Shown here: piece after piece, positions 1-64,000 of the stretch | How the letters are laid out: every line of letters begins with the position of its first letter | Numbering within the stretch: the stretch's first letter is position 1 | IMG/VR virus record: IMGVR_UViG_3300042397_001048 | Direction: 5' to 3' (one strand) | Length of the DNA stretch: 64,000 nucleotides | DNA from: an uncultured virus (IMG/VR IMGVR_UViG_3300042397_001048) | Lineage: Duplodnaviria; Heunggongvirae; Uroviricota; Caudoviricetes; Crassvirales | Position numbers and translations under genes: made by a program | The notes under the pieces: generated by a model | Told to the model about the DNA's origin: nothing | Seen by the model: the letters and a program-made list of their open reading frames with translations, nothing else | The model's database searches: none

Positions 1-3000
1 TATAATCCATAGCCTGGTTCAATCCTAAAAGAGTTACATATTCTAATTGATTAGGAATAGGAGCAATAAATTCGAAAATACTTTTGCCTACAAATAACTC
101 ATCATTCCATTTTTCCCTAGTAGATGTACTACGTACAAATGGCATAGCTTTACCAATCGCATCTAAAATGCCATCAGTTTTTTCATCTTCAGGCTCATCG
201 TATCCGATGGCTGCGTAAGCTGCTGCTAATAACAAGCCACCAATTAAACTTTGGATAGTTTGGAATGTATATGCTTCAAGCATTCCAGATGCAAAAGATT
301 GAGCAGCTTTTACCTTGTCGGATTGACTAGAAGTCTTTGAAGTCATAATCGTAATATTACGATTGTTCTTATCCTTTAAGTTAAACTGGTAAGAAGCAAA
401 AGGGAATAATAACTGACGAATGATTTTAGTACTTGCATCTTTTGATGCTAATAACTTACCTCCCAATTCAGCTACGTTCATATTTTGCTGATCTTGAACC
501 ATGAATTCTGCATAGTCAGCGGCCTCCTCATTTAACTTATGATTAGCCCAATCAAATGTAGACATATCTACTCCCATTGATTTTAACTTGCTTCTATAGT
601 AACCAAGCCATGCCATATTAGCAACAAATACGTCAGGATTTTTTAAGAATAACTCAATGTATTTATCACCTAATTTTGATAATTCTTCAGATATATTACC
701 AACCTTACCTTGATTAGCCCTATCTACTAATTTCTCAGCATAGTCAATTGAGGTCTGAGCTTCAGAACCACGCAATGATATACCATACCCTGAGTTGTCT
801 AAGAATGATATAGCATCTTTATCAAATATATCTTTAAAGCTCATTCCAAAGCTTTCTAAATCTCCAATCATATTGATTGCAGTATTAGTTACCATTGGTA
901 TTGACTGCTTAGGGGCAGAAGATAATGATCCCAAACCAATACGTGTACCATATCTACTAAGTGCTGTTGTGAACTTATTAAACTTCTTAGCTTCTTTACT
1001 TGAGTATGTATCTTGACGTTCACGTAAAGCATTTACGTTAAAGTTCAAACGCTTAGTAACCATTTGTCTATCATCAAAATCTGGGAAGATTTGTTTGTAA
1101 GCAGCTGATTGGGTATAACCCATAAACTGCTGAACAAATGGTGTTGTTCTTACGTCAACTAATGTTTTCTCTAAAGCAGAAATATTATTGTAATCAAAAT
1201 CGTAATCTCTCACACGATTTATTTCGTTATTCTTGTCTTTAGGTAAACCATCAATCTTTTGATTCTTCTTTAATGTTCCTGACTCTTCTGTACTTACTAC
1301 ATCAAATGCCATTTTAAATGTACCCTTAACTAACAAATCATCAGCCGTATCCATGGCCAATTTTTCATACATGTCAGGAGCATAGTTAGCATCTTCGTCT
1401 AATATTACATTGTAATAATCAGCGGCCATTTGCTTGAACTCAGGATAGTATTTCTTCCACATGTCCTGAATATCCTTAACGGCTTCTTGGTTAATTGGAT
1501 CAATGTACTGCTTAACCTCATCAATATTTTTAGCATCTTTTATTTTCTGATATACTGAATCATACATATCAGCTTTACCTACAGAGTCTTTCTTTTTTGT
1601 AGCACGAAGTGTATCAATAGTCATTGCCAATTGCTTCATCTTACGATCAAACTCTACCTTCACCTGTTCAGGTGTTCCATTTAGAATAGTTCTAGATAAG
1701 TCGGCAAAGATACCTCGCTCATATACATTAGATGCAGATTTAAAGTCAATATTATTTGGCTTAGTTTTGTCGTATTTTTCGGAATATTTTTTAGCAAAAT
1801 CATTTGCAATCTTTTTTCCTTGAACAAATCCACGTACAATACCTGAGAATCCAGAGTTCTTTAAGAATTTAATTCCCTTTGTTGTACTTCTAAATAAACC
1901 TGATATTAATGAGTCTGTTTTTGATATGTATACCGCTTCTAGGTTATTATATAAATCACCGATACTAGCAATGCCCGATAATATGTTACCAATAACAGCC
2001 TTATCAGTAACATCCTTTAGATAGGCAAGTCTTCCAATTATACCATAAGATAATGGGCGAGCTTGCATGCCAGATGCTGCATCTGTATCAGCATTCTCAA
2101 CACCTATATACGATCTATAAATAGCCCCCATACGGCTAGTTACACCATTAACAATAAAATTGTCTAACGATTCAACAGCATACAATTGTTGCTCTAAAGG
2201 GAGTGCCTCAATATCCATATCAGTAAAATCTTTGACCATATCAAAGTCTATATCTCCTCTATCTATTTCGCCATCCTCTAACATTTGCTTAACTGTTTCA
2301 GATAAATCAGCAAATGCGGCTTTTGTATATTCTCTTACTTTGTCAGACTTACTAGACTCTGCGTTGCTAGGGTTTTCCTCTACAGATGCTATGTATCTTT
2401 TGATTTCATCCAAGGACATATCTCCACTAATCAATCCAGATTCTACTAAATCATTGTATTTATCTAGCAATGAGTTTTTGGTTATCTCTTCTTGTATCGC
2501 ATTTTGTTCTGAAGCATATGCATCAATGTCAGCTAAGACTACTGGTATTTTACCAATAACTTCTCCGTTTTCAACACGTACATTTCTGACAGCATTAAAT
2601 ATTTCATTAGCACGATTAGTGTATTGATTAATATCATCAATTAAATTAGGGTCTATCTTTAAGAAATTACGTACAGATTTCTCTACATCTCCAATCTCTT
2701 TACCACTCTTTAATGTCTTACGTATTTTTCCCTTAAGTTTTTTTGCAGTAAGTAAAGATTGAGCATACTCTACATTGTCAGCAAGTCTGCTTACTCTATT
2801 TAACGCAGACTCTCTTAGTCTTGGATTAAGTAAGTTGGATGCTAAAGCATTTGTTACAACCTTAACTTGTGCCGTAGAAAATACACCTTTAGGAAGCATT
2901 GCTTTTATTTCATCAGCAACATCTGTTACAGCTTGCTTAAAATTACGCTGACCTTCTTTAATAGATTGATCTATTTCTTTGATTCGCTCATTAAGAACTG

Positions 3001-5155
3001 TCTTAGTATTAACAGTAGCCATTTGTGGCTTAGGTTTTAGTCCAAGTTTTTCAACTCCAGGAGCCTTCTTTTCTTTAACGCCAAACTTTTTATTGATATC
3101 ACGTAACATTTGCTCGCGAATTGTATCGTCAGCTTCTTCGTATGCAATAGTCTTTTGCATAAATGATATGCCTCCTTGTATGGCCTCTTTTCTTGGTCGT
3201 CCACGCTTTAATGCTTTATCAACAGCATCGACACCTTTTTGTACAGCATTTACTTGTTCTGTCTTTTGCTCTTCAGATATTGGTTCAGCAGGTGTAATAG
3301 TTTCAGTAGTAATCTCTTCAGTAGGAATAACTACTTCAGTAGGCGCAACTACTTCTTCAGTTTTAACTTGTTCAGTAGGAGCTTGAGGCGGTAATGCTGC
3401 TAGTTCTGCATCGTATTTGGCGTTAATATCGTCCTGTTTTTTTAAGTGTTCTTTTTGCCTATCAGACAACTCTTCATCAAAACTTATAGGTACTAATGGA
3501 AGACTATTTAACTCCTCTTGTCTTCTTTTTTCTATATCAACTACTTCTTGCCTTTGACCTTCTTGGGTAGGGACTTGAGATTCTGCTTGGGGTTCTCCTT
3601 GCGCCACTTGGACGCCAGCTCCGGCTTCTGGCTGAATAGGAACTTGACTTGTTGCTTGCTTTTGAATGGCATCTTTTTGTTCGTTTAATTGATTTTTCTT
3701 TTCTAATAAATCCTTTAATAATAAATCCTTAGCATCCTGATCCATTGATTCGTCATCAAAGATAGCTTTGGCTTTATTATAATTTTCATACAATTGATCA
3801 TCAATACTAACGACTTGTTTGATTTGATCGTCTGTCAAATTGTCCACGGCAGTTTGAGCCACACTCATCATTGATGTGTTCTGTGCTTCAAGGTCTTTAA
3901 TCTTATTATCAATAACCGTATTTACCTCAGGATTAATATCATCGCCTTTTTGGGTATTAAGCTCACTAATAGTTTGTATATTGTTATTTATTTTTTCTTT
4001 TTCAGCCTTTGGCATAATCTGAGTTGCAAGGTAATTTCTTGCACTACCAACAATCTGACCACCTGAACGAATTGTTCCTGCAGACACAGCTCCTGTAATA
4101 CCAGCATTTAAAGTTCTTCTTCCAACACCCCACCAATCAACATCTCGTCCATTAAGAACATCGTCAGCAATACCTTGGGTAGCTTCAGTTGCAGCTTCCG
4201 CTACAAACTCTTCACCCATATCCTTTGCAATTTCTTTTACAATTAAATCTTTATATCCACTACCTAAAATTTCTGCTGCTTTAGGATTTCCAAAAGCGGC
4301 TTTGGCAGCACGCCCCATAATTTTATTAGTCACACCTTGAGCAAATACTTCAGTACCCCCAGTAACGCCTGAATTCAAAAGATAATTTACACCTAGGTTT
4401 CCTTTTGTTTTTTCTAAGTCTTCAGCACGTTTACCTGATGCAGCAGCAATACCTACCAAAGCAGGAGATAATGCATACCCTGCCATAAATGGAACAGACT
4501 CAACTGTAGATTTTAAACCACGGTAAAGTATATTACCGACACCTTCGATTGAAGGATTACTTGCAAAGTTAGATATCTCATCAACGATATCTCCTTCTTC
4601 TTTTCTTGTTTTTTGATATATTTCTTCAGACCGCTTATTTAAATAGTCGGCTGCTTGGTTAGATATCTGTACGTTAGGAAGTGGAGAAACTTTAGATGTA
4701 GAATTAACAGCATTCCGTATCTCTTTTTTTGCAGCAGCAGGAAGTCTATTAAACTCATCGTTAAACCCAAATCCTGTTGAAATTAAATCAAGAGCATATG
4801 ACTGAGCCATCTCAGGCACCTTAGCGATATTTGCTAGTGTACTTAATCCTGCACCTTTAAAGGTGTTCCATAAATCATCTAATGCACTAACTTGTTGTTT
4901 ACCTTCGACAGTCTTAGGCTGTTTTGGCATGGATACCGAAGGACCAGTTATTACCTGACCTCCTAAACCCAATGAAGATTTCGGTTTGGCCTGTATAGAA
5001 GGACCACCCGTAGCTAAAGGATTTTTTTTTTTAATAGGTGCCGATGATTGGACAATGTCAAAATCAAAATCCTCTTCCACTGGAGGAGCTATTTTTTTCG
5101 CTTTACCCTTTGGATTGTTAAATACAATATCAAAATCTAAATCTTGCTCTTCCAT
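1..5155 (-). CDS. Giant internal virion (ejection) protein, >1718 aa, truncated at the left window edge; absent from the ORF track
   Basis: ATG at 5155 (MEEQDLDFDIVF...). I translated the 5' part by hand, and the frame is consistent at 3673 and at position 2. It follows two smaller ejection-like genes and contains DIEKRRQEEL...INAKYDAELAAL (about 3398-3540). Confidence 0.8.
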   Translation of the reverse strand, partial: MEEQDLDFDIVFNNPKGKAKKIAPPVEEDFDFDIVQSSAPIKKKNPLATGGPSIQAKPKSSLGLGGQVITGPSVSMPKQPKTVEGKQQVSALDDLWNTFKGAGLSTLANIAKVPEMAQSYALDLISTGFGFNDEFNRLPAAAKKEIRNAVNSTSKVSPLPNVQISNQAADYLNKRSEEIYQKTRKEEGDIVDEISNFASNPSIEGVGNILYRGLKSTVESVPFMAGYALSPALVGIAAASGKRAEDLEKTKGNLGVNYLLNSGVTGGTEVFAQGVTNKIMGRAAKAAFGNPKAAEILGSGYKDLIVKEIAKDMGEEFVAEAATEATQGIADDVLNGRDVDWWGVGRRTLNAGITGAVSAGTIRSGGQIVGSARNYLATQIMPKAEKEKINNNIQTISELNTQKGDDINPEVNTVIDNKIKDLEAQNTSMMSVAQTAVDNLTDDQIKQVVSIDDQLYENYNKAKAIFDDESMDQDAKDLLLKDLLEKKNQLNEQKDAIQKQATSQVPIQPEAGAGVQVAQGEPQAESQVPTQEGQRQEVVDIEKRRQEELNSLPLVPISFDEELSDRQKEHLKKQDDINAKYDAELAALPPQAPTEQVKTEEVVAPTEVVIPTEEITTETITPAEPISEEQKTEQVNAVQKGVDAVDKALKRGRPRKEAIQGGISFMQKTIAYEEADDTIREQMLRDINKKFGVKEKKAPGVEKLGLKPKPQMATVNTKTVLNERIKEIDQSIKEGQRNFKQAVTDVADEIKAMLPKGVFSTAQVKVVTNALASNLLNPRLRESALNRVSRLADNVEYAQSLLTAKKLKGKIRKTLKSGKEIGDVEKSVRNFLKIDPNLIDDINQYTNRANEIFNAVRNVRVENGEVIGKIPVVLADIDAYASEQNAIQEEITKNSLLDKYNDLVESGLISGDMSLDEIKRYIASVEENPSNAESSKSDKVREYTKAAFADLSETVKQMLEDGEIDRGDIDFDMVKDFTDMDIEALPLEQQLYAVESLDNFIVNGVTSRMGAIYRSYIGVENADTDAASGMQARPLSYGIIGRLAYLKDVTDKAVIGNILSGIASIGDLYNNLEAVYISKTDSLISGLFRSTTKGIKFLKNSGFSGIVRGFVQGKKIANDFAKKYSEKYDKTKPNNIDFKSASNVYERGIFADLSRTILNGTPEQVKVEFDRKMKQLAMTIDTLRATKKKDSVGKADMYDSVYQKIKDAKNIDEVKQYIDPINQEAVKDIQDMWKKYYPEFKQMAADYYNVILDEDANYAPDMYEKLAMDTADDLLVKGTFKMAFDVVSTEESGTLKKNQKIDGLPKDKNNEINRVRDYDFDYNNISALEKTLVDVRTTPFVQQFMGYTQSAAYKQIFPDFDDRQMVTKRLNFNVNALRERQDTYSSKEAKKFNKFTTALSRYGTRIGLGSLSSAPKQSIPMVTNTAINMIGDLESFGMSFKDIFDKDAISFLDNSGYGISLRGSEAQTSIDYAEKLVDRANQGKVGNISEELSKLGDKYIELFLKNPDVFVANMAWLGYYRSKLKSMGVDMSTFDWANHKLNEEAADYAEFMVQDQQNMNVAELGGKLLASKDASTKIIRQLLFPFASYQFNLKDKNNRNITIMTSKTSSQSDKVKAAQSFASGMLEAYTFQTIQSLIGGLLLAAAYAAIGYDEPEDEKTDGILDAIGKAMPFVRSTSTREKWNDELFVGKSIFEFIAPIPNQLEYVTLLGLNQAMDY
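3541..3672 (-). CDS. Nested 43-aa basic protein MPFKSKQQVKFLFSQKPELASKWRKENPKQNLKSLPKKVKGKK, in the +1 frame of the giant gene
   Basis: ATG...TAG ORF with an A-rich leader (AAACGAACAAAAAG-ATG). It resembles stand-alone MPFKS small phage proteins (recalled, not searched). Confidence 0.6.
   Translation of the reverse strand: MPFKSKQQVKFLFSQKPELASKWRKENPKQNLKSLPKKVKGKK
4914..5032 (-). other. Putative -1 frameshift or slippage site (A11) and 35-codon shifted frame
   Basis: T11 at 5022-5032 on the + strand. The -1 frame is closed upstream by TAA at the start of the run and reads SFSYGWSFYTGQTEIFIGFRRSGNNWSFGIHAKTA*. Confidence 0.5.
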
Positions 5156-5158
5156 ATA

Positions 5159-6673
5159 TTATTGATTTGTCCAACGTAATTTCTTGCCAGGATTTTCTCG
5201 CATAACTTTTGCTTTTACTTGTGCTGGTGTTATTGTTTTCCCAGTTTTGGCTTTAGCTTGTGCAATTGTCGCTTTTATATCAACATTAATTGTTTCCTGT
5301 GCTGCAGGAGCTGGCTTAGGAGATGGAGCAGGAGTTGGAGCACTTTCTTGATTTACTATTCCTCTTAATTGCTTGTATCTATTAAATTCAGAACCTGCTT
5401 GTAAAGCAGTTTTTTGTCCAAGTGTTTGGTAAAACTCTTCATCAGTATTTAATGAAGTAATTTTATTTCCTTTTGGATCAACTACATCAAGACCACCATT
5501 TTTATTTGAAACTAATTTTGTACCTGCTACTAAAGGATATCCAGCTTTAGATAAAGAATTTAAAATAGCTTTAGTATACTTAGTATTTGCTCCTCTTAAT
5601 TTAATATCTTTCAATACATCATTAACAAAATCTCCACTAGCTAAAATACTTTCCTCTCCTTGAGTTAACTTATCTTCTTTACCACCAACATTAATTCTAA
5701 TAGGACGTGGCTCATCTAATGTTTTAGTAAAACTAACACGCTGATCAATCTCTTGTTCTGCTAATACTTTAGCAGCCTGCTGTTGCTTTTCACTTAAAAT
5801 TGGCTGAGGTACGCCATTAATTAATTCAACTTTAATTAATTTTTCCTCTGTAATATTTTTATTTTTCAGTAAATCTTGTTTTTGATCCTCACTTTTATAC
5901 CCAACATACCCACCAACTGACGTTAAGAATCGTGCAGTATTTCTATCTGTAGAAGTAAGTTCGGCAATCTTAGTCTCTTTAGCTTTAGCAAAACCAGGAT
6001 TATTCTTAGGAGATATAATTGTTACATTTCCTTGCTCATCCTTATATGTACCAATACTCTTCATCCAGTTATTTAAATCCTCATCATACTTTACGTTTGG
6101 ATCAATAAAAGGCTTTGTACTAGTTAAAGTAGCGGGGTCATAAAAACTACTCTTAGAAACAATTCTCCCATCCTTATCATACTTAACATACGGGATTGTA
6201 CCATCTGGCATAACAAAGAACTCGCCATCATTAAAGTTAGTAGCATCTCCATACATTTCTGCATAGACAGTGCCAATATCAGAGACATCACCCTTAGAAA
6301 TAGCTGCTTTTATTTCTCCAAAATTAGCATCAATTACTTTAGAAGCAGAGTTAATATTATTTATTCCCGTTTTTAGGTTTGCTTTAATGCGATTAACTTC
6401 TCGCATATTACCAGTCTTATATGCATTTAATAAAGCGATTTTTGTGTTATCACCTAAATTACTAATCTTATCATTAAAAGAAGCGTTAGATGTTAAAGCA
6501 AAATCAGTTAACTTCTCCATGTCACTAGAGAAATTTTTATCTAGTTCTTGTTGAGTTCTCTTGTCTTCTTCTCTTTTGGCCTGGTCAATAGTAATAAAAC
6601 TAGTTACTAAGTCCTTAGTAATTTCACCGTAATTAACGGGGGCTGTAGCTACATATCCTGCGTATTCTGCCAT
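5159..6673 (-). CDS. Putative ejection/internal virion protein, 504 aa
   Basis: Long helical-looking ORF between the pilot-like gene and the giant gene; call is positional. Confidence 0.6.
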   Translation of the reverse strand: MAEYAGYVATAPVNYGEITKDLVTSFITIDQAKREEDKRTQQELDKNFSSDMEKLTDFALTSNASFNDKISNLGDNTKIALLNAYKTGNMREVNRIKANLKTGINNINSASKVIDANFGEIKAAISKGDVSDIGTVYAEMYGDATNFNDGEFFVMPDGTIPYVKYDKDGRIVSKSSFYDPATLTSTKPFIDPNVKYDEDLNNWMKSIGTYKDEQGNVTIISPKNNPGFAKAKETKIAELTSTDRNTARFLTSVGGYVGYKSEDQKQDLLKNKNITEEKLIKVELINGVPQPILSEKQQQAAKVLAEQEIDQRVSFTKTLDEPRPIRINVGGKEDKLTQGEESILASGDFVNDVLKDIKLRGANTKYTKAILNSLSKAGYPLVAGTKLVSNKNGGLDVVDPKGNKITSLNTDEEFYQTLGQKTALQAGSEFNRYKQLRGIVNQESAPTPAPSPKPAPAAQETINVDIKATIAQAKAKTGKTITPAQVKAKVMRENPGKKLRWTNQ

Positions 6674-6682
6674 GTTTATTTA

Positions 6683-7450
6683 TTAATTTGAAGGAATAGT
6701 AAATTGATTACTATTATTTGAAGGAATAGTAAATGGCGCACTATTTACAGCTGATGCAAATCTATTTCCTAATTGCCATTGAGGAATTTGTCCAGCTGGC
6801 ATTTGAATTGAATCAGGCATTTGGTAGCTTTGGGAAGCTACATTGGGCTGTGTTTTTGCTGCAGCATTAGGATTAACAGTCTGTGGAGTTTTTTTATTTC
6901 CATAAATATCTTGATAAGCATATAATTGAGCTGCACTAGACAACCCTTGAATTGCACCTAAAGTGCCTTGTGCTTTGGCTTGTCTTCCCTCGGCACCAGC
7001 CGCTTGTGCTCCACCTAACTGAGCATTAACTAAGCCAGCTTGTCTTGCAATACGATCTGATTCTATTTGTTGAGCATTTTGTGCTTGCGCTAAATCTCTT
7101 TGATACTGCATCTGATCGGCTTGTGCTGCCAATTGTTGATTTTGTGCTTGTGCTTGTTGATTAACATTTGTTAAACCACCTAGAACCCCAGCAGCACCAG
7201 ACTCTTTAAGAGCTTGAATTTGTGATTGCTGCCAAGCTTGCATATTTTGTGTAGCCAACTCTAAACCTAGAGTAGGTACATTTAAAGCAGCAAACTTATC
7301 TAACTCAGCAAGACGTTTTGCATCTTGAGCTGCAGTAGCTGCTGCCTCATTAGCTTTTGCCTCTGCTTTTGAGCCTTGAATGCCCTGATATACCGACATC
7401 CCTGTACCTACTGCTGCTAAACCTAAACTGATTGCCGTTGCTACTCCCAT
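6683..7450 (-). CDS. Putative ejection (pilot-like) protein, 255 aa
   Basis: Gly/Ala hydrophobic N-terminus (MGVATAISLGLAAVGTG) followed by a Gln/Ala-rich coiled coil. Confidence 0.65.
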   Translation of the reverse strand: MGVATAISLGLAAVGTGMSVYQGIQGSKAEAKANEAAATAAQDAKRLAELDKFAALNVPTLGLELATQNMQAWQQSQIQALKESGAAGVLGGLTNVNQQAQAQNQQLAAQADQMQYQRDLAQAQNAQQIESDRIARQAGLVNAQLGGAQAAGAEGRQAKAQGTLGAIQGLSSAAQLYAYQDIYGNKKTPQTVNPNAAAKTQPNVASQSYQMPDSIQMPAGQIPQWQLGNRFASAVNSAPFTIPSNNSNQFTIPSN

Positions 7451-7451
7451 A

Positions 7452-7859
7452 TTATAAAAATTTTATCATTTCTGTTGCCCCTTCTTGGGTCTTAATAAAT
7501 CCACAATTTTGGTACTTATTAATTAAATTTTGGTTGGAGACAGATGTGAATATGGTTTTGTAACCTGCATTCTTACATGCTTCAACTATAGTATTTATAA
7601 GCAACTCAATTGCATCGTTTCTGTCTTTGTCTTTATATTGTTTGTTTGATACGATAAATTCGCACCAAGCTAAATTAGAATTAGTAAAGTATGCAAAACC
7701 TGCACATATATCTATCTCTCCTTTTGAAATCATAAATCCGCCAAGCCCATTGTTTGGCAAAGATTCCTTAGGTGGGGCAATCCATTTCCAATCTTCCCAC
7801 CAACCAATTAAGGTATCTTCATAGTCGCTGTCGTTTAGCAACCTAATATTAAATTCCAT
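7452..7859 (-). CDS. GNAT-like acyltransferase preceding the ejection genes
   Basis: IRLL...D N-terminus and LINKYQNCGF C-terminal GNAT-like motif; position as for T7 gp13-like genes. Confidence 0.6.
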   Translation of the reverse strand: MEFNIRLLNDSDYEDTLIGWWEDWKWIAPPKESLPNNGLGGFMISKGEIDICAGFAYFTNSNLAWCEFIVSNKQYKDKDRNDAIELLINTIVEACKNAGYKTIFTSVSNQNLINKYQNCGFIKTQEGATEMIKFL

Positions 7860-7862
7860 TTA

Positions 7863-7870
7863 CAAAGATA
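7863..7870 (-). promoter_or_regulatory. Bacteroidota -7 promoter box TATCTTTG
   Basis: Exact TAnnTTTG, 3 nt upstream of the ATG at 7859. Confidence 0.6.
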
Positions 7871-7876
7871 GTTATA

Positions 7877-8602
7877 TTAAGAATATGATTTGAATACATC
7901 AGACGTAGCCATATACATTTCTGTATACTCTGTATCATTGTTAGTAAACTCAACTTCAAGATATGTCCCTCTTGTTGGACTTGACTCAGCAATACTACTT
8001 TTAATATAAAGAATAAAGCTACCAGCTGGAGGAAGAATTCCCGTTGGATTTACTGTTATAGTGTTATCTGTATGAGATATTATTGGCCCAGTAAATGTAA
8101 GATTTCCATTATTAACCCAATATAACTTATCACCAACACTTACAATACCTCCAATATTAAACCCAAAATTAAGTACATTAGCAGTATATGCACTTACATT
8201 TCCTATGCCTTGTGCAGAAATCATTGATAAATTATCATCATCAGGATCTCTTCTTATGTAAGCATACCATGTTCCTTCTTTTAATTCGTAATAATCTTGA
8301 TTTATAAATCCAGAACCTTGGTCAGACAAAACAGTTGTTGCCCATGGAGTAGTTGAGTTTGTAGCAATTGTTTTAAACTGCTTAGTCTGAGATGGCTCGT
8401 TATTAAATATAGTTGTTATTTTGGAAGGGTAAATTGTTCCATAATAACTATTTCTAACAGAATTGCTATTATGTTTATACAAATTTCCGTTCTTGAATGT
8501 ATATAAAGAGTTATTCATAGCCACCATCCATTCTGGAATGTATGAATGATATGAAGTCCAACCTCCATCTTTAGGAGAATATGTAATTGTATAGTTTGCC
8601 AT
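7877..8602 (-). CDS. Tail muzzle/stabilisation protein, C-terminal part encoded as a separate gene
   Basis: TITYS..GWTSYHSYIPE...YTFKNGNLYKH...FNNEP..KQFKTI...KEG.WYAYI resembles the C-terminal region of podophage tail stabilisation proteins. Confidence 0.6.
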   Translation of the reverse strand: MANYTITYSPKDGGWTSYHSYIPEWMVAMNNSLYTFKNGNLYKHNSNSVRNSYYGTIYPSKITTIFNNEPSQTKQFKTIATNSTTPWATTVLSDQGSGFINQDYYELKEGTWYAYIRRDPDDDNLSMISAQGIGNVSAYTANVLNFGFNIGGIVSVGDKLYWVNNGNLTFTGPIISHTDNTITVNPTGILPPAGSFILYIKSSIAESSPTRGTYLEVEFTNNDTEYTEMYMATSDVFKSYS

Positions 8603-8609
8603 ATGTATG

Positions 8610-8617
8610 CAAATTTA
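8610..8617 (-). promoter_or_regulatory. -7 promoter box TAAATTTG
   Basis: Exact TAnnTTTG, 7 nt upstream of the ATG at 8602. Confidence 0.55.
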
Positions 8618-8622
8618 CATAT

Positions 8623-9300
8623 TTATTTTATCTCTGACCAATAATCTTTATTTAGCTTTGGAGTTAAAGTTATAATGCCACTTTCTTTATTTGACCTGTC
8701 AGTAATTTCATAAATTTCTTCGTTTGGTATGTCTCCCATGCCGCTTATATGATACACCCCCATACCCCAACGATAAGCCATACTGTATCTACCAGAATCA
8801 CCGGTATATATTTTAGCATTTTGATGAAATGTTATATGATTATCTTCTCCTATTGATTTATCAATCCAATCTATTCTATTTATAAAATCACGACTATAAC
8901 AGTTTCCATTATTAATACTATCTGATAAATCTTGATATTTATTATTTGAATAAAAATAATGTTTTTGGCATCTGTAAACATCATAACCTGGATTATTTAA
9001 TATGTATTCATTCTGCAATGATAAAGCCCAAGGTGTCATCAAATCGTCATCGTCTAATCTATAAACATAATCTCCTGATGAATGCTTCATACCCCACTCC
9101 AACTTTAATCCTACGGACGAAAATCTAGGAGATATATTATATATTTTTATTTTAGGATGATTAAATGAATAAACTACATTGGGACAATCATTTACAATTA
9201 CCATTTCATGTTCACCATTATAATCTTGATTTAAGAAAGACTGTATTGCCTCCTCAAGTAAATCTTTACGTTGATATGTTAGTGTTAATACAGATATCAT
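8623..9300 (-). CDS. Glycosyltransferase family 2
   Basis: ISVLTLTYQR..LLEEAIQSFLNQDY..EMVIVND and RLDDDD motifs. Confidence 0.9.
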   Translation of the reverse strand: MISVLTLTYQRKDLLEEAIQSFLNQDYNGEHEMVIVNDCPNVVYSFNHPKIKIYNISPRFSSVGLKLEWGMKHSSGDYVYRLDDDDLMTPWALSLQNEYILNNPGYDVYRCQKHYFYSNNKYQDLSDSINNGNCYSRDFINRIDWIDKSIGEDNHITFHQNAKIYTGDSGRYSMAYRWGMGVYHISGMGDIPNEEIYEITDRSNKESGIITLTPKLNKDYWSEIK

Positions 9301-10892
9301 TTTGCTTTAATTTCTTCTTTTATAAAATTATATATCCAAGTTGATATAGAATATTCTTTATTTAAATCAATATCTTCAAACCATTCTTCTTTAGCATCTT
9401 TAGAATGCAACCATAGATGCGACAAATAAGGATATTTAGATATAATATTTTTATAGAAATAATAAGCAACTGATTGAGGGCATTTATAGTTACCCCATGA
9501 ATGCATATTTAAGTTTGGCAACGCCAACCAAATATCGCACATTTCTCCTCCATGTTCACATTTGTCCCAAAAAGAAGAAACAGATACAAAATCTTCAAAT
9601 AAATATAACAATGTTAATCCAAAATTCCACGTATCTCCATGTTCATTTATTCTTTTGTTACAAATATCATTAGTTATAGATTGCCAACTAAATGTTCCTC
9701 CAATATTAATTATATCTTGTGATGATGTAAATTTTTCACTTGTTATAATATCATTTATAAAACTTGACTTTGGTTCCCAGTTCTGCCAACAATCATTTCT
9801 AGGGAACATATTTATATGATCATAACCACGTATTTCTCTTGTATACCCAGGAACACATTCTTCATCTTTAATATTATTATAGAATGAAGTATGTGGGTCG
9901 TAAGAACGGCAAATTAAATTTTTCTTATTACTCATTTTATTAATACATACATCGTCTGTATCAATATAGCTACCACCAAACTTGTAAAGTATAATGAGTC
10001 TAAATAAGTCAGAGAAATCTCTTGGATGTATCGCCCTATATTTATCTATAGTAGATTGTGCTATAGGTATACCACTTAATAATGAATCAGTTAATTTTAT
10101 AACACGAACACGGCTGTCTAATTGAGTTGGTGAAATAGAATTACTTATTAAATATATAATTCGATCTGGATTAAATATATATGTTGAATAGATACAATTT
10201 TTCAATATCTCAAATCTTCTTTCCGATATATCTCCGTCCCAATAAAAAAAAACATTTTTTTCAGAAGGTGTTATTTCGTATTTATATTTTGATTCAAACA
10301 CGTCTATATCATTTTTTTGTATAAGAGTAAATTCATTTCTAATTGATGTTCTTGATACATTATCAAATTCAATATTTAAACCTTCTATATAATAAACATC
10401 ATTATGTTTAATAATCCAATCGTCACCACAAGCTATTTTTAAATCACTAGGAATATCAACCCAATCATGTTTTTTTAAAAACATACAGCATCCCCATCCC
10501 CATACCCTTTCATTAATTTTTTTTATTTCAAAATCTCCTTTGGGTAATTCTTTATTATAATTTGCTGTTGACATTCCAATAACCTTATCATTAAGGTTTT
10601 CCAAAACAAATGGTAAACCATCTACATCCCAATATAAGTCATCGTTAGATAAACATACGTTATCATATTTTGCTAATGACACACCAATATTCCATGCTTG
10701 ATTAACATATATATTTTCAGGCATTGATAATGTTATTACTTTACTATGATTTGTATTTGCTTTTTCCTCTGAAAGCCAATTGTTGTCAATTATTATTATT
10801 TCTCCAACTAAATCAGATTCGTTTAGTTTGTGTAGCAATTTTTCTAGATATACGTTTGCATACCACATTGTTGGTATTATTATTGAAAACAT
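9297..10892 (-). CDS. Two-domain glycosyltransferase: GT2-like plus GT32-like DXD sugar-binding domain
   Basis: FSIIIPT..EIIIIDN..NQAWNIG..LSNDD (GT2) and SDLFRLIILYKFGGSYIDTD (GT32/Och1-type). Confidence 0.85.
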   Translation of the reverse strand: MFSIIIPTMWYANVYLEKLLHKLNESDLVGEIIIIDNNWLSEEKANTNHSKVITLSMPENIYVNQAWNIGVSLAKYDNVCLSNDDLYWDVDGLPFVLENLNDKVIGMSTANYNKELPKGDFEIKKINERVWGWGCCMFLKKHDWVDIPSDLKIACGDDWIIKHNDVYYIEGLNIEFDNVSRTSIRNEFTLIQKNDIDVFESKYKYEITPSEKNVFFYWDGDISERRFEILKNCIYSTYIFNPDRIIYLISNSISPTQLDSRVRVIKLTDSLLSGIPIAQSTIDKYRAIHPRDFSDLFRLIILYKFGGSYIDTDDVCINKMSNKKNLICRSYDPHTSFYNNIKDEECVPGYTREIRGYDHINMFPRNDCWQNWEPKSSFINDIITSEKFTSSQDIINIGGTFSWQSITNDICNKRINEHGDTWNFGLTLLYLFEDFVSVSSFWDKCEHGGEMCDIWLALPNLNMHSWGNYKCPQSVAYYFYKNIISKYPYLSHLWLHSKDAKEEWFEDIDLNKEYSISTWIYNFIKEEIKAK

Positions 10893-10893
10893 A

Positions 10894-11802
10894 TTATAGA
10901 ATTTGCTTTAGTAATTCGTAATATCTGTAACTGCAAGACCCTTTTTCAACTATTAAATCTTTTGGAGGTAAAGAATTCATATAGGCAGATTTATAAAAAT
11001 ACTTTGTGTCAGTATTAAGCACTCCTGCATTATGCATGATTGCATGTTTATCCCAATCAGATTCTATACTTGTAGCCCAACTAAACTCTAGTTCAGGGTG
11101 GCAGACAGTTTCGTATCCACGTTGCCATCCGTTCCAAAGGACAGCCCACATATCGGCACACCAAATTTGCAATGGATTTATATCAGGATTTTCAGCTTTC
11201 TTTTTATTTACTAAAAATGATACATCATTAAATAAGACTTCAGAATCACGTTCTACTTTTGCCCAGTAATATTCATCAATACCTTTCATTAAATATTGAG
11301 CACCAATAGAATTCAATTCATTCTTAACAATATAGCTTTTATCTATGTTTACAATGTTACACATAAGAGATAACTCTTCCATGCCTTTGCTTACGATATA
11401 ATCGTGACCAATATACCACCTACAATCGCTACCATACCATTTGTCATCTTGTAAAAATTTATCCCAATTAATCGGACGTGTAAAAACAATATCACAATCA
11501 TGATAAAATATTGCATCATGTTTTAAATATGGATGCGCAATAAAGTGTTGCTTAATAATATTAGGTCTAATAGAACTAATATAATTTCTACTTATTCTAG
11601 TGTCGTTATAGAAAAAAAATCTTGCAGGATATTTTTCAGCTAACCTAGTCCATTCGGGTGGAATAATATTATTCTCAATACTGCACACTATGTCCATCAT
11701 ATTGGGATTAATACCCATAGACATAAAATTAGTAATCACAAGCTCAACCTGCCATATGTAATAAGTATTAGCAGGTTGAGCACATAAGAATCGTAATTTC
11801 AT
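10894..11802 (-). CDS. GT-A fold glycosyltransferase resembling peptidyl-Ser galactosyltransferase / Hyp O-arabinosyltransferase (GT96/GT95)
   Basis: YYIWQ, SIRP, YHDCDIVFTRP (DXD) and WCADMWA parallel, in order, the recalled YxxWQ, NKP, DxD and WxxEMY motifs of that group. Confidence 0.6.
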   Translation of the reverse strand: MKLRFLCAQPANTYYIWQVELVITNFMSMGINPNMMDIVCSIENNIIPPEWTRLAEKYPARFFFYNDTRISRNYISSIRPNIIKQHFIAHPYLKHDAIFYHDCDIVFTRPINWDKFLQDDKWYGSDCRWYIGHDYIVSKGMEELSLMCNIVNIDKSYIVKNELNSIGAQYLMKGIDEYYWAKVERDSEVLFNDVSFLVNKKKAENPDINPLQIWCADMWAVLWNGWQRGYETVCHPELEFSWATSIESDWDKHAIMHNAGVLNTDTKYFYKSAYMNSLPPKDLIVEKGSCSYRYYELLKQIL

Positions 11803-11818
11803 TTTATTTTATTTTATT

Positions 11819-14800
11819 TTAACTACAAGGGCCAAGTGGTCCATTTATTATTAATCCGTCGTATGAATATGGATAATATCCATTAGCTACGCAATATTGT
11901 GGTGATGTAAATGGATCTACGTAGACAGTTGTTTCATTTGTACTCCCACATGGTACATAATATACGTATCCTCCGTTTCCTACATCATCAATGAAAGTGT
12001 AGAAATTACAAGTTACAGGAGGAGATGTTGGTGCTGCCGTAGGTGCTGCCGTAGGTGCTGCCGTAGGAGGTACCGTTGGTGCTGCTGTAGGAGCCACATA
12101 TCCACAACTTGGTGAGTCGGATTGAATAAGTTCACTGAATGTTCCACAATTTCCATCAGCATATACTCCATACAAATCAACTCCAGTACAGAATGTTGAT
12201 AATAATGTTCCATAAGGAATACATGTAGTAGTGGGTGCTGCCGTTGGACCTACTGTAGGTGCTGCCGTTGGTGGTACCGTCGGTGCTGCAGTAGGTGTTA
12301 CCGTAGGGGGCACTGTAGGAGCTATTGTAGGGGCTAAAGTGGGAGCTAAAGTCGTAGTCGTTGCTAATGTAGGCGGTACTGTAGGTGCCACCGTAGGAGC
12401 AACTGTAGGAGCAATAGTCGTAGTCGTTGCCAATGTAGGAGGCACTGTAGGTGCTACCGTTGGAGCAACTGTAGGTGCTAATGTTGGAGGTACACTACAA
12501 GGTTCAATTTGATAAATAGTGAAGTTAAATCCTGTAACTGTTCCATTTTGAGCACAGAAAGTAGTACTATATGACAATGCAGCTACATTTTGTGTTCTTT
12601 CAGTACCATCACAATCTGTCCACGATAAAGTAAATGTTTCTTCATTGTTATTAAATGCATTGTAATTATAACAAACGCTTGGTGCTAATGTGGTAGTCGG
12701 TGCTAAAGTAGTAGTAGTAGCAGGATTACATATTGCATTACAATCGTCATAAGCAACTGTTTGCATTAAATTAGCAAAAGCATTATAAGGTGCTACTGCA
12801 AGAATTCTGTAATTGAAATCACCACTAAAGCTTATATAGTTTTTATTTATAGTTACTGTCGTGCCAGGAGCAAACTTAACTATAACATTTGTATCTACTG
12901 GAGTACCACAGTTAATACATTCATACTTATCAGCATAATAGTAATCAAATGGTTCAATTGTTGTAGTAGGAGCCGCTGTTGGCGGTACTGTTGGTGCTAC
13001 TGTTGGTGGTACTGTAGGTGCCAATGTAGGAGGCACTGTAGGAGCCAAAGTAGGAGCTAAAGTCGTACTAGTTGTCGGAGCTAAAGTAGTACTAGTTGTC
13101 GGAGCTAAAGTAGTACTAGTTGTCGGAGACAAAGTAGTACTAGTTGTCGGTGACAAAGTAGTCGTTGTGCTAGTAGGAGCTATTGTAGTAGTTGGAGCAA
13201 CCCCGCAAGAATTAATTAAATAAACTTCAAAGTCGTATCCAAATACACTTCCTTCTTGTGCACAGAAAGTTGTACTGAATGATAAAGCCGGTACGTTTTC
13301 ACTTCTTGGATTACCATTACATTCTGTCCAAGTTAAAGTAGTTGTCTCATTATTAGTATTATATGCATTATAGTTATAACAGTTAATTGGTGCTATTGTC
13401 GGTGCTAAAGTCGGAGCTAAAGTCGTACTAGTTGTCGGAGCTAAAGTAGTACTAGTAGTCGGAGACAAAGTAGTACTAGTAGTCGGAGACAAAGTAGTAC
13501 TAGTAGTTGGAGACAAAGTAGTACTAGTTGTTGGAGACAAAGTAGTAGTTGTAGTAGGAGCCGAAGTTGTAGTAGGTGAAACACATGGCTCTAGTCTAGT
13601 AATTGTAAAATTATATCCAACTACAGAATCTTCTATAGCACAAACTGTAGTAGATATTAATGCCCCTACTGTTACACTTCTTTCTGTATAGTCGCAATCT
13701 GTCCATGACAAAGTAAATGGCTCTCCATTATTATTGGTTGCTCTATATGTATAACATGTAGCTGGAGGGCAATTGCCAAGTAAATCAGCTCTAGTTCCAA
13801 AATTACCAGATACAAAATTCATTCCATATGCAGTATCAATACATACAAAGAAAACGGGGTCTGTATATAATAAATTTTTATTTGTAATCGTATTTGATCC
13901 ACAAAGTTTATATCTCCATAATGCAGAACCTGTATAAGGAGGCTCAATAAGCCAATACTGACATAAACCTGGTGAATATGTAGTAGTTGGCGGTGCAATA
14001 GTTGAAGTAGTAGGTGGCCCAGCTGTTGTTGAGGTAGTAGGTCCTTGAGTTGGATTTGGAAAACATTCACCAACTAATGTTAAATATTGAGAATCAAATC
14101 CTGACAAAGTTTCATATTGTGCACAAATAAATTGTCCATTATTAATTATTTCCTGTCTTCTAACAGACCCACTACAATCAACATAACTAACAATTAGTTG
14201 ACGACCAGAATTATTTCTATAATTCTCGCATGCATAGATTGGCCTCATTGTTGTTGTCGTTCTTGCTGCAGTTGGCGTAATTGTAGTAGTAGGAACAGTA
14301 CAAGGCTCTAGTCTATATATTGTAAATTCAAATCCAAATACACTGTCATTCTCAGCACAGAAAGTTGTACTTAATGATAAAGCCGGTACATTTTGTGTTC
14401 TAGGTGTTCCATCACAAGCTGTCCAAGATAAAGTAAATGGCTCATCATTATTATTAAATGCATTATAATTATAACAATTGCTTGGAGGTAAAGTAGTAGT
14501 TGTGCCCGTACAAGCATTAGCACAAGTATTATATGCAAAAGTTTGCAATTGATTAGCAAATGCATTAAATGGCGCAATAGCTGTTAATAAATAAATATAA
14601 TCTCCACTAAATGAAACATAATATTTTCCTATTATCCCTGTAACATTTGCAAGTTTAACAATTAAATTTTCACCTAAAGAAACAGTACAATCAGCACATT
14701 CCAATTTAGTTGCATAATAATAATTGAAATTTGGCAAAGTTGTAGGAGGAGCTAATGTAGGAGCTAATGTAGGAGCTAATGTAGGAGCTAATGTAGGAGT

Positions 14801-14845
14801 TATAGTAGTTGTTGGTACTAATGTAGTAGTTGGAACTATAACATT
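11819..14845 (-). repeat. Mucin-like coding repeats (TTSTTL[SA]P, PT[LV][AP]) alternating with Cys-rich domains
   Basis: 24-nt units at about 13060-13170 and 13420-13550. GCTAATGTAGGA x4 perfect at 14751-14798. Repeated CYxY...F.LSWT.C.G domains. Confidence 0.95.
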
Positions 14846-17800
14846 AGACTGTGCAATATTTATTATATATTGAATTCCACAACTTGTTAATATTAATTGT
14901 GCATCTCTATTATAAGTAGTATCATTTAATGATATTGTTATCACTGCATTTCCAATACCAACGGAAGAAGATAATGTAATCCATTGTGCAGCATTTTCAA
15001 TTGCCCATTCTTGATTTGCAGTAATAGTCAAATATTGCGCACTTGGATTAGCACTAAAAGAAAATGATGTACTAGATAATTCAATTGTACAACCTGTAAT
15101 ATCTTTAGTATTATTAGCTAATACGTAATGCTCAAAATATGGATCAAAAATTCCAATTTTACCAGTTCTTGGGTCTAGATTTGATTTAAACCAGTTTTTC
15201 ATACCCTGTGAAGATATTTCAAACAAACCGTTATTCCCTAGTCTTAAAATAGCCCCTCTTCTAGCATCTGTAAAAAACATATCATCTCCCCATATGGCAA
15301 AACTTTCAGGGTTTTCACTAATACCATATTCTCCAACATATGCAATTTGAGTACCTAGAACTTCAGGAACAGAAGCAATCGTACCTCCACCTACAGAATC
15401 ACTAAGTAAATTTTTACCATATAAAACTTTAGATACTTTATTTTCTTGTAATACAATTAAATCTGTATCACGAGAATATAATTTCTGAATAGATCCAAAA
15501 AATATATCTAAATATTTAAAATTACCTATTGATAAATTAAATTCATTTAATCTATTAATTGAGGTTGTTTGTTGGTATACACCACTATAAGTTAATGCTT
15601 GAACTAATATTTGTTCAGCATATCCTTCTGAAGTTGAATTAGCTCGTGGGCTAAATTCCATTGTAGATGAATTAAAATCATCTCTAATTCTATAACTTTC
15701 TACATTGTTACCCCACGCAAAAGCATTAAAGTTTCCGTTTGCATTAAAAGTATTTAAATCAGTTATAGCTGGTTGTGCCCCAATTATTTGATTTGTTTGA
15801 TTACCATAATGGTTGCCGTTTATAATTGGATATGTTCCAATCAACTCATAGTAAATATCTTGATTTGAATCTACAGGAACAGTTTCAAAAAGAATAGAAG
15901 TTTCTTGTTGAACTATACTTAGTTTTGCAAGGAAACTATTAGGAACATTATAATCAAGAGTTTGCAATAACATTGCTACCGGCTCATTTAAAGTAACCGC
16001 TCCAATAGACCCCCCTTGACTAGCAGTTTGGCCAAGATTACTAGTTGGCAAAACAAGAACCCGTCTAAAACTTACACTTGAATTACCTCCATCCATAAAG
16101 CTAAAATTTGCATAAGCTCCATCTTGGATGAACCACTCTTCAATATTTACATAGTAAGAAGATGAAATAAATTGTTTTTTTATTTCGGTCCCGGTAGTAC
16201 CATATTTAACATTAAAGTCTAAAACTGCACCAGGATAAATAGGTCTACTTCCTACGACAGAATTACCTAATGCCCATTCTCTTGTAGTTACATATACAGC
16301 AGCAGCTGCTGAATTTACAGTATTTATTGCCGATACTCCACCAAATATATTCATAGGGCCTAGCCCACTAGTGTAACTAGCCCTACAGTTAATAACCCAA
16401 AAGTCTCCTTTTTTATGTCCAGTTTGTGATGCAAAGTTTATTTTACATGACATCGAACACGCATAAGTTCCATAGTCAGTATTTCTAGCAATTGCAGTTC
16501 CAGAATAACTTAATGTTTCATCTAAATTTGCAGTAATAGGTATACTATTAGTTGATACTAATATCTTTTGATTGTTACCAAAAATTATATAGTATTTATA
16601 TGTATCTCTAGTTCCTACTGAATCTATTTCTACGTAAAATCTAGCATCAACATTTGGCTTACCAACAGGGACAGTAATAAAATATCTATTAGCATCACCT
16701 GTAGTCATGTCATTTAAACCACTACCATAAAATATGGCTTTTTCTGCTACCTGAAATTGATTTGTAACTGCGGTTCCCCCAAGGTTATTTCTACCTCCAT
16801 ATCCAGAATAAATAAATGATGGAGGAAGAGAAGTACTTAAAACTTTTACTTTAAAATAAATACCAGAAGGTTGCGTGTTCCCATTGTTTAAAAAATTAGC
16901 TGATTTAGTTTCTATGTCTAAAATTTTATACTGTGTAGCAGGAGAAGGGTTTGTGCTATTTTTTAAATATAAATACGACCCAGCAGATATTTTATCAACA
17001 TCTGATTGATTTATTAAAAACCATTTAAAGTCTCCATCTGTAAAATAAGTTAATGGAAATACATTATAATAATCTTGTTTATTTTGTTTAATTACAAAAC
17101 GATAAGATGTAGCAAAACAAGGAGGTTTGTAACTTTTGTCAATAGTAACACGTATATTATTAGCTACATTAGAATTACTAGCAGGTATAAAAATAGTATT
17201 ACTAGTGGCAGGTAAATTGTTTCCTTTGGGAACTATTACTGTTGTACTACGACCATAATCATCTAAATAAACAATTCCAATCTCGTAATCTCTATTACTT
17301 TTAAATGTAGGCTTAGGATTACTATTTGTTATAGATTGTGTTGTTAATGATAAACTAAATACCGGAGATATAGGATTATTTTGACAATCAACTAAATTAA
17401 AAAACTGAGTATAATTACCATATATTAATCTATTACCAATCAACTCTTGCGCTTTAGCACGCAATGGTACATTATCAAAAAGTCTATTTACTTGATTTGG
17501 GTCTAATAATGTAAATACTTTGTTATTTTTAAATTGATATGTTTGTGCTTGAACGCTAGATAAATTCCTAGTTTCTATATTATCAATAACATATGTATTT
17601 ACACTAGATGTATCTCTAAATATTAGTTGTACTTCTTTTACATTATCTCCTCCTCTTAAATAAGTAATTGTTACAGTATCATATATATTGACCATAGATA
17701 TATTTTCACCTACACCATAGTCATATGAAAATTGTTTAGGAAGAAAAGCAACAGCTGAAAATGGAGCTAGTGCACTATATTCATCATCAATATATTTATA

Positions 17801-18415
17801 TCTATATGAAAAATATAAAAATTTATTTTCTAAATTATTGGAATCACCTGTATTAGATAATGCTATTGTTGGCGAATTTAAAGGAGGGGCAACAATTACA
17901 TTGATATCATTTTCATCAAATCCATCTACTAGGTAATTCTTTGATCTTTCGATATTTATCCTTCTAGGTGGATTGTAATTATCAGTCCAAAATATTAGAC
18001 CATTAATAAAATTTATACCTGTTATATAAAATAATTTACTAAAATTAAGGATAGATGAAGTTGTAGGTGTTTTTGTAGCTTTTAATACAATTTGAGTTGT
18101 ATTAATATCTTCATTGTATTCATAAATTGCATCAGCAAAATCAGATGTAACAAACCAATATATTTTATTTTCAGCGGCTACAGAAATAGAACCAATACAG
18201 ATAGCATTAGTTAATCCCAAGTTTGAGTTTATAATTATATTGCCTAAATAATTCTGAACAGAACCATTGTTCTCTCCATCTGCAGTATTAAAATACCCAT
18301 CAGAATCATTAACAATAATATTTAAAGCATCACGATATTGTCCATCGGGTAAAAAATGAGGATCTAAATCCTTGTTCATTATACCTTGCAGGAAGTTCCT
18401 TTGTAACTCAGCCAT
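11819..18415 (-). CDS. Tail muzzle/stabilisation protein fused to a BACON domain and a mucin-like PTS/Cys-rich extension, 2198 aa
   Basis: MNKDLD...GQYRDALNI, FWTDNYNPPRRINI, GNRLIYGNY and YGISENPESFA motifs. BACON-like segment at about 14850-15095. Repeats at 11819-14845. Confidence 0.85.
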   Translation of the reverse strand: MAELQRNFLQGIMNKDLDPHFLPDGQYRDALNIIVNDSDGYFNTADGENNGSVQNYLGNIIINSNLGLTNAICIGSISVAAENKIYWFVTSDFADAIYEYNEDINTTQIVLKATKTPTTSSILNFSKLFYITGINFINGLIFWTDNYNPPRRINIERSKNYLVDGFDENDINVIVAPPLNSPTIALSNTGDSNNLENKFLYFSYRYKYIDDEYSALAPFSAVAFLPKQFSYDYGVGENISMVNIYDTVTITYLRGGDNVKEVQLIFRDTSSVNTYVIDNIETRNLSSVQAQTYQFKNNKVFTLLDPNQVNRLFDNVPLRAKAQELIGNRLIYGNYTQFFNLVDCQNNPISPVFSLSLTTQSITNSNPKPTFKSNRDYEIGIVYLDDYGRSTTVIVPKGNNLPATSNTIFIPASNSNVANNIRVTIDKSYKPPCFATSYRFVIKQNKQDYYNVFPLTYFTDGDFKWFLINQSDVDKISAGSYLYLKNSTNPSPATQYKILDIETKSANFLNNGNTQPSGIYFKVKVLSTSLPPSFIYSGYGGRNNLGGTAVTNQFQVAEKAIFYGSGLNDMTTGDANRYFITVPVGKPNVDARFYVEIDSVGTRDTYKYYIIFGNNQKILVSTNSIPITANLDETLSYSGTAIARNTDYGTYACSMSCKINFASQTGHKKGDFWVINCRASYTSGLGPMNIFGGVSAINTVNSAAAAVYVTTREWALGNSVVGSRPIYPGAVLDFNVKYGTTGTEIKKQFISSSYYVNIEEWFIQDGAYANFSFMDGGNSSVSFRRVLVLPTSNLGQTASQGGSIGAVTLNEPVAMLLQTLDYNVPNSFLAKLSIVQQETSILFETVPVDSNQDIYYELIGTYPIINGNHYGNQTNQIIGAQPAITDLNTFNANGNFNAFAWGNNVESYRIRDDFNSSTMEFSPRANSTSEGYAEQILVQALTYSGVYQQTTSINRLNEFNLSIGNFKYLDIFFGSIQKLYSRDTDLIVLQENKVSKVLYGKNLLSDSVGGGTIASVPEVLGTQIAYVGEYGISENPESFAIWGDDMFFTDARRGAILRLGNNGLFEISSQGMKNWFKSNLDPRTGKIGIFDPYFEHYVLANNTKDITGCTIELSSTSFSFSANPSAQYLTITANQEWAIENAAQWITLSSSVGIGNAVITISLNDTTYNRDAQLILTSCGIQYIINIAQSNVIVPTTTLVPTTTITPTLAPTLAPTLAPTLAPPTTLPNFNYYYATKLECADCTVSLGENLIVKLANVTGIIGKYYVSFSGDYIYLLTAIAPFNAFANQLQTFAYNTCANACTGTTTTLPPSNCYNYNAFNNNDEPFTLSWTACDGTPRTQNVPALSLSTTFCAENDSVFGFEFTIYRLEPCTVPTTTITPTAARTTTTMRPIYACENYRNNSGRQLIVSYVDCSGSVRRQEIINNGQFICAQYETLSGFDSQYLTLVGECFPNPTQGPTTSTTAGPPTTSTIAPPTTTYSPGLCQYWLIEPPYTGSALWRYKLCGSNTITNKNLLYTDPVFFVCIDTAYGMNFVSGNFGTRADLLGNCPPATCYTYRATNNNGEPFTLSWTDCDYTERSVTVGALISTTVCAIEDSVVGYNFTITRLEPCVSPTTTSAPTTTTTLSPTTSTTLSPTTSTTLSPTTSTTLSPTTSTTLAPTTSTTLAPTLAPTIAPINCYNYNAYNTNNETTTLTWTECNGNPRSENVPALSFSTTFCAQEGSVFGYDFEVYLINSCGVAPTTTIAPTSTTTTLSPTTSTTLSPTTSTTLAPTTSTTLAPTTSTTLAPTLAPTVPPTLAPTVPPTVAPTVPPTAAPTTTIEPFDYYYADKYECINCGTPVDTNVIVKFAPGTTVTINKNYISFSGDFNYRILAVAPYNAFANLMQTVAYDDCNAICNPATTTTLAPTTTLAPSVCYNYNAFNNNEETFTLSWTDCDGTERTQNVAALSYSTTFCAQNGTVTGFNFTIYQIEPCSVPPTLAPTVAPTVAPTVPPTLATTTTIAPTVAPTVAPTVPPTLATTTTLAPTLAPTIAPTVPPTVTPTAAPTVPPTAAPTVGPTAAPTTTCIPYGTLLSTFCTGVDLYGVYADGNCGTFSELIQSDSPSCGYVAPTAAPTVPPTAAPTAAPTAAPTSPPVTCNFYTFIDDVGNGGYVYYVPCGSTNETTVYVDPFTSPQYCVANGYYPYSYDGLIINGPLGPCS

Positions 18416-19312
18416 TTATTTTATCCACTTAGATTGGCCTCTCATGTTCATTAACAAGCGACCAGGATGTAAATTACTTAATCTTATTTTAGCATTTCTC
18501 CAGTTGGAGGTTTTTTCTTTACGTGCTCTATTAATTATGTACTCAGGCTGATTCGCCTTTGTATTTAAAATCGCCCATTTAATGTACGAATAAATAAATT
18601 CTTCTGCTAATTTTGGCACAGGAATTTCTTCATCTGTTAAGCCATATAAGCCATCAGATATGTATTCCAATACAACTGACTGACGATGAACGCCTGTACT
18701 GAAGTTAATTACACCTGCAGTTTTATCAATAGTAAATGTTGGATTAGTATTTGCAGCTTCAGTGTTTAATCCGTAGTATTGACCACCTGGATAATTAAAA
18801 TACCATAGACCATCTAAATACCATCCCCATTGATCATTGTATTCACAGTAGCATTGATTCAATCCAATAAGACGAGATTCGTCTAACTTAGATGTTCCAA
18901 TTAAGGCTTCTCCATCTTCATCAAAAAGAATGTTGTAATATTGGTCTTGCAAGAATTCAGTAGATGAGTTAGCCTGCAAGTTCTCAGTCATAGGGTAAAG
19001 TACACCTCCACAAAATAATGAGATACGTACCCAGTTAACATAGTCAGGTGGCAATACAAATTTTAAATTATCGCCAACTTCAAGTTGCAAGTTATTAATA
19101 ACACGGTTCCCATCATACTGAAGCTCCTGTACTGCACGCTTTGCGTGAAACAGAATCTTATACCTATTGATGTTATTCAAAAGGTCACCGTCATCCATGT
19201 ACATTAATTGGAAGTTGTTAACAACATCCTTTAATGTTACATTTTGATAGGTGCCCCAATTTGAATCTTGTGGGTTTGTCCCATTATTGGTGTAATATTC
19301 TTCTTGAGTCAT
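18416..19312 (-). CDS. Tail ring/tubular structural protein
   Basis: LPPDYVNWVRIS and VVLEYISDG motifs; lies between the adaptor and muzzle genes. Confidence 0.7.
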   Translation of the reverse strand: MTQEEYYTNNGTNPQDSNWGTYQNVTLKDVVNNFQLMYMDDGDLLNNINRYKILFHAKRAVQELQYDGNRVINNLQLEVGDNLKFVLPPDYVNWVRISLFCGGVLYPMTENLQANSSTEFLQDQYYNILFDEDGEALIGTSKLDESRLIGLNQCYCEYNDQWGWYLDGLWYFNYPGGQYYGLNTEAANTNPTFTIDKTAGVINFSTGVHRQSVVLEYISDGLYGLTDEEIPVPKLAEEFIYSYIKWAILNTKANQPEYIINRARKEKTSNWRNAKIRLSNLHPGRLLMNMRGQSKWIK

Positions 19313-20004
19313 TATTGTGCTCTTTGATCCATGTACATTTCTTCTTGTTTGGCATTAGCCACAACCTCTTGTTCACGAATACTTGTACCAGCGTATTCGC
19401 ATATTTTAACAACTAACTTTGGGAAGTCTGATAATGTTAATTCAAAATCTTGATAGTCATTAGCCGACTGATTAAATAACGGACTACCGTTAACTAACGT
19501 ATACGTCCACTTGGGATCGTATGGATACCGTACATAATATGTTTCAACTCCACTAGTAATTGTCAATGGATATACTGTCATCTCGTTACCTTGCATAACA
19601 TATGCAGGATACAATTCATTAGGTGCAGTTAGATTTGATCGCAACAAATTATACACCTTTAATTGATCAGCATGCTCAACTTGTTTTTGATTGTAATATA
19701 AAGCATTTAATAAAAACCATCCGGCTGGCATTCTAAATTTTTGAGAAGGAGTATCGTATACTAATGCAACATTCTCTGAAAAATAATCGATAGTTTGATC
19801 TATTTGCTTTGTTATATCGGAGTATCCTGATGTATACTCACCCTTATAGTCTGATACTTTTGAGTTTTTAAAATCAAAAAAGTATTGCGTAAAGATTTCT
19901 AACTGCGCTTGCTTTGCAAACGAGTTGAATTCTTCAGGAGTTACATATCCATTATTATCCTTGTTAAGAATGGACATCACGGTGTTGCGAACAGAATTTA
20001 TCAT
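19312..20004 (-). CDS. Head-tail adaptor/ring protein
   Basis: ILNKDNNGYVTPEEFN..A..AQLEIF N-terminus and YVRYP.DPKW motif; position. Confidence 0.7.
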   Translation of the reverse strand: MINSVRNTVMSILNKDNNGYVTPEEFNSFAKQAQLEIFTQYFFDFKNSKVSDYKGEYTSGYSDITKQIDQTIDYFSENVALVYDTPSQKFRMPAGWFLLNALYYNQKQVEHADQLKVYNLLRSNLTAPNELYPAYVMQGNEMTVYPLTITSGVETYYVRYPYDPKWTYTLVNGSPLFNQSANDYQDFELTLSDFPKLVVKICEYAGTSIREQEVVANAKQEEMYMDQRAQ

Positions 20005-20009
20005 GATGA

Positions 20010-20017
20010 CAAAGATA
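20010..20017 (-). promoter_or_regulatory. -7 promoter box TATCTTTG
   Basis: Exact TAnnTTTG, 5 nt upstream of the ATG at 20004. Confidence 0.6.
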
Positions 20018-20018
20018 T

Positions 20019-20043
20019 AAAAAAAGGAGGACTTTTGTCCTCC
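20019..20043 (-). terminator. Intrinsic terminator
   Basis: GGAGGAC-AAAA-GTCCTCC stem-loop followed by T7 on the minus strand. Confidence 0.8.
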
Positions 20044-20050
20044 CTTAATA

Positions 20051-20794
20051 TTACTTCAATTTTTTCTCGATCATTTTATACAACTCGAGTCCATCATCAC
20101 TTTGTAGATATGACATAAGTAATTTAACCGGATCCTCACCAAATGGGATACCCATTAATTTTTTCTTATTCTCTGTAAAGTTAAAGTATATGTCTCTGTT
20201 ATTATTTTTAATTAAAAACAATCCTTCTTGTAAAGCTTTAGCAGCAATATTACGTAAACGCAATTCAGGATCATCTAGGATGTCTAAGAATTCTTTTGCA
20301 TTGTTACGAGCGTATAATAGAATGTCTCTATTTAATTCTTCGCTAGATAATTTATCTACACGAGCACCAAGTAGAATACGACCAATAGCTTCTTTAGTAG
20401 CTAAGTCTAAGTTACGAGCTGCATTCAATGCATCCATTTGAACGTAAATCCAATCGATTTGCTCAGATGCATCTTTCTTAGTATCTACTTCTTCGTACAA
20501 TACGCCATTTTCTGGGTGAAGTGCTAAGAACTTTTGTAATACTTGATTATTTCTTGGTACAGTAAGTAACCCATCTTCAAAGATAATTGGCTCTAAGATA
20601 GCGTTGCCATCTTGCTCATCTTGGAATGGGGACTTCTGATTTGTTGCGTAACGCAAAGGACGATTCTGTCCTGTTTGTTCATCGAAATATAATAGTGGTT
20701 TACGAGAAGTATTTCTCGAAGCCAACATTAAGGACATAGGGAATGTTTTTCTTTTAAGGACATACATCTTGTCCTCGATAGTTATTTTTGACAT
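20051..20794 (-). CDS. Conserved head-module protein downstream of the major capsid gene
   Basis: LRYATNQKSPF.DEQ and IIFEDG.L.VP motifs; position. Confidence 0.6.
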   Translation of the reverse strand: MSKITIEDKMYVLKRKTFPMSLMLASRNTSRKPLLYFDEQTGQNRPLRYATNQKSPFQDEQDGNAILEPIIFEDGLLTVPRNNQVLQKFLALHPENGVLYEEVDTKKDASEQIDWIYVQMDALNAARNLDLATKEAIGRILLGARVDKLSSEELNRDILLYARNNAKEFLDILDDPELRLRNIAAKALQEGLFLIKNNNRDIYFNFTENKKKLMGIPFGEDPVKLLMSYLQSDDGLELYKMIEKKLK

Positions 20795-20814
20795 TTGATT
20801 ATAATTTAAGTTTT

Positions 20815-20847
20815 AAAAAATAAATAAGGGGAGGATTGCTCCTCCCC
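20815..20847 (-). terminator. Intrinsic terminator after the major capsid gene
   Basis: GGGGAGGA-GCAA-TCCTCCCC 8-bp stem followed by TTATTTATTTTTT on the minus strand. Confidence 0.75.
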
Positions 20848-20856
20848 AATATTTTA

Positions 20857-22272
20857 CTATGCTTCGAACAAGAAGAAGTTATTCGCACCAAGTGTACATA
20901 AAGCACGCTCAGATAAGAAGTTAACCTCCATTGCATCTAGGTCGCTAGTTTGAGCACCACCAGCAGAACCTGTGATCCAAGTCTTGTAACGACGATCTTC
21001 AGTCTCAGAAGCACGGTAACGAACGTGTAAGAACGGACGTTTAGCGTTTTTACCTAAGATTTGATCGTAAACTGTAGTAGAACCTGCAGGTACCAAGATA
21101 CCGTTGATAGCTCCACCTACGATTCCACCACGAAGAGTTGCATCGTTCAAGTATTTCCAGTCAGTCTTGTAGAAGTCATAACCACGCTTGAAGCCTTTGA
21201 AACCTAAGTTCAAAGCCATGTTCTCATCGTTGTCAAACAAACCATAAGAAGTACCGTTAGTACCGTAAGAGTTTTGAGACGCTAACATATCATCGATATC
21301 GAATGAGAAGTTACGGTTCAAGAAAATTACGTTCTCTTGGATAGAACCTTGCTTGTCAAGACGTTGGATGATTGAATCGAAGTCTGACAAAGTAGATGGG
21401 TTACCACCTGCCCATACGTTACCGCGAGAAGCTACAGCATCAAATAAACCTTCAGTACCAGCAGCACCAGGTTGTACTTGAGAAGCAGCAACAGTTAAGT
21501 AAGTTAAAGCACCTGAACCAGTTTCAGCAGGAACACCTTCAACCATTGACATCTCTAAGTAATCTTCGAAACGTAAACGAGTCTCGTGCTCAGATTTGAT
21601 GTACCATAAGTATCCAGTAGCACCATTCTCAGAAGTTACTTCAACCCAACCAATTTGAGCCATGTCAGAACCTGATACAGTGTACTTGTCCTTGATGATG
21701 ATAGGCTTGTTCTCGAAGAATACATCTTCAGATTCCAAAGAACCAATCATACCTGTAGATCCTTTTGTGAATTCAGAACCGTAAACGAATGCAGTAGAAA
21801 CTGCAGAAGCTGCGATAGTTTGTCCACCTGCTGCGTAGTAAGCTACAGTGAAAGTATCATTAGCAGAGTTAACTGCAGTAATAACAGCTTTGTCAGAAGC
21901 AGAACCAGCGTTAGCTGACAAAAACACAGTTTGGTTAACACGGAAGTTGACTGATACGTTTGCATCATTTACAGTCCATGTAGCAGTATCATCTCCTACA
22001 ACTGCAGTTGTTGTTACGTTAACATATTTTGTGTGTAAACGTCCTTGCTCTGCCCACTTAATTAAGTCAGAGTTAGACGGCATCTCAGCTCCTACTAAAC
22101 GTAAGAAAGATGCAATAGAGCGATTACCATAACGCTCGAATTCTTTTTCGTAAGTATCTGGAAGATACTGATTCATGAAATCGAAGTTAGTAATGTAGTT
22201 TGTAGGCAATGTAGCTTTTACCGCTGACGGTTGTAAAGCAAAGCCTGGGGTACCTTGAACTGATCCAGCCAT
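20857..22272 (-). CDS. Major capsid protein
   Basis: 471 aa downstream of portal and scaffold. QYLPDTYEKEFERYGNR, W.EQGRLH and FLSER.LCT.GANNF motifs. Codon choice suggests high expression. Confidence 0.9.
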   Translation of the reverse strand: MAGSVQGTPGFALQPSAVKATLPTNYITNFDFMNQYLPDTYEKEFERYGNRSIASFLRLVGAEMPSNSDLIKWAEQGRLHTKYVNVTTTAVVGDDTATWTVNDANVSVNFRVNQTVFLSANAGSASDKAVITAVNSANDTFTVAYYAAGGQTIAASAVSTAFVYGSEFTKGSTGMIGSLESEDVFFENKPIIIKDKYTVSGSDMAQIGWVEVTSENGATGYLWYIKSEHETRLRFEDYLEMSMVEGVPAETGSGALTYLTVAASQVQPGAAGTEGLFDAVASRGNVWAGGNPSTLSDFDSIIQRLDKQGSIQENVIFLNRNFSFDIDDMLASQNSYGTNGTSYGLFDNDENMALNLGFKGFKRGYDFYKTDWKYLNDATLRGGIVGGAINGILVPAGSTTVYDQILGKNAKRPFLHVRYRASETEDRRYKTWITGSAGGAQTSDLDAMEVNFLSERALCTLGANNFFLFEA

Positions 22273-22292
22273 TTTTTAATTTGTTTTTGTTT

Positions 22293-23426
22293 TTAAAGTT
22301 TTCTAATTTTTAACCTGTTGCCGTGATCACTATCTAATGATGTTACTTTAAATCCTCCTTTATCTATAGGTTGCCCTGTTGTACGAACGCTACCCATGTC
22401 AATATTTTTGCTCTGCTTTGCAGATTCATCTATTGCATCAGATTTGCCTTGTTCGTAAAAGAACTTAGCAAAAGAGTCGGGGTTCATTGCAACCGCCATT
22501 GTCTTATGATACGACTTAGCATCTTTAATATATCCTTTATCATCAATAAAATTATTGAAGAATTTAGATATGTCCATCTGCTTATTTTTTAAGTCTTCTG
22601 GATTACTAGGTTTCCAAGATAAATCTTTGTCACCAATTCCGAACTTGAAACCTTCAAATTCATTGCTGAACAATTCATTAGTCTTCTGAACAAAGTATTC
22701 AGATTTCTTAACCTGCTCCTGCTGTTGTGCAGTAGCCTGGTTTACATATTGCTTATAAGACTCCAAAGCTTGCTGATCTTCTTGAGAGATAGACGATGTG
22801 CCAATCGACTCGAGTGGCGTTCTATACTTCTCTTTCTGTTCATCAAAATACTTCGATGCCTTAGTTAGCTCTTTTTTAAATGCAAGTTTTTTCTTTTTAA
22901 CATCCCGCTCGTCATCCATTTCCTCATCATATCCAAATCTATCGGACATTTCATATTGGATGTCTTCGTCGTCTAACTCAGGATTCAATTCTTTTAAATA
23001 CGTAGCTAATAAACGCTCCGGCTTTTCATTTGAAAAATCTTGGTTAACACGATAGAAGTCTTCTAACCCACGACCTGTTTCTTTCTTAAACTTTAAAAAA
23101 GCTGATACATCTTCAGGTAATAATTCCTGAGGTGCCTCAACTGGTTTAAACAAGTCGTCAATAGAATTGACTTCTTTATTATACTTGCTTCTAATATATG
23201 AAAGAACGTCCTCGTCATCAAATGATGGCGATTGAGGAGTTGATTGCTCTTCTCCTTTGAAATCTTCTGCTGTGTCGGGTTCAGAAGGGATTTCTATTTT
23301 TAAAGTCTCAGGCTCCTCAATTTGAGTAATACCTGTTTTTTCTTCGTGTACTTTAAGTAGAGTTTGCTCTACTTCTTGGACAGACTTTTCCTCAAAGTCT
23401 ACCAGTTTTACTTGAAAATTTTCCAT
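22293..23426 (-). CDS. Putative capsid scaffolding protein
   Basis: Highly acidic and coiled-coil; between portal and capsid; FYEQGKSDA motif. Confidence 0.7.
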   Translation of the reverse strand: MENFQVKLVDFEEKSVQEVEQTLLKVHEEKTGITQIEEPETLKIEIPSEPDTAEDFKGEEQSTPQSPSFDDEDVLSYIRSKYNKEVNSIDDLFKPVEAPQELLPEDVSAFLKFKKETGRGLEDFYRVNQDFSNEKPERLLATYLKELNPELDDEDIQYEMSDRFGYDEEMDDERDVKKKKLAFKKELTKASKYFDEQKEKYRTPLESIGTSSISQEDQQALESYKQYVNQATAQQQEQVKKSEYFVQKTNELFSNEFEGFKFGIGDKDLSWKPSNPEDLKNKQMDISKFFNNFIDDKGYIKDAKSYHKTMAVAMNPDSFAKFFYEQGKSDAIDESAKQSKNIDMGSVRTTGQPIDKGGFKVTSLDSDHGNRLKIRKL

Positions 23427-23447
23427 TTAAATTAAATTTTAGTTGCA

Positions 23448-23455
23448 CAAAAGTA
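23448..23455 (-). promoter_or_regulatory. -7 promoter box TACTTTTG for the scaffold/capsid operon
   Basis: Exact TAnnTTTG in the intergenic gap. Confidence 0.55.
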
Positions 23456-23465
23456 GTAAATATTT

Positions 23466-25895
23466 TTATCTTGGATTAAACTCCTCTAGACTGAACCCGT
23501 CAAGCGAATCTTCATCAGACTCAAAACTCATAGCAGGTAAGTCTTTTTGACGTTGTTCAATTAATTTAGATTGCTGTGTGGCTTGCAGTTTTGTTCTATT
23601 ATCCTTAGCCTTTTCCTTATCCATATCAAGATTTTTAATCTGCTCAATCTCCATGCCCTTAAGTTGCATGTTGAACTCAAACTCTTTTTGCATCAACTGT
23701 TCTTTAATCTGAGCCTCCGCTTGCATGCGCTGAATATCAAACTGCATTTGTGCTTGAGCAAGTTGAGCTTTAGCTTGTGATTCTGCTTGAACTTTTTGTA
23801 ATGCTGCTTGAGCAGATGCTTGAGATGATTGGATATTGCCTTGAGTCTGCATTTGAATCTTTTGTTGCTCCTGCTCCATATCTTGCTTCTGCTTCTGCTT
23901 ACGCTTAAACTTAAGCAATTCGTTAGCAAGTTTAAGATTCTTCATTTGACGAATATCAATTGCATCTTCTAAGCTAATCTGATCACGCTGTAAAGCCATC
24001 TGAATGTTAGCCTCAAGTTGTGCTTTCTGATCCTCATCTGGAGATACCTCAATGAATACACCAAAGTCATACATGTATAAATCTTTGATTTCATCTAAAA
24101 TACCAACTGCATGTTTTCCAATTTGCATAGTAAATTGCTCTTTGAAATCAGAGTATTCTAAAATATCAGCAACACGACACGATAAAGCCTCAGATAATCT
24201 ACGTGTAATAAATAATCCACCTTCTAAGATATGACGAGTCGCTGTGTTAGAGTTTAATGCAGCAAGCTTTTGTACGCCTACTAACGCATCAGGATTTGGA
24301 GAAGAAGCATCACGTGCTTCGTTCAAACCTGTTACATCTCTAATCATCGACAAGTATTGATTGTATGCATTAATCAATGCAGTAATCTTACCTTGTCCAC
24401 TATTTGTATTAAGTTCTTGGATTGGTATTCTACCATTATTAAACTCACCGTCTACAGTAGAACTTCGACCAATAACACTACCCGTTTGGAAATACAATCT
24501 TAATGCATCCTCTGGATTGTATGCTGCCCCTGTTCCCAAGTCAACTTCATTAATACCATCGGCATCAATGTACACACCATCCGGCACAACTCGTTGTAAT
24601 ACTTGTTGCAACTTTAAGTGAGTTAATTGAATCAAGTCAGCAAAAGGAATCATGCGACGAGTCAATGACTCGATAACTCCTTTGTACATACGTGGGGCAA
24701 CAGCAATATACTGAGGCAATGCATACTGAGATGCAGACTTAGGGCGAACCATGTTCTTAGCAAGCTCCCACTTCAATAGATAAGGGGATCCCATCACCAT
24801 TACGCCCTCATACCAAACATCAATACGCTTTTCAATACGCTCAAAACGCTCCTCCATTCCTTCAGGAACTTGGAAACTTTCGTCTTTCTCAATTACTCTT
24901 GATCCTCCGTTTTCCGTGTATTTCTTTTTGTAGACATACGTTTTATCAGTCTTATAATTGAAATACAATAAAGTAACAACATCTCTGTTAAACAAGTCAC
25001 TACGATAAGGGCGAAGTACACCATAGTAATTATACCAAGCTGTACCAAGCTGCTGAATTTCCGCAAGCTCTTCATTAGTAATGTTAGGTTTAATCTTAAT
25101 AAGTTCAGTAATAGGTACTTGCTTAACTTCGCCAAAATAGAAACAGTCGTCAAAAGTTGGTGACTCCGTGTAACTATATACCATATTTGCAGGGTCCACA
25201 TACTCTACTCTTACGCCAGTTCCAGGTACAAATGAATGCTTAACCATACCAATACCAATTGTAGTGATATCGTAATCAACTCTCTTTCTAACATCATTGT
25301 AATGGTTTAAATCCAATATTGTATTAATTGCTTGCTCTTCAGCAATCTCAATAGCAGGCTTATATTTAAGTTGCATATATAAGCTCAATTCTTCCTCATT
25401 AGCTGGTAGCTCATCTGGATTTACATCAAATGTATCTACCCCAAACTGTTGTTTAATTTGCATCAAAATATCTTTTGATAGCATATTTGCCTCAACCATT
25501 TCTTGGTGCTTGCTTTTCTTCTCGATAGACATTGCATCTTGTGCATGTGCTTTAACTTCAAAAAGGCGGTCATTCATCCCGTTAACAACGATATCAACAA
25601 ACTTAGGGATAATAGGAACGGGAGTCCAATCAAGGTTGATATGAGACATATCTCCGTCTACTTGGAATTGCTCTTTGTATTTATTTATTGGTTGCTCTCC
25701 ACGAGCATATAATCTAATACGGTGAAAGTCAATCCATTGAGAATAGTAACGACAGTTATTTCCTGTCTTTGCAAACCATTCCCACATGATACTTTGGCCT
25801 ACTTTTAATCCGAACTCCTTAGACGCTTTCTCTGCATCTGTTGCCAGCTGCGTTGGAAAGTTGGAGGGGTTAATCATTATTAAAGGGTCGTTCAT
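23466..25895 (-). CDS. Portal protein
   Basis: 809 aa after the terminase. RLYARGEQ, LDWTPVPIIPKFVDIVVNG and RDVTGLNEARD motifs; C-terminal Gln-rich coiled coil. Confidence 0.9.
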   Translation of the reverse strand: MNDPLIMINPSNFPTQLATDAEKASKEFGLKVGQSIMWEWFAKTGNNCRYYSQWIDFHRIRLYARGEQPINKYKEQFQVDGDMSHINLDWTPVPIIPKFVDIVVNGMNDRLFEVKAHAQDAMSIEKKSKHQEMVEANMLSKDILMQIKQQFGVDTFDVNPDELPANEEELSLYMQLKYKPAIEIAEEQAINTILDLNHYNDVRKRVDYDITTIGIGMVKHSFVPGTGVRVEYVDPANMVYSYTESPTFDDCFYFGEVKQVPITELIKIKPNITNEELAEIQQLGTAWYNYYGVLRPYRSDLFNRDVVTLLYFNYKTDKTYVYKKKYTENGGSRVIEKDESFQVPEGMEERFERIEKRIDVWYEGVMVMGSPYLLKWELAKNMVRPKSASQYALPQYIAVAPRMYKGVIESLTRRMIPFADLIQLTHLKLQQVLQRVVPDGVYIDADGINEVDLGTGAAYNPEDALRLYFQTGSVIGRSSTVDGEFNNGRIPIQELNTNSGQGKITALINAYNQYLSMIRDVTGLNEARDASSPNPDALVGVQKLAALNSNTATRHILEGGLFITRRLSEALSCRVADILEYSDFKEQFTMQIGKHAVGILDEIKDLYMYDFGVFIEVSPDEDQKAQLEANIQMALQRDQISLEDAIDIRQMKNLKLANELLKFKRKQKQKQDMEQEQQKIQMQTQGNIQSSQASAQAALQKVQAESQAKAQLAQAQMQFDIQRMQAEAQIKEQLMQKEFEFNMQLKGMEIEQIKNLDMDKEKAKDNRTKLQATQQSKLIEQRQKDLPAMSFESDEDSLDGFSLEEFNPR

Positions 25896-28105
25896 ATTAT
25901 TTTCAGTCTACTCGCTGAACCGCTGTTATCGTATTTTGCAAATTTAATGCTTATTTTTGACTCTTTTTTCTCCGGCATATAAATATGCTTTTGGTTTGCC
26001 ATAATCGCTAAACCTGAACTAATCGAAGCATCAAACTTTGTTCTATCGTTCACGTTAAATTTAGACCAGTCTAAAAGAGTTCTATTGAATGGCATGTTAC
26101 CAATCTCATCTGGATTTCGATAAGTAGCCTCCAAATCGTAACCCACATATTTCTCAATGTAAGTTCCGATACCTGCTGCGTGTGCTTGCTTCATGTCTTC
26201 ACTTGAAGACGGTATACCACCAATCTCTATCTCTGTAAATGATAACTTAGACTTATGTTTGTCAGGTCTATTCATTGAGAATCCACGATAGCCTCTATTC
26301 TTAAAGTGATATAGTAGACGAGCTTTGTTATTCTCTGCAAGTATGGGCATGCCGTAGAATACGCAAGCCATTAGGACCTCTTCAAAGAATATCTCTGCTG
26401 TCTGTGGACGAGCAACGTACTCTAGGAAGAACGCATTTGACGGAGCATTCGCCATATTAAACTTAGTAAGGCCATGAAGAGCACCGTTTGAACCACCAAA
26501 TGTAGCACCCGAAATATCATAAGGGTCACATCCAAACGCACCAACGTGTTCGTTAAGAGGGTATTTGATTCCATTTTTAGTTATATAGTTATTACGCATT
26601 GCAATATCTGGAATCCAGGACACGATAAACCGACCTGCCTTGTCGGGTGTCCAAATAACCTCTGTGTCCTTCTCACCATTTTTCCAATGAAAGAACCCTT
26701 TCGTTAGTACACGATCAGCTATCATGCCATCGTTGTAATCTATCTGCTGATATAATTTAGTTAAGTTATAAATAGATGACTTAGTCTCATCACGGAAAGC
26801 GTGAGACTCTGTTCTAGGGAACTGTCTATAGAATTCATTAAGTGCATCAGGGTTTGACTTTAAGGATGAAACTTCATTGTTCCAATACTCAATAACACCT
26901 TGTGTAATCCAAGTGCCCTCAGCTGAACGAACTGGCTTCTCGGGAGTCTCTAGTACAGCGTGGCCGTACTCATCAATATATCCCTCAAAATTATACTCCA
27001 TCGGTATAAATAAAGCATACAGACCCGAAAGAGTCTGCCCGTTCTTATTGCGCTTCCTAACATCTGAATCTTCATATAGTCTTTTATAATTCTCTCCACC
27101 TTTATCTAGTGCGTTGGATGTCGAACCCATCATACACTTACCAATAATCCTTGCACCTAAGCGGAGGCAAGTCTTACGAATACGCCAACCATTCTCGATG
27201 TTCATCGGCTTCTCTAACTTAGCGGCCTCGTCCTCAATTAAGAATCGAAGCTTCTCTCCATCATATGAGTTGTCTGATGTATTACGCCAGTCAATCGATG
27301 TATCTAGTCCGTCCATCGCTTCATCTTGCTCTTGATCCATATTCTTACGTGTAATCTTAGAAGCAGGAACACGGAAGGCAAGCTCAGTCTTTGGTGTGGT
27401 CATACCATCACGCACGGGCTGAAAGAAGAATGGATAGTTGTTCGCAATTGGAACAACCTTATCGGTAAACATTTTCTTAGCATCGGGTCCTGTCTTTGAT
27501 ACCATACCAATACGTGCATCCTTTGCAAGCGTTGCAATATCAACAGATACCGAGGAGGCCATAAACGAGAATCCTGAACGACGGTTCTTTAAGTAACACA
27601 TGCCAAAGCATCGTGTATCAGCACGACATGCTTCCCAAAATAAAAAGAATATTCTATTTGACTCACGAAAGTCAGGATGGCCAACGTCAGTCTTAGTCCA
27701 CTGTAGGTACATGTAGTGGTGACCTGTGATGTAAGTCTTTACGCCATTGTTAATAAACCAATAGCCAAGCTCACGACGATCAAATTCTTGCTCAATAAAG
27801 TCAACCCATTGATTCTTAAATGAGTTGTCACGCCTATTCCAATCAAAGATTGTTTTAATGCGAGACAGTTCTTTTGGTAATTCAATAGGCTCCCACTTAT
27901 TGGCTTTGTAATTAACTTTATTAGGGGTATGCGGAAGAGCAACTCTTAATCCTTGGATGTCGTATATATCTCCGATGGTCCCATCTTTAGATATGACAAC
28001 CATATCATACTCCGGGTCCCATCCATACTCCCACTGATTCTTAGCGTTCTTTTTATCAAGAACTTTCTGTGGTATGACATCAACAAGAAGTTTGTGTAAA
28101 CTCAT
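25892..28105 (-). CDS. terL: Terminase large subunit
   Basis: Walker A-like KNRRSGFS, Walker B LIEDE, MGSTSN coupling motif and nuclease GCDPYD. Confidence 0.93.
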   Translation of the reverse strand: MSLHKLLVDVIPQKVLDKKNAKNQWEYGWDPEYDMVVISKDGTIGDIYDIQGLRVALPHTPNKVNYKANKWEPIELPKELSRIKTIFDWNRRDNSFKNQWVDFIEQEFDRRELGYWFINNGVKTYITGHHYMYLQWTKTDVGHPDFRESNRIFFLFWEACRADTRCFGMCYLKNRRSGFSFMASSVSVDIATLAKDARIGMVSKTGPDAKKMFTDKVVPIANNYPFFFQPVRDGMTTPKTELAFRVPASKITRKNMDQEQDEAMDGLDTSIDWRNTSDNSYDGEKLRFLIEDEAAKLEKPMNIENGWRIRKTCLRLGARIIGKCMMGSTSNALDKGGENYKRLYEDSDVRKRNKNGQTLSGLYALFIPMEYNFEGYIDEYGHAVLETPEKPVRSAEGTWITQGVIEYWNNEVSSLKSNPDALNEFYRQFPRTESHAFRDETKSSIYNLTKLYQQIDYNDGMIADRVLTKGFFHWKNGEKDTEVIWTPDKAGRFIVSWIPDIAMRNNYITKNGIKYPLNEHVGAFGCDPYDISGATFGGSNGALHGLTKFNMANAPSNAFFLEYVARPQTAEIFFEEVLMACVFYGMPILAENNKARLLYHFKNRGYRGFSMNRPDKHKSKLSFTEIEIGGIPSSSEDMKQAHAAGIGTYIEKYVGYDLEATYRNPDEIGNMPFNRTLLDWSKFNVNDRTKFDASISSGLAIMANQKHIYMPEKKESKISIKFAKYDNSGSASRLKII

Positions 28106-28383
28106 TTGTTCTTAGCTCTAGACTCGGCAAATCCTCTGTTTGTATTGACTTGGTTATTAACTACGCCTTCGATAATATTATTCTCTTCTTCTACACGCTT
28201 AAGAATCTCAAACGCATCCATAATGGCAAGCTTCTTTGCTTGAGCGGCATTCTTTAACTTATCAGCACTAAGGTCATCCTCAGCATGTGTGACAATCTTC
28301 TCTTCTGCAACCTTAATTAATTCTTCAACGGCTTTATACCCAGAATCAATTATGCGTTTCTTTAAGTCCGTTATCTTGTTCAT
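28102..28383 (-). CDS. Probable terminase small subunit
   Basis: 93-aa helical protein overlapping the terL start by 4 nt. Confidence 0.5.
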   Translation of the reverse strand: MNKITDLKKRIIDSGYKAVEELIKVAEEKIVTHAEDDLSADKLKNAAQAKKLAIMDAFEILKRVEEENNIIEGVVNNQVNTNRGFAESRAKNK

Positions 28384-28930
28384 TTAATTTGATTGTTATA
28401 TTCTTGGTGTACATTCGATAAACTTTCTCCCCGTCCACATAAAAAGGGTACTCTGATTCAGGCTCAAATATGACCGTGTCGCCCTCGTTTATGCCGAGGC
28501 TAAGTACTTCTTCATTTGCAAACTTTATCGTGCCCACAAGGGGCTTTTCTGCATCTACAGTAGTGATGCCAGTGTAGTCGTTCTCAACCGGAGAAACAAA
28601 TACATACCTGCCGATTCCTTTCCATCTGCCACCTGTCTTTTTGTAGGCATATGGGTCATCAATAAAAAACAAGTCATCCATAAAATAATTCCACGATGAC
28701 TTCTCTCTACCACGCATGTCGTAGTAAATACGGAAAGTGTTGTGATGAACAAGCACCATGTCGCCTTCTTCTATCGGACCTTCATAGCCAATAGGAGTAG
28801 AGATGACAACAGCCTCACGCATTGTTGCTAGGTGGTCCTCTTTAGAAGTAGAAATGATAATTCCGTTACGCTCATTGTCGTATCGTTTGCCATCTTTCGA
28901 GCTGATGACAAAATAAAAAGGAGACTTCAT
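28346..28930 (-). CDS. Divergent, extended GroES-like co-chaperonin
   Basis: Two GroES-like segments: IEEGDMVLVHHN and GII/GTIK...GINEGDTVIF...EY...DGEKVYRM. Confidence 0.6.
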   Translation of the reverse strand: MKSPFYFVISSKDGKRYDNERNGIIISTSKEDHLATMREAVVISTPIGYEGPIEEGDMVLVHHNTFRIYYDMRGREKSSWNYFMDDLFFIDDPYAYKKTGGRWKGIGRYVFVSPVENDYTGITTVDAEKPLVGTIKFANEEVLSLGINEGDTVIFEPESEYPFYVDGEKVYRMYTKNITIKLNEQDNGLKETHN

Positions 28931-28934
28931 TATA

Positions 28935-29153
28935 TTAGAATTCTATGTTGTACTCTACCGATACTGGAACTGTGCTACCTATCTCTTTCCATAGAACAAC
29001 TTCTTTATTTTGTTCAATGAAAATCTGATAGGAGCCAGCATCCGTTATCTTAATTAAGTGAATAACATAATTTCCGTTCAGTACTGACTGACCGGTAATA
29101 TAATTCATCGATGACTTATAGTCAACGCCAACAGATAATTTACGAATTATCAT
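28935..29153 (-). CDS. Conserved hypothetical phage protein
   Basis: Likely start MIIRKLSVGVDYK at 29153, ending SVEYNIEF. Confidence 0.65.
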   Translation of the reverse strand: MIIRKLSVGVDYKSSMNYITGQSVLNGNYVIHLIKITDAGSYQIFIEQNKEVVLWKEIGSTVPVSVEYNIEF

Positions 29154-29397
29154 GGTTATCTTCTTTAATTTCCCCGGTTTGCGTGTCAATTAATACGTTG
29201 CCATATTTTTCCTGAAGCTCTCCTTGGATGGTGTTTAATTCTTCGGCAGCCTGTTCTGCATTAAATAGAACAGCTTTCTTTTTTGAATCTAAACGGTATG
29301 TTGAGATTTCAATATCTGCAATAGTTGCACGTGCCTCACGAAGTGATTTGGTTGCGTTATTTAAACGCTCTAATTCTTGTTCTTCTAATTTTTTCAT
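29140..29397 (-). CDS. Hypothetical coiled-coil protein
   Basis: Ends LQEKYGNVLIDTQTGEI, a common small phage protein pattern. Confidence 0.65.
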   Translation of the reverse strand: MKKLEEQELERLNNATKSLREARATIADIEISTYRLDSKKKAVLFNAEQAAEELNTIQGELQEKYGNVLIDTQTGEIKEDNHDNS

Positions 29398-29442
29398 TTT
29401 TATTTTATTTAACTATTCCGTAAAATTAACAATTTTCTTTTA

Positions 29443-29811
29443 CTAATATGCTTGGTAGTGTTTTTCTTCGATTAGATTGGAGTTGTATTTTAAATTAATC
29501 TGTCTTTTAATATCCGCACGCTCGTCGTTTCTGTGATACACAGCACGTGCTAGTCTAATGAAGTTTAAGTTAAAGTCTCCGTGTTTCTCGCAAACTCTAA
29601 TCTCATCCTCAATCTCCCATAGTCTTTTATTTACATCTTTAAGTTTATAATACAAAGGGTTGGTAAACATTTCTTCTTCAAGCAAGTCAAGTAGCATATA
29701 GTATTCCTTAGATACATTCTCTAACTTTGACTCATCTTTAATCTTCTCCATCTTAATACTAAGTATCGACAGTTTGTCTACAGCCTCTCCGATGCTAACT
29801 TCTATGTTCAT
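29443..29811 (-). CDS. DUF6165-like protein
   Basis: IEVSIGEAVDKLSIL.IK, LWEIED.IR and ARAVY..ND.R..IK..IN motifs. Confidence 0.75.
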   Translation of the reverse strand: MNIEVSIGEAVDKLSILSIKMEKIKDESKLENVSKEYYMLLDLLEEEMFTNPLYYKLKDVNKRLWEIEDEIRVCEKHGDFNLNFIRLARAVYHRNDERADIKRQINLKYNSNLIEEKHYQAY

Positions 29812-29839
29812 TTAAATTGGGTTTTGATACAATATTAAT

Positions 29840-29847
29840 TAAATTTG
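29840..29847 (+). promoter_or_regulatory. -7 promoter box TAAATTTG
   Basis: Exact TAnnTTTG, 4 nt upstream of the ATG at 29852. Confidence 0.6.
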
Positions 29848-29851
29848 GATT

Positions 29852-32713
29852 ATGAAGCAAGCATACGTATTATACGCAACTGAATCATACGCAGAAACAG
29901 TAGAAGCATGCGTAGAGTCATTAAACTACTATACTAGCATTCCAACGCTAGTATACATGCTAAACTCGGATAGGCAGATTAAGAACGCAACCTTTACCAT
30001 CAGGTGGGATTGCGATGCCATTAACCCGGATCAGACTGAGTACATCGACAGGGCAAGTCTTGACATCTACAAACTTCTTATCCAACGTCCACTCATTGTG
30101 GCTGATGCATTAAAGTACGCAGAGACCGTAGCTTACATAGACTCTGACTCAGTAGCAACTAAATACGCATCAACTATTTTTGACATGTTCGATGAGTCGT
30201 CACATATCCCCTACTTTGTGGAGGGCATCTATGACTACTTGCATGTTGGCGACAGGGGAGGGGCTGAGAGCAGAGATGACCTGAGCACAACACTTGAGCA
30301 TCCTGCATGCGAGCTGTTCGGTGTGGACCAGTATGTCCGTCAACGCTACAGACAGACGGGGTACTTTGTTGCCAATAGAAACTGCATCATATTCTTAAGA
30401 GAATGGTATAACATGTGCATGCATCCAGTGGTGCTTGCCATGAACGACTTCTATGCTCCGTACAATGAGGAGACAATTCTGAACGTACTATTATGGAAGT
30501 ACAATTTCCATGATGGACTGCCATATATCTACGTGAACGGTAAGCAGGACATGGTCGACAGGGTAAACAGCATGGACATATTCACAGGCTCAGACTATAT
30601 GATGGGCAGTTGGGTTAGAATACCTGCAAGTAAAGAAAGGCTACTATTCTACCATGGAGAGAAAAGCTATGAGAAGATGGTGCAGATGATTAGTCCAATT
30701 AAAATAATGTATCTAGTGCCACACCTTTCTACGGGTGGCATGCCTGCATTTGTGCTTAAGACACTAGAAGCATTGAATGGTAAGATTATACCATACGTGG
30801 TTGAGTATACTTGCTACAGTTTAGACTACGTCGTTCAGCGTAATAAGATTAAAGAAATTGTAGGAGAAAACTTTACTACGCTGTATGAGGATAAGACGTT
30901 GCTATTTAAAGCGATAAGTGACTTCAATCCTGACATCATTCATCTGCATGAGCCTGCTGAACGGTTTGACCACAGCATCATGGCTAAGTTGTATAGTAAT
31001 AACCGAGACTACAGAATAGTAGAGACTTGTCATGACATCGCATTTGATCCTATCAAAGAGACGTTGTTCCATCCTGACTCGTATGCATTCTGCACGCCAT
31101 ATCATTACAAGACATTTGAGAGTTTGCCATCTTACAAACAGGTCATTAATTATCCTATTGACCATAAAGAAAGAACTATTCTACCAACGGGCAAAGACGT
31201 GTTAAATGTTGGGCTATGGACACCAGGCAAGAACCAAGCAGAGGGCATCGAGATAGCAAGAAAGTACCCCGAGTTTACATTCCATTTTGTTGGCAACCAA
31301 GCAGGTAACTTCAAAGAATACTGGGAGCCATTGATGCAAGACTTACCTAAGAATGTAATTGTGCATGGAGAGCGAGAAGATGTGTCAGACTTTATGTTTG
31401 GTGCTGACATCTTTATGTTTAACTCTACGTGGGAATGCAATCCACTTGTACTTAGAGAAGCGATTGGTTACGGCTTACCAATCATTGCTCATAACCTGCC
31501 ACAATACTGTGGTATATACGATAAGTATATACAGCCCATTGACACAGACCTTAGAACAATCAAAGCAAATTACGAGAAGCCTAAGTATAAGACAACTTAT
31601 ATATTTGGCATTGAATACTTAGGCTTTTACAAGGATACATTGAACAATAAGAAAGAGGACCAAGATGTGACATTAATACAAAACTTTATTGATGGTCCAT
31701 ACTTAGAACTTAAGTCACCTGTAGAGTTTGACTTTAAAGTTCAGTTCTTTGATGAGCATGGAACGTGCCATTACGAGAATATAATTAAGTCTAACTCATG
31801 GGTAAAACTTAATCGGAAATATTTTACCGAATGGACAATTAAAGTATTTGAGAATGATGAGCTCGTATACGAGAGCACGCTGTCATATAAAGACAAGAAA
31901 GTATTAATCTCATTTGACTCGTCGTCACTTGGAGACACTCTTGCTTGGATGCCATACGTGTTAGCGTTCAAAGAAAAGCACGACTGCCATGTGGTGGTGT
32001 CAACATTCTGGAACCATTTATTTAATTATCCTGAGCTTGAGTTTGTTAGTCCAGGCACGGAGGTGAACGGCATATCAGGGCAGTATAATCTTGGATGGTT
32101 CTACGACGAGAACAAAGAACCGGTCATGCCTAATACGATACCACTCCAACAAGCAGCAGCAAATATATTGGGACTTGAGTTTGAAGAGCTAAAGCCACGG
32201 ATAAAGTTTAAGAAACGCAAGAACACATATGGCAAGTATGTGACGATTGCTACTAACTCAACGGCAGGCTGTAAGTTCTGGACACGTGAAGGGTGGCAAG
32301 AGACAATTAACTATCTACATGCACGTGGGTATAGGTTGATTAATGTGTCTAAAGAAGATAACCCATTTGACAATTGCGAGAAAATTGACAACGTGAGCAT
32401 TGAGAATACAATGAGCGTTATATATAACAGCGAGTTCTTTATTGGACTCAGCTCAGGCTTGAGCTGGCTTGCGTGGGCTTTAGATAAGCAGGTGGTGATG
32501 ATAAGTAACTTCACTAAAGATGACCACGAGTTTGACTGCATACGCATAACAAACAAGAGCGTGTGCCATGGCTGTTGGAACAACCCTGAGCATAAATTCG
32601 ACCGTGGAGACTTTGATTGGTGCCCCGTAAATAAAAATACTCCTCGACAATTTGAATGTCAAAGGAGTATCACTGCTGTTGATGTAATATCAGCTATTAA
32701 ATATTACTTCTAG
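29852..32713 (+). CDS. Tri-domain glycosyltransferase: GT-A (DXD), GT4-like and TibC/Aah-like protein O-heptosyltransferase
   Basis: YIDSD; KNQ...FNSTWECNPLVLREAIGYGLP; SLGDTLAW...FIGLSSGLSWLAW...CHGCWN...WCP...FEC. Confidence 0.85.
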   Translation: MKQAYVLYATESYAETVEACVESLNYYTSIPTLVYMLNSDRQIKNATFTIRWDCDAINPDQTEYIDRASLDIYKLLIQRPLIVADALKYAETVAYIDSDSVATKYASTIFDMFDESSHIPYFVEGIYDYLHVGDRGGAESRDDLSTTLEHPACELFGVDQYVRQRYRQTGYFVANRNCIIFLREWYNMCMHPVVLAMNDFYAPYNEETILNVLLWKYNFHDGLPYIYVNGKQDMVDRVNSMDIFTGSDYMMGSWVRIPASKERLLFYHGEKSYEKMVQMISPIKIMYLVPHLSTGGMPAFVLKTLEALNGKIIPYVVEYTCYSLDYVVQRNKIKEIVGENFTTLYEDKTLLFKAISDFNPDIIHLHEPAERFDHSIMAKLYSNNRDYRIVETCHDIAFDPIKETLFHPDSYAFCTPYHYKTFESLPSYKQVINYPIDHKERTILPTGKDVLNVGLWTPGKNQAEGIEIARKYPEFTFHFVGNQAGNFKEYWEPLMQDLPKNVIVHGEREDVSDFMFGADIFMFNSTWECNPLVLREAIGYGLPIIAHNLPQYCGIYDKYIQPIDTDLRTIKANYEKPKYKTTYIFGIEYLGFYKDTLNNKKEDQDVTLIQNFIDGPYLELKSPVEFDFKVQFFDEHGTCHYENIIKSNSWVKLNRKYFTEWTIKVFENDELVYESTLSYKDKKVLISFDSSSLGDTLAWMPYVLAFKEKHDCHVVVSTFWNHLFNYPELEFVSPGTEVNGISGQYNLGWFYDENKEPVMPNTIPLQQAAANILGLEFEELKPRIKFKKRKNTYGKYVTIATNSTAGCKFWTREGWQETINYLHARGYRLINVSKEDNPFDNCEKIDNVSIENTMSVIYNSEFFIGLSSGLSWLAWALDKQVVMISNFTKDDHEFDCIRITNKSVCHGCWNNPEHKFDRGDFDWCPVNKNTPRQFECQRSITAVDVISAIKYYF

Positions 32714-33105
32714 ATTTCTACCTCTTCCTCAGGCTCAATAGTAAACTCTACACCGTTCACCCAACCATACAAAAATGTATATTGGTCAAGCTCAGATGGC
32801 GAGTTAATTTGAATTGGTGTATAGTCAAAATCAGATAAGAACAATTCCATTAGTTCTTTATCACGCTTGTGTGCTCCTTCAGCAGTATACTTATAAGCAT
32901 TGTTCTCATCAACGATAAGATTCTTGTTCTCATCAACACTAGCGTTAGATAATAAAATCCATTCTCTCTTGTCGTTGTAGGAGTCAATGTACGGCTTAAG
33001 TAGGTCACCAATTTTTGTTAACTTCTTTTGGCCAATAGTTTTGCCTTGTTCGATAGATTGGTTAAGGTAGTGAACCAAACCTAACAGATCACGATACTTT
33101 TTCAT
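32710..33105 (-). CDS. Hypothetical protein
   Basis: 131-aa ORF with an upstream TAATTTTG box at 33133-33140. Confidence 0.65.
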   Translation of the reverse strand: MKKYRDLLGLVHYLNQSIEQGKTIGQKKLTKIGDLLKPYIDSYNDKREWILLSNASVDENKNLIVDENNAYKYTAEGAHKRDKELMELFLSDFDYTPIQINSPSELDQYTFLYGWVNGVEFTIEPEEEVEI

Positions 33106-33163
33106 GTGTATAGTTTATTAAATTTTACAATACAAAATTACTAAAAACAATTAAAACTCCTAA

Positions 33164-33526
33164 TTAAATAGGAGCTTCGGTTGTTGTTGTAGTTGTTGTT
33201 GGCTCAGGCTCAGGTGCCCATGGTAATGGCAACACGATGACTGGCGGGTTGATTTGATTATCAATATCCTGCTGTAGTCCTGCATCGATAGATGGTACGT
33301 CTAATCCTGCATCCAACCAGCCACATACTTGGTCAAACGTCAAATCAGGATAGGCTGTAAAGTCTGTCTCAGATGGAGTTTGGCATCCCATTGTTCCGTA
33401 AGAATACGCTGTGTATTCTCCATCTACTGCTGTGCGGCCCCAATGAACTACAATAACCACGTCCATTAAATTTCCTTCTTGAGGTACTGTATCGAGCTGA
33501 TATACGCTCCATGTAAAATTTGTCAT
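33164..33526 (-). CDS. Tail-fibre-associated protein with a Thr-rich C-terminal tail
   Basis: FTWSVYQLD...VVIVVHW...F.AY.DLT...V.GW...LPW pattern; ends EPEPTTTTTTTEAPI. Confidence 0.65.
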   Translation of the reverse strand: MTNFTWSVYQLDTVPQEGNLMDVVIVVHWGRTAVDGEYTAYSYGTMGCQTPSETDFTAYPDLTFDQVCGWLDAGLDVPSIDAGLQQDIDNQINPPVIVLPLPWAPEPEPTTTTTTTEAPI

Positions 33527-33545
33527 ATTTATTTTTGTTTTAAAA

Positions 33546-34604
33546 TTATACTCCTATGAATCCATAAATAGTCCAAAGGCTACTACCTGCTATATTTGCT
33601 GATGGAGCCGCATAATTACCCCCAGTATCATATGCTCCAAGGCATCCTCCTGCAGCTTTTGCTCCAAATGCAATATTCCAATATACTTGAACTTGGTTTA
33701 GTCCACCATCTCCGTGGCAAGTAACTAATCTAATTTTTGCATTTGAAGTTGTAGGTGGAATTATTTCAATATTTCCAAACACAGTTAATCTACTATTGGC
33801 TGTAGTTGTATTAATGCCGACATTGCCTGCGGAGGTTATACGCATACGTTCAAATGAATTTGTTCCATTTGTAGACGTGTAAAATAATAAAGAATTTACA
33901 GAATAATCATACCAAATTCTACCTAATCCATCTCCGTTTGTACCAGCGTCAAAAGAAAGTTTTCCTATACCAGAAGAACTACCTCTTATCATTATTCCAT
34001 TAGTACTTGTTTCAACACCAACTTGAAGTTTGTAATCTGCACTATATCCACCATTAGGGGCTGATCCGATTCCAACTACTCCTGTAGAATTAATCCGCAT
34101 ACGTTCTGTATCACCTGTAACAAAAGTTAATGGATGAGCTGTTGCAGAACCTAACACCATCAATGAATTTGCTCCATCGCTATAGTAATGTCCTCTTACT
34201 GTACTTGTACTGTTTCGTAATACTAAAGCTGCGGTATTTGTACCAGTCGATGATGCTATTGTAACTGTTGTGCTACCGTAGTTATTTGGAGAATCAGTTC
34301 CAATGCCTACTAATCCAGTAGCAGTTATCCGCATCCTCTCGGCAGCATTAGTATAAATCATTAACGGCAAGTTTTCTTGCTGGCTTATGATACCATTTCC
34401 TGATGCATCAATACCTACCTCAAATCCGTCTGTCGCAAGAACACCTGTAGTTGTGCCTGCTGTGAATTGCAAATAGGAAGCGGTAGCGTTTCCTCTATCC
34501 ACAACAAGAGCATTTGCTGGAGTAGTTGTCCCGACTCCTACATTTCTTGACGAATCGACAAATATCCCATTAACTAAATTTCCTAATTGAGTATTCTTTG
34601 ACAT
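33546..34604 (-). CDS. Tail fibre protein with ERMRI/GNVGIGT repeats
   Basis: Three ERMRI..G.VGI[GN] shaft repeats. Confidence 0.8.
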   Translation of the reverse strand: MSKNTQLGNLVNGIFVDSSRNVGVGTTTPANALVVDRGNATASYLQFTAGTTTGVLATDGFEVGIDASGNGIISQQENLPLMIYTNAAERMRITATGLVGIGTDSPNNYGSTTVTIASSTGTNTAALVLRNSTSTVRGHYYSDGANSLMVLGSATAHPLTFVTGDTERMRINSTGVVGIGSAPNGGYSADYKLQVGVETSTNGIMIRGSSSGIGKLSFDAGTNGDGLGRIWYDYSVNSLLFYTSTNGTNSFERMRITSAGNVGINTTTANSRLTVFGNIEIIPPTTSNAKIRLVTCHGDGGLNQVQVYWNIAFGAKAAGGCLGAYDTGGNYAAPSANIAGSSLWTIYGFIGV

Positions 34605-34605
34605 A

Positions 34606-35886
34606 TTACTTTGCTTTTAATAATTCTATTTCTTGTTTAGCGGATGTTAAGTCGGCTGAGAGTTCTTGGATGGCTTTAGTTAAAGCCGCAATTAAAGGCA
34701 TTTGGTTAAGTCCGATAAATGTACCACTGCCATCTTCGCTCTCAGAATAAGCCTGAGGAATTAATTCTTTTACTTCTTGTGCAATGAATCCAAGTTCTTT
34801 GGGCGACGAATCATCATCTGTTTTTAAATGATATAATGTAGGTTTTAATTGCATTACTTCGTTTAATCCAATATTAGATTGCTCAAAGTTTTTCTTTTTA
34901 TTAACGTCAGAAATGGCGGTATATACACCTGATGCAGCTGTAATTCTTCCTGTTGCTCCGTAAGATGTATGAAAGAAATACAAGTATGTTATATTCTCAG
35001 AATACCATCCCATCATATCTGCCGAACTTCTTGACTGCGTAAATAAGCCAGCTGAGACTCCTCTTGAATTAACACCACCATAACCAGAAATATCTCCATT
35101 AACTTGTAGATTTCCAGTAGAGTTGTCCGTTGTTGTTCCAATTAAGACTTTCCCTCCACTCGTAATCCGCATACGTTCGGTATCGCTTGTTGAAATAGTT
35201 ATAGGCTGATAGCTACCATTAACATTATATGTACCAGAAATGTTTATTCCACTTGCAGTTGGATTTATAATTAATCTAATATCGTTTGCATCAGATAATT
35301 GAAATGACGAAACACCAACAACAGTAAATTTATTTAATGGAGTAGTAGTCCCAATCCCAACATTCCCCCCACTCGTAATCTGCATACGTTCGGCATCATT
35401 AGTAACAAAGGCTATACCGTGATTCGAAGATGTAGCTACATATAAAAGGCCATTTGGATTATGAGCTCTAATTACTCCATTTACACTTGTGCTTTTAAGA
35501 TTTAATGTTCCATAAGTTGAACCATTAATTTGTATTTTAAGGTCTCCTGCATCGATAACAGGCACGCCTCCCATACCAATACTATTTGTAAATGTAGTAA
35601 TTCCATCTGAAGCGATTCTAAAACGAGCAATACCCCCAGTATAAATATCAAAAGGAATAGCAGCTGTACCCCCTGCTATTATTGCAGCATCTGTATTAGA
35701 CGCATTAAATGATAAAAAGCTTGCATTTGCATTAGTATCGTTGATTCTAAATGCTATTGCAGAATTACCATTATTCGAAATAGTTAATTTGTTAGTTGGC
35801 GTCTCCGTCCCTATCCCCACCCTGCCATTAACTACATCAGCGGTGAGGACATTGGTTAAACTATATTGATTCGATATTTTTGTCAT
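34606..35886 (-). CDS. Tail fibre with a C-terminal intramolecular chaperone (peptidase S74)
   Basis: SDVNKKKN, GFIAQEV and LIAALTKAIQEL motifs, plus shaft repeats. Confidence 0.9.
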   Translation of the reverse strand: MTKISNQYSLTNVLTADVVNGRVGIGTETPTNKLTISNNGNSAIAFRINDTNANASFLSFNASNTDAAIIAGGTAAIPFDIYTGGIARFRIASDGITTFTNSIGMGGVPVIDAGDLKIQINGSTYGTLNLKSTSVNGVIRAHNPNGLLYVATSSNHGIAFVTNDAERMQITSGGNVGIGTTTPLNKFTVVGVSSFQLSDANDIRLIINPTASGINISGTYNVNGSYQPITISTSDTERMRITSGGKVLIGTTTDNSTGNLQVNGDISGYGGVNSRGVSAGLFTQSRSSADMMGWYSENITYLYFFHTSYGATGRITAASGVYTAISDVNKKKNFEQSNIGLNEVMQLKPTLYHLKTDDDSSPKELGFIAQEVKELIPQAYSESEDGSGTFIGLNQMPLIAALTKAIQELSADLTSAKQEIELLKAK

Positions 35887-35897
35887 AACTATTTATT

Positions 35898-38800
35898 TTA
35901 TACTCCAGCTCCAGAGTTTAATGTGATGTAAGAAACAGATGTATTCAAAGACGAACCACTTGCAGATTGAGATAAAACTAAGTTTAATCCAGATACCGAT
36001 AACGAAGTTTGCGAACCTGCGCCACTTGCTAATACAAACAATGTACTTCCAAATCTATTTCCTACCAAGGCATAACCTACTTGTGAAGCATTACCTCCAA
36101 CAACATAAGATACTAAGTACATACCTGATGCAAGCGGAGGCGTAAAGATTGTTGTTCCACCAGGTGCTACAGCGACTGTACTATTATTGCTGTAGAATGC
36201 TCCGCTAGTATTTAATCTAACGTCACCGTTAGCTAAAATCCGCATACGTTCGGTATCGTTAGTATAAAATGACATTGGATAAGCACCACCACTATAAACA
36301 ACTGTTGCGTATCCTGCACCTGTAAATGCTCCACCTGTATCACTATTTCTTCCAAAATATGAATCACCACCTCCATTAGTTGCAACAAATGCTGCACCCG
36401 CACCTGAAATGCTTGATGTTAATTTTATTCCACCTACTGCTGAACTAGTTGTATTTACATGAAGTAATGAACTTGGAGAACTAGTTCCAATACCTACGTT
36501 GCCAGCGGCTAGAATCCGCATCCTCTCAGCATTATTAGTCTCTAAAATTAACGGATGGTTTGTTGTTGTTGAAACAAAGCTACTAGATGTACCAGCTATT
36601 AATCTAACTTTTACCGTGCTATTTTCTGCAAACAATTCTGTTGTTGTAGATGAATTAACATAGGCTCTAACACTACCTGTTACTTCTAATTTAGTTGCTG
36701 GAGAAGCCGTCCCAATTCCAACATTAGTCCCATTATCAAATATTTGGCTATTCCCAATCGTACCACTAGCAGTAAACTTAGGCACATAGTTTGCCGTACC
36801 ACTTCCTGACACACCATTAATTGATGAGTTGTACCTGATGGCTTGAACTTGATCCCCAACCACCGAAGCAACTACCAACACAAAGGTTGTGCCGTTCGTC
36901 GCTGTCACCTCAGCAGGTGTAAGTTTTGAACCGTTGACATACACATCTAGCAAGCCTACTGTGTAGCCTCCACTAACTGTGAAAGTAGTCTGAGCAGCCG
37001 TTGCTGTGTAGTCAAAAACATCTCTAGATGTAGGCAGTGCTGCGATACTAGAAGTATAGTTTAGGACAGTCACCGCATCGTTTAACAATGCAGGTGTGCC
37101 CAATACTACCGTCGTGCCGTTGGTCGCTGTATAGTCAGTTGGCAAAAGTCGTGCACCGTTAATGTACACGTCAATAAGACCGATGGTATACCCACCTGTA
37201 ATGGTGAACGTCGTCTGCCCTGCTGTCGCTGTAAAGTTCTGCTCAACACGAGTAGATGTGCCTGCTAGTCCACTTGTACCTGAGGTACCTGATGAACCGC
37301 TTGCTCCACTTGTACCCTGAGCTCCTGACGTACCTGATGTACCTGATGTACCACTAGCTCCACTTGTTCCTTGAGCACCTGAGGTTCCCGAGGTTCCTGA
37401 GGTTGATCCAACCGACACACCAATTTGTTTAATGTTGGTAATGATAGAAGGTGCTGCTGGGTGAATACTATTTGCTGCAATAGCAGTTATTTGTACGTTA
37501 GCACTTGTTGATGAGAAGTAAACCTCATAGTAGTCATTAGCAGTTGCACTATCTAAAATAGATACAAATGGTAATTGTTTAGCTGAGTTAGAAACTAGCC
37601 CTATAACAGAATCGGTTCTAATAATATTAGTACCATTTTTCTTTAACCAAATATCAACATCAACAGCTGAACCGCCAGATGTTTTTTCTAATTGAAGAGA
37701 ATAACCAATCTCATATATACCTGTATGTTGAACGGTAATTTGGGAACCACTAAATACAATACCATTTGATAACTCAACATTAGTATATGTAATAGCTGTG
37801 GCTGTGCTTGCTCCTGCAACTGCTTGCGTTGCTGTACTTGTAAACGCACCATACCAGTTAGCAATTGCTGCTCCTGATGAACCGTCAATACCATTACGCC
37901 CTGATGTACCTGCTGTACCTGCAGTTCCACTTGTCCCTGATGTACCACTTGTTCCATCTACACCACTACTTCCACTTGTTCCATCAACACCACTTGTACC
38001 ACTAGTCCCTGATGTTCCTGTAGTACCAGATGTACCACTAGAACCTGAGGTTCCTGTAGTGCCTGATGTTCCTGATGTCGCTGATGTACCACTTGTTCCT
38101 GTGGTTCCTGACGTACCACTTGTACCACTTGTTCCTGTCGTTCCTGACGTACCACTCGTTCCACTCGTTCCATCAACTCCTGTTGTGCCTGATGTACCAC
38201 TTGTGCCACTCGTTCCTGAGCTACCGCTCGTTCCTGTTGTACCACTTGTGCCCGACGTGCCTGATGTAGATGATGAGCCACTTGTACCTGACGTACCCGA
38301 TGAACCATCGCCACCACTTGCACCATCAAGGTTTACTGTCCATAAACTATATGTGCCACCTCCAGCAGTTCTTGTTGGTGCGGCAAATTGTAAAGCACCC
38401 GTTGCTGGATTATAAGCAATAACCTCGCATTCTTGAAAGTTACTCGCATCATAAACAACAATGATAGACTGAGCTGCTGTGTAAGCCAATCCCAATCCTA
38501 CAGTTATCGTACCTGCATTACCTAAGGTAAATGTAGTCGTTGATGTGGTCGCATATCTATCACCGGTATTACCTGATGAGCCTGATGTTCCTGACGTTGC
38601 CGATGTTCCTGATGTACCTGTCGTACCTGAGGTCGCAGACGTACCTGACGTACCCGATGTTCCTCCTGTACCATTTGTACCCGATGTTCCTGAGGTTGCA
38701 GATGTACCTGAGCTTCCACTCGTACCTGAGGTACCTGTGGTTCCACTAGTTGCAGATGTACCACTTGTTCCCGAGGTCCCGCTTGTACCTGTTGTACCTG

Positions 38801-39389
38801 AGGTTCCTCTTGTTCCCGAAGTACCGCTAGTGCCTGTCGTACCACTTGTTCCCGATGTGCCTGAGGTACCACTTGTCCCTGCAATAGCAGAGAAAATACC
38901 AAAAGCAACAGGGTCATTTCTTTGAATGACACTATTGTTACCATCTAAAAATGTTAATGTCAATAAATAGAACCACCCATCTTGAACTACCGCATCTACT
39001 CTGTAGAATGCGTATAAACTAGGGCTTTGTGGGATATGAACTAATAAAATTTTATTAACCCATTCGTTCTCAATAAATGTCCCCGGTACAGTGTTAGCAA
39101 GCGTTAGATTAGATACTCTAATCACGCCACCAAGTCCTGTTAAGTTAATGGTATTGTTAGTCCAACCTACTTTCTCAAATGTCATTGATGACTGAACAGC
39201 AGGAGCCAAATCAGGGACAAACTCCCATGAGAAATACCCTGTATCAATCTTTGATACCCTATTGTAATAAGATGCTACTGCATCGGCTGTAAAGTTCTTG
39301 GTAACATCGTTATTGTTAGCGTCTGACCCAATCCATCGGTCGTTTCCGATAACATATGTATCATTAGGGTAAGATGAAATTCTTGCCAT
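35898..39389 (-). CDS. Long tail fibre/virion protein with (Gly-Thr-Ser)n tracts
   Basis: Three GTS blocks, two [FY]TATA.QTTFT..GGYT.GL.DVY.NG repeats and C-terminal ERMRI repeats. Confidence 0.85.
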   Translation of the reverse strand: MARISSYPNDTYVIGNDRWIGSDANNNDVTKNFTADAVASYYNRVSKIDTGYFSWEFVPDLAPAVQSSMTFEKVGWTNNTINLTGLGGVIRVSNLTLANTVPGTFIENEWVNKILLVHIPQSPSLYAFYRVDAVVQDGWFYLLTLTFLDGNNSVIQRNDPVAFGIFSAIAGTSGTSGTSGTSGTTGTSGTSGTRGTSGTTGTSGTSGTSGTSATSGTTGTSGTSGSSGTSATSGTSGTNGTGGTSGTSGTSATSGTTGTSGTSATSGTSGSSGNTGDRYATTSTTTFTLGNAGTITVGLGLAYTAAQSIIVVYDASNFQECEVIAYNPATGALQFAAPTRTAGGGTYSLWTVNLDGASGGDGSSGTSGTSGSSSTSGTSGTSGTTGTSGSSGTSGTSGTSGTTGVDGTSGTSGTSGTTGTSGTSGTSGTTGTSGTSATSGTSGTTGTSGSSGTSGTTGTSGTSGTSGVDGTSGSSGVDGTSGTSGTSGTAGTAGTSGRNGIDGSSGAAIANWYGAFTSTATQAVAGASTATAITYTNVELSNGIVFSGSQITVQHTGIYEIGYSLQLEKTSGGSAVDVDIWLKKNGTNIIRTDSVIGLVSNSAKQLPFVSILDSATANDYYEVYFSSTSANVQITAIAANSIHPAAPSIITNIKQIGVSVGSTSGTSGTSGAQGTSGASGTSGTSGTSGAQGTSGASGSSGTSGTSGLAGTSTRVEQNFTATAGQTTFTITGGYTIGLIDVYINGARLLPTDYTATNGTTVVLGTPALLNDAVTVLNYTSSIAALPTSRDVFDYTATAAQTTFTVSGGYTVGLLDVYVNGSKLTPAEVTATNGTTFVLVVASVVGDQVQAIRYNSSINGVSGSGTANYVPKFTASGTIGNSQIFDNGTNVGIGTASPATKLEVTGSVRAYVNSSTTTELFAENSTVKVRLIAGTSSSFVSTTTNHPLILETNNAERMRILAAGNVGIGTSSPSSLLHVNTTSSAVGGIKLTSSISGAGAAFVATNGGGDSYFGRNSDTGGAFTGAGYATVVYSGGAYPMSFYTNDTERMRILANGDVRLNTSGAFYSNNSTVAVAPGGTTIFTPPLASGMYLVSYVVGGNASQVGYALVGNRFGSTLFVLASGAGSQTSLSVSGLNLVLSQSASGSSLNTSVSYITLNSGAGV
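37255..38883 (-). repeat. Gly-X-Y (GTS/GTT/GSS) triplet repeats in three blocks
   Basis: Blocks at about 38560-38883, 37870-38330 and 37255-37405, with 9-nt periodicity. Confidence 0.95.
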
Positions 39390-39406
39390 TTTTTTTTCTT
39401 TGGTAG

Positions 39407-39868
39407 TTATTTTACAAAAATACTAACTTTCTCTCTAATATATAAAAATGACAAAACACCACTTATAGCCATAAACCAAATTACCCATTTAGGAATCTCA
39501 TTTGTACGTATAACTTTTTCACTCTTGTGCGTACTAGTTGTTGATTTAGATTTATACTTATCTTGGTATACAGACTCAATAGAATCAATATCCACTGTGG
39601 CTTGAATCTTGCCCTGTACGGAACGAATTATTATCTTGCCTTGTGGTACCTTAATCTTAGTATAAAAGTTCGCTAAGATGCCAGAAGAGTCGCATGGATT
39701 ATCTATGGTCAAAGTGTCATGAACAGCTTGGAATTTTGTAATTACTTTGTAATCACGTACGGTATCTATACGTACAATTTCTTTCGTAGTCGTTACAGAA
39801 TGTAACGGTTTGCAAGAAAACATTAATGAAATCGACAGAATGCCGAGTAAGTATTTTAAATTTTTCAT
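39407..39868 (-). CDS. Lipoprotein with a C-terminal TM helix (unimolecular-spanin-like)
   Basis: Signal peptide with lipobox LMFSC; C-terminal WVIWFMAISGVLSFLYI; follows the endolysin. Confidence 0.6.
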   Translation of the reverse strand: MKNLKYLLGILSISLMFSCKPLHSVTTTKEIVRIDTVRDYKVITKFQAVHDTLTIDNPCDSSGILANFYTKIKVPQGKIIIRSVQGKIQATVDIDSIESVYQDKYKSKSTTSTHKSEKVIRTNEIPKWVIWFMAISGVLSFLYIREKVSIFVK

Positions 39869-40332
39869 TTATATGGGGCATATGAAGTTTTTCCTCCTGA
39901 TTTACTTGCCCTTAATACTTGCTTGCGTTGTTTTCCAGATGATTCATATGATACATGGACCCAATCAGGATTTGTTTGAGTGCCAAACTCAAAAATTAAT
40001 TGATCAAAGTTTAAGTTATCTTTAATGTAATCAAATATCATTTTGTTAGTTACGCCACTAGACGAACCATCCATGTCAATATCCAATGCTTCACCTGAGC
40101 AATGTTGGCTTGTTAATGATCCTCCAATTTTAGAATTTAATTCTTTTGAACGATACCCACTTGAGATAAGAATAGGTACTTTAAAGTGATTACGTATTGG
40201 CTCAAATACTTTATTAGCCAATAATACTAAGTTGTCTGTGTGATCAGGTGTTGGCATATTACTTATGCCATTTCTTTTAGCTGAGTCTGATCGAGTAACC
40301 TCGGATAAATCTAAATGTTCTGATAGCTTCAT
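39865..40332 (-). CDS. Endolysin, peptidase M15A family
   Basis: ISSGYRS..LN..IGGS..SQH..GEA.D and FDQLIFE...WVHVSY motifs. Confidence 0.92.
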   Translation of the reverse strand: MKLSEHLDLSEVTRSDSAKRNGISNMPTPDHTDNLVLLANKVFEPIRNHFKVPILISSGYRSKELNSKIGGSLTSQHCSGEALDIDMDGSSSGVTNKMIFDYIKDNLNFDQLIFEFGTQTNPDWVHVSYESSGKQRKQVLRASKSGGKTSYAPYK

Positions 40333-40334
40333 TG

Positions 40335-40763
40335 TTATTTAATAAATGATATTTTTAATAATACTACAACTGTAAACATAAGTGTAAGAACACTAATATC
40401 TTGCGCAAATCTACCTATTTTTAATGATTGTTGTGTTTGAAGCAATATTTTGTTCTCCTCTTCACTTAACATATATGACTTCTGTGCCTTGTCTAATGAC
40501 TGCACATAAATAATCTTATCTTGGTCAAATACTTTTACAATTGATTTTAATGAATCCGAAATAGCTAATTGTTTCTTGTTATCTTTTTTTAAATTTCGAA
40601 ACAATGCATTGATATTATTTGCTTGACTTTCGGTCATTACGATTACCGTATCACCATTAATTATTTTTTTCTTTGGATATGTTTGTGCTGTCAATGATAG
40701 ATTCCATGAAAAAAGGAATATCAAAACTAGGATTAGACTTAACTTGTTCTTGCAGTTTTTCAT
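40335..40763 (-). CDS. Secreted or membrane coiled-coil protein of the lysis cassette
   Basis: N-terminal signal peptide, coiled coil and C-terminal hydrophobic helix. Confidence 0.55.
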   Translation of the reverse strand: MKNCKNKLSLILVLIFLFSWNLSLTAQTYPKKKIINGDTVIVMTESQANNINALFRNLKKDNKKQLAISDSLKSIVKVFDQDKIIYVQSLDKAQKSYMLSEEENKILLQTQQSLKIGRFAQDISVLTLMFTVVVLLKISFIK

Positions 40764-41028
40764 TTTTTTCCTCTAACTTCTCAATCGTTGATTCTAATGT
40801 ATTGATTTTTTGTGCTACTGCTTCAACCTTGTTAACCATTGCATTGTCAGCCTTTGCTCCAACATTAAATGCCATTGCCTGGTTTTTTTTTGCACGTTCT
40901 ATTATTGAAGTAAAGTCGTCTACTTTTACCAATACTTTTTTATCTTTTATTTCGGTATCTTTTTCTGCTACAGCAGAAACGCATCCACCCATTGACAAAA
41001 TAATAAATGCGTAAACCCAATAAATCAT
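40657..41028 (-). CDS. Putative coiled-coil lipoprotein (spanin-like)
   Basis: Hydrophobic N-terminus with SMGGC and a heptad region; overlaps the next gene by 107 nt. Confidence 0.55.
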   Translation of the reverse strand: MIYWVYAFIILSMGGCVSAVAEKDTEIKDKKVLVKVDDFTSIIERAKKNQAMAFNVGAKADNAMVNKVEAVAQKINTLESTIEKLEEKNEKLQEQVKSNPSFDIPFFMESIIDSTNISKEKNN

Positions 41029-41342
41029 TTAATATGACCTAATTCAGATAAAACCATTAATTTTGTTGAGCTTGCAGATAATAAGGAATCAGACTTGCGT
41101 AATTGATTTGTTAATGCATCAATTTTCATTTCAACCTTGTCTAATTTAGCCGATTGACCATCAATGTTTTTTGCATACATCATTTTCATGTCAACGTATA
41201 AATAACCAATGGCTAACGTGACAATGAACAACATTGCTTTAACAGGTTCTTTACTAAACTCCTTAAATGTTACAGGCATTTTGATTGAATCAATTGCTTT
41301 ATCTGTAACCTTTTGTGTTAAATTACTCTCTCGCTTCGCCAT
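41025..41342 (-). CDS. Single-TM coiled-coil protein (holin- or spanin-like)
   Basis: AMLFIVTLAIGYLYVD TM segment followed by a coiled coil. Confidence 0.55.
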   Translation of the reverse strand: MAKRESNLTQKVTDKAIDSIKMPVTFKEFSKEPVKAMLFIVTLAIGYLYVDMKMMYAKNIDGQSAKLDKVEMKIDALTNQLRKSDSLLSASSTKLMVLSELGHIK

Positions 41343-41565
41343 CTTCTTTATTGTTCAATGTTTTATATCCAGCAATCCCTAAAGCTGCCGCAGTAAAAGC
41401 CAAAAGCGAAACAAAAATAAATTCTTTGATAATAAGTTCCATCCCTAACAATCCGGTTATTAAATCACAAATAGTGATAATTATAACTAATGTAAGAGAA
41501 ATAAAAGCAGCAATTGATTGCTCATTAAGGTCGTTTGAATCTTTGAAAATATCCTTAAACCTCAT
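41323..41565 (-). CDS. Putative holin, 2 TM
   Basis: Two hydrophobic helices and a charged tail; lies in the lysis cassette. Confidence 0.55.
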   Translation of the reverse strand: MRFKDIFKDSNDLNEQSIAAFISLTLVIIITICDLITGLLGMELIIKEFIFVSLLAFTAAALGIAGYKTLNNKEDGEARE

Positions 41566-41719
41566 TGCGCTTATCTTTTAATAACTTATAAATTTTAAGG
41601 CATGTGTATCCGATTGATACAAGAAGTAAAAATAGACGAAGAGACGTTTCTATATTGCTAAAAGAAATAGCCAATACTATAGTATTCAATATTCCTATTT
41701 TCAAATCCTCTTCGTTCAT
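41555..41719 (-). CDS. Small holin-like membrane protein, 54 aa; absent from the ORF track
   Basis: MNEEDLKIGILNTIVLAISFSNIETSLRLFLLLVSIGYTCLKIYKLLKDKRNEV. Confidence 0.65.
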   Translation of the reverse strand: MNEEDLKIGILNTIVLAISFSNIETSLRLFLLLVSIGYTCLKIYKLLKDKRNEV

Positions 41720-41983
41720 TTACCAAAGAGCTATAATTCCAGTTGCAGTAGTTACCTCTGCGTAAACACGCAAAACTTTTACCTGTAAAATTTGTCCAGC
41801 AGGAACAGAACTAAATGTAACGATGTCGCCACCAATTGTCATTACCTTAATAACTCCTCCTGATCCAGTGTAAAGAGTACATCCTTGTGTGTTCTCTCCT
41901 CCTGATACGCTAGGAATATTAGCTGTGTTAGACGGGGTAACGGCAGCGGCACGACCTGCTTGTGTGTAGTTTAAAACTCCCAT
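41720..41983 (-). CDS. Capsid spike-base-like protein (RcGTA Rcc01079-like)
   Basis: AAAVTPS...LYTGSGG.IKV....G..VTF..VPAG.IL.V.V.RV pattern. Confidence 0.65.
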   Translation of the reverse strand: MGVLNYTQAGRAAAVTPSNTANIPSVSGGENTQGCTLYTGSGGVIKVMTIGGDIVTFSSVPAGQILQVKVLRVYAEVTTATGIIALW

Positions 41984-41984
41984 G

Positions 41985-42116
41985 TTATTTCTTTTTCTTT
42001 TGGTTCTTCATAGCAGCTTGTGCATTTTCTGCATAGTGCTTACGAGCAGCAGGTTTAAGCTTTTGGTTGCTTGCCTCTTTGATATCAAATGCTGTCTTTT
42101 TAGTTACCTTCTTCAT
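41985..42116 (-). CDS. Small basic protein, 43 aa; absent from the ORF track
   Basis: MKKVTKKTAFDIKEASNQKLKPAARKHYAENAQAAMKNQKKKK, with a TATCTTTG box at 42134-42141. Confidence 0.65.
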   Translation of the reverse strand: MKKVTKKTAFDIKEASNQKLKPAARKHYAENAQAAMKNQKKKK

Positions 42117-42141
42117 TTTTATTATTTATGTTACAAAGATA

Positions 42142-42420
42142 TTACTTTTTTTTCTTTCCTCTGGCACGTACATCACCAGCAGAATTTGACTTTGAACCAC
42201 GATTTTTACTAGCTGACTCTTCAATGACACGTCCATTCTTTTGATGACTCATATCTTTACCATCTTTATCAGCATACTGCCCACGGTCTCTGTTAATCTT
42301 ATTTAACTCGATGCGTTTTTTTAACTGATCAGGTCGCTTGTTATAGTCGGCTTGATACTCAAGTCTTTTCTTGCGAGCCTCAGGATGAGTAGCATAATAC
42401 TGCGCTGTTTTGCCTTTCAT
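42142..42420 (-). CDS. Basic protein with a degenerate HNH-like motif
   Basis: DGKDMSH...ESASKNRG. Confidence 0.55.
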   Translation of the reverse strand: MKGKTAQYYATHPEARKKRLEYQADYNKRPDQLKKRIELNKINRDRGQYADKDGKDMSHQKNGRVIEESASKNRGSKSNSAGDVRARGKKKK

Positions 42421-42560
42421 TTTTTCTTCTTTGCAAGAATCTTCTTCTCTTGCTTTAGCATTTCCTTAGTTGGCTTCTTTCCGCTTCCTTTATTGGCACG
42501 GATATTATCCCAAAGTCCTCTTTGAGACTTAGATCCATCTTTTCTTTTTAACAGTTCCAT
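42417..42560 (-). CDS. Small Lys-rich protein
   Basis: RKDGS.SQRGLWDNIRA..GSGKKPTKEML; start likely at 42560. Confidence 0.6.
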   Translation of the reverse strand: MELLKRKDGSKSQRGLWDNIRANKGSGKKPTKEMLKQEKKILAKKKK

Positions 42561-42817
42561 TTTCTTAGTGCTAGTGCTTTTCTTGTTGGTTCGCCATTTG
42601 GCTTCTTCATTGGTCCCTCCATGCCTGACATCCTTGCACAAAAAGACTTACGTCTGTTTGCATCTTTACTGCCTGCTTTTAACTTTGATGGAGGAGTGGT
42701 CACCGCTGTTTGTAATTTACTTCCAGGGTTTGCACGTCTATACGAGGCTACGCCTTTAGCGTTAAGCCCTCCTTTTGGGTCTTTGCCCTCTTTTCGTGTC
42801 CAAGCTGGTGTTGCCAT
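42548..42817 (-). CDS. DUF6321-like basic phage protein
   Basis: AWTRKEGK.PKGGLN.KG...RRKSFCARM.G...ALRKWNC. Confidence 0.7.
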   Translation of the reverse strand: MATPAWTRKEGKDPKGGLNAKGVASYRRANPGSKLQTAVTTPPSKLKAGSKDANRRKSFCARMSGMEGPMKKPNGEPTRKALALRKWNC

Positions 42818-43260
42818 TACTTCTTTAACAAATTAAGTCCCTTTAATTTTGCAATTATTTTATTAGCTTCTTCTTCAGCTTTACCTATCACCTCTTCCTC
42901 CTTATCTTTTATGTTCCAGTTGTTCAACAAGATATTCATGTGCATGGTCTCATGCATAATAGCTGTTGCTTGTTCGGTAAGGGAGTATTTTTTAAATGTC
43001 CCCATATTTAAAAATAAAAAAGGCTTGTAAGGGGCTTTGGCTGTTAGCTTTTTATCTGCTGGGTCATAATTTGTAAGACCATACATGTAAACACCGTTCC
43101 CTTTTGTCTTGTCTACCTCTTCTGCTTGTGCATCTAAGATATTGAGGCCATGCATCTCGGAGACATTATAATGTTTAAAGATATCAGTCGCATTATTGCC
43201 AATGACTAATATATAGTCACCCATGTCAAAATGCCTAATATTTTTAACTAATACTTTCAT
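42817..43260 (-). CDS. HEXXH zinc-metallopeptidase-like protein
   Basis: AIMHETMHM with a downstream EE. Confidence 0.55.
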   Translation of the reverse strand: MKVLVKNIRHFDMGDYILVIGNNATDIFKHYNVSEMHGLNILDAQAEEVDKTKGNGVYMYGLTNYDPADKKLTAKAPYKPFLFLNMGTFKKYSLTEQATAIMHETMHMNILLNNWNIKDKEEEVIGKAEEEANKIIAKLKGLNLLKK

Positions 43261-43451
43261 TATAGACCAATCTCTTGGTTTTTTATTTTGTCAGCGTAGT
43301 ACTGATCCTTTGATGTTGCAAAAGGGAACATGTCGTTCAACTTTTGCTGACGTTGGGCGCAACCACAGTCTTTACCTGCAACTGCCTCAACTACTGCCTT
43401 GATGCCGGTAACCTCGGTTACCTTAGCAACCAAATCTCCTAAGCCTTCCAT
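43260..43451 (-). CDS. Conserved hypothetical phage protein with a DCGC motif
   Basis: GLGD.VAK.T..TGIK..V....KDCGC..RQ.KLN..FP. Confidence 0.7.
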   Translation of the reverse strand: MEGLGDLVAKVTEVTGIKAVVEAVAGKDCGCAQRQQKLNDMFPFATSKDQYYADKIKNQEIGL

Positions 43452-43452
43452 G

Positions 43453-43587
43453 CTAGAACATTTTTTTAAGAGCCATTTTCTTGGCAGCTTTCATTACCTT
43501 AGCAGCTCTTACAATATCCGTAATGCCCATTGTTTGTGTAGGCATTGGTTTATTGATTGACGATTTTTCTTGTACTTTCTTAGCCAT
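43453..43587 (-). CDS. Small Lys-rich protein, 44 aa
   Basis: Likely start MAKKVQEK at 43587, directly after the upstream stop. Confidence 0.55.
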   Translation of the reverse strand: MAKKVQEKSSINKPMPTQTMGITDIVRAAKVMKAAKKMALKKMF

Positions 43588-43588
43588 T

Positions 43589-43969
43589 TTATTTTTGATT
43601 TTTAAATTCTGGATTAGGACTTTCTGATAATGGGTAATCTCTTGAGAACAAAGGCTTCTTGCCACCAGGAGTAGCACCACTTGCTTTTCTAGTCTTATAG
43701 CCTGATTGAGCCATAGCAGAAACGCCAACAATATTAGGAGCTTGTGCAACTGCTGCTACCTTTCCTAATAAACCTCCACCTGCAGCAGCATTTACGCCTT
43801 TTAATCCAGACTTAACGTCTTGTGCAAATGTCTTAAAACGATTAGTCTTTGGCATAACCTTTACTTCGGTTAATGTATCTGCCATGCCTTTGTTTATCCA
43901 ACCTTTCATGGCACCTTTAACTAACTTGCCTGCAGTTTTAGCAGGAGTTTCTGATTTCTTAATTGCCAT
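43589..43969 (-). CDS. Basic hypothetical protein
   Basis: 126 aa, Lys/Ala/Gly-rich, coupled to its neighbours. Confidence 0.6.
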   Translation of the reverse strand: MAIKKSETPAKTAGKLVKGAMKGWINKGMADTLTEVKVMPKTNRFKTFAQDVKSGLKGVNAAAGGGLLGKVAAVAQAPNIVGVSAMAQSGYKTRKASGATPGGKKPLFSRDYPLSESPNPEFKNQK

Positions 43970-44205
43970 TATTTCTTTTTGAAAAAATTAGTAAATGTAC
44001 CCATTATACCGTCAGACGAAGGAAGTGGCATGTCACGTCCTTTAGCAGGCTTCTTTTTAGGTGCAGACACTGGTGCCTGACCTGCTGTTCTGTAGCCTGT
44101 TGGACGAGAACGCTCAATCTTATTTAACTCATCCGCCATCTCGGCTTCGCCAACAAGTGGATATGATTTTTTCTTTGGTCCTTTAAGTTGAGATTGCTGT
44201 AACAT
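43969..44205 (-). CDS. Basic hypothetical protein
   Basis: 78 aa, first gene after the -7 box at 44230-44237. Confidence 0.6.
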   Translation of the reverse strand: MLQQSQLKGPKKKSYPLVGEAEMADELNKIERSRPTGYRTAGQAPVSAPKKKPAKGRDMPLPSSDGIMGTFTNFFKKK

Positions 44206-44229
44206 TTTTTTGTTATTTTAAAATTCAAA

Positions 44230-44246
44230 CAAAGATAGTAAATTTG
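44230..44246. promoter_or_regulatory. Back-to-back divergent -7 boxes
   Basis: TATCTTTG (minus, 44230-44237) and TAAATTTG (plus, 44239-44246) between divergent genes. Confidence 0.65.
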
Positions 44247-44266
44247 TTAAAATAAAATATACAATT

Positions 44267-44734
44267 ATGATTCTAACACTTGCACAGTTATTAATATTCG
44301 TCAGCTACGTAGGATATATTACTTACCGGTTTGGCGTGCTCCCATCTATCTCCGACTCCCACTACAAACTTAACACAGTTAGGCAAGGATATTTCTTTAC
44401 TATCTTCTGCTGGGCACTAGCCACCACCATGGTCTTCCAGTCTGACGAGTCCACCCCACTATACTTTTTCTCAGGAGCAGGGCTCGCATTTGTCGGTGCA
44501 GCATCTGAGTTTAAATGGACAGGAGCCAACACCCACATCGTTCACTACCTTGGTGCCGTTCTAGGCATTGGATGTGCAACTATGGCACTCTACTTTGAGT
44601 CAGGAATGTGGCAGCCATCAGTTATTATTGTTGTTTTCTCTGCACTTTGTGCCTTAAATAAGACCAAAAATGGCATCTTTTGGGTAGAAATTGTAGCTTT
44701 TGTAGCTATTATTACTGGATTAATCGTACGATAA
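44267..44734 (+). CDS. Multi-pass membrane protein
   Basis: About 6 hydrophobic helices; PSISDSHY motif. Confidence 0.7.
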   Translation: MILTLAQLLIFVSYVGYITYRFGVLPSISDSHYKLNTVRQGYFFTIFCWALATTMVFQSDESTPLYFFSGAGLAFVGAASEFKWTGANTHIVHYLGAVLGIGCATMALYFESGMWQPSVIIVVFSALCALNKTKNGIFWVEIVAFVAIITGLIVR

Positions 44735-45225
44735 TGGCTATCCGCACGTATATGATGCCTAAGGTCTACCGACCTAAGAAGTATCCACCCGTTACACGCA
44801 TGGAAATTGAGCATGATTTCCTAAAATACATAGGGCTTGTGCAGAAATATGTCCTTAGGCACTACGGACTGTCGGCTCCTTACTTCCAAATGCTCTGTTT
44901 TTTGCACTCGGAGGGTATATTTAACGTCAAGTCAATAGAGAAGTACAACCAGATACTAGGTTTTGCCCCAAAGAAGCGTAAAGATATGATTGATATGGGC
45001 CTTATCTCCGTATTTAGGAAGGGATCGTACCATACGGTACCCATGTATGAGCTATCTGCCAAGGGCAGAGCCATTATGCGTGATGTTTACGCAAGACTTT
45101 TAGGCGAGAAACCTATCACTGAAATTAAAATGCCCACTCGGTACTCCGAACGTCAGTTCAATAGAGTAGCCAAGCGGGCAAATGAGGATTTTAAAGCACG
45201 ACGACAACGTCCCGAATTGTTATGA
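44734..45225 (+). CDS. Winged-helix (MarR-like) DNA-binding protein
   Basis: YGLS....MLCFL...MG.ISV.R......YELSAKGR..M pattern; TAATG coupling at 44734. Confidence 0.6.
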   Translation: MAIRTYMMPKVYRPKKYPPVTRMEIEHDFLKYIGLVQKYVLRHYGLSAPYFQMLCFLHSEGIFNVKSIEKYNQILGFAPKKRKDMIDMGLISVFRKGSYHTVPMYELSAKGRAIMRDVYARLLGEKPITEIKMPTRYSERQFNRVAKRANEDFKARRQRPELL

Positions 45226-45448
45226 CGGTATATAGGTCCTCGTTGACCCGGATTGTGTGACCTGCAGCCTTATCAAAATAAATAAAGTTACCAGGAATCA
45301 CACCCTCCACCGTTGTGCCAACAGACACCACCGTCGCCTTCTTATATCTTAGCTCCTTTGTGTCAGATGCTGACATCAATAGCCCTCCTTTTGTCTTCGT
45401 CTCCTCTTCTTGAGGTACGATTAATATGTTTGGTCCAATTACTCGCAT
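45191..45448 (-). CDS. groES: Co-chaperonin GroES
   Basis: EETKTKGGLLM mobile loop and ATVVSVG motif. Confidence 0.9.
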   Translation of the reverse strand: MRVIGPNILIVPQEEETKTKGGLLMSASDTKELRYKKATVVSVGTTVEGVIPGNFIYFDKAAGHTIRVNEDLYTVITIRDVVVVL

Positions 45449-45490
45449 TATTTTATTTAAATTAGATAATAATAAAGATTGTGCTTGTAA

Positions 45491-45688
45491 TTACTTTAAC
45501 GTATCAAGAGTTTCGTTAAATGCTTTTAACTCAATAACTGTTCCGTCTACAAATACACATGTACCCTCATTCTCTCCAGCTTGGGTTATACCATTCTGAG
45601 ACAATTGTTTGATTGAAGCTTGATCTACCCAAGTTCTCACGTAAGCACCTTCTTCGTTTCTTGTTGTTAATTTTACAAAGTTACCCAT
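45491..45688 (-). CDS. Hypothetical protein between groEL and groES
   Basis: 65-aa ORF with a TATCTTTG box at 45731-45738. Confidence 0.6.
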   Translation of the reverse strand: MGNFVKLTTRNEEGAYVRTWVDQASIKQLSQNGITQAGENEGTCVFVDGTVIELKAFNETLDTLK

Positions 45689-45744
45689 ATTAATACTGTT
45701 CAGTCACCTGTCCCCGTGTTATTTTTTTTGCAAAGATACAATTA

Positions 45745-47298
45745 TTATGCCCTAATATTAGTTATAACTGTATCGGTTGAGAGCAAAGTTGTAGCAACAC
45801 TGACTGCGTTTCTCACCGCCTCCTTGGTCACCTTTGTCGGGTCGATGATGCCCATGTCCATCATATCTGCAATTGACATGCTCACCACGTTGACCCCTGC
45901 TCCATCGTTAAGCATCAGATGCTTCTTGGCCTGCTCATCGCTCATGCCAGCATTTGTTAGAATCTTAGTCATTGGTGACATTAAAGACTTCTTTAATATA
46001 CTGTAGCCCTTATTTATACTGTCGATTGAACGAGAGATATCTTTTAGTGCCACGCCACCACCTGGTAGTATGCCCTCTTCTAGTGCAGCCCGCACAGCAC
46101 ACACCGCATCGTCCACTCGGTCCTTCTTCTCCTTCTGCTCAATGTCTGACTGAGCCCCCACATAAATTACTGCCACGCCTCCACCTAGGTTAGCGATCCT
46201 CTCTTTTAAGAAGTCTTTCTCGATTGCACTCTCCTCCACCTTTAACTGCTCTTGCAGCTCCTCTACTCTCGCCTCCACATCACCCTGCTGACCCGGATCA
46301 CGGAGCAATGTATTGAACCTGCCACTGATGACCTTCTTTGCACGCCCTAGGTCGTCGACTGAGACAAGTGCTAGGTTGTCGCCCGTCTGCTCGCTGAAGT
46401 ACTTAGCCCCCGTCGCCATCGCTATGTCCTGCATCAACTGATGTCTCTTGTAGCCAAACTGTGGTGGGATGATAGAGCACACCTTTAACTTAGCCTTAAT
46501 CTTGTTGGCGTTTAATGTGTTGAGCGCATTCTCCTCAATCTCTCCCACAATTAATAGTGACCTGTTCCCCTCAAGTATAAACTCTAATATTGGGTATATG
46601 TCATTGATATGACTGATTGGCTGGTCTGTCACCAAAATGTATGGGTCCTCCAGCACGCACTCTTGCTTCTTGTGGTCAGTCACAAAGTACTTACTCGTGA
46701 AGCCTCTGTCTATCTTCATCCCACTAATAATTTCTGAGTATGTCAGCGCATCCTTTGACGGCTCTACTGTCACCACTCCGGTCAGCCCCACCTTACTGTA
46801 CGCATCAGCTATGATACGCCCCGTGTCCTCATCCCCGTTAGCAGAGATTGTAGCAACTGACTCAAGCTTCTCGTCTGTAATCTCCACCGACATCTCGTCC
46901 AACTTAGCCAGCACCTCAGTGGTCGCCTCTTGGATGTCTCTTAGCACCTGCGTTAAGTTATCGCTCGGCTCAATCTGACCCATCGCCTCATGGATGATAC
47001 TCTGTGCCAGCACCATGCTCGTCGTCGTCCCATCGCCTGCCGAGTTGGCAGTCTTCTCCGATGCCTCACGCATGATCATCACCGCTAGGTTCTCAGTGGG
47101 ATCCATAAGGTTAATTCCTTTACTTACGGAGACTCCGTCTTTTGTAACTGTGATACCACCAATGTGTTGTTCTGACTCCATCAACACGGTGCGTCCCCTT
47201 GCCCCAAGTGTCGATCCAACAGCGTTAGCTATTGTGTCAACCCCTTTGATTAATTTTTCTCTGGCTATCTTACCAGACTCTACATTTTTAACTATCAT
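45745..47298 (-). CDS. groEL: Chaperonin GroEL
   Basis: VTKDGVSV, AGDGTTT, EGILPGGG and GIIDPTKVT motifs; no GGM tail; TAGATTTG box at 47318-47325. Confidence 0.97.
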   Translation of the reverse strand: MIVKNVESGKIAREKLIKGVDTIANAVGSTLGARGRTVLMESEQHIGGITVTKDGVSVSKGINLMDPTENLAVMIMREASEKTANSAGDGTTTSMVLAQSIIHEAMGQIEPSDNLTQVLRDIQEATTEVLAKLDEMSVEITDEKLESVATISANGDEDTGRIIADAYSKVGLTGVVTVEPSKDALTYSEIISGMKIDRGFTSKYFVTDHKKQECVLEDPYILVTDQPISHINDIYPILEFILEGNRSLLIVGEIEENALNTLNANKIKAKLKVCSIIPPQFGYKRHQLMQDIAMATGAKYFSEQTGDNLALVSVDDLGRAKKVISGRFNTLLRDPGQQGDVEARVEELQEQLKVEESAIEKDFLKERIANLGGGVAVIYVGAQSDIEQKEKKDRVDDAVCAVRAALEEGILPGGGVALKDISRSIDSINKGYSILKKSLMSPMTKILTNAGMSDEQAKKHLMLNDGAGVNVVSMSIADMMDMGIIDPTKVTKEAVRNAVSVATTLLSTDTVITNIRA

Positions 47299-47351
47299 AT
47301 TCTATTTTAATTTGTTACAAATCTATATACAATTACTATGCCAAGCAACCA

Positions 47352-47858
47352 CTAGGTTATAATAATATACTTGCCAATAGAATCTCTGCCATCGATTATA
47401 CTACCCCCCTTACTATTGACACCCATCTTGAGCCACTTATTAAAAAGTTGCTTAGTCATAAATGACGTACGCTCACCAGACTTACCCAAGAACCCAATAA
47501 ACTCATCCTTGATCATGCTACTATGCACCTTAGAATATAGCATCGAGTCATATCTATTATCCAACCACTCCACAAACTCCTTGCACGTCATAGCCCTTAA
47601 CTGATACCTATTAATCTTCTGGTCCACACCAACCACCTTATCCCCAATCATGAACCACAAGCCTCGCTCATCCCTACCCTCACGAACACCATCAAACTCC
47701 GAACGAACCCAGTCATAGAAAAACTTCTTAGGCAACTGCTTAAAACTCCCGTTGCAAGAATCAACAAAGTTTCGATACATATGATACGCACGAATCTTTG
47801 AACCCAAAGGAAGATAGGCATCCTCCTTCCAATCATTAAACTTCTTTGGAACTACCAT
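47352..47858 (-). CDS. Protein made of two copies of the primase-helicase C-terminal domain
   Basis: RAMTCKEFVEW...KQLFNKWL...DGRDSIGKY aligns by eye with primase RAETNAEFVEW...KQRFNSWL...EGRDAAGKW. Likely ATG at 47858. Confidence 0.7.
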   Translation of the reverse strand: MVVPKKFNDWKEDAYLPLGSKIRAYHMYRNFVDSCNGSFKQLPKKFFYDWVRSEFDGVREGRDERGLWFMIGDKVVGVDQKINRYQLRAMTCKEFVEWLDNRYDSMLYSKVHSSMIKDEFIGFLGKSGERTSFMTKQLFNKWLKMGVNSKGGSIIDGRDSIGKYIIIT

Positions 47859-47899
47859 AACATCTGTTTTTTTAAATTCAAACAAATGTATGCATTTTT

Positions 47900-48220
47900 G
47901 TGTACAAGTGTAAGAAATATCTACAGTTTTCAAATATGGTTTCCATAGGTTGCATGGATAACTAACTGATAATCAGTATCATTTTTTGTAACATAATGTA
48001 TAAGTGTTCAAGTGTACACTTTATACCTCACTTACTTCTATATATAAATTAATTCCTCTATATATTTTATTTTTTTTTAATTTTCCCTTTTATTTTATTC
48101 ATTTGTACACTTTATAAATAAATAATATATAAATAACTATATATCAATAAGTTATCCATGCAGAGTAAGGAAAGTAAGTTTACATACTTCAGCATTTGTA
48201 CACACTTTTGTACACTAAAG
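47900..48220. repeat. Origin-like element, copy 1
   Basis: Five TGTACA, T-tracts, IHF-consensus TATCAATAAGTTA at 48142-48154, and a 13-bp inverted repeat at 47951-47963/48150-48162. Confidence 0.65.
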
Positions 48221-48224
48221 TAGA

Positions 48225-48353
48225 TTATCTACCCTGACCACGATACTTTTTAGGCTTGCGCTCCTTAGGACCGTAGCTCTTTTTGTACTTGCCAGTACCA
48301 CGCTTACCAAATGAAATCTTTCTTGAAGACCCTGATGTGTTAGACTTTGCCAT
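48225..48353 (-). CDS. Small basic protein ending KKYRGQGR, 42 aa
   Basis: ATG at 48353 with a TACCTTTG box at 48365-48372. Confidence 0.7.
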   Translation of the reverse strand: MAKSNTSGSSRKISFGKRGTGKYKKSYGPKERKPKKYRGQGR

Positions 48354-48672
48354 TGTTTTTTTTGCAAAGGTAAAAATTTTGTTAGAAAAATAGGGGTGTT
48401 GGGTATCCACCACATTTTACGCCAAGCGGCCCGATCCGGAAACGGGTTGAATCGACCTAGGGGGGGTCGGATTTCAAACTTTTTCTGTAGGATTTTTGGC
48501 TTTTTCTTACTTAGCCATCTCGCTAATTAGTTAGTTAGATAATTATCTAATTGACTACAGACCGCACGGCACAATTAGACGTTTGCCTAATTATCTATTT
48601 AATTGGCCTGCTAAATTGCTACTATTACCCGACCCAATTCGAACAATACAATTAGCAATGTAGCTAATTACC

Positions 48673-48757
48673 AATCGGTATTATATTGCCGGATCCGGTC
48701 GTGTGTGCCGAAATAAATCACAAACAAAATCGGTAATATATTGCAGGATCCGGTCGT
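48673..48757 (+). repeat. 30-bp direct repeat, two copies with 2 mismatches
   Basis: AATCGGTAWTATATTGCMGGATCCGGTCGT at 48673-48702 and 48728-48757. Confidence 0.9.
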
Positions 48758-49100
48758 TTCGATTCTCTTTTTTGCCCAAAAATAAACCTATATTTTGCCC
48801 AAAATTGCGGGGCAATTGCCCGTACTTATCGGGTTGCCATAGTCCCAATTTCCGTACGTTTTTAAGTTTTACAAATTTATTTTGCATTACTCACACAAAG
48901 TTTTCAACGGTTTTTTGTTGTATTATTCCAACAATTTTCAAACCAAAATAGCCCTGGCGTGCTTGAATCGCATTTTTTTATAGGACAAAACCTGGATCCG
49001 CCAGGCTATGTGCTTATTTTTTTTCTACATTTATTTAACAAATTATTTTGCAGTTATAAAAATCTTTTTTAGTATTGCATATCAATTTAAAAGCGCAAAT

Positions 49101-49283
49101 ATGAAAACGACCTACATTTTTAACGTATACACGTATACAAATGAATTTGACTATATAGTCAAAACAAAAAAAACAATTAGCATAAAACGGGCTTCAGGCC
49201 GTACGGCTACGGAATACCTACGTAAAAAATACCCTGACTTTTTGGGCTACTTTATCGAATTAAATAGTATTAAAAATTCATAA
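49101..49283 (+). CDS. Early hypothetical protein
   Basis: Likely start MKTTYIF at 49101. Confidence 0.55.
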   Translation: MKTTYIFNVYTYTNEFDYIVKTKKTISIKRASGRTATEYLRKKYPDFLGYFIELNSIKNS

Positions 49284-49311
49284 TTCTCACACTCACAAAA
49301 AACCTTACAAA

Positions 49312-49983
49312 ATGAAAAATCTTACATTCAAATTAAATGGCGTTATCGTTAATTTTCAATTGAAAACTACCAATTCGAAAACGGGCGCATTGATTCAAAA
49401 CTATATTATTCCTACTGAATGGATTAATACAGATGCAAAAATTTCTACTTTATCGGACAAAGCGGTTTGTTTTGACTGCAAGCATTCGAAGGATAAAGAA
49501 AAAACCTGTTACGTACGTAAAGGTCAAAGCGAAATGGGACTATCCTCAAAAGTACGTAGTTTACGTAAAATTGGCCTTGACAATATCCCTGAATTTAGCC
49601 CTGAAATTGAGGCCGATTTGCTTAATGCAATTGAGGGTAAAGGTATTCGATTTGGTTCGTATGGTGAGCCGATTTTGCTAGGTGAAATATTGGTAGGCAA
49701 AATTGCAAAGCGCGCTAAATTTTGGACGGGCTATACCCACCAATGGCATAAAAATAATTGGGCTAAAAATTTCTTTATGGCCTCTGTAGAAAGTCAAACT
49801 ATTTCTAGCCTAGCGCAAAAATCAGGCTTCCGTACTTTCTTTGTAGGTCAGGCAAATGACCCTAAAAATTACGTGACCTGTCCCGCTAGTAAAGAGGCGG
49901 GCAATAGAACTACATGCGATAATTGTAAGCTATGCATGGGCACACAATCCAATGCAAAATCTGTGACAATATTGCCACACTAA
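49312..49983 (+). CDS. Cys-rich, possibly Fe-S/radical-SAM-related phage protein
   Basis: NSKTG, CFDC...CYV, RFGSYGEP, WTGYTHQW and CPA...TCDNCKLC motifs. Confidence 0.6.
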   Translation: MKNLTFKLNGVIVNFQLKTTNSKTGALIQNYIIPTEWINTDAKISTLSDKAVCFDCKHSKDKEKTCYVRKGQSEMGLSSKVRSLRKIGLDNIPEFSPEIEADLLNAIEGKGIRFGSYGEPILLGEILVGKIAKRAKFWTGYTHQWHKNNWAKNFFMASVESQTISSLAQKSGFRTFFVGQANDPKNYVTCPASKEAGNRTTCDNCKLCMGTQSNAKSVTILPH

Positions 49984-50045
49984 AATAAATTTCACACTCA
50001 CAAAAAGCCCGCGAGCCGAGGCAAAAATATCGGCTCAAATTTAAA

Positions 50046-50537
50046 ATGGAAAATTTACTAAAAGGTATCGCAAATTTCGAAGGTGATTCAACTACAAATA
50101 TGCTTGCATATTGTGACCCACGCGACACGTGGAATGGATGGGCACGGCCGTACATTCACCACAAATACGTTTATTATTTAATTCAAATGATAAGCGGAGG
50201 CGATAGTACCTACACGAGACAGGATGGCAATATATTGGTAGTTTATGGGGATGACTATAGCGTTTTGATTAAGCCCATATTGATAGATGGTGAGGAATAC
50301 TATTATTTTGGCAATGAGGGCATTTGCTTTGATTTTGAGCCGACAAAAAATGACGGCAAAGCAAGGGCTTTAATTACAGATATTGAGGGGCTTGTATACG
50401 ATGAGGACGTGGAGGAATTGAGCTACGGCGAAGTCGTGGAAGTTTTGACCATAAACAAGGAGAACGAATTTGTGTGGGTGTTAAGTGGTAGCGGTGTGGA
50501 GCATGGAATTGATATCGAGAGAATAATTTTAATTTAA
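50046..50537 (+). CDS. Early hypothetical protein
   Basis: 163-aa acidic ORF with a TWNGWARP motif. Confidence 0.65.
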   Translation: MENLLKGIANFEGDSTTNMLAYCDPRDTWNGWARPYIHHKYVYYLIQMISGGDSTYTRQDGNILVVYGDDYSVLIKPILIDGEEYYYFGNEGICFDFEPTKNDGKARALITDIEGLVYDEDVEELSYGEVVEVLTINKENEFVWVLSGSGVEHGIDIERIILI

Positions 50538-50557
50538 TAACCTTAACTAGAAAGCAA

Positions 50558-50938
50558 ATGAAAAAGTACATTGATTATTTAAGTGTTGATTTCGGAGTAA
50601 ATCAAATAGGTGATTTTAAAATCCAAAGAGACAGCCAAACAGAGGCTATATATTGGACGAATGGGTCTATTAATATTTGGGCTTCGCCCGGGTTTGAGGG
50701 CGACGAGGAAATAGTGGATTTACAGCTCGAATATTACGACGAGAACGGGGATGTTCACACGTCGGACGGGGAAATGTTTTACCTAAAAAATGAGGGCGAT
50801 TTGTTGGCGCAAAAGGTTAGGTATTTATCAATCATAGAGGCAATAATTAAAGAGGTTGATTGCATGCAATTTTATACTCATTATTATGAGGAAATGAATA
50901 GCGTTTTGGATAACAATTTTTGGAAAAAATTTAATTAA
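50558..50938 (+). CDS. Early acidic hypothetical protein
   Basis: 126-aa ORF in a tandem array. Confidence 0.65.
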   Translation: MKKYIDYLSVDFGVNQIGDFKIQRDSQTEAIYWTNGSINIWASPGFEGDEEIVDLQLEYYDENGDVHTSDGEMFYLKNEGDLLAQKVRYLSIIEAIIKEVDCMQFYTHYYEEMNSVLDNNFWKKFN

Positions 50939-50945
50939 TAAAAAC

Positions 50946-51194
50946 ATGTATACAATTAATAACCTAGCGAAAACCCTACGCAATAACGGGATAAATGTAG
51001 TGGCTGTGCATGAGTCGACTGACTGGCAAGTAGAGGACAATGAGATACAGCTGGATAATCAAATTTACCTACAGGTGGACGATGAATCCATTGGGGTATA
51101 TCGAGCAAATAGCGATTACAGGATGACCTGTTTAGGCTATTACGAGGAGGTGACATATAGCTTAATTCACAAACTTATCACACTCACGACATGA
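50946..51194 (+). CDS. Early hypothetical protein
   Basis: 82-aa ORF with ATGA coupling to the next gene. Confidence 0.6.
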   Translation: MYTINNLAKTLRNNGINVVAVHESTDWQVEDNEIQLDNQIYLQVDDESIGVYRANSDYRMTCLGYYEEVTYSLIHKLITLTT

Positions 51195-51346
51195 AAAAGC
51201 TAATCGCATGCATAATTGCCATCGTTTTAATGATGGCTGAAGCACCGGATCCGGGCGGGATCCTCACTTGGATAGGTGGAGGAATAATTTTTATAAGTGT
51301 TTTGGATTTTTTTAAAAAAGTATATAATGAGCAAGAAAATAATTAA
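51191..51346 (+). CDS. Small 2-TM membrane protein, 51 aa; absent from the ORF track
   Basis: MKKLIACIIAIVLMMAEAPDPGGILTWIGGGIIFISVLDFFKKVYNEQENN. Confidence 0.55.
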   Translation: MKKLIACIIAIVLMMAEAPDPGGILTWIGGGIIFISVLDFFKKVYNEQENN

Positions 51347-51536
51347 TTCGGGAGAGTACACGTTGCACGTGGTGAATTCAATGGGTGGCGTGATTATTGT
51401 AAAAGTATTTGAGAGGGTAAGCAAGGAGCTTGTCGAGTGCTCAATTTTTACAGAGGTCGATGAGACTTTGGAAGATTACGTGACAAAGTTCACAAATAAA
51501 ACTCAATCAATTTTAAACTTTTTAAACGCAAATTAA
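51327..51536 (+). CDS. Early hypothetical protein
   Basis: Likely start MSKKIINSG. Confidence 0.55.
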   Translation: MSKKIINSGEYTLHVVNSMGGVIIVKVFERVSKELVECSIFTEVDETLEDYVTKFTNKTQSILNFLNAN

Positions 51537-51537
51537 T

Positions 51538-51735
51538 ATGAGAAATTTAAAATTAGATTATGTCATTTACGATTTTGCAAATGATAATACAATCAAATTC
51601 TCAAATGGAGAAATTGTATTGTATGCTGATAAGCAGGAGGCTTTAAATGACTGCCACGGAAATGAGATTGTAATTCCGTGTACTGATTTACCTACACATT
51701 GGCAGATGGAAATTTTAAACTTTTTAAATCAATAA
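51538..51735 (+). CDS. Early hypothetical protein
   Basis: 65-aa ORF; ends ILNFLN like the previous gene. Confidence 0.6.
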   Translation: MRNLKLDYVIYDFANDNTIKFSNGEIVLYADKQEALNDCHGNEIVIPCTDLPTHWQMEILNFLNQ

Positions 51736-51739
51736 AGAC

Positions 51740-51979
51740 ATGGCAAACAATTTAGTACTTGACCGAAAATTATTTTTAGACTGGTATTTTAATGGAATCA
51801 GTTTTAATGATAATGTGTATGTGGCTTTGCTTAATGATGGCAAATTTGAATTGAACATCGAGGAATTACTTTATAGCGTTGTGGCCATGCCTGAATGGGT
51901 ATTAGTTAGTGGGCAACATTATGAGCTTGATGCTAATGGCGATGTTGATATAGATAATGTTTCACTTAAATTTAATTAA
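51740..51979 (+). CDS. Early hypothetical protein
   Basis: 79-aa ORF in a tandem array. Confidence 0.6.
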   Translation: MANNLVLDRKLFLDWYFNGISFNDNVYVALLNDGKFELNIEELLYSVVAMPEWVLVSGQHYELDANGDVDIDNVSLKFN

Positions 51980-51980
51980 A

Positions 51981-52256
51981 ATGGGACTTACAAGACAAGA
52001 AGACATTTGGGCGTGCTATAACTGTAGCGATTTGCAAGGTCGACATGACCTATGGTTCACGGGTGATTTATGTGAAAGGTGTAATCATAAGAGGGTATCC
52101 TTATCTGATTTGAAAGAAAAAATTGAGGCCATGTATTTGGATTGGCTGAATAATTTTCTGAGTGCTGAGGCACTAGCTGACTATTACGAGATAGATTTAA
52201 TTAAGGCTTTGCGAGTTATATCAATTGGCCGTCACATAAACCAACGTAGGGCATGA
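51981..52256 (+). CDS. Hypothetical protein with CxxC...CxxC
   Basis: CYNC...CERC and MYLDWLNNFLS...A.YY motifs. Confidence 0.6.
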   Translation: MGLTRQEDIWACYNCSDLQGRHDLWFTGDLCERCNHKRVSLSDLKEKIEAMYLDWLNNFLSAEALADYYEIDLIKALRVISIGRHINQRRA

Positions 52257-52867
52257 AAGTATTAGAACTGTTTGCCGGATCCAGGTCGATCGGCAAGATG
52301 GCCGACCGCATGGGATGGGAATGTTATAGCTCTGACATCAATGATTTTGAGGGCATAGATTACGTGGTGAATGTATTGGAGTTTGATGTGAGCAAAGTAC
52401 CATTTAAGCCCGACATCATTTGGGCATCGCCACCATGTACATCGTTTAGTGTGGCATCATTGGGTCACCATTGGACTGGTGGTGTGGGTGCATACATTCC
52501 AAAGACTGACAGTGCAAGATTAGGTATTGCATTAGCTAAAAAAACTTTGGAAATAATTAATCATTTTGACCCAACTTTTTGGTATATTGAGAACCCAAGG
52601 GGTATGCTACGCAAGATGCCATTTATGCCAAATCATTTACGCAAAGGGGTCACCTATTGCCAGTATGGCGATGACCGCATGAAGCCCACGGACATATGGA
52701 CTAACAATGGATTCTGGACACCGAGACCCATGTGTAAGAACGGTGAAGCTTGTCATGTGTCAGCCCCTCGTGGCTCACAGACAGGCACGCAAGGATTATC
52801 TAATCCTTATGAGCGAAGTAAACTACCATCATTATTGTGTTACGAAATTTTAAAATCATGTTCATAG
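52253..52867 (+). CDS. Short C5-cytosine DNA methyltransferase-like protein
   Basis: Motif I VLELFAG, motif IV WASPPC and motif VI IENP. Confidence 0.85.
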   Translation: MKVLELFAGSRSIGKMADRMGWECYSSDINDFEGIDYVVNVLEFDVSKVPFKPDIIWASPPCTSFSVASLGHHWTGGVGAYIPKTDSARLGIALAKKTLEIINHFDPTFWYIENPRGMLRKMPFMPNHLRKGVTYCQYGDDRMKPTDIWTNNGFWTPRPMCKNGEACHVSAPRGSQTGTQGLSNPYERSKLPSLLCYEILKSCS

Positions 52868-53067
52868 ACGACAAACCCGCAAGCTTTAACATAGCTTACG
52901 CATCCAAAGAATGGATGGAGAATTTAGATTTTCAATTAGCATTATCAAGACAAAAATTAGATGAGACAAAACTTAAATCATTTTCGAGAATTAATCCTTA
53001 TGGGCAAAAAGAAAGGAAGGCTTATACTGCCATTGAGCAATTGGAGTCAGTTGCAAGTGAGCTTTGA
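52858..53067 (+). CDS. Hypothetical protein
   Basis: Likely start MFIDDKP. Confidence 0.45.
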   Translation: MFIDDKPASFNIAYASKEWMENLDFQLALSRQKLDETKLKSFSRINPYGQKERKAYTAIEQLESVASEL

Positions 53068-53206
53068 TAAAGACCCTATTACGGGCAGGTACATCCTGCA
53101 GGCATTTGAGAATGCGACATGGCTATTCACATTGCATGAGTATAGCTTAGATAGAGTGGCACAAGAGTTTGACAATTTAATAAACGAATACGTATGTTGG
53201 GATTAG
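53000..53206 (+). CDS. Hypothetical protein
   Basis: Likely start MGKKKGR; start is uncertain. Confidence 0.45.
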   Translation: MGKKKGRLILPLSNWSQLQVSFDKDPITGRYILQAFENATWLFTLHEYSLDRVAQEFDNLINEYVCWD

Positions 53207-53496
53207 TAGTTATTCAGTATGTGTTGGCATTGGCAGTAGTAATCTGTGCGGTGCTAGGCTATAGTTGGCAGGCCATAATGTTGTCAATGTGTATTTATTC
53301 AGTGTATATATTAATTAAAAATGGACGATCAAAAAACGATTTATAAGGCCATAGTTATATGGATTATTTGTAGTGCAGTAATTTTTTATTTAGCACATTT
53401 TATTTATAAAGTGTAATGGACAAGAGACAAGCAGGGGTATTCACCCTATTCACATGGGCATTATTTGTTTTACTAGTAATAATTTTTTGCAGATGA
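53194..53496 (+). CDS. Three overlapping or coupled membrane microproteins (53194-53346, 53321-53416, 53416-53496)
   Basis: 50, 31 and 26 aa, each largely hydrophobic; TAATG and ATGA overlaps. Confidence 0.55.
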
Positions 53497-53855
53497 TAAC
53501 AGATGTAGATTTAATTGACGAGATAGCTAAGAAGATTATCTATCGTCACCGTATCAAGAAGTTAGATATGTTCAGAAACACTAAGGTGTTTCCGGTAGTA
53601 AACGCACGCCACCATTTTTATTACCTGTGCAAGGGTGCAGGTATCAAGGTGTGCGAGATTCAAAGGTATTGCGAGAGGTATGGGTATCCCATTGACCACG
53701 CATCGGTTTTGTATGGTATTAAAAAATTTAAATCAAATGAAAACAATATCGCTAATTATAATAGGCTTGGTGGGATTATTGATCGTGAGTGGCTTGAGGA
53801 CCGCTCCGACAAAAAGCGAACCAAGAATCGTGATTGTGAACCACAATTGGAGTGA
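53493..53855 (+). CDS. DnaA C-terminal (domain IV)-like HTH protein
   Basis: VVNARHHFYYLC...IDHASVLYGIKK matches the DnaA-C pattern R..AMYL...DHTTV. Confidence 0.7.
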   Translation: MITDVDLIDEIAKKIIYRHRIKKLDMFRNTKVFPVVNARHHFYYLCKGAGIKVCEIQRYCERYGYPIDHASVLYGIKKFKSNENNIANYNRLGGIIDREWLEDRSDKKRTKNRDCEPQLE

Positions 53856-54357
53856 TAAATTTGACAGCTCTTACGTTGACCGATTAGGTACACGCATTTA
53901 TTGCATGAAAAAAATTACTTACATTAAAGAACTAAAGAAATGGGGGTTGTATTAGAAGTAGCCATTGGCTCAATTTTCTTGATGTCATTGATGGTATATG
54001 TTGAGAGAAAAAATACGGATAAGGTTTTTTTAAATATTATACAAGGGGCATTGACAATAGGTTTTGTTTTGTTTGCTTATATTATAGGTCATTTCATTTT
54101 AAACTTATTCCTGTCATGAAGAAACTAGTATTTATTATTGTGGTCGCATTGGCCTATTCTTGCGTGCGTGATGCATGCAAGCCTGGCATCCCCAAGGGGA
54201 GAACAAAAATGATTAACAAGTTGGGTAGAGAGTATAACTATAAACCATATACACCATGGTAATGAAGATAATTAGTTTTCTATTTTTTGGTACGATTGGA
54301 TTAGTATTCATATTGCCATTAGCAATTATTTTAAGATTTTTAACTAAGCCAAGATGA
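53737..54357 (+). CDS. Four membrane or lipoprotein microproteins (53737-53955, 53940-54119, 54116-54262, 54262-54357)
   Basis: Hydrophobic N-termini; lipobox AYSC in 54116-54262; ATGA and TAATG overlaps. Confidence 0.55.
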
Positions 54358-54842
54358 TAAGAGTTGATGAACTTGGATGCCCACATTGTGAGTACGTGTT
54401 CACGAAGGAATACGTTGCTGAGAGATTTGATACGACATCAAGCTTACGCATTGTGTCAGGCTACTGCAAGGGATGCAGTAAGCGTGTGACGATCCGGATC
54501 AACACGAGTGGAGCAACTAAGATTTATCCATTGCATAATGGGTATTTGGATGTTGGAGATGACATGGACAGAGATAGGGGTGGGTATTTAAAGCACCGCC
54601 CTAATTGTCCACACTGCCAGCAGGCTAATGATGTGGCACTGATAGATAAGTTCTTTATCAAGTCAGGGAACAAGACAGCGATGAACTTGACATGTGAGCA
54701 TTGCAGGCAGAAGGTGCTTGTCAATAGAAGTAAGTCTGGGTTTTATAATTTATATCCATACACAGACTACAAGAAACAACGTAAAATCAAATCGGGATGG
54801 GTACAAGTACGCTTTCCTAAACAAAAAGAGAATGACACCTAA
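54354..54842 (+). CDS. Tandem zinc-ribbon protein
   Basis: Two CPHC...CxxC..V....SG...[IL]YP repeats. Confidence 0.7.
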   Translation: MIRVDELGCPHCEYVFTKEYVAERFDTTSSLRIVSGYCKGCSKRVTIRINTSGATKIYPLHNGYLDVGDDMDRDRGGYLKHRPNCPHCQQANDVALIDKFFIKSGNKTAMNLTCEHCRQKVLVNRSKSGFYNLYPYTDYKKQRKIKSGWVQVRFPKQKENDT

Positions 54843-55059
54843 AGAAAAGGCAGAAGAATTATTTAACAAGTTTACTCTTTATCTTGGTACTGATGCTGAG
54901 GGCATTGAATACTATGTTAATGATTTAGAGGCAAAGCGTTGTGCAATAATTGCAGTAGATGAAATATTATGGCTATTGAATGAAATAGATTATGACACAT
55001 ACTCTTATAATGCAATTGTATTTTATAATGAAGTTAAACAAGAAATAGAAAAGTTATGA
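54832..55059 (+). CDS. Hypothetical phage protein
   Basis: MTPKEKAEEL...AKRCAIIAVDEI...EVKQEIEKL. Confidence 0.7.
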   Translation: MTPKEKAEELFNKFTLYLGTDAEGIEYYVNDLEAKRCAIIAVDEILWLLNEIDYDTYSYNAIVFYNEVKQEIEKL

Positions 55060-55376
55060 CACAAGAAGAATTCAATTATACCATTATTGGTTTATTTCAG
55101 GATGCTGAAGAAATTAGATTGACTAAGCAGCCAGAGTACACACTTGAAAATGTAGATGTGCTAAATAATTTTAAGCAATCAGCCAAGCGTGCAGGCGTAT
55201 CGCCTATGCAAGTGTGGTCAATATTTTTTGATAAGCAACTGACTAGTATTCAGTCACATATCAAAAACCCTAACCTAGTTCAGGCCGAGCCTTTGGACAG
55301 CAGATGGGCTGATCTGTACAACTATTTATTGCTAGGTTTTGCACTTTATAAAGAAAGTGATGAACAAAATAAATAA
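55056..55376 (+). CDS. Nucleotide-modification-associated (DUF1599-like) all-alpha protein
   Basis: K..EY...D.LNNFK...DK...E.L..R..DL.NY pattern. Confidence 0.55.
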   Translation: MTQEEFNYTIIGLFQDAEEIRLTKQPEYTLENVDVLNNFKQSAKRAGVSPMQVWSIFFDKQLTSIQSHIKNPNLVQAEPLDSRWADLYNYLLLGFALYKESDEQNK

Positions 55377-55379
55377 CTT

Positions 55380-55410
55380 TTTGTATATATTAAATTTAAT
55401 TTTATCTTTG
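55380..55410 (+). promoter_or_regulatory. Full Bacteroidota -33/-7 promoter
   Basis: TTTG (55380-55383), 19-nt spacer, TATCTTTG (55403-55410). Confidence 0.75.
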
Positions 55411-55435
55411 TCGCACACATTTAATCAAATCAAAT

Positions 55436-56035
55436 ATGTCAAACAAATCAGTATTCGAGCAACTCAGCTCGCTTAACCTTTCGTCTAAAACAGAGAAGAG
55501 AGGTAATCTAACTTACTTATCCTGGGCTCATGCCTGGGCTGAATGCAAGAAGTTATTCCCCGACATGACACGCACGGTGTATGAGAGTGAAACAGGCATG
55601 AACTATTTCACGGATGGTTCAACTGCGTGGGTTAAGGTTGGGGTGACCATCCAAGGTCAGGAGCACATTGACTACTTGCCTGTCATGGACATGCGTAATC
55701 AATCAGTGCCACTAGCTAACATCACATCGATGCAGGTGAACAAGACTATTCAGCGTTCGACCGTTAAGGCGTTGGCGTTACATGGCTTGGCGTTGAACAT
55801 CTACGCTAAGGAAGACTTCCCTGCTGAATCAGACTCAAACATTCAGGCGGTGAAGGCACAGCCTAAGGCTACGGCAAAGGTGGCGTTGGTAGAGGGCGAT
55901 GCTAATTGGGAGAAGGTGTCGACATTTGTCATTGACAACATGGGCACATCAACTGCTGACATCATTAAGAAGTTGTCAGTTAAGTATGAGATTTCAGATT
56001 CAGTTAAGAAAGCAATCGACAAACTACGCAAGTAA
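55436..56035 (+). CDS. Sak-like (DUF1071) single-strand annealing protein
   Basis: LTYLSWAHAW, YLPVMD.RN and IQR..VKALALHGL.L.IYA.ED motifs. Confidence 0.85.
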   Translation: MSNKSVFEQLSSLNLSSKTEKRGNLTYLSWAHAWAECKKLFPDMTRTVYESETGMNYFTDGSTAWVKVGVTIQGQEHIDYLPVMDMRNQSVPLANITSMQVNKTIQRSTVKALALHGLALNIYAKEDFPAESDSNIQAVKAQPKATAKVALVEGDANWEKVSTFVIDNMGTSTADIIKKLSVKYEISDSVKKAIDKLRK

Positions 56036-56298
56036 TGGAGGCTAAAGAAACTTTTGATTATTCAGGCGAATTAGGATTCATGAACCCAAGATTTGACCTA
56101 GAAGAAATTGAAATTGATAGAGACTCTACTGTATTATATAACACAAAAGCTTATTGGTATGTATTTTTTTGCACAAAAACCAAAAGAGGTATTAATCAAT
56201 ATGGAAGAGTTGTATTACAAGATGCTACTAAATATTTAATTAGCAGAGGATTGATGGACGAAAATTATAATCAAATTAAATACTTTGAAGAAGAATAA
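56035..56298 (+). CDS. Hypothetical protein
   Basis: 87-aa ORF with TAATG coupling. Confidence 0.55.
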   Translation: MEAKETFDYSGELGFMNPRFDLEEIEIDRDSTVLYNTKAYWYVFFCTKTKRGINQYGRVVLQDATKYLISRGLMDENYNQIKYFEEE

Positions 56299-56299
56299 T

Positions 56300-57031
56300 A
56301 TGTCAAATATAATCGAAACACTACGCAATGACACCGAGTATTACTCGGGTATCGGCAAGAACTACTTATCTAACTCAGACATCAGTGCGTTGCTATACAA
56401 CCCGATGCAGTTTGGTAAGGACAAAGATAAGACTCCTGCTATGCTTGCAGGGTCTTACTTCCACGCATCTATTCTTGAGCCTGAGAAGGTGGTGAACTTC
56501 CCAAAGGTGGAGGCATCGACACGTACGACCAACATCTACAAGGAGGCCATAGCATCACATGGTGTGGACATGTTATTACTTCAGAAGGAAGGGGATGACA
56601 TTGACCGCATGGTCAAGGCTTTGCTTGCCAACTTTACATTCTACGACATGATCCGTGACAAAGGTAACGAGTATGAGGTGCCAGCTGTCGGTGAGATTGG
56701 TGGTGTGCAATGGAAGGGCAAGTCGGATATAGTCGGTCAGGAAATCCTGATTGACCTGAAGACCACAGGAAACCTAGATGATTTCCGATTCTCTGCACGC
56801 AAATATAATTACGATAGTCAAGCATATATATATAATCAATTGTTCGGTAAGCCTATGGTATTCATCGCTGTTGAAAAAGAAACCTGTCGGACAGGTCTAT
56901 TTGAATGCAGTGATGAGTTCCTAGACAAGGGACGAGAGAAGGTATACAAGGCTATCGAGGTGTACCAAAAGTTCTTTGGAGCAAATGCGACCGATGACAT
57001 TACTCAGTATTTTTTAACCCAAACTTTATAA
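56300..57031 (+). CDS. PD-(D/E)XK exonuclease (RecE/DUF3799-like)
   Basis: LSNS, GSYFH..ILEP, KGKSD...IDLKT, YDSQAYIY and FIAVEK motifs. Confidence 0.85.
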   Translation: MSNIIETLRNDTEYYSGIGKNYLSNSDISALLYNPMQFGKDKDKTPAMLAGSYFHASILEPEKVVNFPKVEASTRTTNIYKEAIASHGVDMLLLQKEGDDIDRMVKALLANFTFYDMIRDKGNEYEVPAVGEIGGVQWKGKSDIVGQEILIDLKTTGNLDDFRFSARKYNYDSQAYIYNQLFGKPMVFIAVEKETCRTGLFECSDEFLDKGREKVYKAIEVYQKFFGANATDDITQYFLTQTL

Positions 57032-57036
57032 TTATT

Positions 57037-57342
57037 ATGGCACAATTAATTTCAGCATCTATTGATGTATCAAAAATCTCCAAGGACAAGTTAATCAAAG
57101 GAGCAAAAGGTAACTACCTTAACATTACTATCTCTATCAATGATGAGGTGGACCAGTATGGCAACCAAGTAGGAATCTACGAGTCGCAGTCTAAGGACGA
57201 GCGTGATGCTAAGGACAAGAAGAATTACTTAGGTAACGGCAAGATTGCTTGGACATCTGATGGTGGCTCAACAGCCAAGCCTGCACCTGCTAAGACAGCA
57301 CCTGCTCCTATTGTTGAGGAGGAAAGTGACTTGCCATTTTAA
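57037..57342 (+). CDS. Probable single-stranded DNA-binding protein
   Basis: Beta-rich core with acidic C-terminus EEESDLPF. Confidence 0.7.
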   Translation: MAQLISASIDVSKISKDKLIKGAKGNYLNITISINDEVDQYGNQVGIYESQSKDERDAKDKKNYLGNGKIAWTSDGGSTAKPAPAKTAPAPIVEEESDLPF

Positions 57343-57397
57343 AATGGAAGTTTTCTAAATTATTCTAGTTACCTTTGTAGAAACAAATGTAAATATT

Positions 57398-57925
57398 ATG
57401 ATACAAATAAAACAATGTTTTAAGTGTGGTGAATTAAAAGAGTTGACTGAATTTTACAAGCATAAACAAATGGTTGATGGGCATTTAAACAAATGCAAGT
57501 CATGCACCAAAAATGATGTTCACGAAAATTACAGCAAAAACTCAAAAGACCAATTGTTTGTAGAGCAAGAGAGAAAAAGGGGAAGAAATAAGTACCATAG
57601 ATTATATCATGGTACAGGGAAATCTAAACCAAAATCAATTTCTAGATATCGAATTTTATATCCTGAAAAAATAAATGCAAAGAACAATTGTAGTCACATT
57701 AAACCACCACAACCTGGGCTTGAGAAACATCATTGGTCATACAATGAAGAACATTATAAAGACTTGATATTCCTAACTAAGAAGCATCACATGAAAGCAC
57801 ATCGCTTCATTGTTTATGATCAAGAAAGAATGATGTATAGAATGTATGATACCAATGAGTTACTTGATACCAAAGAAAAACATGAATCATTTATTTTATT
57901 CTGTATAGAAAACAAAGAAGACTAA
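57398..57925 (+). CDS. HNH-like endonuclease with an N-terminal Zn finger
   Basis: KQCFKC...EFY...DG.LNKCKSC and HHWSY...L..KHH...H motifs; TACCTTTG box at 57370-57377. Confidence 0.7.
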   Translation: MIQIKQCFKCGELKELTEFYKHKQMVDGHLNKCKSCTKNDVHENYSKNSKDQLFVEQERKRGRNKYHRLYHGTGKSKPKSISRYRILYPEKINAKNNCSHIKPPQPGLEKHHWSYNEEHYKDLIFLTKKHHMKAHRFIVYDQERMMYRMYDTNELLDTKEKHESFILFCIENKED

Positions 57926-58140
57926 GATGTACAAATGTATAAAATAGAGGGGGCTTACGACTATATATAAAAACTTACTTAGTGCTTTTTTATTTTTTTT
58001 TCGTTTTCCCCTTTTATTTTCTACATTTTGTACACTAAAGAATATAAATAACTAATAATCAATTAGTTATCCATGTAAACTTTAAAATATTTTGTACACT
58101 TTTTATACATAAAAATGTACAACTTTATAAATAATCCAAT
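57926..58140. repeat. Origin-like element, copy 2
   Basis: Four TGTACA, T-tracts and IHF-consensus AATCAATTAGTTA at 58057-58069; shares exact blocks with 47900-48220. Confidence 0.7.
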
Positions 58141-58158
58141 TAATCAAAGAAAAGTACA

Positions 58159-60531
58159 ATGGAAGTAACAATCTTTCGCAACATAAAAGAGACTGCTGTA
58201 CCTTTCCATAAAGATGTGCTGGATATACTAGTTCGCATCAAGGAAGGTAAGACTAAGGATCTTGTAAGAAAGATAAGGCTTGAGAAGAATAAGGAGGAAC
58301 GCAACAAACTTAAGCAGGATTTACCTGCGATATGTTTCTCCGGTAAGTTCTCTAAGCGTGATGATGCATCATTGCTTAAGCACAGTGGCCTTATCTGTTT
58401 AGACTTTGACAACTTTGCTAGTCATGCCGAGATGCTGGCTAAGAAAGAAGAACTGTCGGCTGACAACTACACATTCTCTGTGTTTGTCTCGCCATCAGGT
58501 AACGGGTTAAAGGTATTGGTTAAGATACCAACTAACCCTGAGAAGCATAAGGCATACTTCAATGCTTTAGAAAAGTATTACAACTGCTCTGAGTTTGATG
58601 TGACATCTAAGAACATATCACGTGTGTGCTATGAGTCTTACGACCCGACTATCTATGTGAATATACATTCGCATGAGTGGAATCAAATAGACGAAGGCGA
58701 GATTGACCACGTGACTAAGGACCAACGTCCTACTATACCTATCGATGACGAGGATGAGATTATCTCACGCCTAGCTAAATGGTGGGAAGGTAAGTATGGC
58801 TTTGTGAATGGCTCAAGAAACAATAACCTATTCATCTTAGCTTCAGCTTTCAACCAGTACGGGGTGACTAAGTCTGAGGCTATGTACAGACTGATGGCGT
58901 TCGCATCAGAAGACTTTAACTCCAAGGAGATTCAGTCTGTCATCGAGTCGGCATACAAGCTAAAGGACCAGCATGCAACCAAATACTTTGAGGACACACA
59001 CAAGGTCAACGAGGTGAAGGTGCAGTTAAATCGTGGCGTGCCAAAAAAGGATGTCCGTTCTCAATTGAAAGCCTCCGGGGTGGAGGACGGAACTATTGAT
59101 TCAGTCTTAACTAAGATTGAAGAGGAGGAAAGCAAGAATATATTTTGGACTAAGAGCGATAAGGGTGTGGTGACTTTGATACACTACGACCTTAAGCGTT
59201 TCTTGGAAGAGAATGGGTATCGTAAGTATGTGCCTGAGGGTAACAAAGGATTCATATTTGTACGTATCAATCAGAACCTGATAGAGATGTGCAGTGAGGA
59301 TGACATCAAAGACTTTGTGCTCAACCATATACTAACTAATTTCCAAGACTTAAGCGTGTACAATTTCTTTGCAGACAAGACTCGATTCTTTAGGGAAGAC
59401 TTTCTGTCGATGCTAGATTCCATCTCAATTTATTTTGTTGAGGATACAAAGGATGAGGCGTACCTATACTACCGCAATGGCGTGGTGAAGGTTACAAAGA
59501 ATGAGGTGATACTACTTAACTACGAGGATCTTGGCGGGTACATTTGGTCGGACCAGGTGATACAGCGAGACTTTATATTCTGTCCCTCAGATGAGTGTGA
59601 CTACAAAACATTTATACGCAACATTGGCGGGCATAATGACAAGCGTGTCTCATCCATCGAGTCGACCATTGGCTATGTCCTGCATGCGTTCAAGAACGGT
59701 GGGTATTGCCCTGCGGTGATTATTAATGACGAGGTGATATCTGAGAACCCTGAGGGTGGCACAGGCAAGGGCTTGTTCATGAACGGCATTAGTCGCATGA
59801 AGAAGTTGGTGACCATTGATGGTAAGTCATTCTCTTTCGACAAATCATTTTCTTATCAGTTGGTGACAACAGACACGCAGGTGCTAGTGTTCGATGACGT
59901 GAAGAAGAACTTTGACTTCGAGCGATTATTCTCTGTCATCACTGAGGGTATAACTATTGAGCGCAAGAACAAGGATGCAATTAAGATTCCATTCCATAAG
60001 TCACCTAAGGTGGTGATAACAACTAACTACGCTATCCAAGGTAAGGGTAACTCATTTGAGAGGCGTAAGTGGGAGATGGAGTTCAAGCAGTTCTACAGCA
60101 AAGACTTCACGCCACAGGACGAGTTCGGTAGATTGCTGTTTAATGATTGGAATGTAGACGATTGGTGTGCATTTGACAACTACATGGTCAAGGTGCTAAA
60201 AAGCTACTTGCACACTGGGCTAATCAAGTGCGAGTTTGTCAACCTTAAGGAGCGCAAGTTCAGGGCTGAGACTAACGCTGAGTTTGTTGAGTGGATAGCA
60301 GAGTTTGGTTCAACGGTCGTGCCGTTCAATGAGAAGTTCAGACCTGACAAGGCGTTTGATAAGTTCATCATTGACAACAATGGCATGTTCAGAATGCTGT
60401 CCAAGCAGAGATTTAATTCTTGGCTACGTACGTATGCATTGCATAAGACAGGTCGCAATCCTGAGGAGGGTCGTGATGCTGCTGGAAAGTGGATGACAAT
60501 TGAGTATAAAGAACAATTAGAACTTTTATAA
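58159..60531 (+). CDS. Primase-helicase: VirE-N-type primase, PriCT and SF3-like helicase
   Basis: K..LP...FSG.F..R...HSGLICLDFD, F.SPSGNGLK, R.CY.SYDP, GSRNN.LF, Walker A GGTGKG and FDD motifs. Confidence 0.9.
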   Translation: MEVTIFRNIKETAVPFHKDVLDILVRIKEGKTKDLVRKIRLEKNKEERNKLKQDLPAICFSGKFSKRDDASLLKHSGLICLDFDNFASHAEMLAKKEELSADNYTFSVFVSPSGNGLKVLVKIPTNPEKHKAYFNALEKYYNCSEFDVTSKNISRVCYESYDPTIYVNIHSHEWNQIDEGEIDHVTKDQRPTIPIDDEDEIISRLAKWWEGKYGFVNGSRNNNLFILASAFNQYGVTKSEAMYRLMAFASEDFNSKEIQSVIESAYKLKDQHATKYFEDTHKVNEVKVQLNRGVPKKDVRSQLKASGVEDGTIDSVLTKIEEEESKNIFWTKSDKGVVTLIHYDLKRFLEENGYRKYVPEGNKGFIFVRINQNLIEMCSEDDIKDFVLNHILTNFQDLSVYNFFADKTRFFREDFLSMLDSISIYFVEDTKDEAYLYYRNGVVKVTKNEVILLNYEDLGGYIWSDQVIQRDFIFCPSDECDYKTFIRNIGGHNDKRVSSIESTIGYVLHAFKNGGYCPAVIINDEVISENPEGGTGKGLFMNGISRMKKLVTIDGKSFSFDKSFSYQLVTTDTQVLVFDDVKKNFDFERLFSVITEGITIERKNKDAIKIPFHKSPKVVITTNYAIQGKGNSFERRKWEMEFKQFYSKDFTPQDEFGRLLFNDWNVDDWCAFDNYMVKVLKSYLHTGLIKCEFVNLKERKFRAETNAEFVEWIAEFGSTVVPFNEKFRPDKAFDKFIIDNNGMFRMLSKQRFNSWLRTYALHKTGRNPEEGRDAAGKWMTIEYKEQLELL

Positions 60532-60532
60532 A

Positions 60533-60757
60533 ATGGAAACTAAACAAACGGCAATTGATTGGTTAATTGAAGAATTAGGAGAATATTTTCCACACGAAAT
60601 TGGAGGTATTCATTTAATGGTTGAAAAAGCCAAACAAATTGAGAAAGAGCAGATAGTTAAAGCGCACAATGATGGGTCTCTCATGGCTTACACTATACCA
60701 TTTAACGCACCATTTATAAAAGGCGAAGAATACTACGAAGAAAACTATGGCAAATAA
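60533..60757 (+). CDS. Hypothetical phage protein
   Basis: KQTAIDWL...AKQIEKEQI..A...EEYY pattern. Confidence 0.65.
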   Translation: METKQTAIDWLIEELGEYFPHEIGGIHLMVEKAKQIEKEQIVKAHNDGSLMAYTIPFNAPFIKGEEYYEENYGK

Positions 60758-61019
60758 CACGACAAAAAGTTTAATCAATAAGACAAAGAAATATCTCAAG
60801 GAGAAGAACTTGTCTTTCATTAATGTTAATGATTCGCACAACCTTATGGTGCTAAAGGCATCGGGTGAGTACCACTACTTAGTCATCCAGTTTTTTGAGA
60901 TGCCTGAGAGATGGATGTACCAACGTAGACACTTTAATATTAAGACAGCCTACGCAATTGATTACCAACAACTAACTAACGCTATAAATAGATACCTAGA
61001 TGCCGTACCTAAATCATAA
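60747..61019 (+). CDS. Hypothetical protein
   Basis: 90-aa ORF overlapping its neighbours. Confidence 0.55.
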   Translation: MANNTTKSLINKTKKYLKEKNLSFINVNDSHNLMVLKASGEYHYLVIQFFEMPERWMYQRRHFNIKTAYAIDYQQLTNAINRYLDAVPKS

Positions 61020-61635
61020 TATACCAACGCTTACGTGTTTTATTAGAAATGAATTCTTGTTTAACAACACCAAAGGTCACGGAGAACTTACTCTTTGTGA
61101 TGTACACTCGGTAGCATCTATTGAAAAGAGAGTACCATTGTTTGAGGCGTTCCTTGAGAACGGAGTTAACTGGACAAGAAGACCTATCCATGCATTCTGT
61201 TGGAAGAAAGATGCTGAGGAGCTACCGCTAACTGAGTATATCTATTGGGACTGCTTTAGTTCATACGTTGACGTTCAGGTACGAGCTCGGATGTCGGGAC
61301 TTAGAGCTGACCTCATTTCTATATCAGGGGTGAAAAGACAGGGCACATATCTATTTACATTAGACTGGGCATTTGAGAATAGAAGTATGTTAGATACTAA
61401 TTTCTCTGAGACTCCTGAGCACAAGTGTGGTCACGTGTTTAAGATGGACAATGGTAACTACTTTATCTATCCAAACAATAGGATCATTTGGATGGACAAT
61501 GCTTGGACTTACAACAGGATAGATAAGAACCCGGGGTATCAGATAGACATGACAGTTTATTCGATAGAGAATAAGACTAGTTATGAAACAGACTACAACT
61601 ACTTAACAGAGTTTAAACCAGAAGATAATGCCTGA
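61000..61635 (+). CDS. Conserved hypothetical phage protein
   Basis: YLNHNIP, WDCFS, YLFTLDW and EHKCGH..DNGN...YPNNRI motifs. Confidence 0.75.
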   Translation: MPYLNHNIPTLTCFIRNEFLFNNTKGHGELTLCDVHSVASIEKRVPLFEAFLENGVNWTRRPIHAFCWKKDAEELPLTEYIYWDCFSSYVDVQVRARMSGLRADLISISGVKRQGTYLFTLDWAFENRSMLDTNFSETPEHKCGHVFKMDNGNYFIYPNNRIIWMDNAWTYNRIDKNPGYQIDMTVYSIENKTSYETDYNYLTEFKPEDNA

Positions 61636-61825
61636 CATAACAAAATGCGATGGGGATGGTTGCCCAATGAAAGAAACCTGTTATAGGTTTACTTCAGAAC
61701 CGAGCGAGTTCATGCAATCATATTTTATGAATGCTCCGATTAAAGAAGACAATACTTGTGAATATTATTGGCCAAACGAAGATGACAACAAAAGAAAAAA
61801 CAAAAGAAGAACTTGGCATTATTAA
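61628..61825 (+). CDS. Small Cys-rich protein
   Basis: MPDITKC.G..CP.KE.CYRFT...QSYF...CEYYW. Confidence 0.65.
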   Translation: MPDITKCDGDGCPMKETCYRFTSEPSEFMQSYFMNAPIKEDNTCEYYWPNEDDNKRKNKRRTWHY

Positions 61826-62342
61826 TGCACATACAAGAAAAATGTTAGACCATATGGATATGAGATATACGTATGTTCATGGTTATGATAGATTGTATAG
61901 ACTATATGCTGATGGAGAAATATGGTCTGTTCGATTAGGTAAATTTATTTCCCAAGAATTAGCAAGAGGGTATAATAGAGTATCATTATCTATTAATGGT
62001 GAAGTAAAAAGATTTCAAGTTCACAGATTAGTGGCTATGCATTTTATACCTAATCCTAATAAAAAGCCTTGTGTTAATCATAAGAATGGAGACAAGACTG
62101 ATAATGTAATACTTAACCTTGAATGGTGTACCTATAGTGAAAATGAAAAACATTCTTATGATGAGTTAGGTAAGATTAATCCAATCCGAAAACTTACTAT
62201 TAGCGATGTTGATGATATAAAACACAATGCAAAAAAAGGTGTTAATCAGTCTAATAAGGGCAATATAGATGAGTATGCATCTAAATACAATGTTAATAGA
62301 AGTACAATACTAAACGTTTTGAAAGGTAAATATTATGGTTAA
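61782..62342 (+). CDS. HNH homing endonuclease
   Basis: VHRLVA.HFIPNP...VNHKNGDKTDN...NLEWCT.SEN. Confidence 0.9.
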   Translation: MTTKEKTKEELGIINAHTRKMLDHMDMRYTYVHGYDRLYRLYADGEIWSVRLGKFISQELARGYNRVSLSINGEVKRFQVHRLVAMHFIPNPNKKPCVNHKNGDKTDNVILNLEWCTYSENEKHSYDELGKINPIRKLTISDVDDIKHNAKKGVNQSNKGNIDEYASKYNVNRSTILNVLKGKYYG

Positions 62343-63570
62343 GCTCCGAGATTACCAAAAAAAAATAGCTGACGATGGCGTTGATATCATAAATAAATAT
62401 GGATTACTTTATCTTGCTTTACAAGTACGTGTTGGCAAGACCATGACCTCATTAGCTATCTGCGATAAGTTAAAATGTGATGATGTTCTGTTTATCACGA
62501 AGCTTAAGGTTGTGCCAGGCATACAGAAAGACCACAAGGATTTGGGATGTAAGTTTAAACTTACATGTTTAAATTATGAGTCATTACATAAACTTGAAGG
62601 TTTAAATTTTGATGTGATTATTTGCGATGAAGCTCACACCTTAGGAGCATTCCCTAAGCCTAGCAAGCGTGCCAAGCAAGTCAAAGACTTAGTCAAGAAG
62701 TATAAGTCTAAAGTTATATTTTTGTCGGGCACACCAACACCTGAGTCGCATAGTCAGATGTACCATCAGTTGTACGTGCATCCTAACAACCCGTTCAAGG
62801 AGTATGTAAACTTTTACCGGTGGGCTAACGATCACGTGAGAGTGAAGATAAAATACATCGGAGCCATGAAGGTTAACGATTACTCGGAAGCCTTAAAAGA
62901 TAAGATAATGGAGAAGGTTAATCCGCTGATGATTACCTATACGCAGGAGGCTGCTGGGTTTGAATCTAAGATTAAAGAGATTGTCTATTATGTCCCAATG
63001 AAAGACTCGACGTATATTATGTGTGGTAGACTAAAGAAGGACTTAGTCATACAAGGTAAGGACGATGTAATCTTGGCCGACACAGGTGCAAAACTTATGA
63101 ACAAGTTACATCAGATGTACAGTGGAACCATCATACTCGAGTCAGGTAAAAGGCAAGTGCTTGATGACACGAAGGCTCAGTTTATTCTCAGGGCTTTTCA
63201 TGGTAAGAAGATTGGTATCTTCTACAAGTTTAAGGCTGAGTGGGATTTGCTTAAGAGTGTTTACGGTGATGACTTGACTGATGACCTGGAGGAGTTTAAT
63301 GCTACTGATAAGAACATTGCTCTTCAGATTGTCTCAGGTCGTGAAGGTATTAGCCTTCGCAATGCGGATGTGCTCGTGTACTTTAACATTGACTTCTCTG
63401 CTGTTTCTTATTGGCAGTCACGTGATAGGATGACCACTATTGATCGCAAGTTCAATGAAGTCTACTGGATATTTGCTAGGGGTGGTATTGAGGATAAGAT
63501 TTACAAGACTGTATTAGAAAAAAAGGATTATACCTTATCTTATTTCAAGAAAGATTTTTTATCTTCGTGA
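62335..63570 (+). CDS. SF2 (SNF2-like) helicase
   Basis: LRDYQ, VRVGKT, DEAH, LSGTP, GREGISL and QSRDR motifs. Confidence 0.88.
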   Translation: MVKLRDYQKKIADDGVDIINKYGLLYLALQVRVGKTMTSLAICDKLKCDDVLFITKLKVVPGIQKDHKDLGCKFKLTCLNYESLHKLEGLNFDVIICDEAHTLGAFPKPSKRAKQVKDLVKKYKSKVIFLSGTPTPESHSQMYHQLYVHPNNPFKEYVNFYRWANDHVRVKIKYIGAMKVNDYSEALKDKIMEKVNPLMITYTQEAAGFESKIKEIVYYVPMKDSTYIMCGRLKKDLVIQGKDDVILADTGAKLMNKLHQMYSGTIILESGKRQVLDDTKAQFILRAFHGKKIGIFYKFKAEWDLLKSVYGDDLTDDLEEFNATDKNIALQIVSGREGISLRNADVLVYFNIDFSAVSYWQSRDRMTTIDRKFNEVYWIFARGGIEDKIYKTVLEKKDYTLSYFKKDFLSS

Positions 63571-63573
63571 CGC

Positions 63574-63816
63574 ATGACTGAGCAACAAATACAATCTAAA
63601 AGAATCAAGCAACTTGAAGCAGAGGGATACTACGTCATCAAGATTATCAAGGCAAACAAGAATGGCCTTCCTGATATCTTGGCTTTACACCCTGACAAAG
63701 GAGTCTTGTTCTCTGAGGTCAAAACACCGGAAGGTAGATTATCAAAATTACAGGAGTATAGACTTAAAGAACTACAAGAATATGGATTCCGTTGTGAAGT
63801 ATTTAGAGGGAGTTGA
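63574..63816 (+). CDS. VRR-NUC nuclease
   Basis: EQQIQ, GLPDI and EVKT..GRLS.LQ motifs. Confidence 0.88.
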   Translation: MTEQQIQSKRIKQLEAEGYYVIKIIKANKNGLPDILALHPDKGVLFSEVKTPEGRLSKLQEYRLKELQEYGFRCEVFRGS

Positions 63817-64000
63817 GTTGGTTATCATGCCATCTAGCGTTTTTAAATGGATTGAATCTTTTGATGATGACATATTCGACCAGTTTATGGATGCCATATC
63901 TCATTTTGATAATCAGTTTGAAGAAGAGACAGAGATAGTATTCCCAATTAATGGCAAGACCGTTGAGTATTTTAAGCTAGAGGTTGGACATGGATTTATT
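63782..64000 (+). CDS. Hypothetical protein, truncated at the right edge
   Basis: Open frame from MDSVVKYLEG to the window end. Confidence 0.5.
   Translation, partial: MDSVVKYLEGVELVIMPSSVFKWIESFDDDIFDQFMDAISHFDNQFEEETEIVFPINGKTVEYFKLEVGHGFI

Follow-up and report, generated by a model that had tools for sequence, protein, structure and literature searches.

The locus examined here raises the question of whether one phage gene, read from a single start codon, supplies two proteins by way of an adenine run near its 5' end. The stretch analysed (64,000 nt, the window) belongs to a freshwater Bacteroidota-type podovirus, and the gene concerned is a giant one of the virion module, with its ATG at position 5155 on the minus strand. 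As the first-pass annotation had reported, codon 41 (ATT) is followed by eleven adenines (A11; minus strand, 5032-5022) and then by TCC. A11 is the longest homopolymer within the 64-kb window, and an independent DNA run (X3) spans it without a gap. The features at the site are the following:

1..5155, minus strand: giant virion-module gene (cargo/ejection type), 0 frame, continuing beyond the window; complete protein of 1885 aa (P0001, 100% identical)
5033..5155, minus strand: N-terminal module of 41 residues common to both products, swapped freely among relatives at the run
5123..5149, minus strand: acidic repeat 1, E[QE]D[LF]DFDIV, residues 3-11, read from the sequence
5051..5077, minus strand: acidic repeat 2, E[QE]D[LF]DFDIV, residues 27-35, read from the sequence
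5022..5032, minus strand: A11, putative slippage site, codons 42-45; A9-A12 in homologues, most often A10, with a preceding T in 38 of 44
5031..5033, minus strand: TAA in the sequence, shutting the -1 frame where the run begins
4914..5030, minus strand: hidden -1 ORF, comprising KKK, a 35-residue amphipathic three-stranded beta tail and a stop; the overlapping 0 frame is an S/P/T/G-rich linker that evolves neutrally
4914..5155, minus strand: predicted 80-aa trans-frame protein, net charge -6 in the N-terminal part and +6 in the tail

After the run, the -1 frame reads KKK, the 35-residue tail and a stop codon at 4916-4914. It can be entered by a shift only, as had been proposed, since the TAA closes it upstream and the ORF, containing no Met, Val or Leu codon, lacks an ATG, GTG or TTG start of its own. 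The TAA holds for the window and is not general: it depends on codon phase, and homologues of phase 2 have it in the +1 frame. One A added to A11 gives a protein of 80 aa, and one A removed gives 46 aa. Both acidic repeats described earlier were found in the shared N-terminus, and the 0 frame facing the tail is indeed a low-complexity linker.

Across 27 genes of the window, 12% of -1-frame codons are stops, and 35 open codons follow a random point in 1.7% of cases. The tail of locus L043, identical to that of the window, stayed open in 2.9% of synonymous redraws with the 0-frame protein held fixed, and was both open and as rich in aromatic/Ile-Gly pairs in 0.05% (a motif picked post hoc, from the data). 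Aromatic richness alone is ordinary here, as many open -1 segments contain 0.2-0.3 F/W/Y. Four database proteins (P0214-P0217) carry the N-terminal module and the tail fused in a single ORF; each comes from one contig and may be an assembly slip, and they therefore show the architecture and not a natural fixation.

The A-run and the peptide behind it are conserved. Of 64 loci whose 5' ends are intact, a set that counts the window and duplicate contigs but not loci L003-L006, 59 have an A9-A12 run somewhere between codons 23 and 127; the remainder of the genes holds just three runs of at least 9 A in 373,512 nt. KKK or [EQ]KK[NK] lies near the N-terminus in 78/85 close and 68/86 distant homologues, compared to 7% of background windows. 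The 44 distinct tails in the -1 frame, all of which come after runs of at least 9 A, span 12-51 codons and contain 126 aromatic/Ile-Gly pairs where 15.8 were expected; the +1 frame after the run is open for 0-74 codons and shows no conservation. An aromatic-Gly-hydrophobic motif is maintained in the -1 frame. Run length (9-12) is kept and codon phase is not, with phases 0, 1 and 2 all present. Homologues without the run or with early -1 stops, which would have spoken against a shift, were also looked for, and the conservation of both run and peptide went the other way. The short product is nevertheless not universal, because the run is gone from loci L036, L071 and L072, and the motif is absent from 21 of 70 genes in a homologous sister group.

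Substitutions in the overlap (17 pairs) fall at the wobble position of the -1 frame (16/43/29 vs 499/350/954; p = 2.5e-10). The pN/pS ratio in the overlap is 0.34 for the -1 frame and 1.02 for the 0 frame, and the control is reversed (1.49 and 0.33, respectively). Within the overlap it is the -1 frame that selection acts on, and the selection is purifying. Together with the conserved run and peptide, this strongly supports the suggested -1 shift to a protein of about 80 aa, and we hold with high confidence that a short recoded product exists and is selected.

The sister group keeps the same hidden peptide in 49 of its 70 genes, behind a different site, G_GGA_AAG or xA_AAG with a covarying hairpin about 6 nt downstream. 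G_GGA_AAG is in phase at 21 of 46 sister sites against a background of 2 in 160,267 codons, and 42 of the 46 end in A_AAG (the site-picking rule favoured A_AAG). A 3' helix of at least 8 bp beginning 5-7 nt downstream is present at 28/46 sister sites and at 0/44 poly-A sites. In 29 rows selected for visible stems, 91% of hairpin positions are paired, with double changes in 8 of 9 pairs. To judge from its sequence, the sister-group site is a textbook ribosomal -1 signal, and one product appears to be kept via two recoding routes in different lineages, as in dnaX. A tree built on 71 distinct rows of the giant core (the core profile matched 79/138 proteins) groups the two site types, with long branches, and does not give the direction of the switch.

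How the A-run shifts the frame, and whether it does so at all, can be weighed against these data. According to one reading no protein is made and the aromatic frame is a shadow; the run would instead be an RNA element, a hinge for recombination or the U-tract belonging to an antisense terminator. Exchange of N-terminal modules between relatives does occur at the run, and the common words TACGG and TTCGG are like UNCG loops, but on neither strand does a conserved hairpin adjoin the run (mean z -0.58; 3/44 below -2), for which reason the antisense terminator and the UNCG hairpin were rejected. Moreover, substitutions track -1 codon positions and the peptide survives where a ribosomal signal replaces the run, so this reading is largely refuted and is extremely improbable. 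The choice between ribosomal and transcriptional shifting, left open by the first-pass annotation, leans to the polymerase at A-runs, the ribosomal signal being that of the sister lineages. PMC5009743 describes efficient slippage of bacterial RNA polymerase on 9 A or T, and the run resembles the Thermus dnaX site as a homopolymer of at least 9 A that is independent of phase and stimulator. The longest 3' helix at the window site is 3 bp, too little for the stem-loop of a canonical -1 shift, and for poly-A sites as a whole a 3' stimulator was rejected (0/44 with a helix of at least 8 bp). As length and not phase is kept, no 3' helix is present and the most common run, A10, supports only weak ribosome sliding, polymerase slippage is the favoured mechanism, with somewhat better than even confidence.

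The same product could also arise if the run were a ribosomal site, by tandem -1 re-pairing of tRNA-Lys or by sliding on AAA without a stimulator, which is possible at a clearly lower probability. A_AAA_AAA, a valid ribosomal heptamer, lies inside every run, in phase at the window site, and sister lineages make the same product with ribosomal heptamers; A_AAA_AAG sites (L150, L151, L157) and an A7 site with a 7-bp stem (L035) could be intermediates, and phi38:1 has a 10-bp long-loop helix 3' of its A10. A stimulator is dispensable in some tailed-phage shifts, again according to PMC5009743. Ribosome sliding in vitro is weak on A9/A10 and robust on A11 (PMC4363877), which suits the length in the window but hardly the A10 typical of the family. 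Seven adenines suffice for tandem slippage, yet all 44 runs have at least nine, codon phase varies and the hairpin is absent. Joint action of polymerase and ribosome at the run seems rather improbable. Visual inspection of 6 loci showed no Shine-Dalgarno-like word ahead of the run, and a single RNA-library contig over the run (4932-5111) shows no gap, contigs being prone to drop rare variants.

The full explanation that we lean towards, by a small degree, is that the giant gene is programmed for two proteins from one start, with the A-run as the switch. Most ribosomes would read the 1885-aa protein, while a minority product would enter the -1 frame at A11 and end 35 codons later, giving 80 aa in which the acidic double-repeat module, common to both products, is followed by an amphipathic beta-meander that is conserved. 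We infer the slippage itself and its level: host RNA polymerase would add one A when transcribing a run that matches its RNA:DNA hybrid in length, and sister lineages would reach the same frame via a ribosomal -1 heptamer and hairpin.

Among known recoding systems, dnaX (tau/gamma) is alike in that one gene yields a long product in the 0 frame and a short one after a shift, the signal being ribosomal in some lineages while others rely on homopolymer slippage: an A_AAA_AAG ribosomal shift with a stem-loop is reported for E. coli and RNA polymerase slippage on a 9-base run for Thermus thermophilus (PMC5009743; bioRxiv 10.1101/2022.11.10.516041). Unlike dnaX, where the shift merely truncates, the new frame here codes for a selected domain of 12-51 residues, and the site lies at the extreme 5' end of a phage virion gene. 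The Citrobacter rodentium tssM1 (A11) and Shigella mxiE, spa13, spa33 and mxiA genes likewise give two length variants of parts of an envelope-spanning machine, at 15-55%, but they are bacterial secretion genes with sites deep in the gene, and the available text describes no conserved small trans-frame domain (PMC4256274). Lambda G/GT shares a phage morphogenesis gene, a low-level -1 shift that sets a ratio and, with the sister group, G_GGA_AAG. There, a small chaperone of long-tailed phages is extended and both products stay outside the virion, whereas here a podovirus virion giant gives a short product, by poly-A in the window lineage and with an added hairpin in the sister group.

The genes upstream of the giant gene place it in a virion module:

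5159..6673, minus strand: 504-aa gene, a probable co-cargo protein by its syntenic position
6683..7450, minus strand: 255-aa virion structural protein (phrog_13764)
7877..8602, minus strand: protein whose crAss muzzle C-terminal domain (PF25729) links the module to the virion architecture of crAss-like phages

As for Crassvirales cargo proteins gp45-47 (crAss001) and T7/P22 ejection proteins, the cargo genes come after the muzzle gene, whose C-terminal domain is found here too. Unlike the window, the crAss001 and phi14:2 cargo-region genes have runs of at least 9 A in 0/11 cases, and the proposed membrane element of crAss001 gp45 is a helix, where a beta-sheet is predicted here.

AlphaFold predicted the tail as an amphipathic three-stranded sheet (pLDDT 85.6), which, with the conserved hydrophobic-Gly-hydrophobic-polar-hydrophobic pattern, bears out its described beta-type alternation. 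Outer-membrane proteins inserted by BAM carry a Sec signal peptide and a C-terminal aromatic beta-signal. The tail shares with them amphipathic antiparallel strands with an aromatic face, and departs from them in its acidic N-terminus without a Sec signal and its varied polar ends; many homologues have only a two-strand hairpin, short for a membrane span. The tail had no match in Pfam or in an atlas search, a fold search returned nothing specific (best Z 4.3, a generic meander) and a tetramer prediction scored 0.30; the giant core hit nothing in the atlas beyond unnamed clusters and, for 29% of one cluster, an LPD22 lead. We only infer an ejection role or outer-membrane insertion of the short product, both earlier proposed.

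Our tentative view of its function, held at a little below even confidence, is that the shared N-terminal module would direct both products to the same procapsid place in a fixed ratio, that the short one would be packaged and ejected along with the cargo proteins, and that its aromatic-faced, Gly/Ser-backed strands might assemble at the host envelope into an oligomeric beta-sheet or barrel that forms part of the ejection conduit. It is doubtful that the product is instead an assembly factor outside the virion, whose module and beta tail would bind different partners and load the giant protein at a set ratio, like lambda gpG/gpGT. The logic and the G_GGA_AAG heptamer class are shared with G/GT-type shifts, a one-faced aromatic sheet may equally bind protein (the portal, tail lumen or chaperonin being candidate second partners) and tails are frequently short; however, in G/GT the longer product is the shifted one and the gene, small and situated between those for the major tail and tape-measure proteins, encodes a tail chaperone in long-tailed phages, whereas this gene encodes a podovirus virion protein and the strict aromatic alternation with Gly behind fits a lipid-facing sheet. 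A cationic aromatic hairpin that acts from within, late in infection, to upset the host envelope as a lysis helper or superinfection block whose dose the shift limits, is improbable: the tail has W/F/Y and a net charge of +6 and presumably resembles beta-hairpin antimicrobial peptides, but positive charge is general in -1 shadow frames here, and the acidic shared module would be left purposeless.

Cultured relatives were found via the portal, with identities of 48-50% to Elemovirus and Panino, 36% to Callevirus and 29% to Baltivirus; the giant N-terminus gave no tblastn match in cultured phages, and a search among longer proteins found none. In the cultured relatives examined, the giant gene closes the virion module, with the exception of Gundel, where a small gene and then TerL follow it, and the phi18:3 counterpart of the giant protein is annotated from virion MS/MS. 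The hidden frame is present but unannotated in cultured Elemovirus, Callevirus and Pachyviridae phages, and a profile built from 24 tails placed the hidden frames of elemo, L092, Panino and four Pachyviridae at the top of 17,838 six-frame segments. Five GenBank records with A9 (phi18:3, phi19:3, phi13:2, phi46:3 and Panino) split the giant gene, probably through homopolymer undercalls. The Cellulophaga phages among them were, we assume, sequenced by 454. In Gundel, the context shared with phi13:2 holds A10, and L092, the closest IMG/VR relative of Panino, has A10 in frame; IMG/VR matches to phi18:3 are the same four genomes. Panino was sequenced by Nanopore only (PMC11590407). On these grounds the out-of-frame A9, which at first sight would prove polymerase slippage, was set aside.

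A literature search for the poly-A site or the hidden protein found no paper, and annotation misses the gene in the cultured model phages phi38:1, Calle, elemo, Gundel and the phi18:3 group, as well as in many freshwater and marine relatives. The product pair would be the second case after dnaX, and the first found in phages, of a pair kept by two recoding mechanisms, and its distribution across lineages makes a switch between such mechanisms open to study. A broader proposal, unlikely in its entirety, is that Bacteroidota podoviruses share a widespread, unannotated virion protein made by recoding only, which would self-assemble into a beta-barrel entry pore in the outer membrane, carry the packaging tag of the giant protein and have a stoichiometry so important that lineages repeatedly swapped ribosomal and poly-A routes. 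The short protein is a concrete small candidate for how Bacteroidota podoviruses may cross the outer membrane.

The giant gene occupied the end of the virion module and, as the first-pass annotation had reported, carried ATT-A11-TCC from its codon 41, with the -1 frame closed by TAA at the start of the run and encoding the proposed aromatic tail beyond it. Its start lies at 5155 (minus strand), and from there it stays open for 1718 codons until the window ends; P0001, the complete protein, has 1885 aa. The features of the site were:
5032-5022, minus strand: A11 run, after codon 41 (ATT) and before TCC
5033-5031, minus strand: TAA in the -1 frame at the head of the run
4916-4914, minus strand: stop of the -1 frame, which after the TAA reads KKK and 35 residues

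Both acidic repeats attributed to the shared N-terminus were found in the sequence. The -1 ORF had no start codon of its own; in computed translation, one extra A gave 80 aa, matching the size anticipated for a -1 shift product, and one A fewer gave 46 aa. The run was bridged gap-free by a DNA contig of another study. As stops made up 12% of -1-frame codons in 27 window genes, 35 open codons were expected 1.7% of the time; aromatic richness by itself was frequent in the -1 frames of window genes. A second small ORF (43 aa, very basic, own ATG; 3541-3672, minus strand), in the +1 frame of the giant gene, overlies its conserved DAIQKQAT stretch, so that with the -1-frame tail the giant gene hides two small genes. 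An A9 run was also present near the helicase gene start (62357-62365).

A poly-A/KKK site with an aromatic -1 frame, the pattern to be looked for in homologues, was recovered there. Among 72 loci (71 fetched plus the window, some contigs present twice), 59 of the 64 with an intact 5' end possessed an A9-A12 run at codons 23-127; elsewhere in those genes only 3 runs occurred in 373,512 nt, all a single site in L036/L071/L072. Of 85 close homologues, 78 had KKK or [EQ]KK[NK] after the N-terminal module, as did 68 of the 86 distant ones longer than 1500 aa, compared to 7% of background windows. The modules preceding the run were unrelated from group to group and were swapped between near-identical giant genes exactly at the A-run. 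Such exchanges of unrelated double-repeat modules were seen between the window (5033-5155) and L001, L046 and P0012, and between phi13:2 and phi18:3. The five loci lacking the run represented two sequences. L035/L070 had A7 at codon 44 and a GC-rich stem after it, arranged as at a ribosomal site but with A only, possibly an intermediate form. In L036/L071/L072 the run was interrupted by G near codon 75, and motif positions of the tail were changed relative to L028 (W to C and F to G), as if decaying after slippage loss.

In the overlap, the -1 frame is the frame under selection. Substitutions at 0-frame positions 1/2/3 numbered 16/43/29, compared to 499/350/954 further downstream (p = 2.5e-10; 17 non-overlapping pairs), and pN/pS was 1.02 in the 0 frame and 0.34 in the -1 frame, against control values of 0.33 and 1.49. 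The -1 tails (44 distinct cases, 12-51 codons) contained repeated aromatic-Gly-hydrophobic units, with 126 such pairs observed and 15.8 expected when synonymous 0-frame codons were redrawn, for a motif picked after the data were seen. Openness alone was a weaker signal (mean P = 0.12, codon redraw). No conservation of the +1 frame at the run was found in homologues, and RNA structure received no support as the cause of the overlap pattern (mean z = -0.58; 3 of 44 sites below -2).

Cultured phages possessed the same arrangement, with an in-frame run near the giant-gene start (A10 in elemo gp90, phi38:1 gp101, Calle and Gundel; A11 in MW202828), and in every case an aromatic tail follows in the -1 frame. 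A profile built from 24 metagenomic tails and run on 17,838 six-frame segments gave its best scores to elemo (5e-8), L092 (2e-5), Panino (1e-3) and four Pachyviridae (0.03-0.08), matched Calle (0.29) and phi38:1 (1.0) weakly, and did not detect Gundel. The giant proteins of cultured phages gave weak or no BLASTP matches to the window's; the giant-core profile recovered five of six. Five GenBank records had A9 (L079, Panino; L081, L083, L084 and L085), leaving the gene split into a small and a giant ORF or with a wrong start, probably through homopolymer undercalls. No such run was present in 11 cargo-region genes of crAss001 and phi14:2. Four database proteins of 57-89 aa were the fusion in a single frame, on one contig each. 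The elemo record L093 starts exactly at its A10 run (1-10), and six further records have the hidden frame at the same positions, probably reflecting where the assembler opened the circle.

KKK was absent in 18 distant homologues, which supplied most of the 14 rows of a sister-group profile matching at least 591 IMG/VR stretches. Of 80 stretches fetched, 10 were set aside because the gene was open-ended or short, which left 70 genes for examination. Their N-terminal core and that of the window's giant gene were homologous (HHalign probability 99.8, E = 6e-29), and upstream muzzle-type genes were common to 53-54 of the 70 loci. The hidden peptide was present in 49 genes, always in the -1 frame (E below 0.02) and never in the +1 frame. 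The other 21 had no detectable hidden motif in their first 180 codons; it may be lost or positioned further downstream. No run of 9 A was seen at the hinge among the rows displayed. The 46 distinct sites, picked by a rule favouring A_AAG with four re-picked by hand, comprised G_GGA_AAG (21), A_GTA_AAG (10), A_GCA_AAG (5), A_AAA_AAG (3), other A_AAG (3) and T_TTT-type (4). G_GGA_AAG, a heptamer known to be prone to shifting (PMC5009743, excerpts), occurred in phase only twice in 160,267 other codons. An unbroken helix of at least 8 bp began 5-7 nt past 28 of the 46 sites (22 at exactly 6 nt); the corresponding figure was 1.9% in shuffles, and none of the 44 poly-A sites had such a helix. In an alignment of 29 sites selected for visible stems, 91% of cells were paired, with double changes at 8 of 9 pairs (slid controls, 30-46%). 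The sister-group site is a canonical ribosomal -1 signal, which sets the shift direction as -1. On the giant-core tree the labels clustered, with at least two changes forced for poly-A; branches were long, hence the number and direction of switches are not given.

For the A-run itself, we lean towards polymerase slippage. Run length stayed at 9-12 whatever the codon phase, and a stimulator was absent at poly-A sites; in published work, slippage by bacterial RNAP is efficient on runs of 9 A or T (PMC5009743), slippage at the A11 of tssM1 from Citrobacter rodentium is about 20% (PMC4256274), and ribosome sliding is weak on A9/A10 (PMC4363877). That last source also reports robust in vitro sliding on A11, the window's length, and A_AAA_AAA lies within every run, so a purely ribosomal shift is a possible but less likely route, one to which the ribosomal signals of the relatives also point. 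L035 (A7 plus stem) and phi38:1 (10-bp long-loop helix) make the distinction less sharp; polymerase and ribosome acting together seems unlikely.

The window's podovirus-like virion module encodes TerL, portal, virion proteins, tail fibres and GroEL/GroES; a gene three positions upstream of the 504-aa gene carries a crAss muzzle C-terminal domain. Its portal shared 48-50% identity with Elemovirus and Maribacter phage Panino, 36% with Callevirus and 29% with Baltivirus/Bacelvirus, and its DNA was present in lake metagenomes. Two glycosyltransferase-like genes (8623-10892) and a weakly GNAT-like gene (7452-7859) inside the module suggest virion modification. The giant gene comes last, where crAss001 has its cargo genes (PMC10172136, excerpts), a position from which we infer an ejection role; annotation of the phi18:3 counterpart rests on virion MS/MS. 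GNAT, PF18760 or PF02195 domains were added in seven giant homologues (P0035, P0042, P0063, P0064, P0071, P0074, P0084), which presumably resemble polyvalent cargo proteins in this.

The beta-type character proposed for the tail was supported: its AlphaFold model has three antiparallel strands (4-13, 16-25, 28-37; pLDDT 85.6), and the family keeps a hydrophobic-Gly-hydrophobic-polar-hydrophobic pattern. Read from sequence, one face carries F/Y/W/F, I/I/F and W/F/I/A, while Ser, Gly and polar residues make up most of the opposite one, which would suit a lipid-facing oligomeric sheet; neither a signal peptide nor a terminal aromatic was found on the short product, and many tails have two short strands, which counts against a membrane reading. 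Domain, fold and atlas searches gave no family match and no specific fold match. Our tentative favourite is a co-packaged ejection subunit with the same targeting module as the giant protein; an assembly adaptor appears rather doubtful, and a lysis helper improbable.

Known recoding types include dnaX, G/GT and tssM1 (PMC5009743, 10.1101/2022.11.10.516041, PMC4256274; excerpts), and no description of this site or product was found in a literature search of largely open-access main texts. The hidden gene at the A-run is real and well supported, its single product served by two interchangeable recoding signals and open to testing in existing phi38:1 data.
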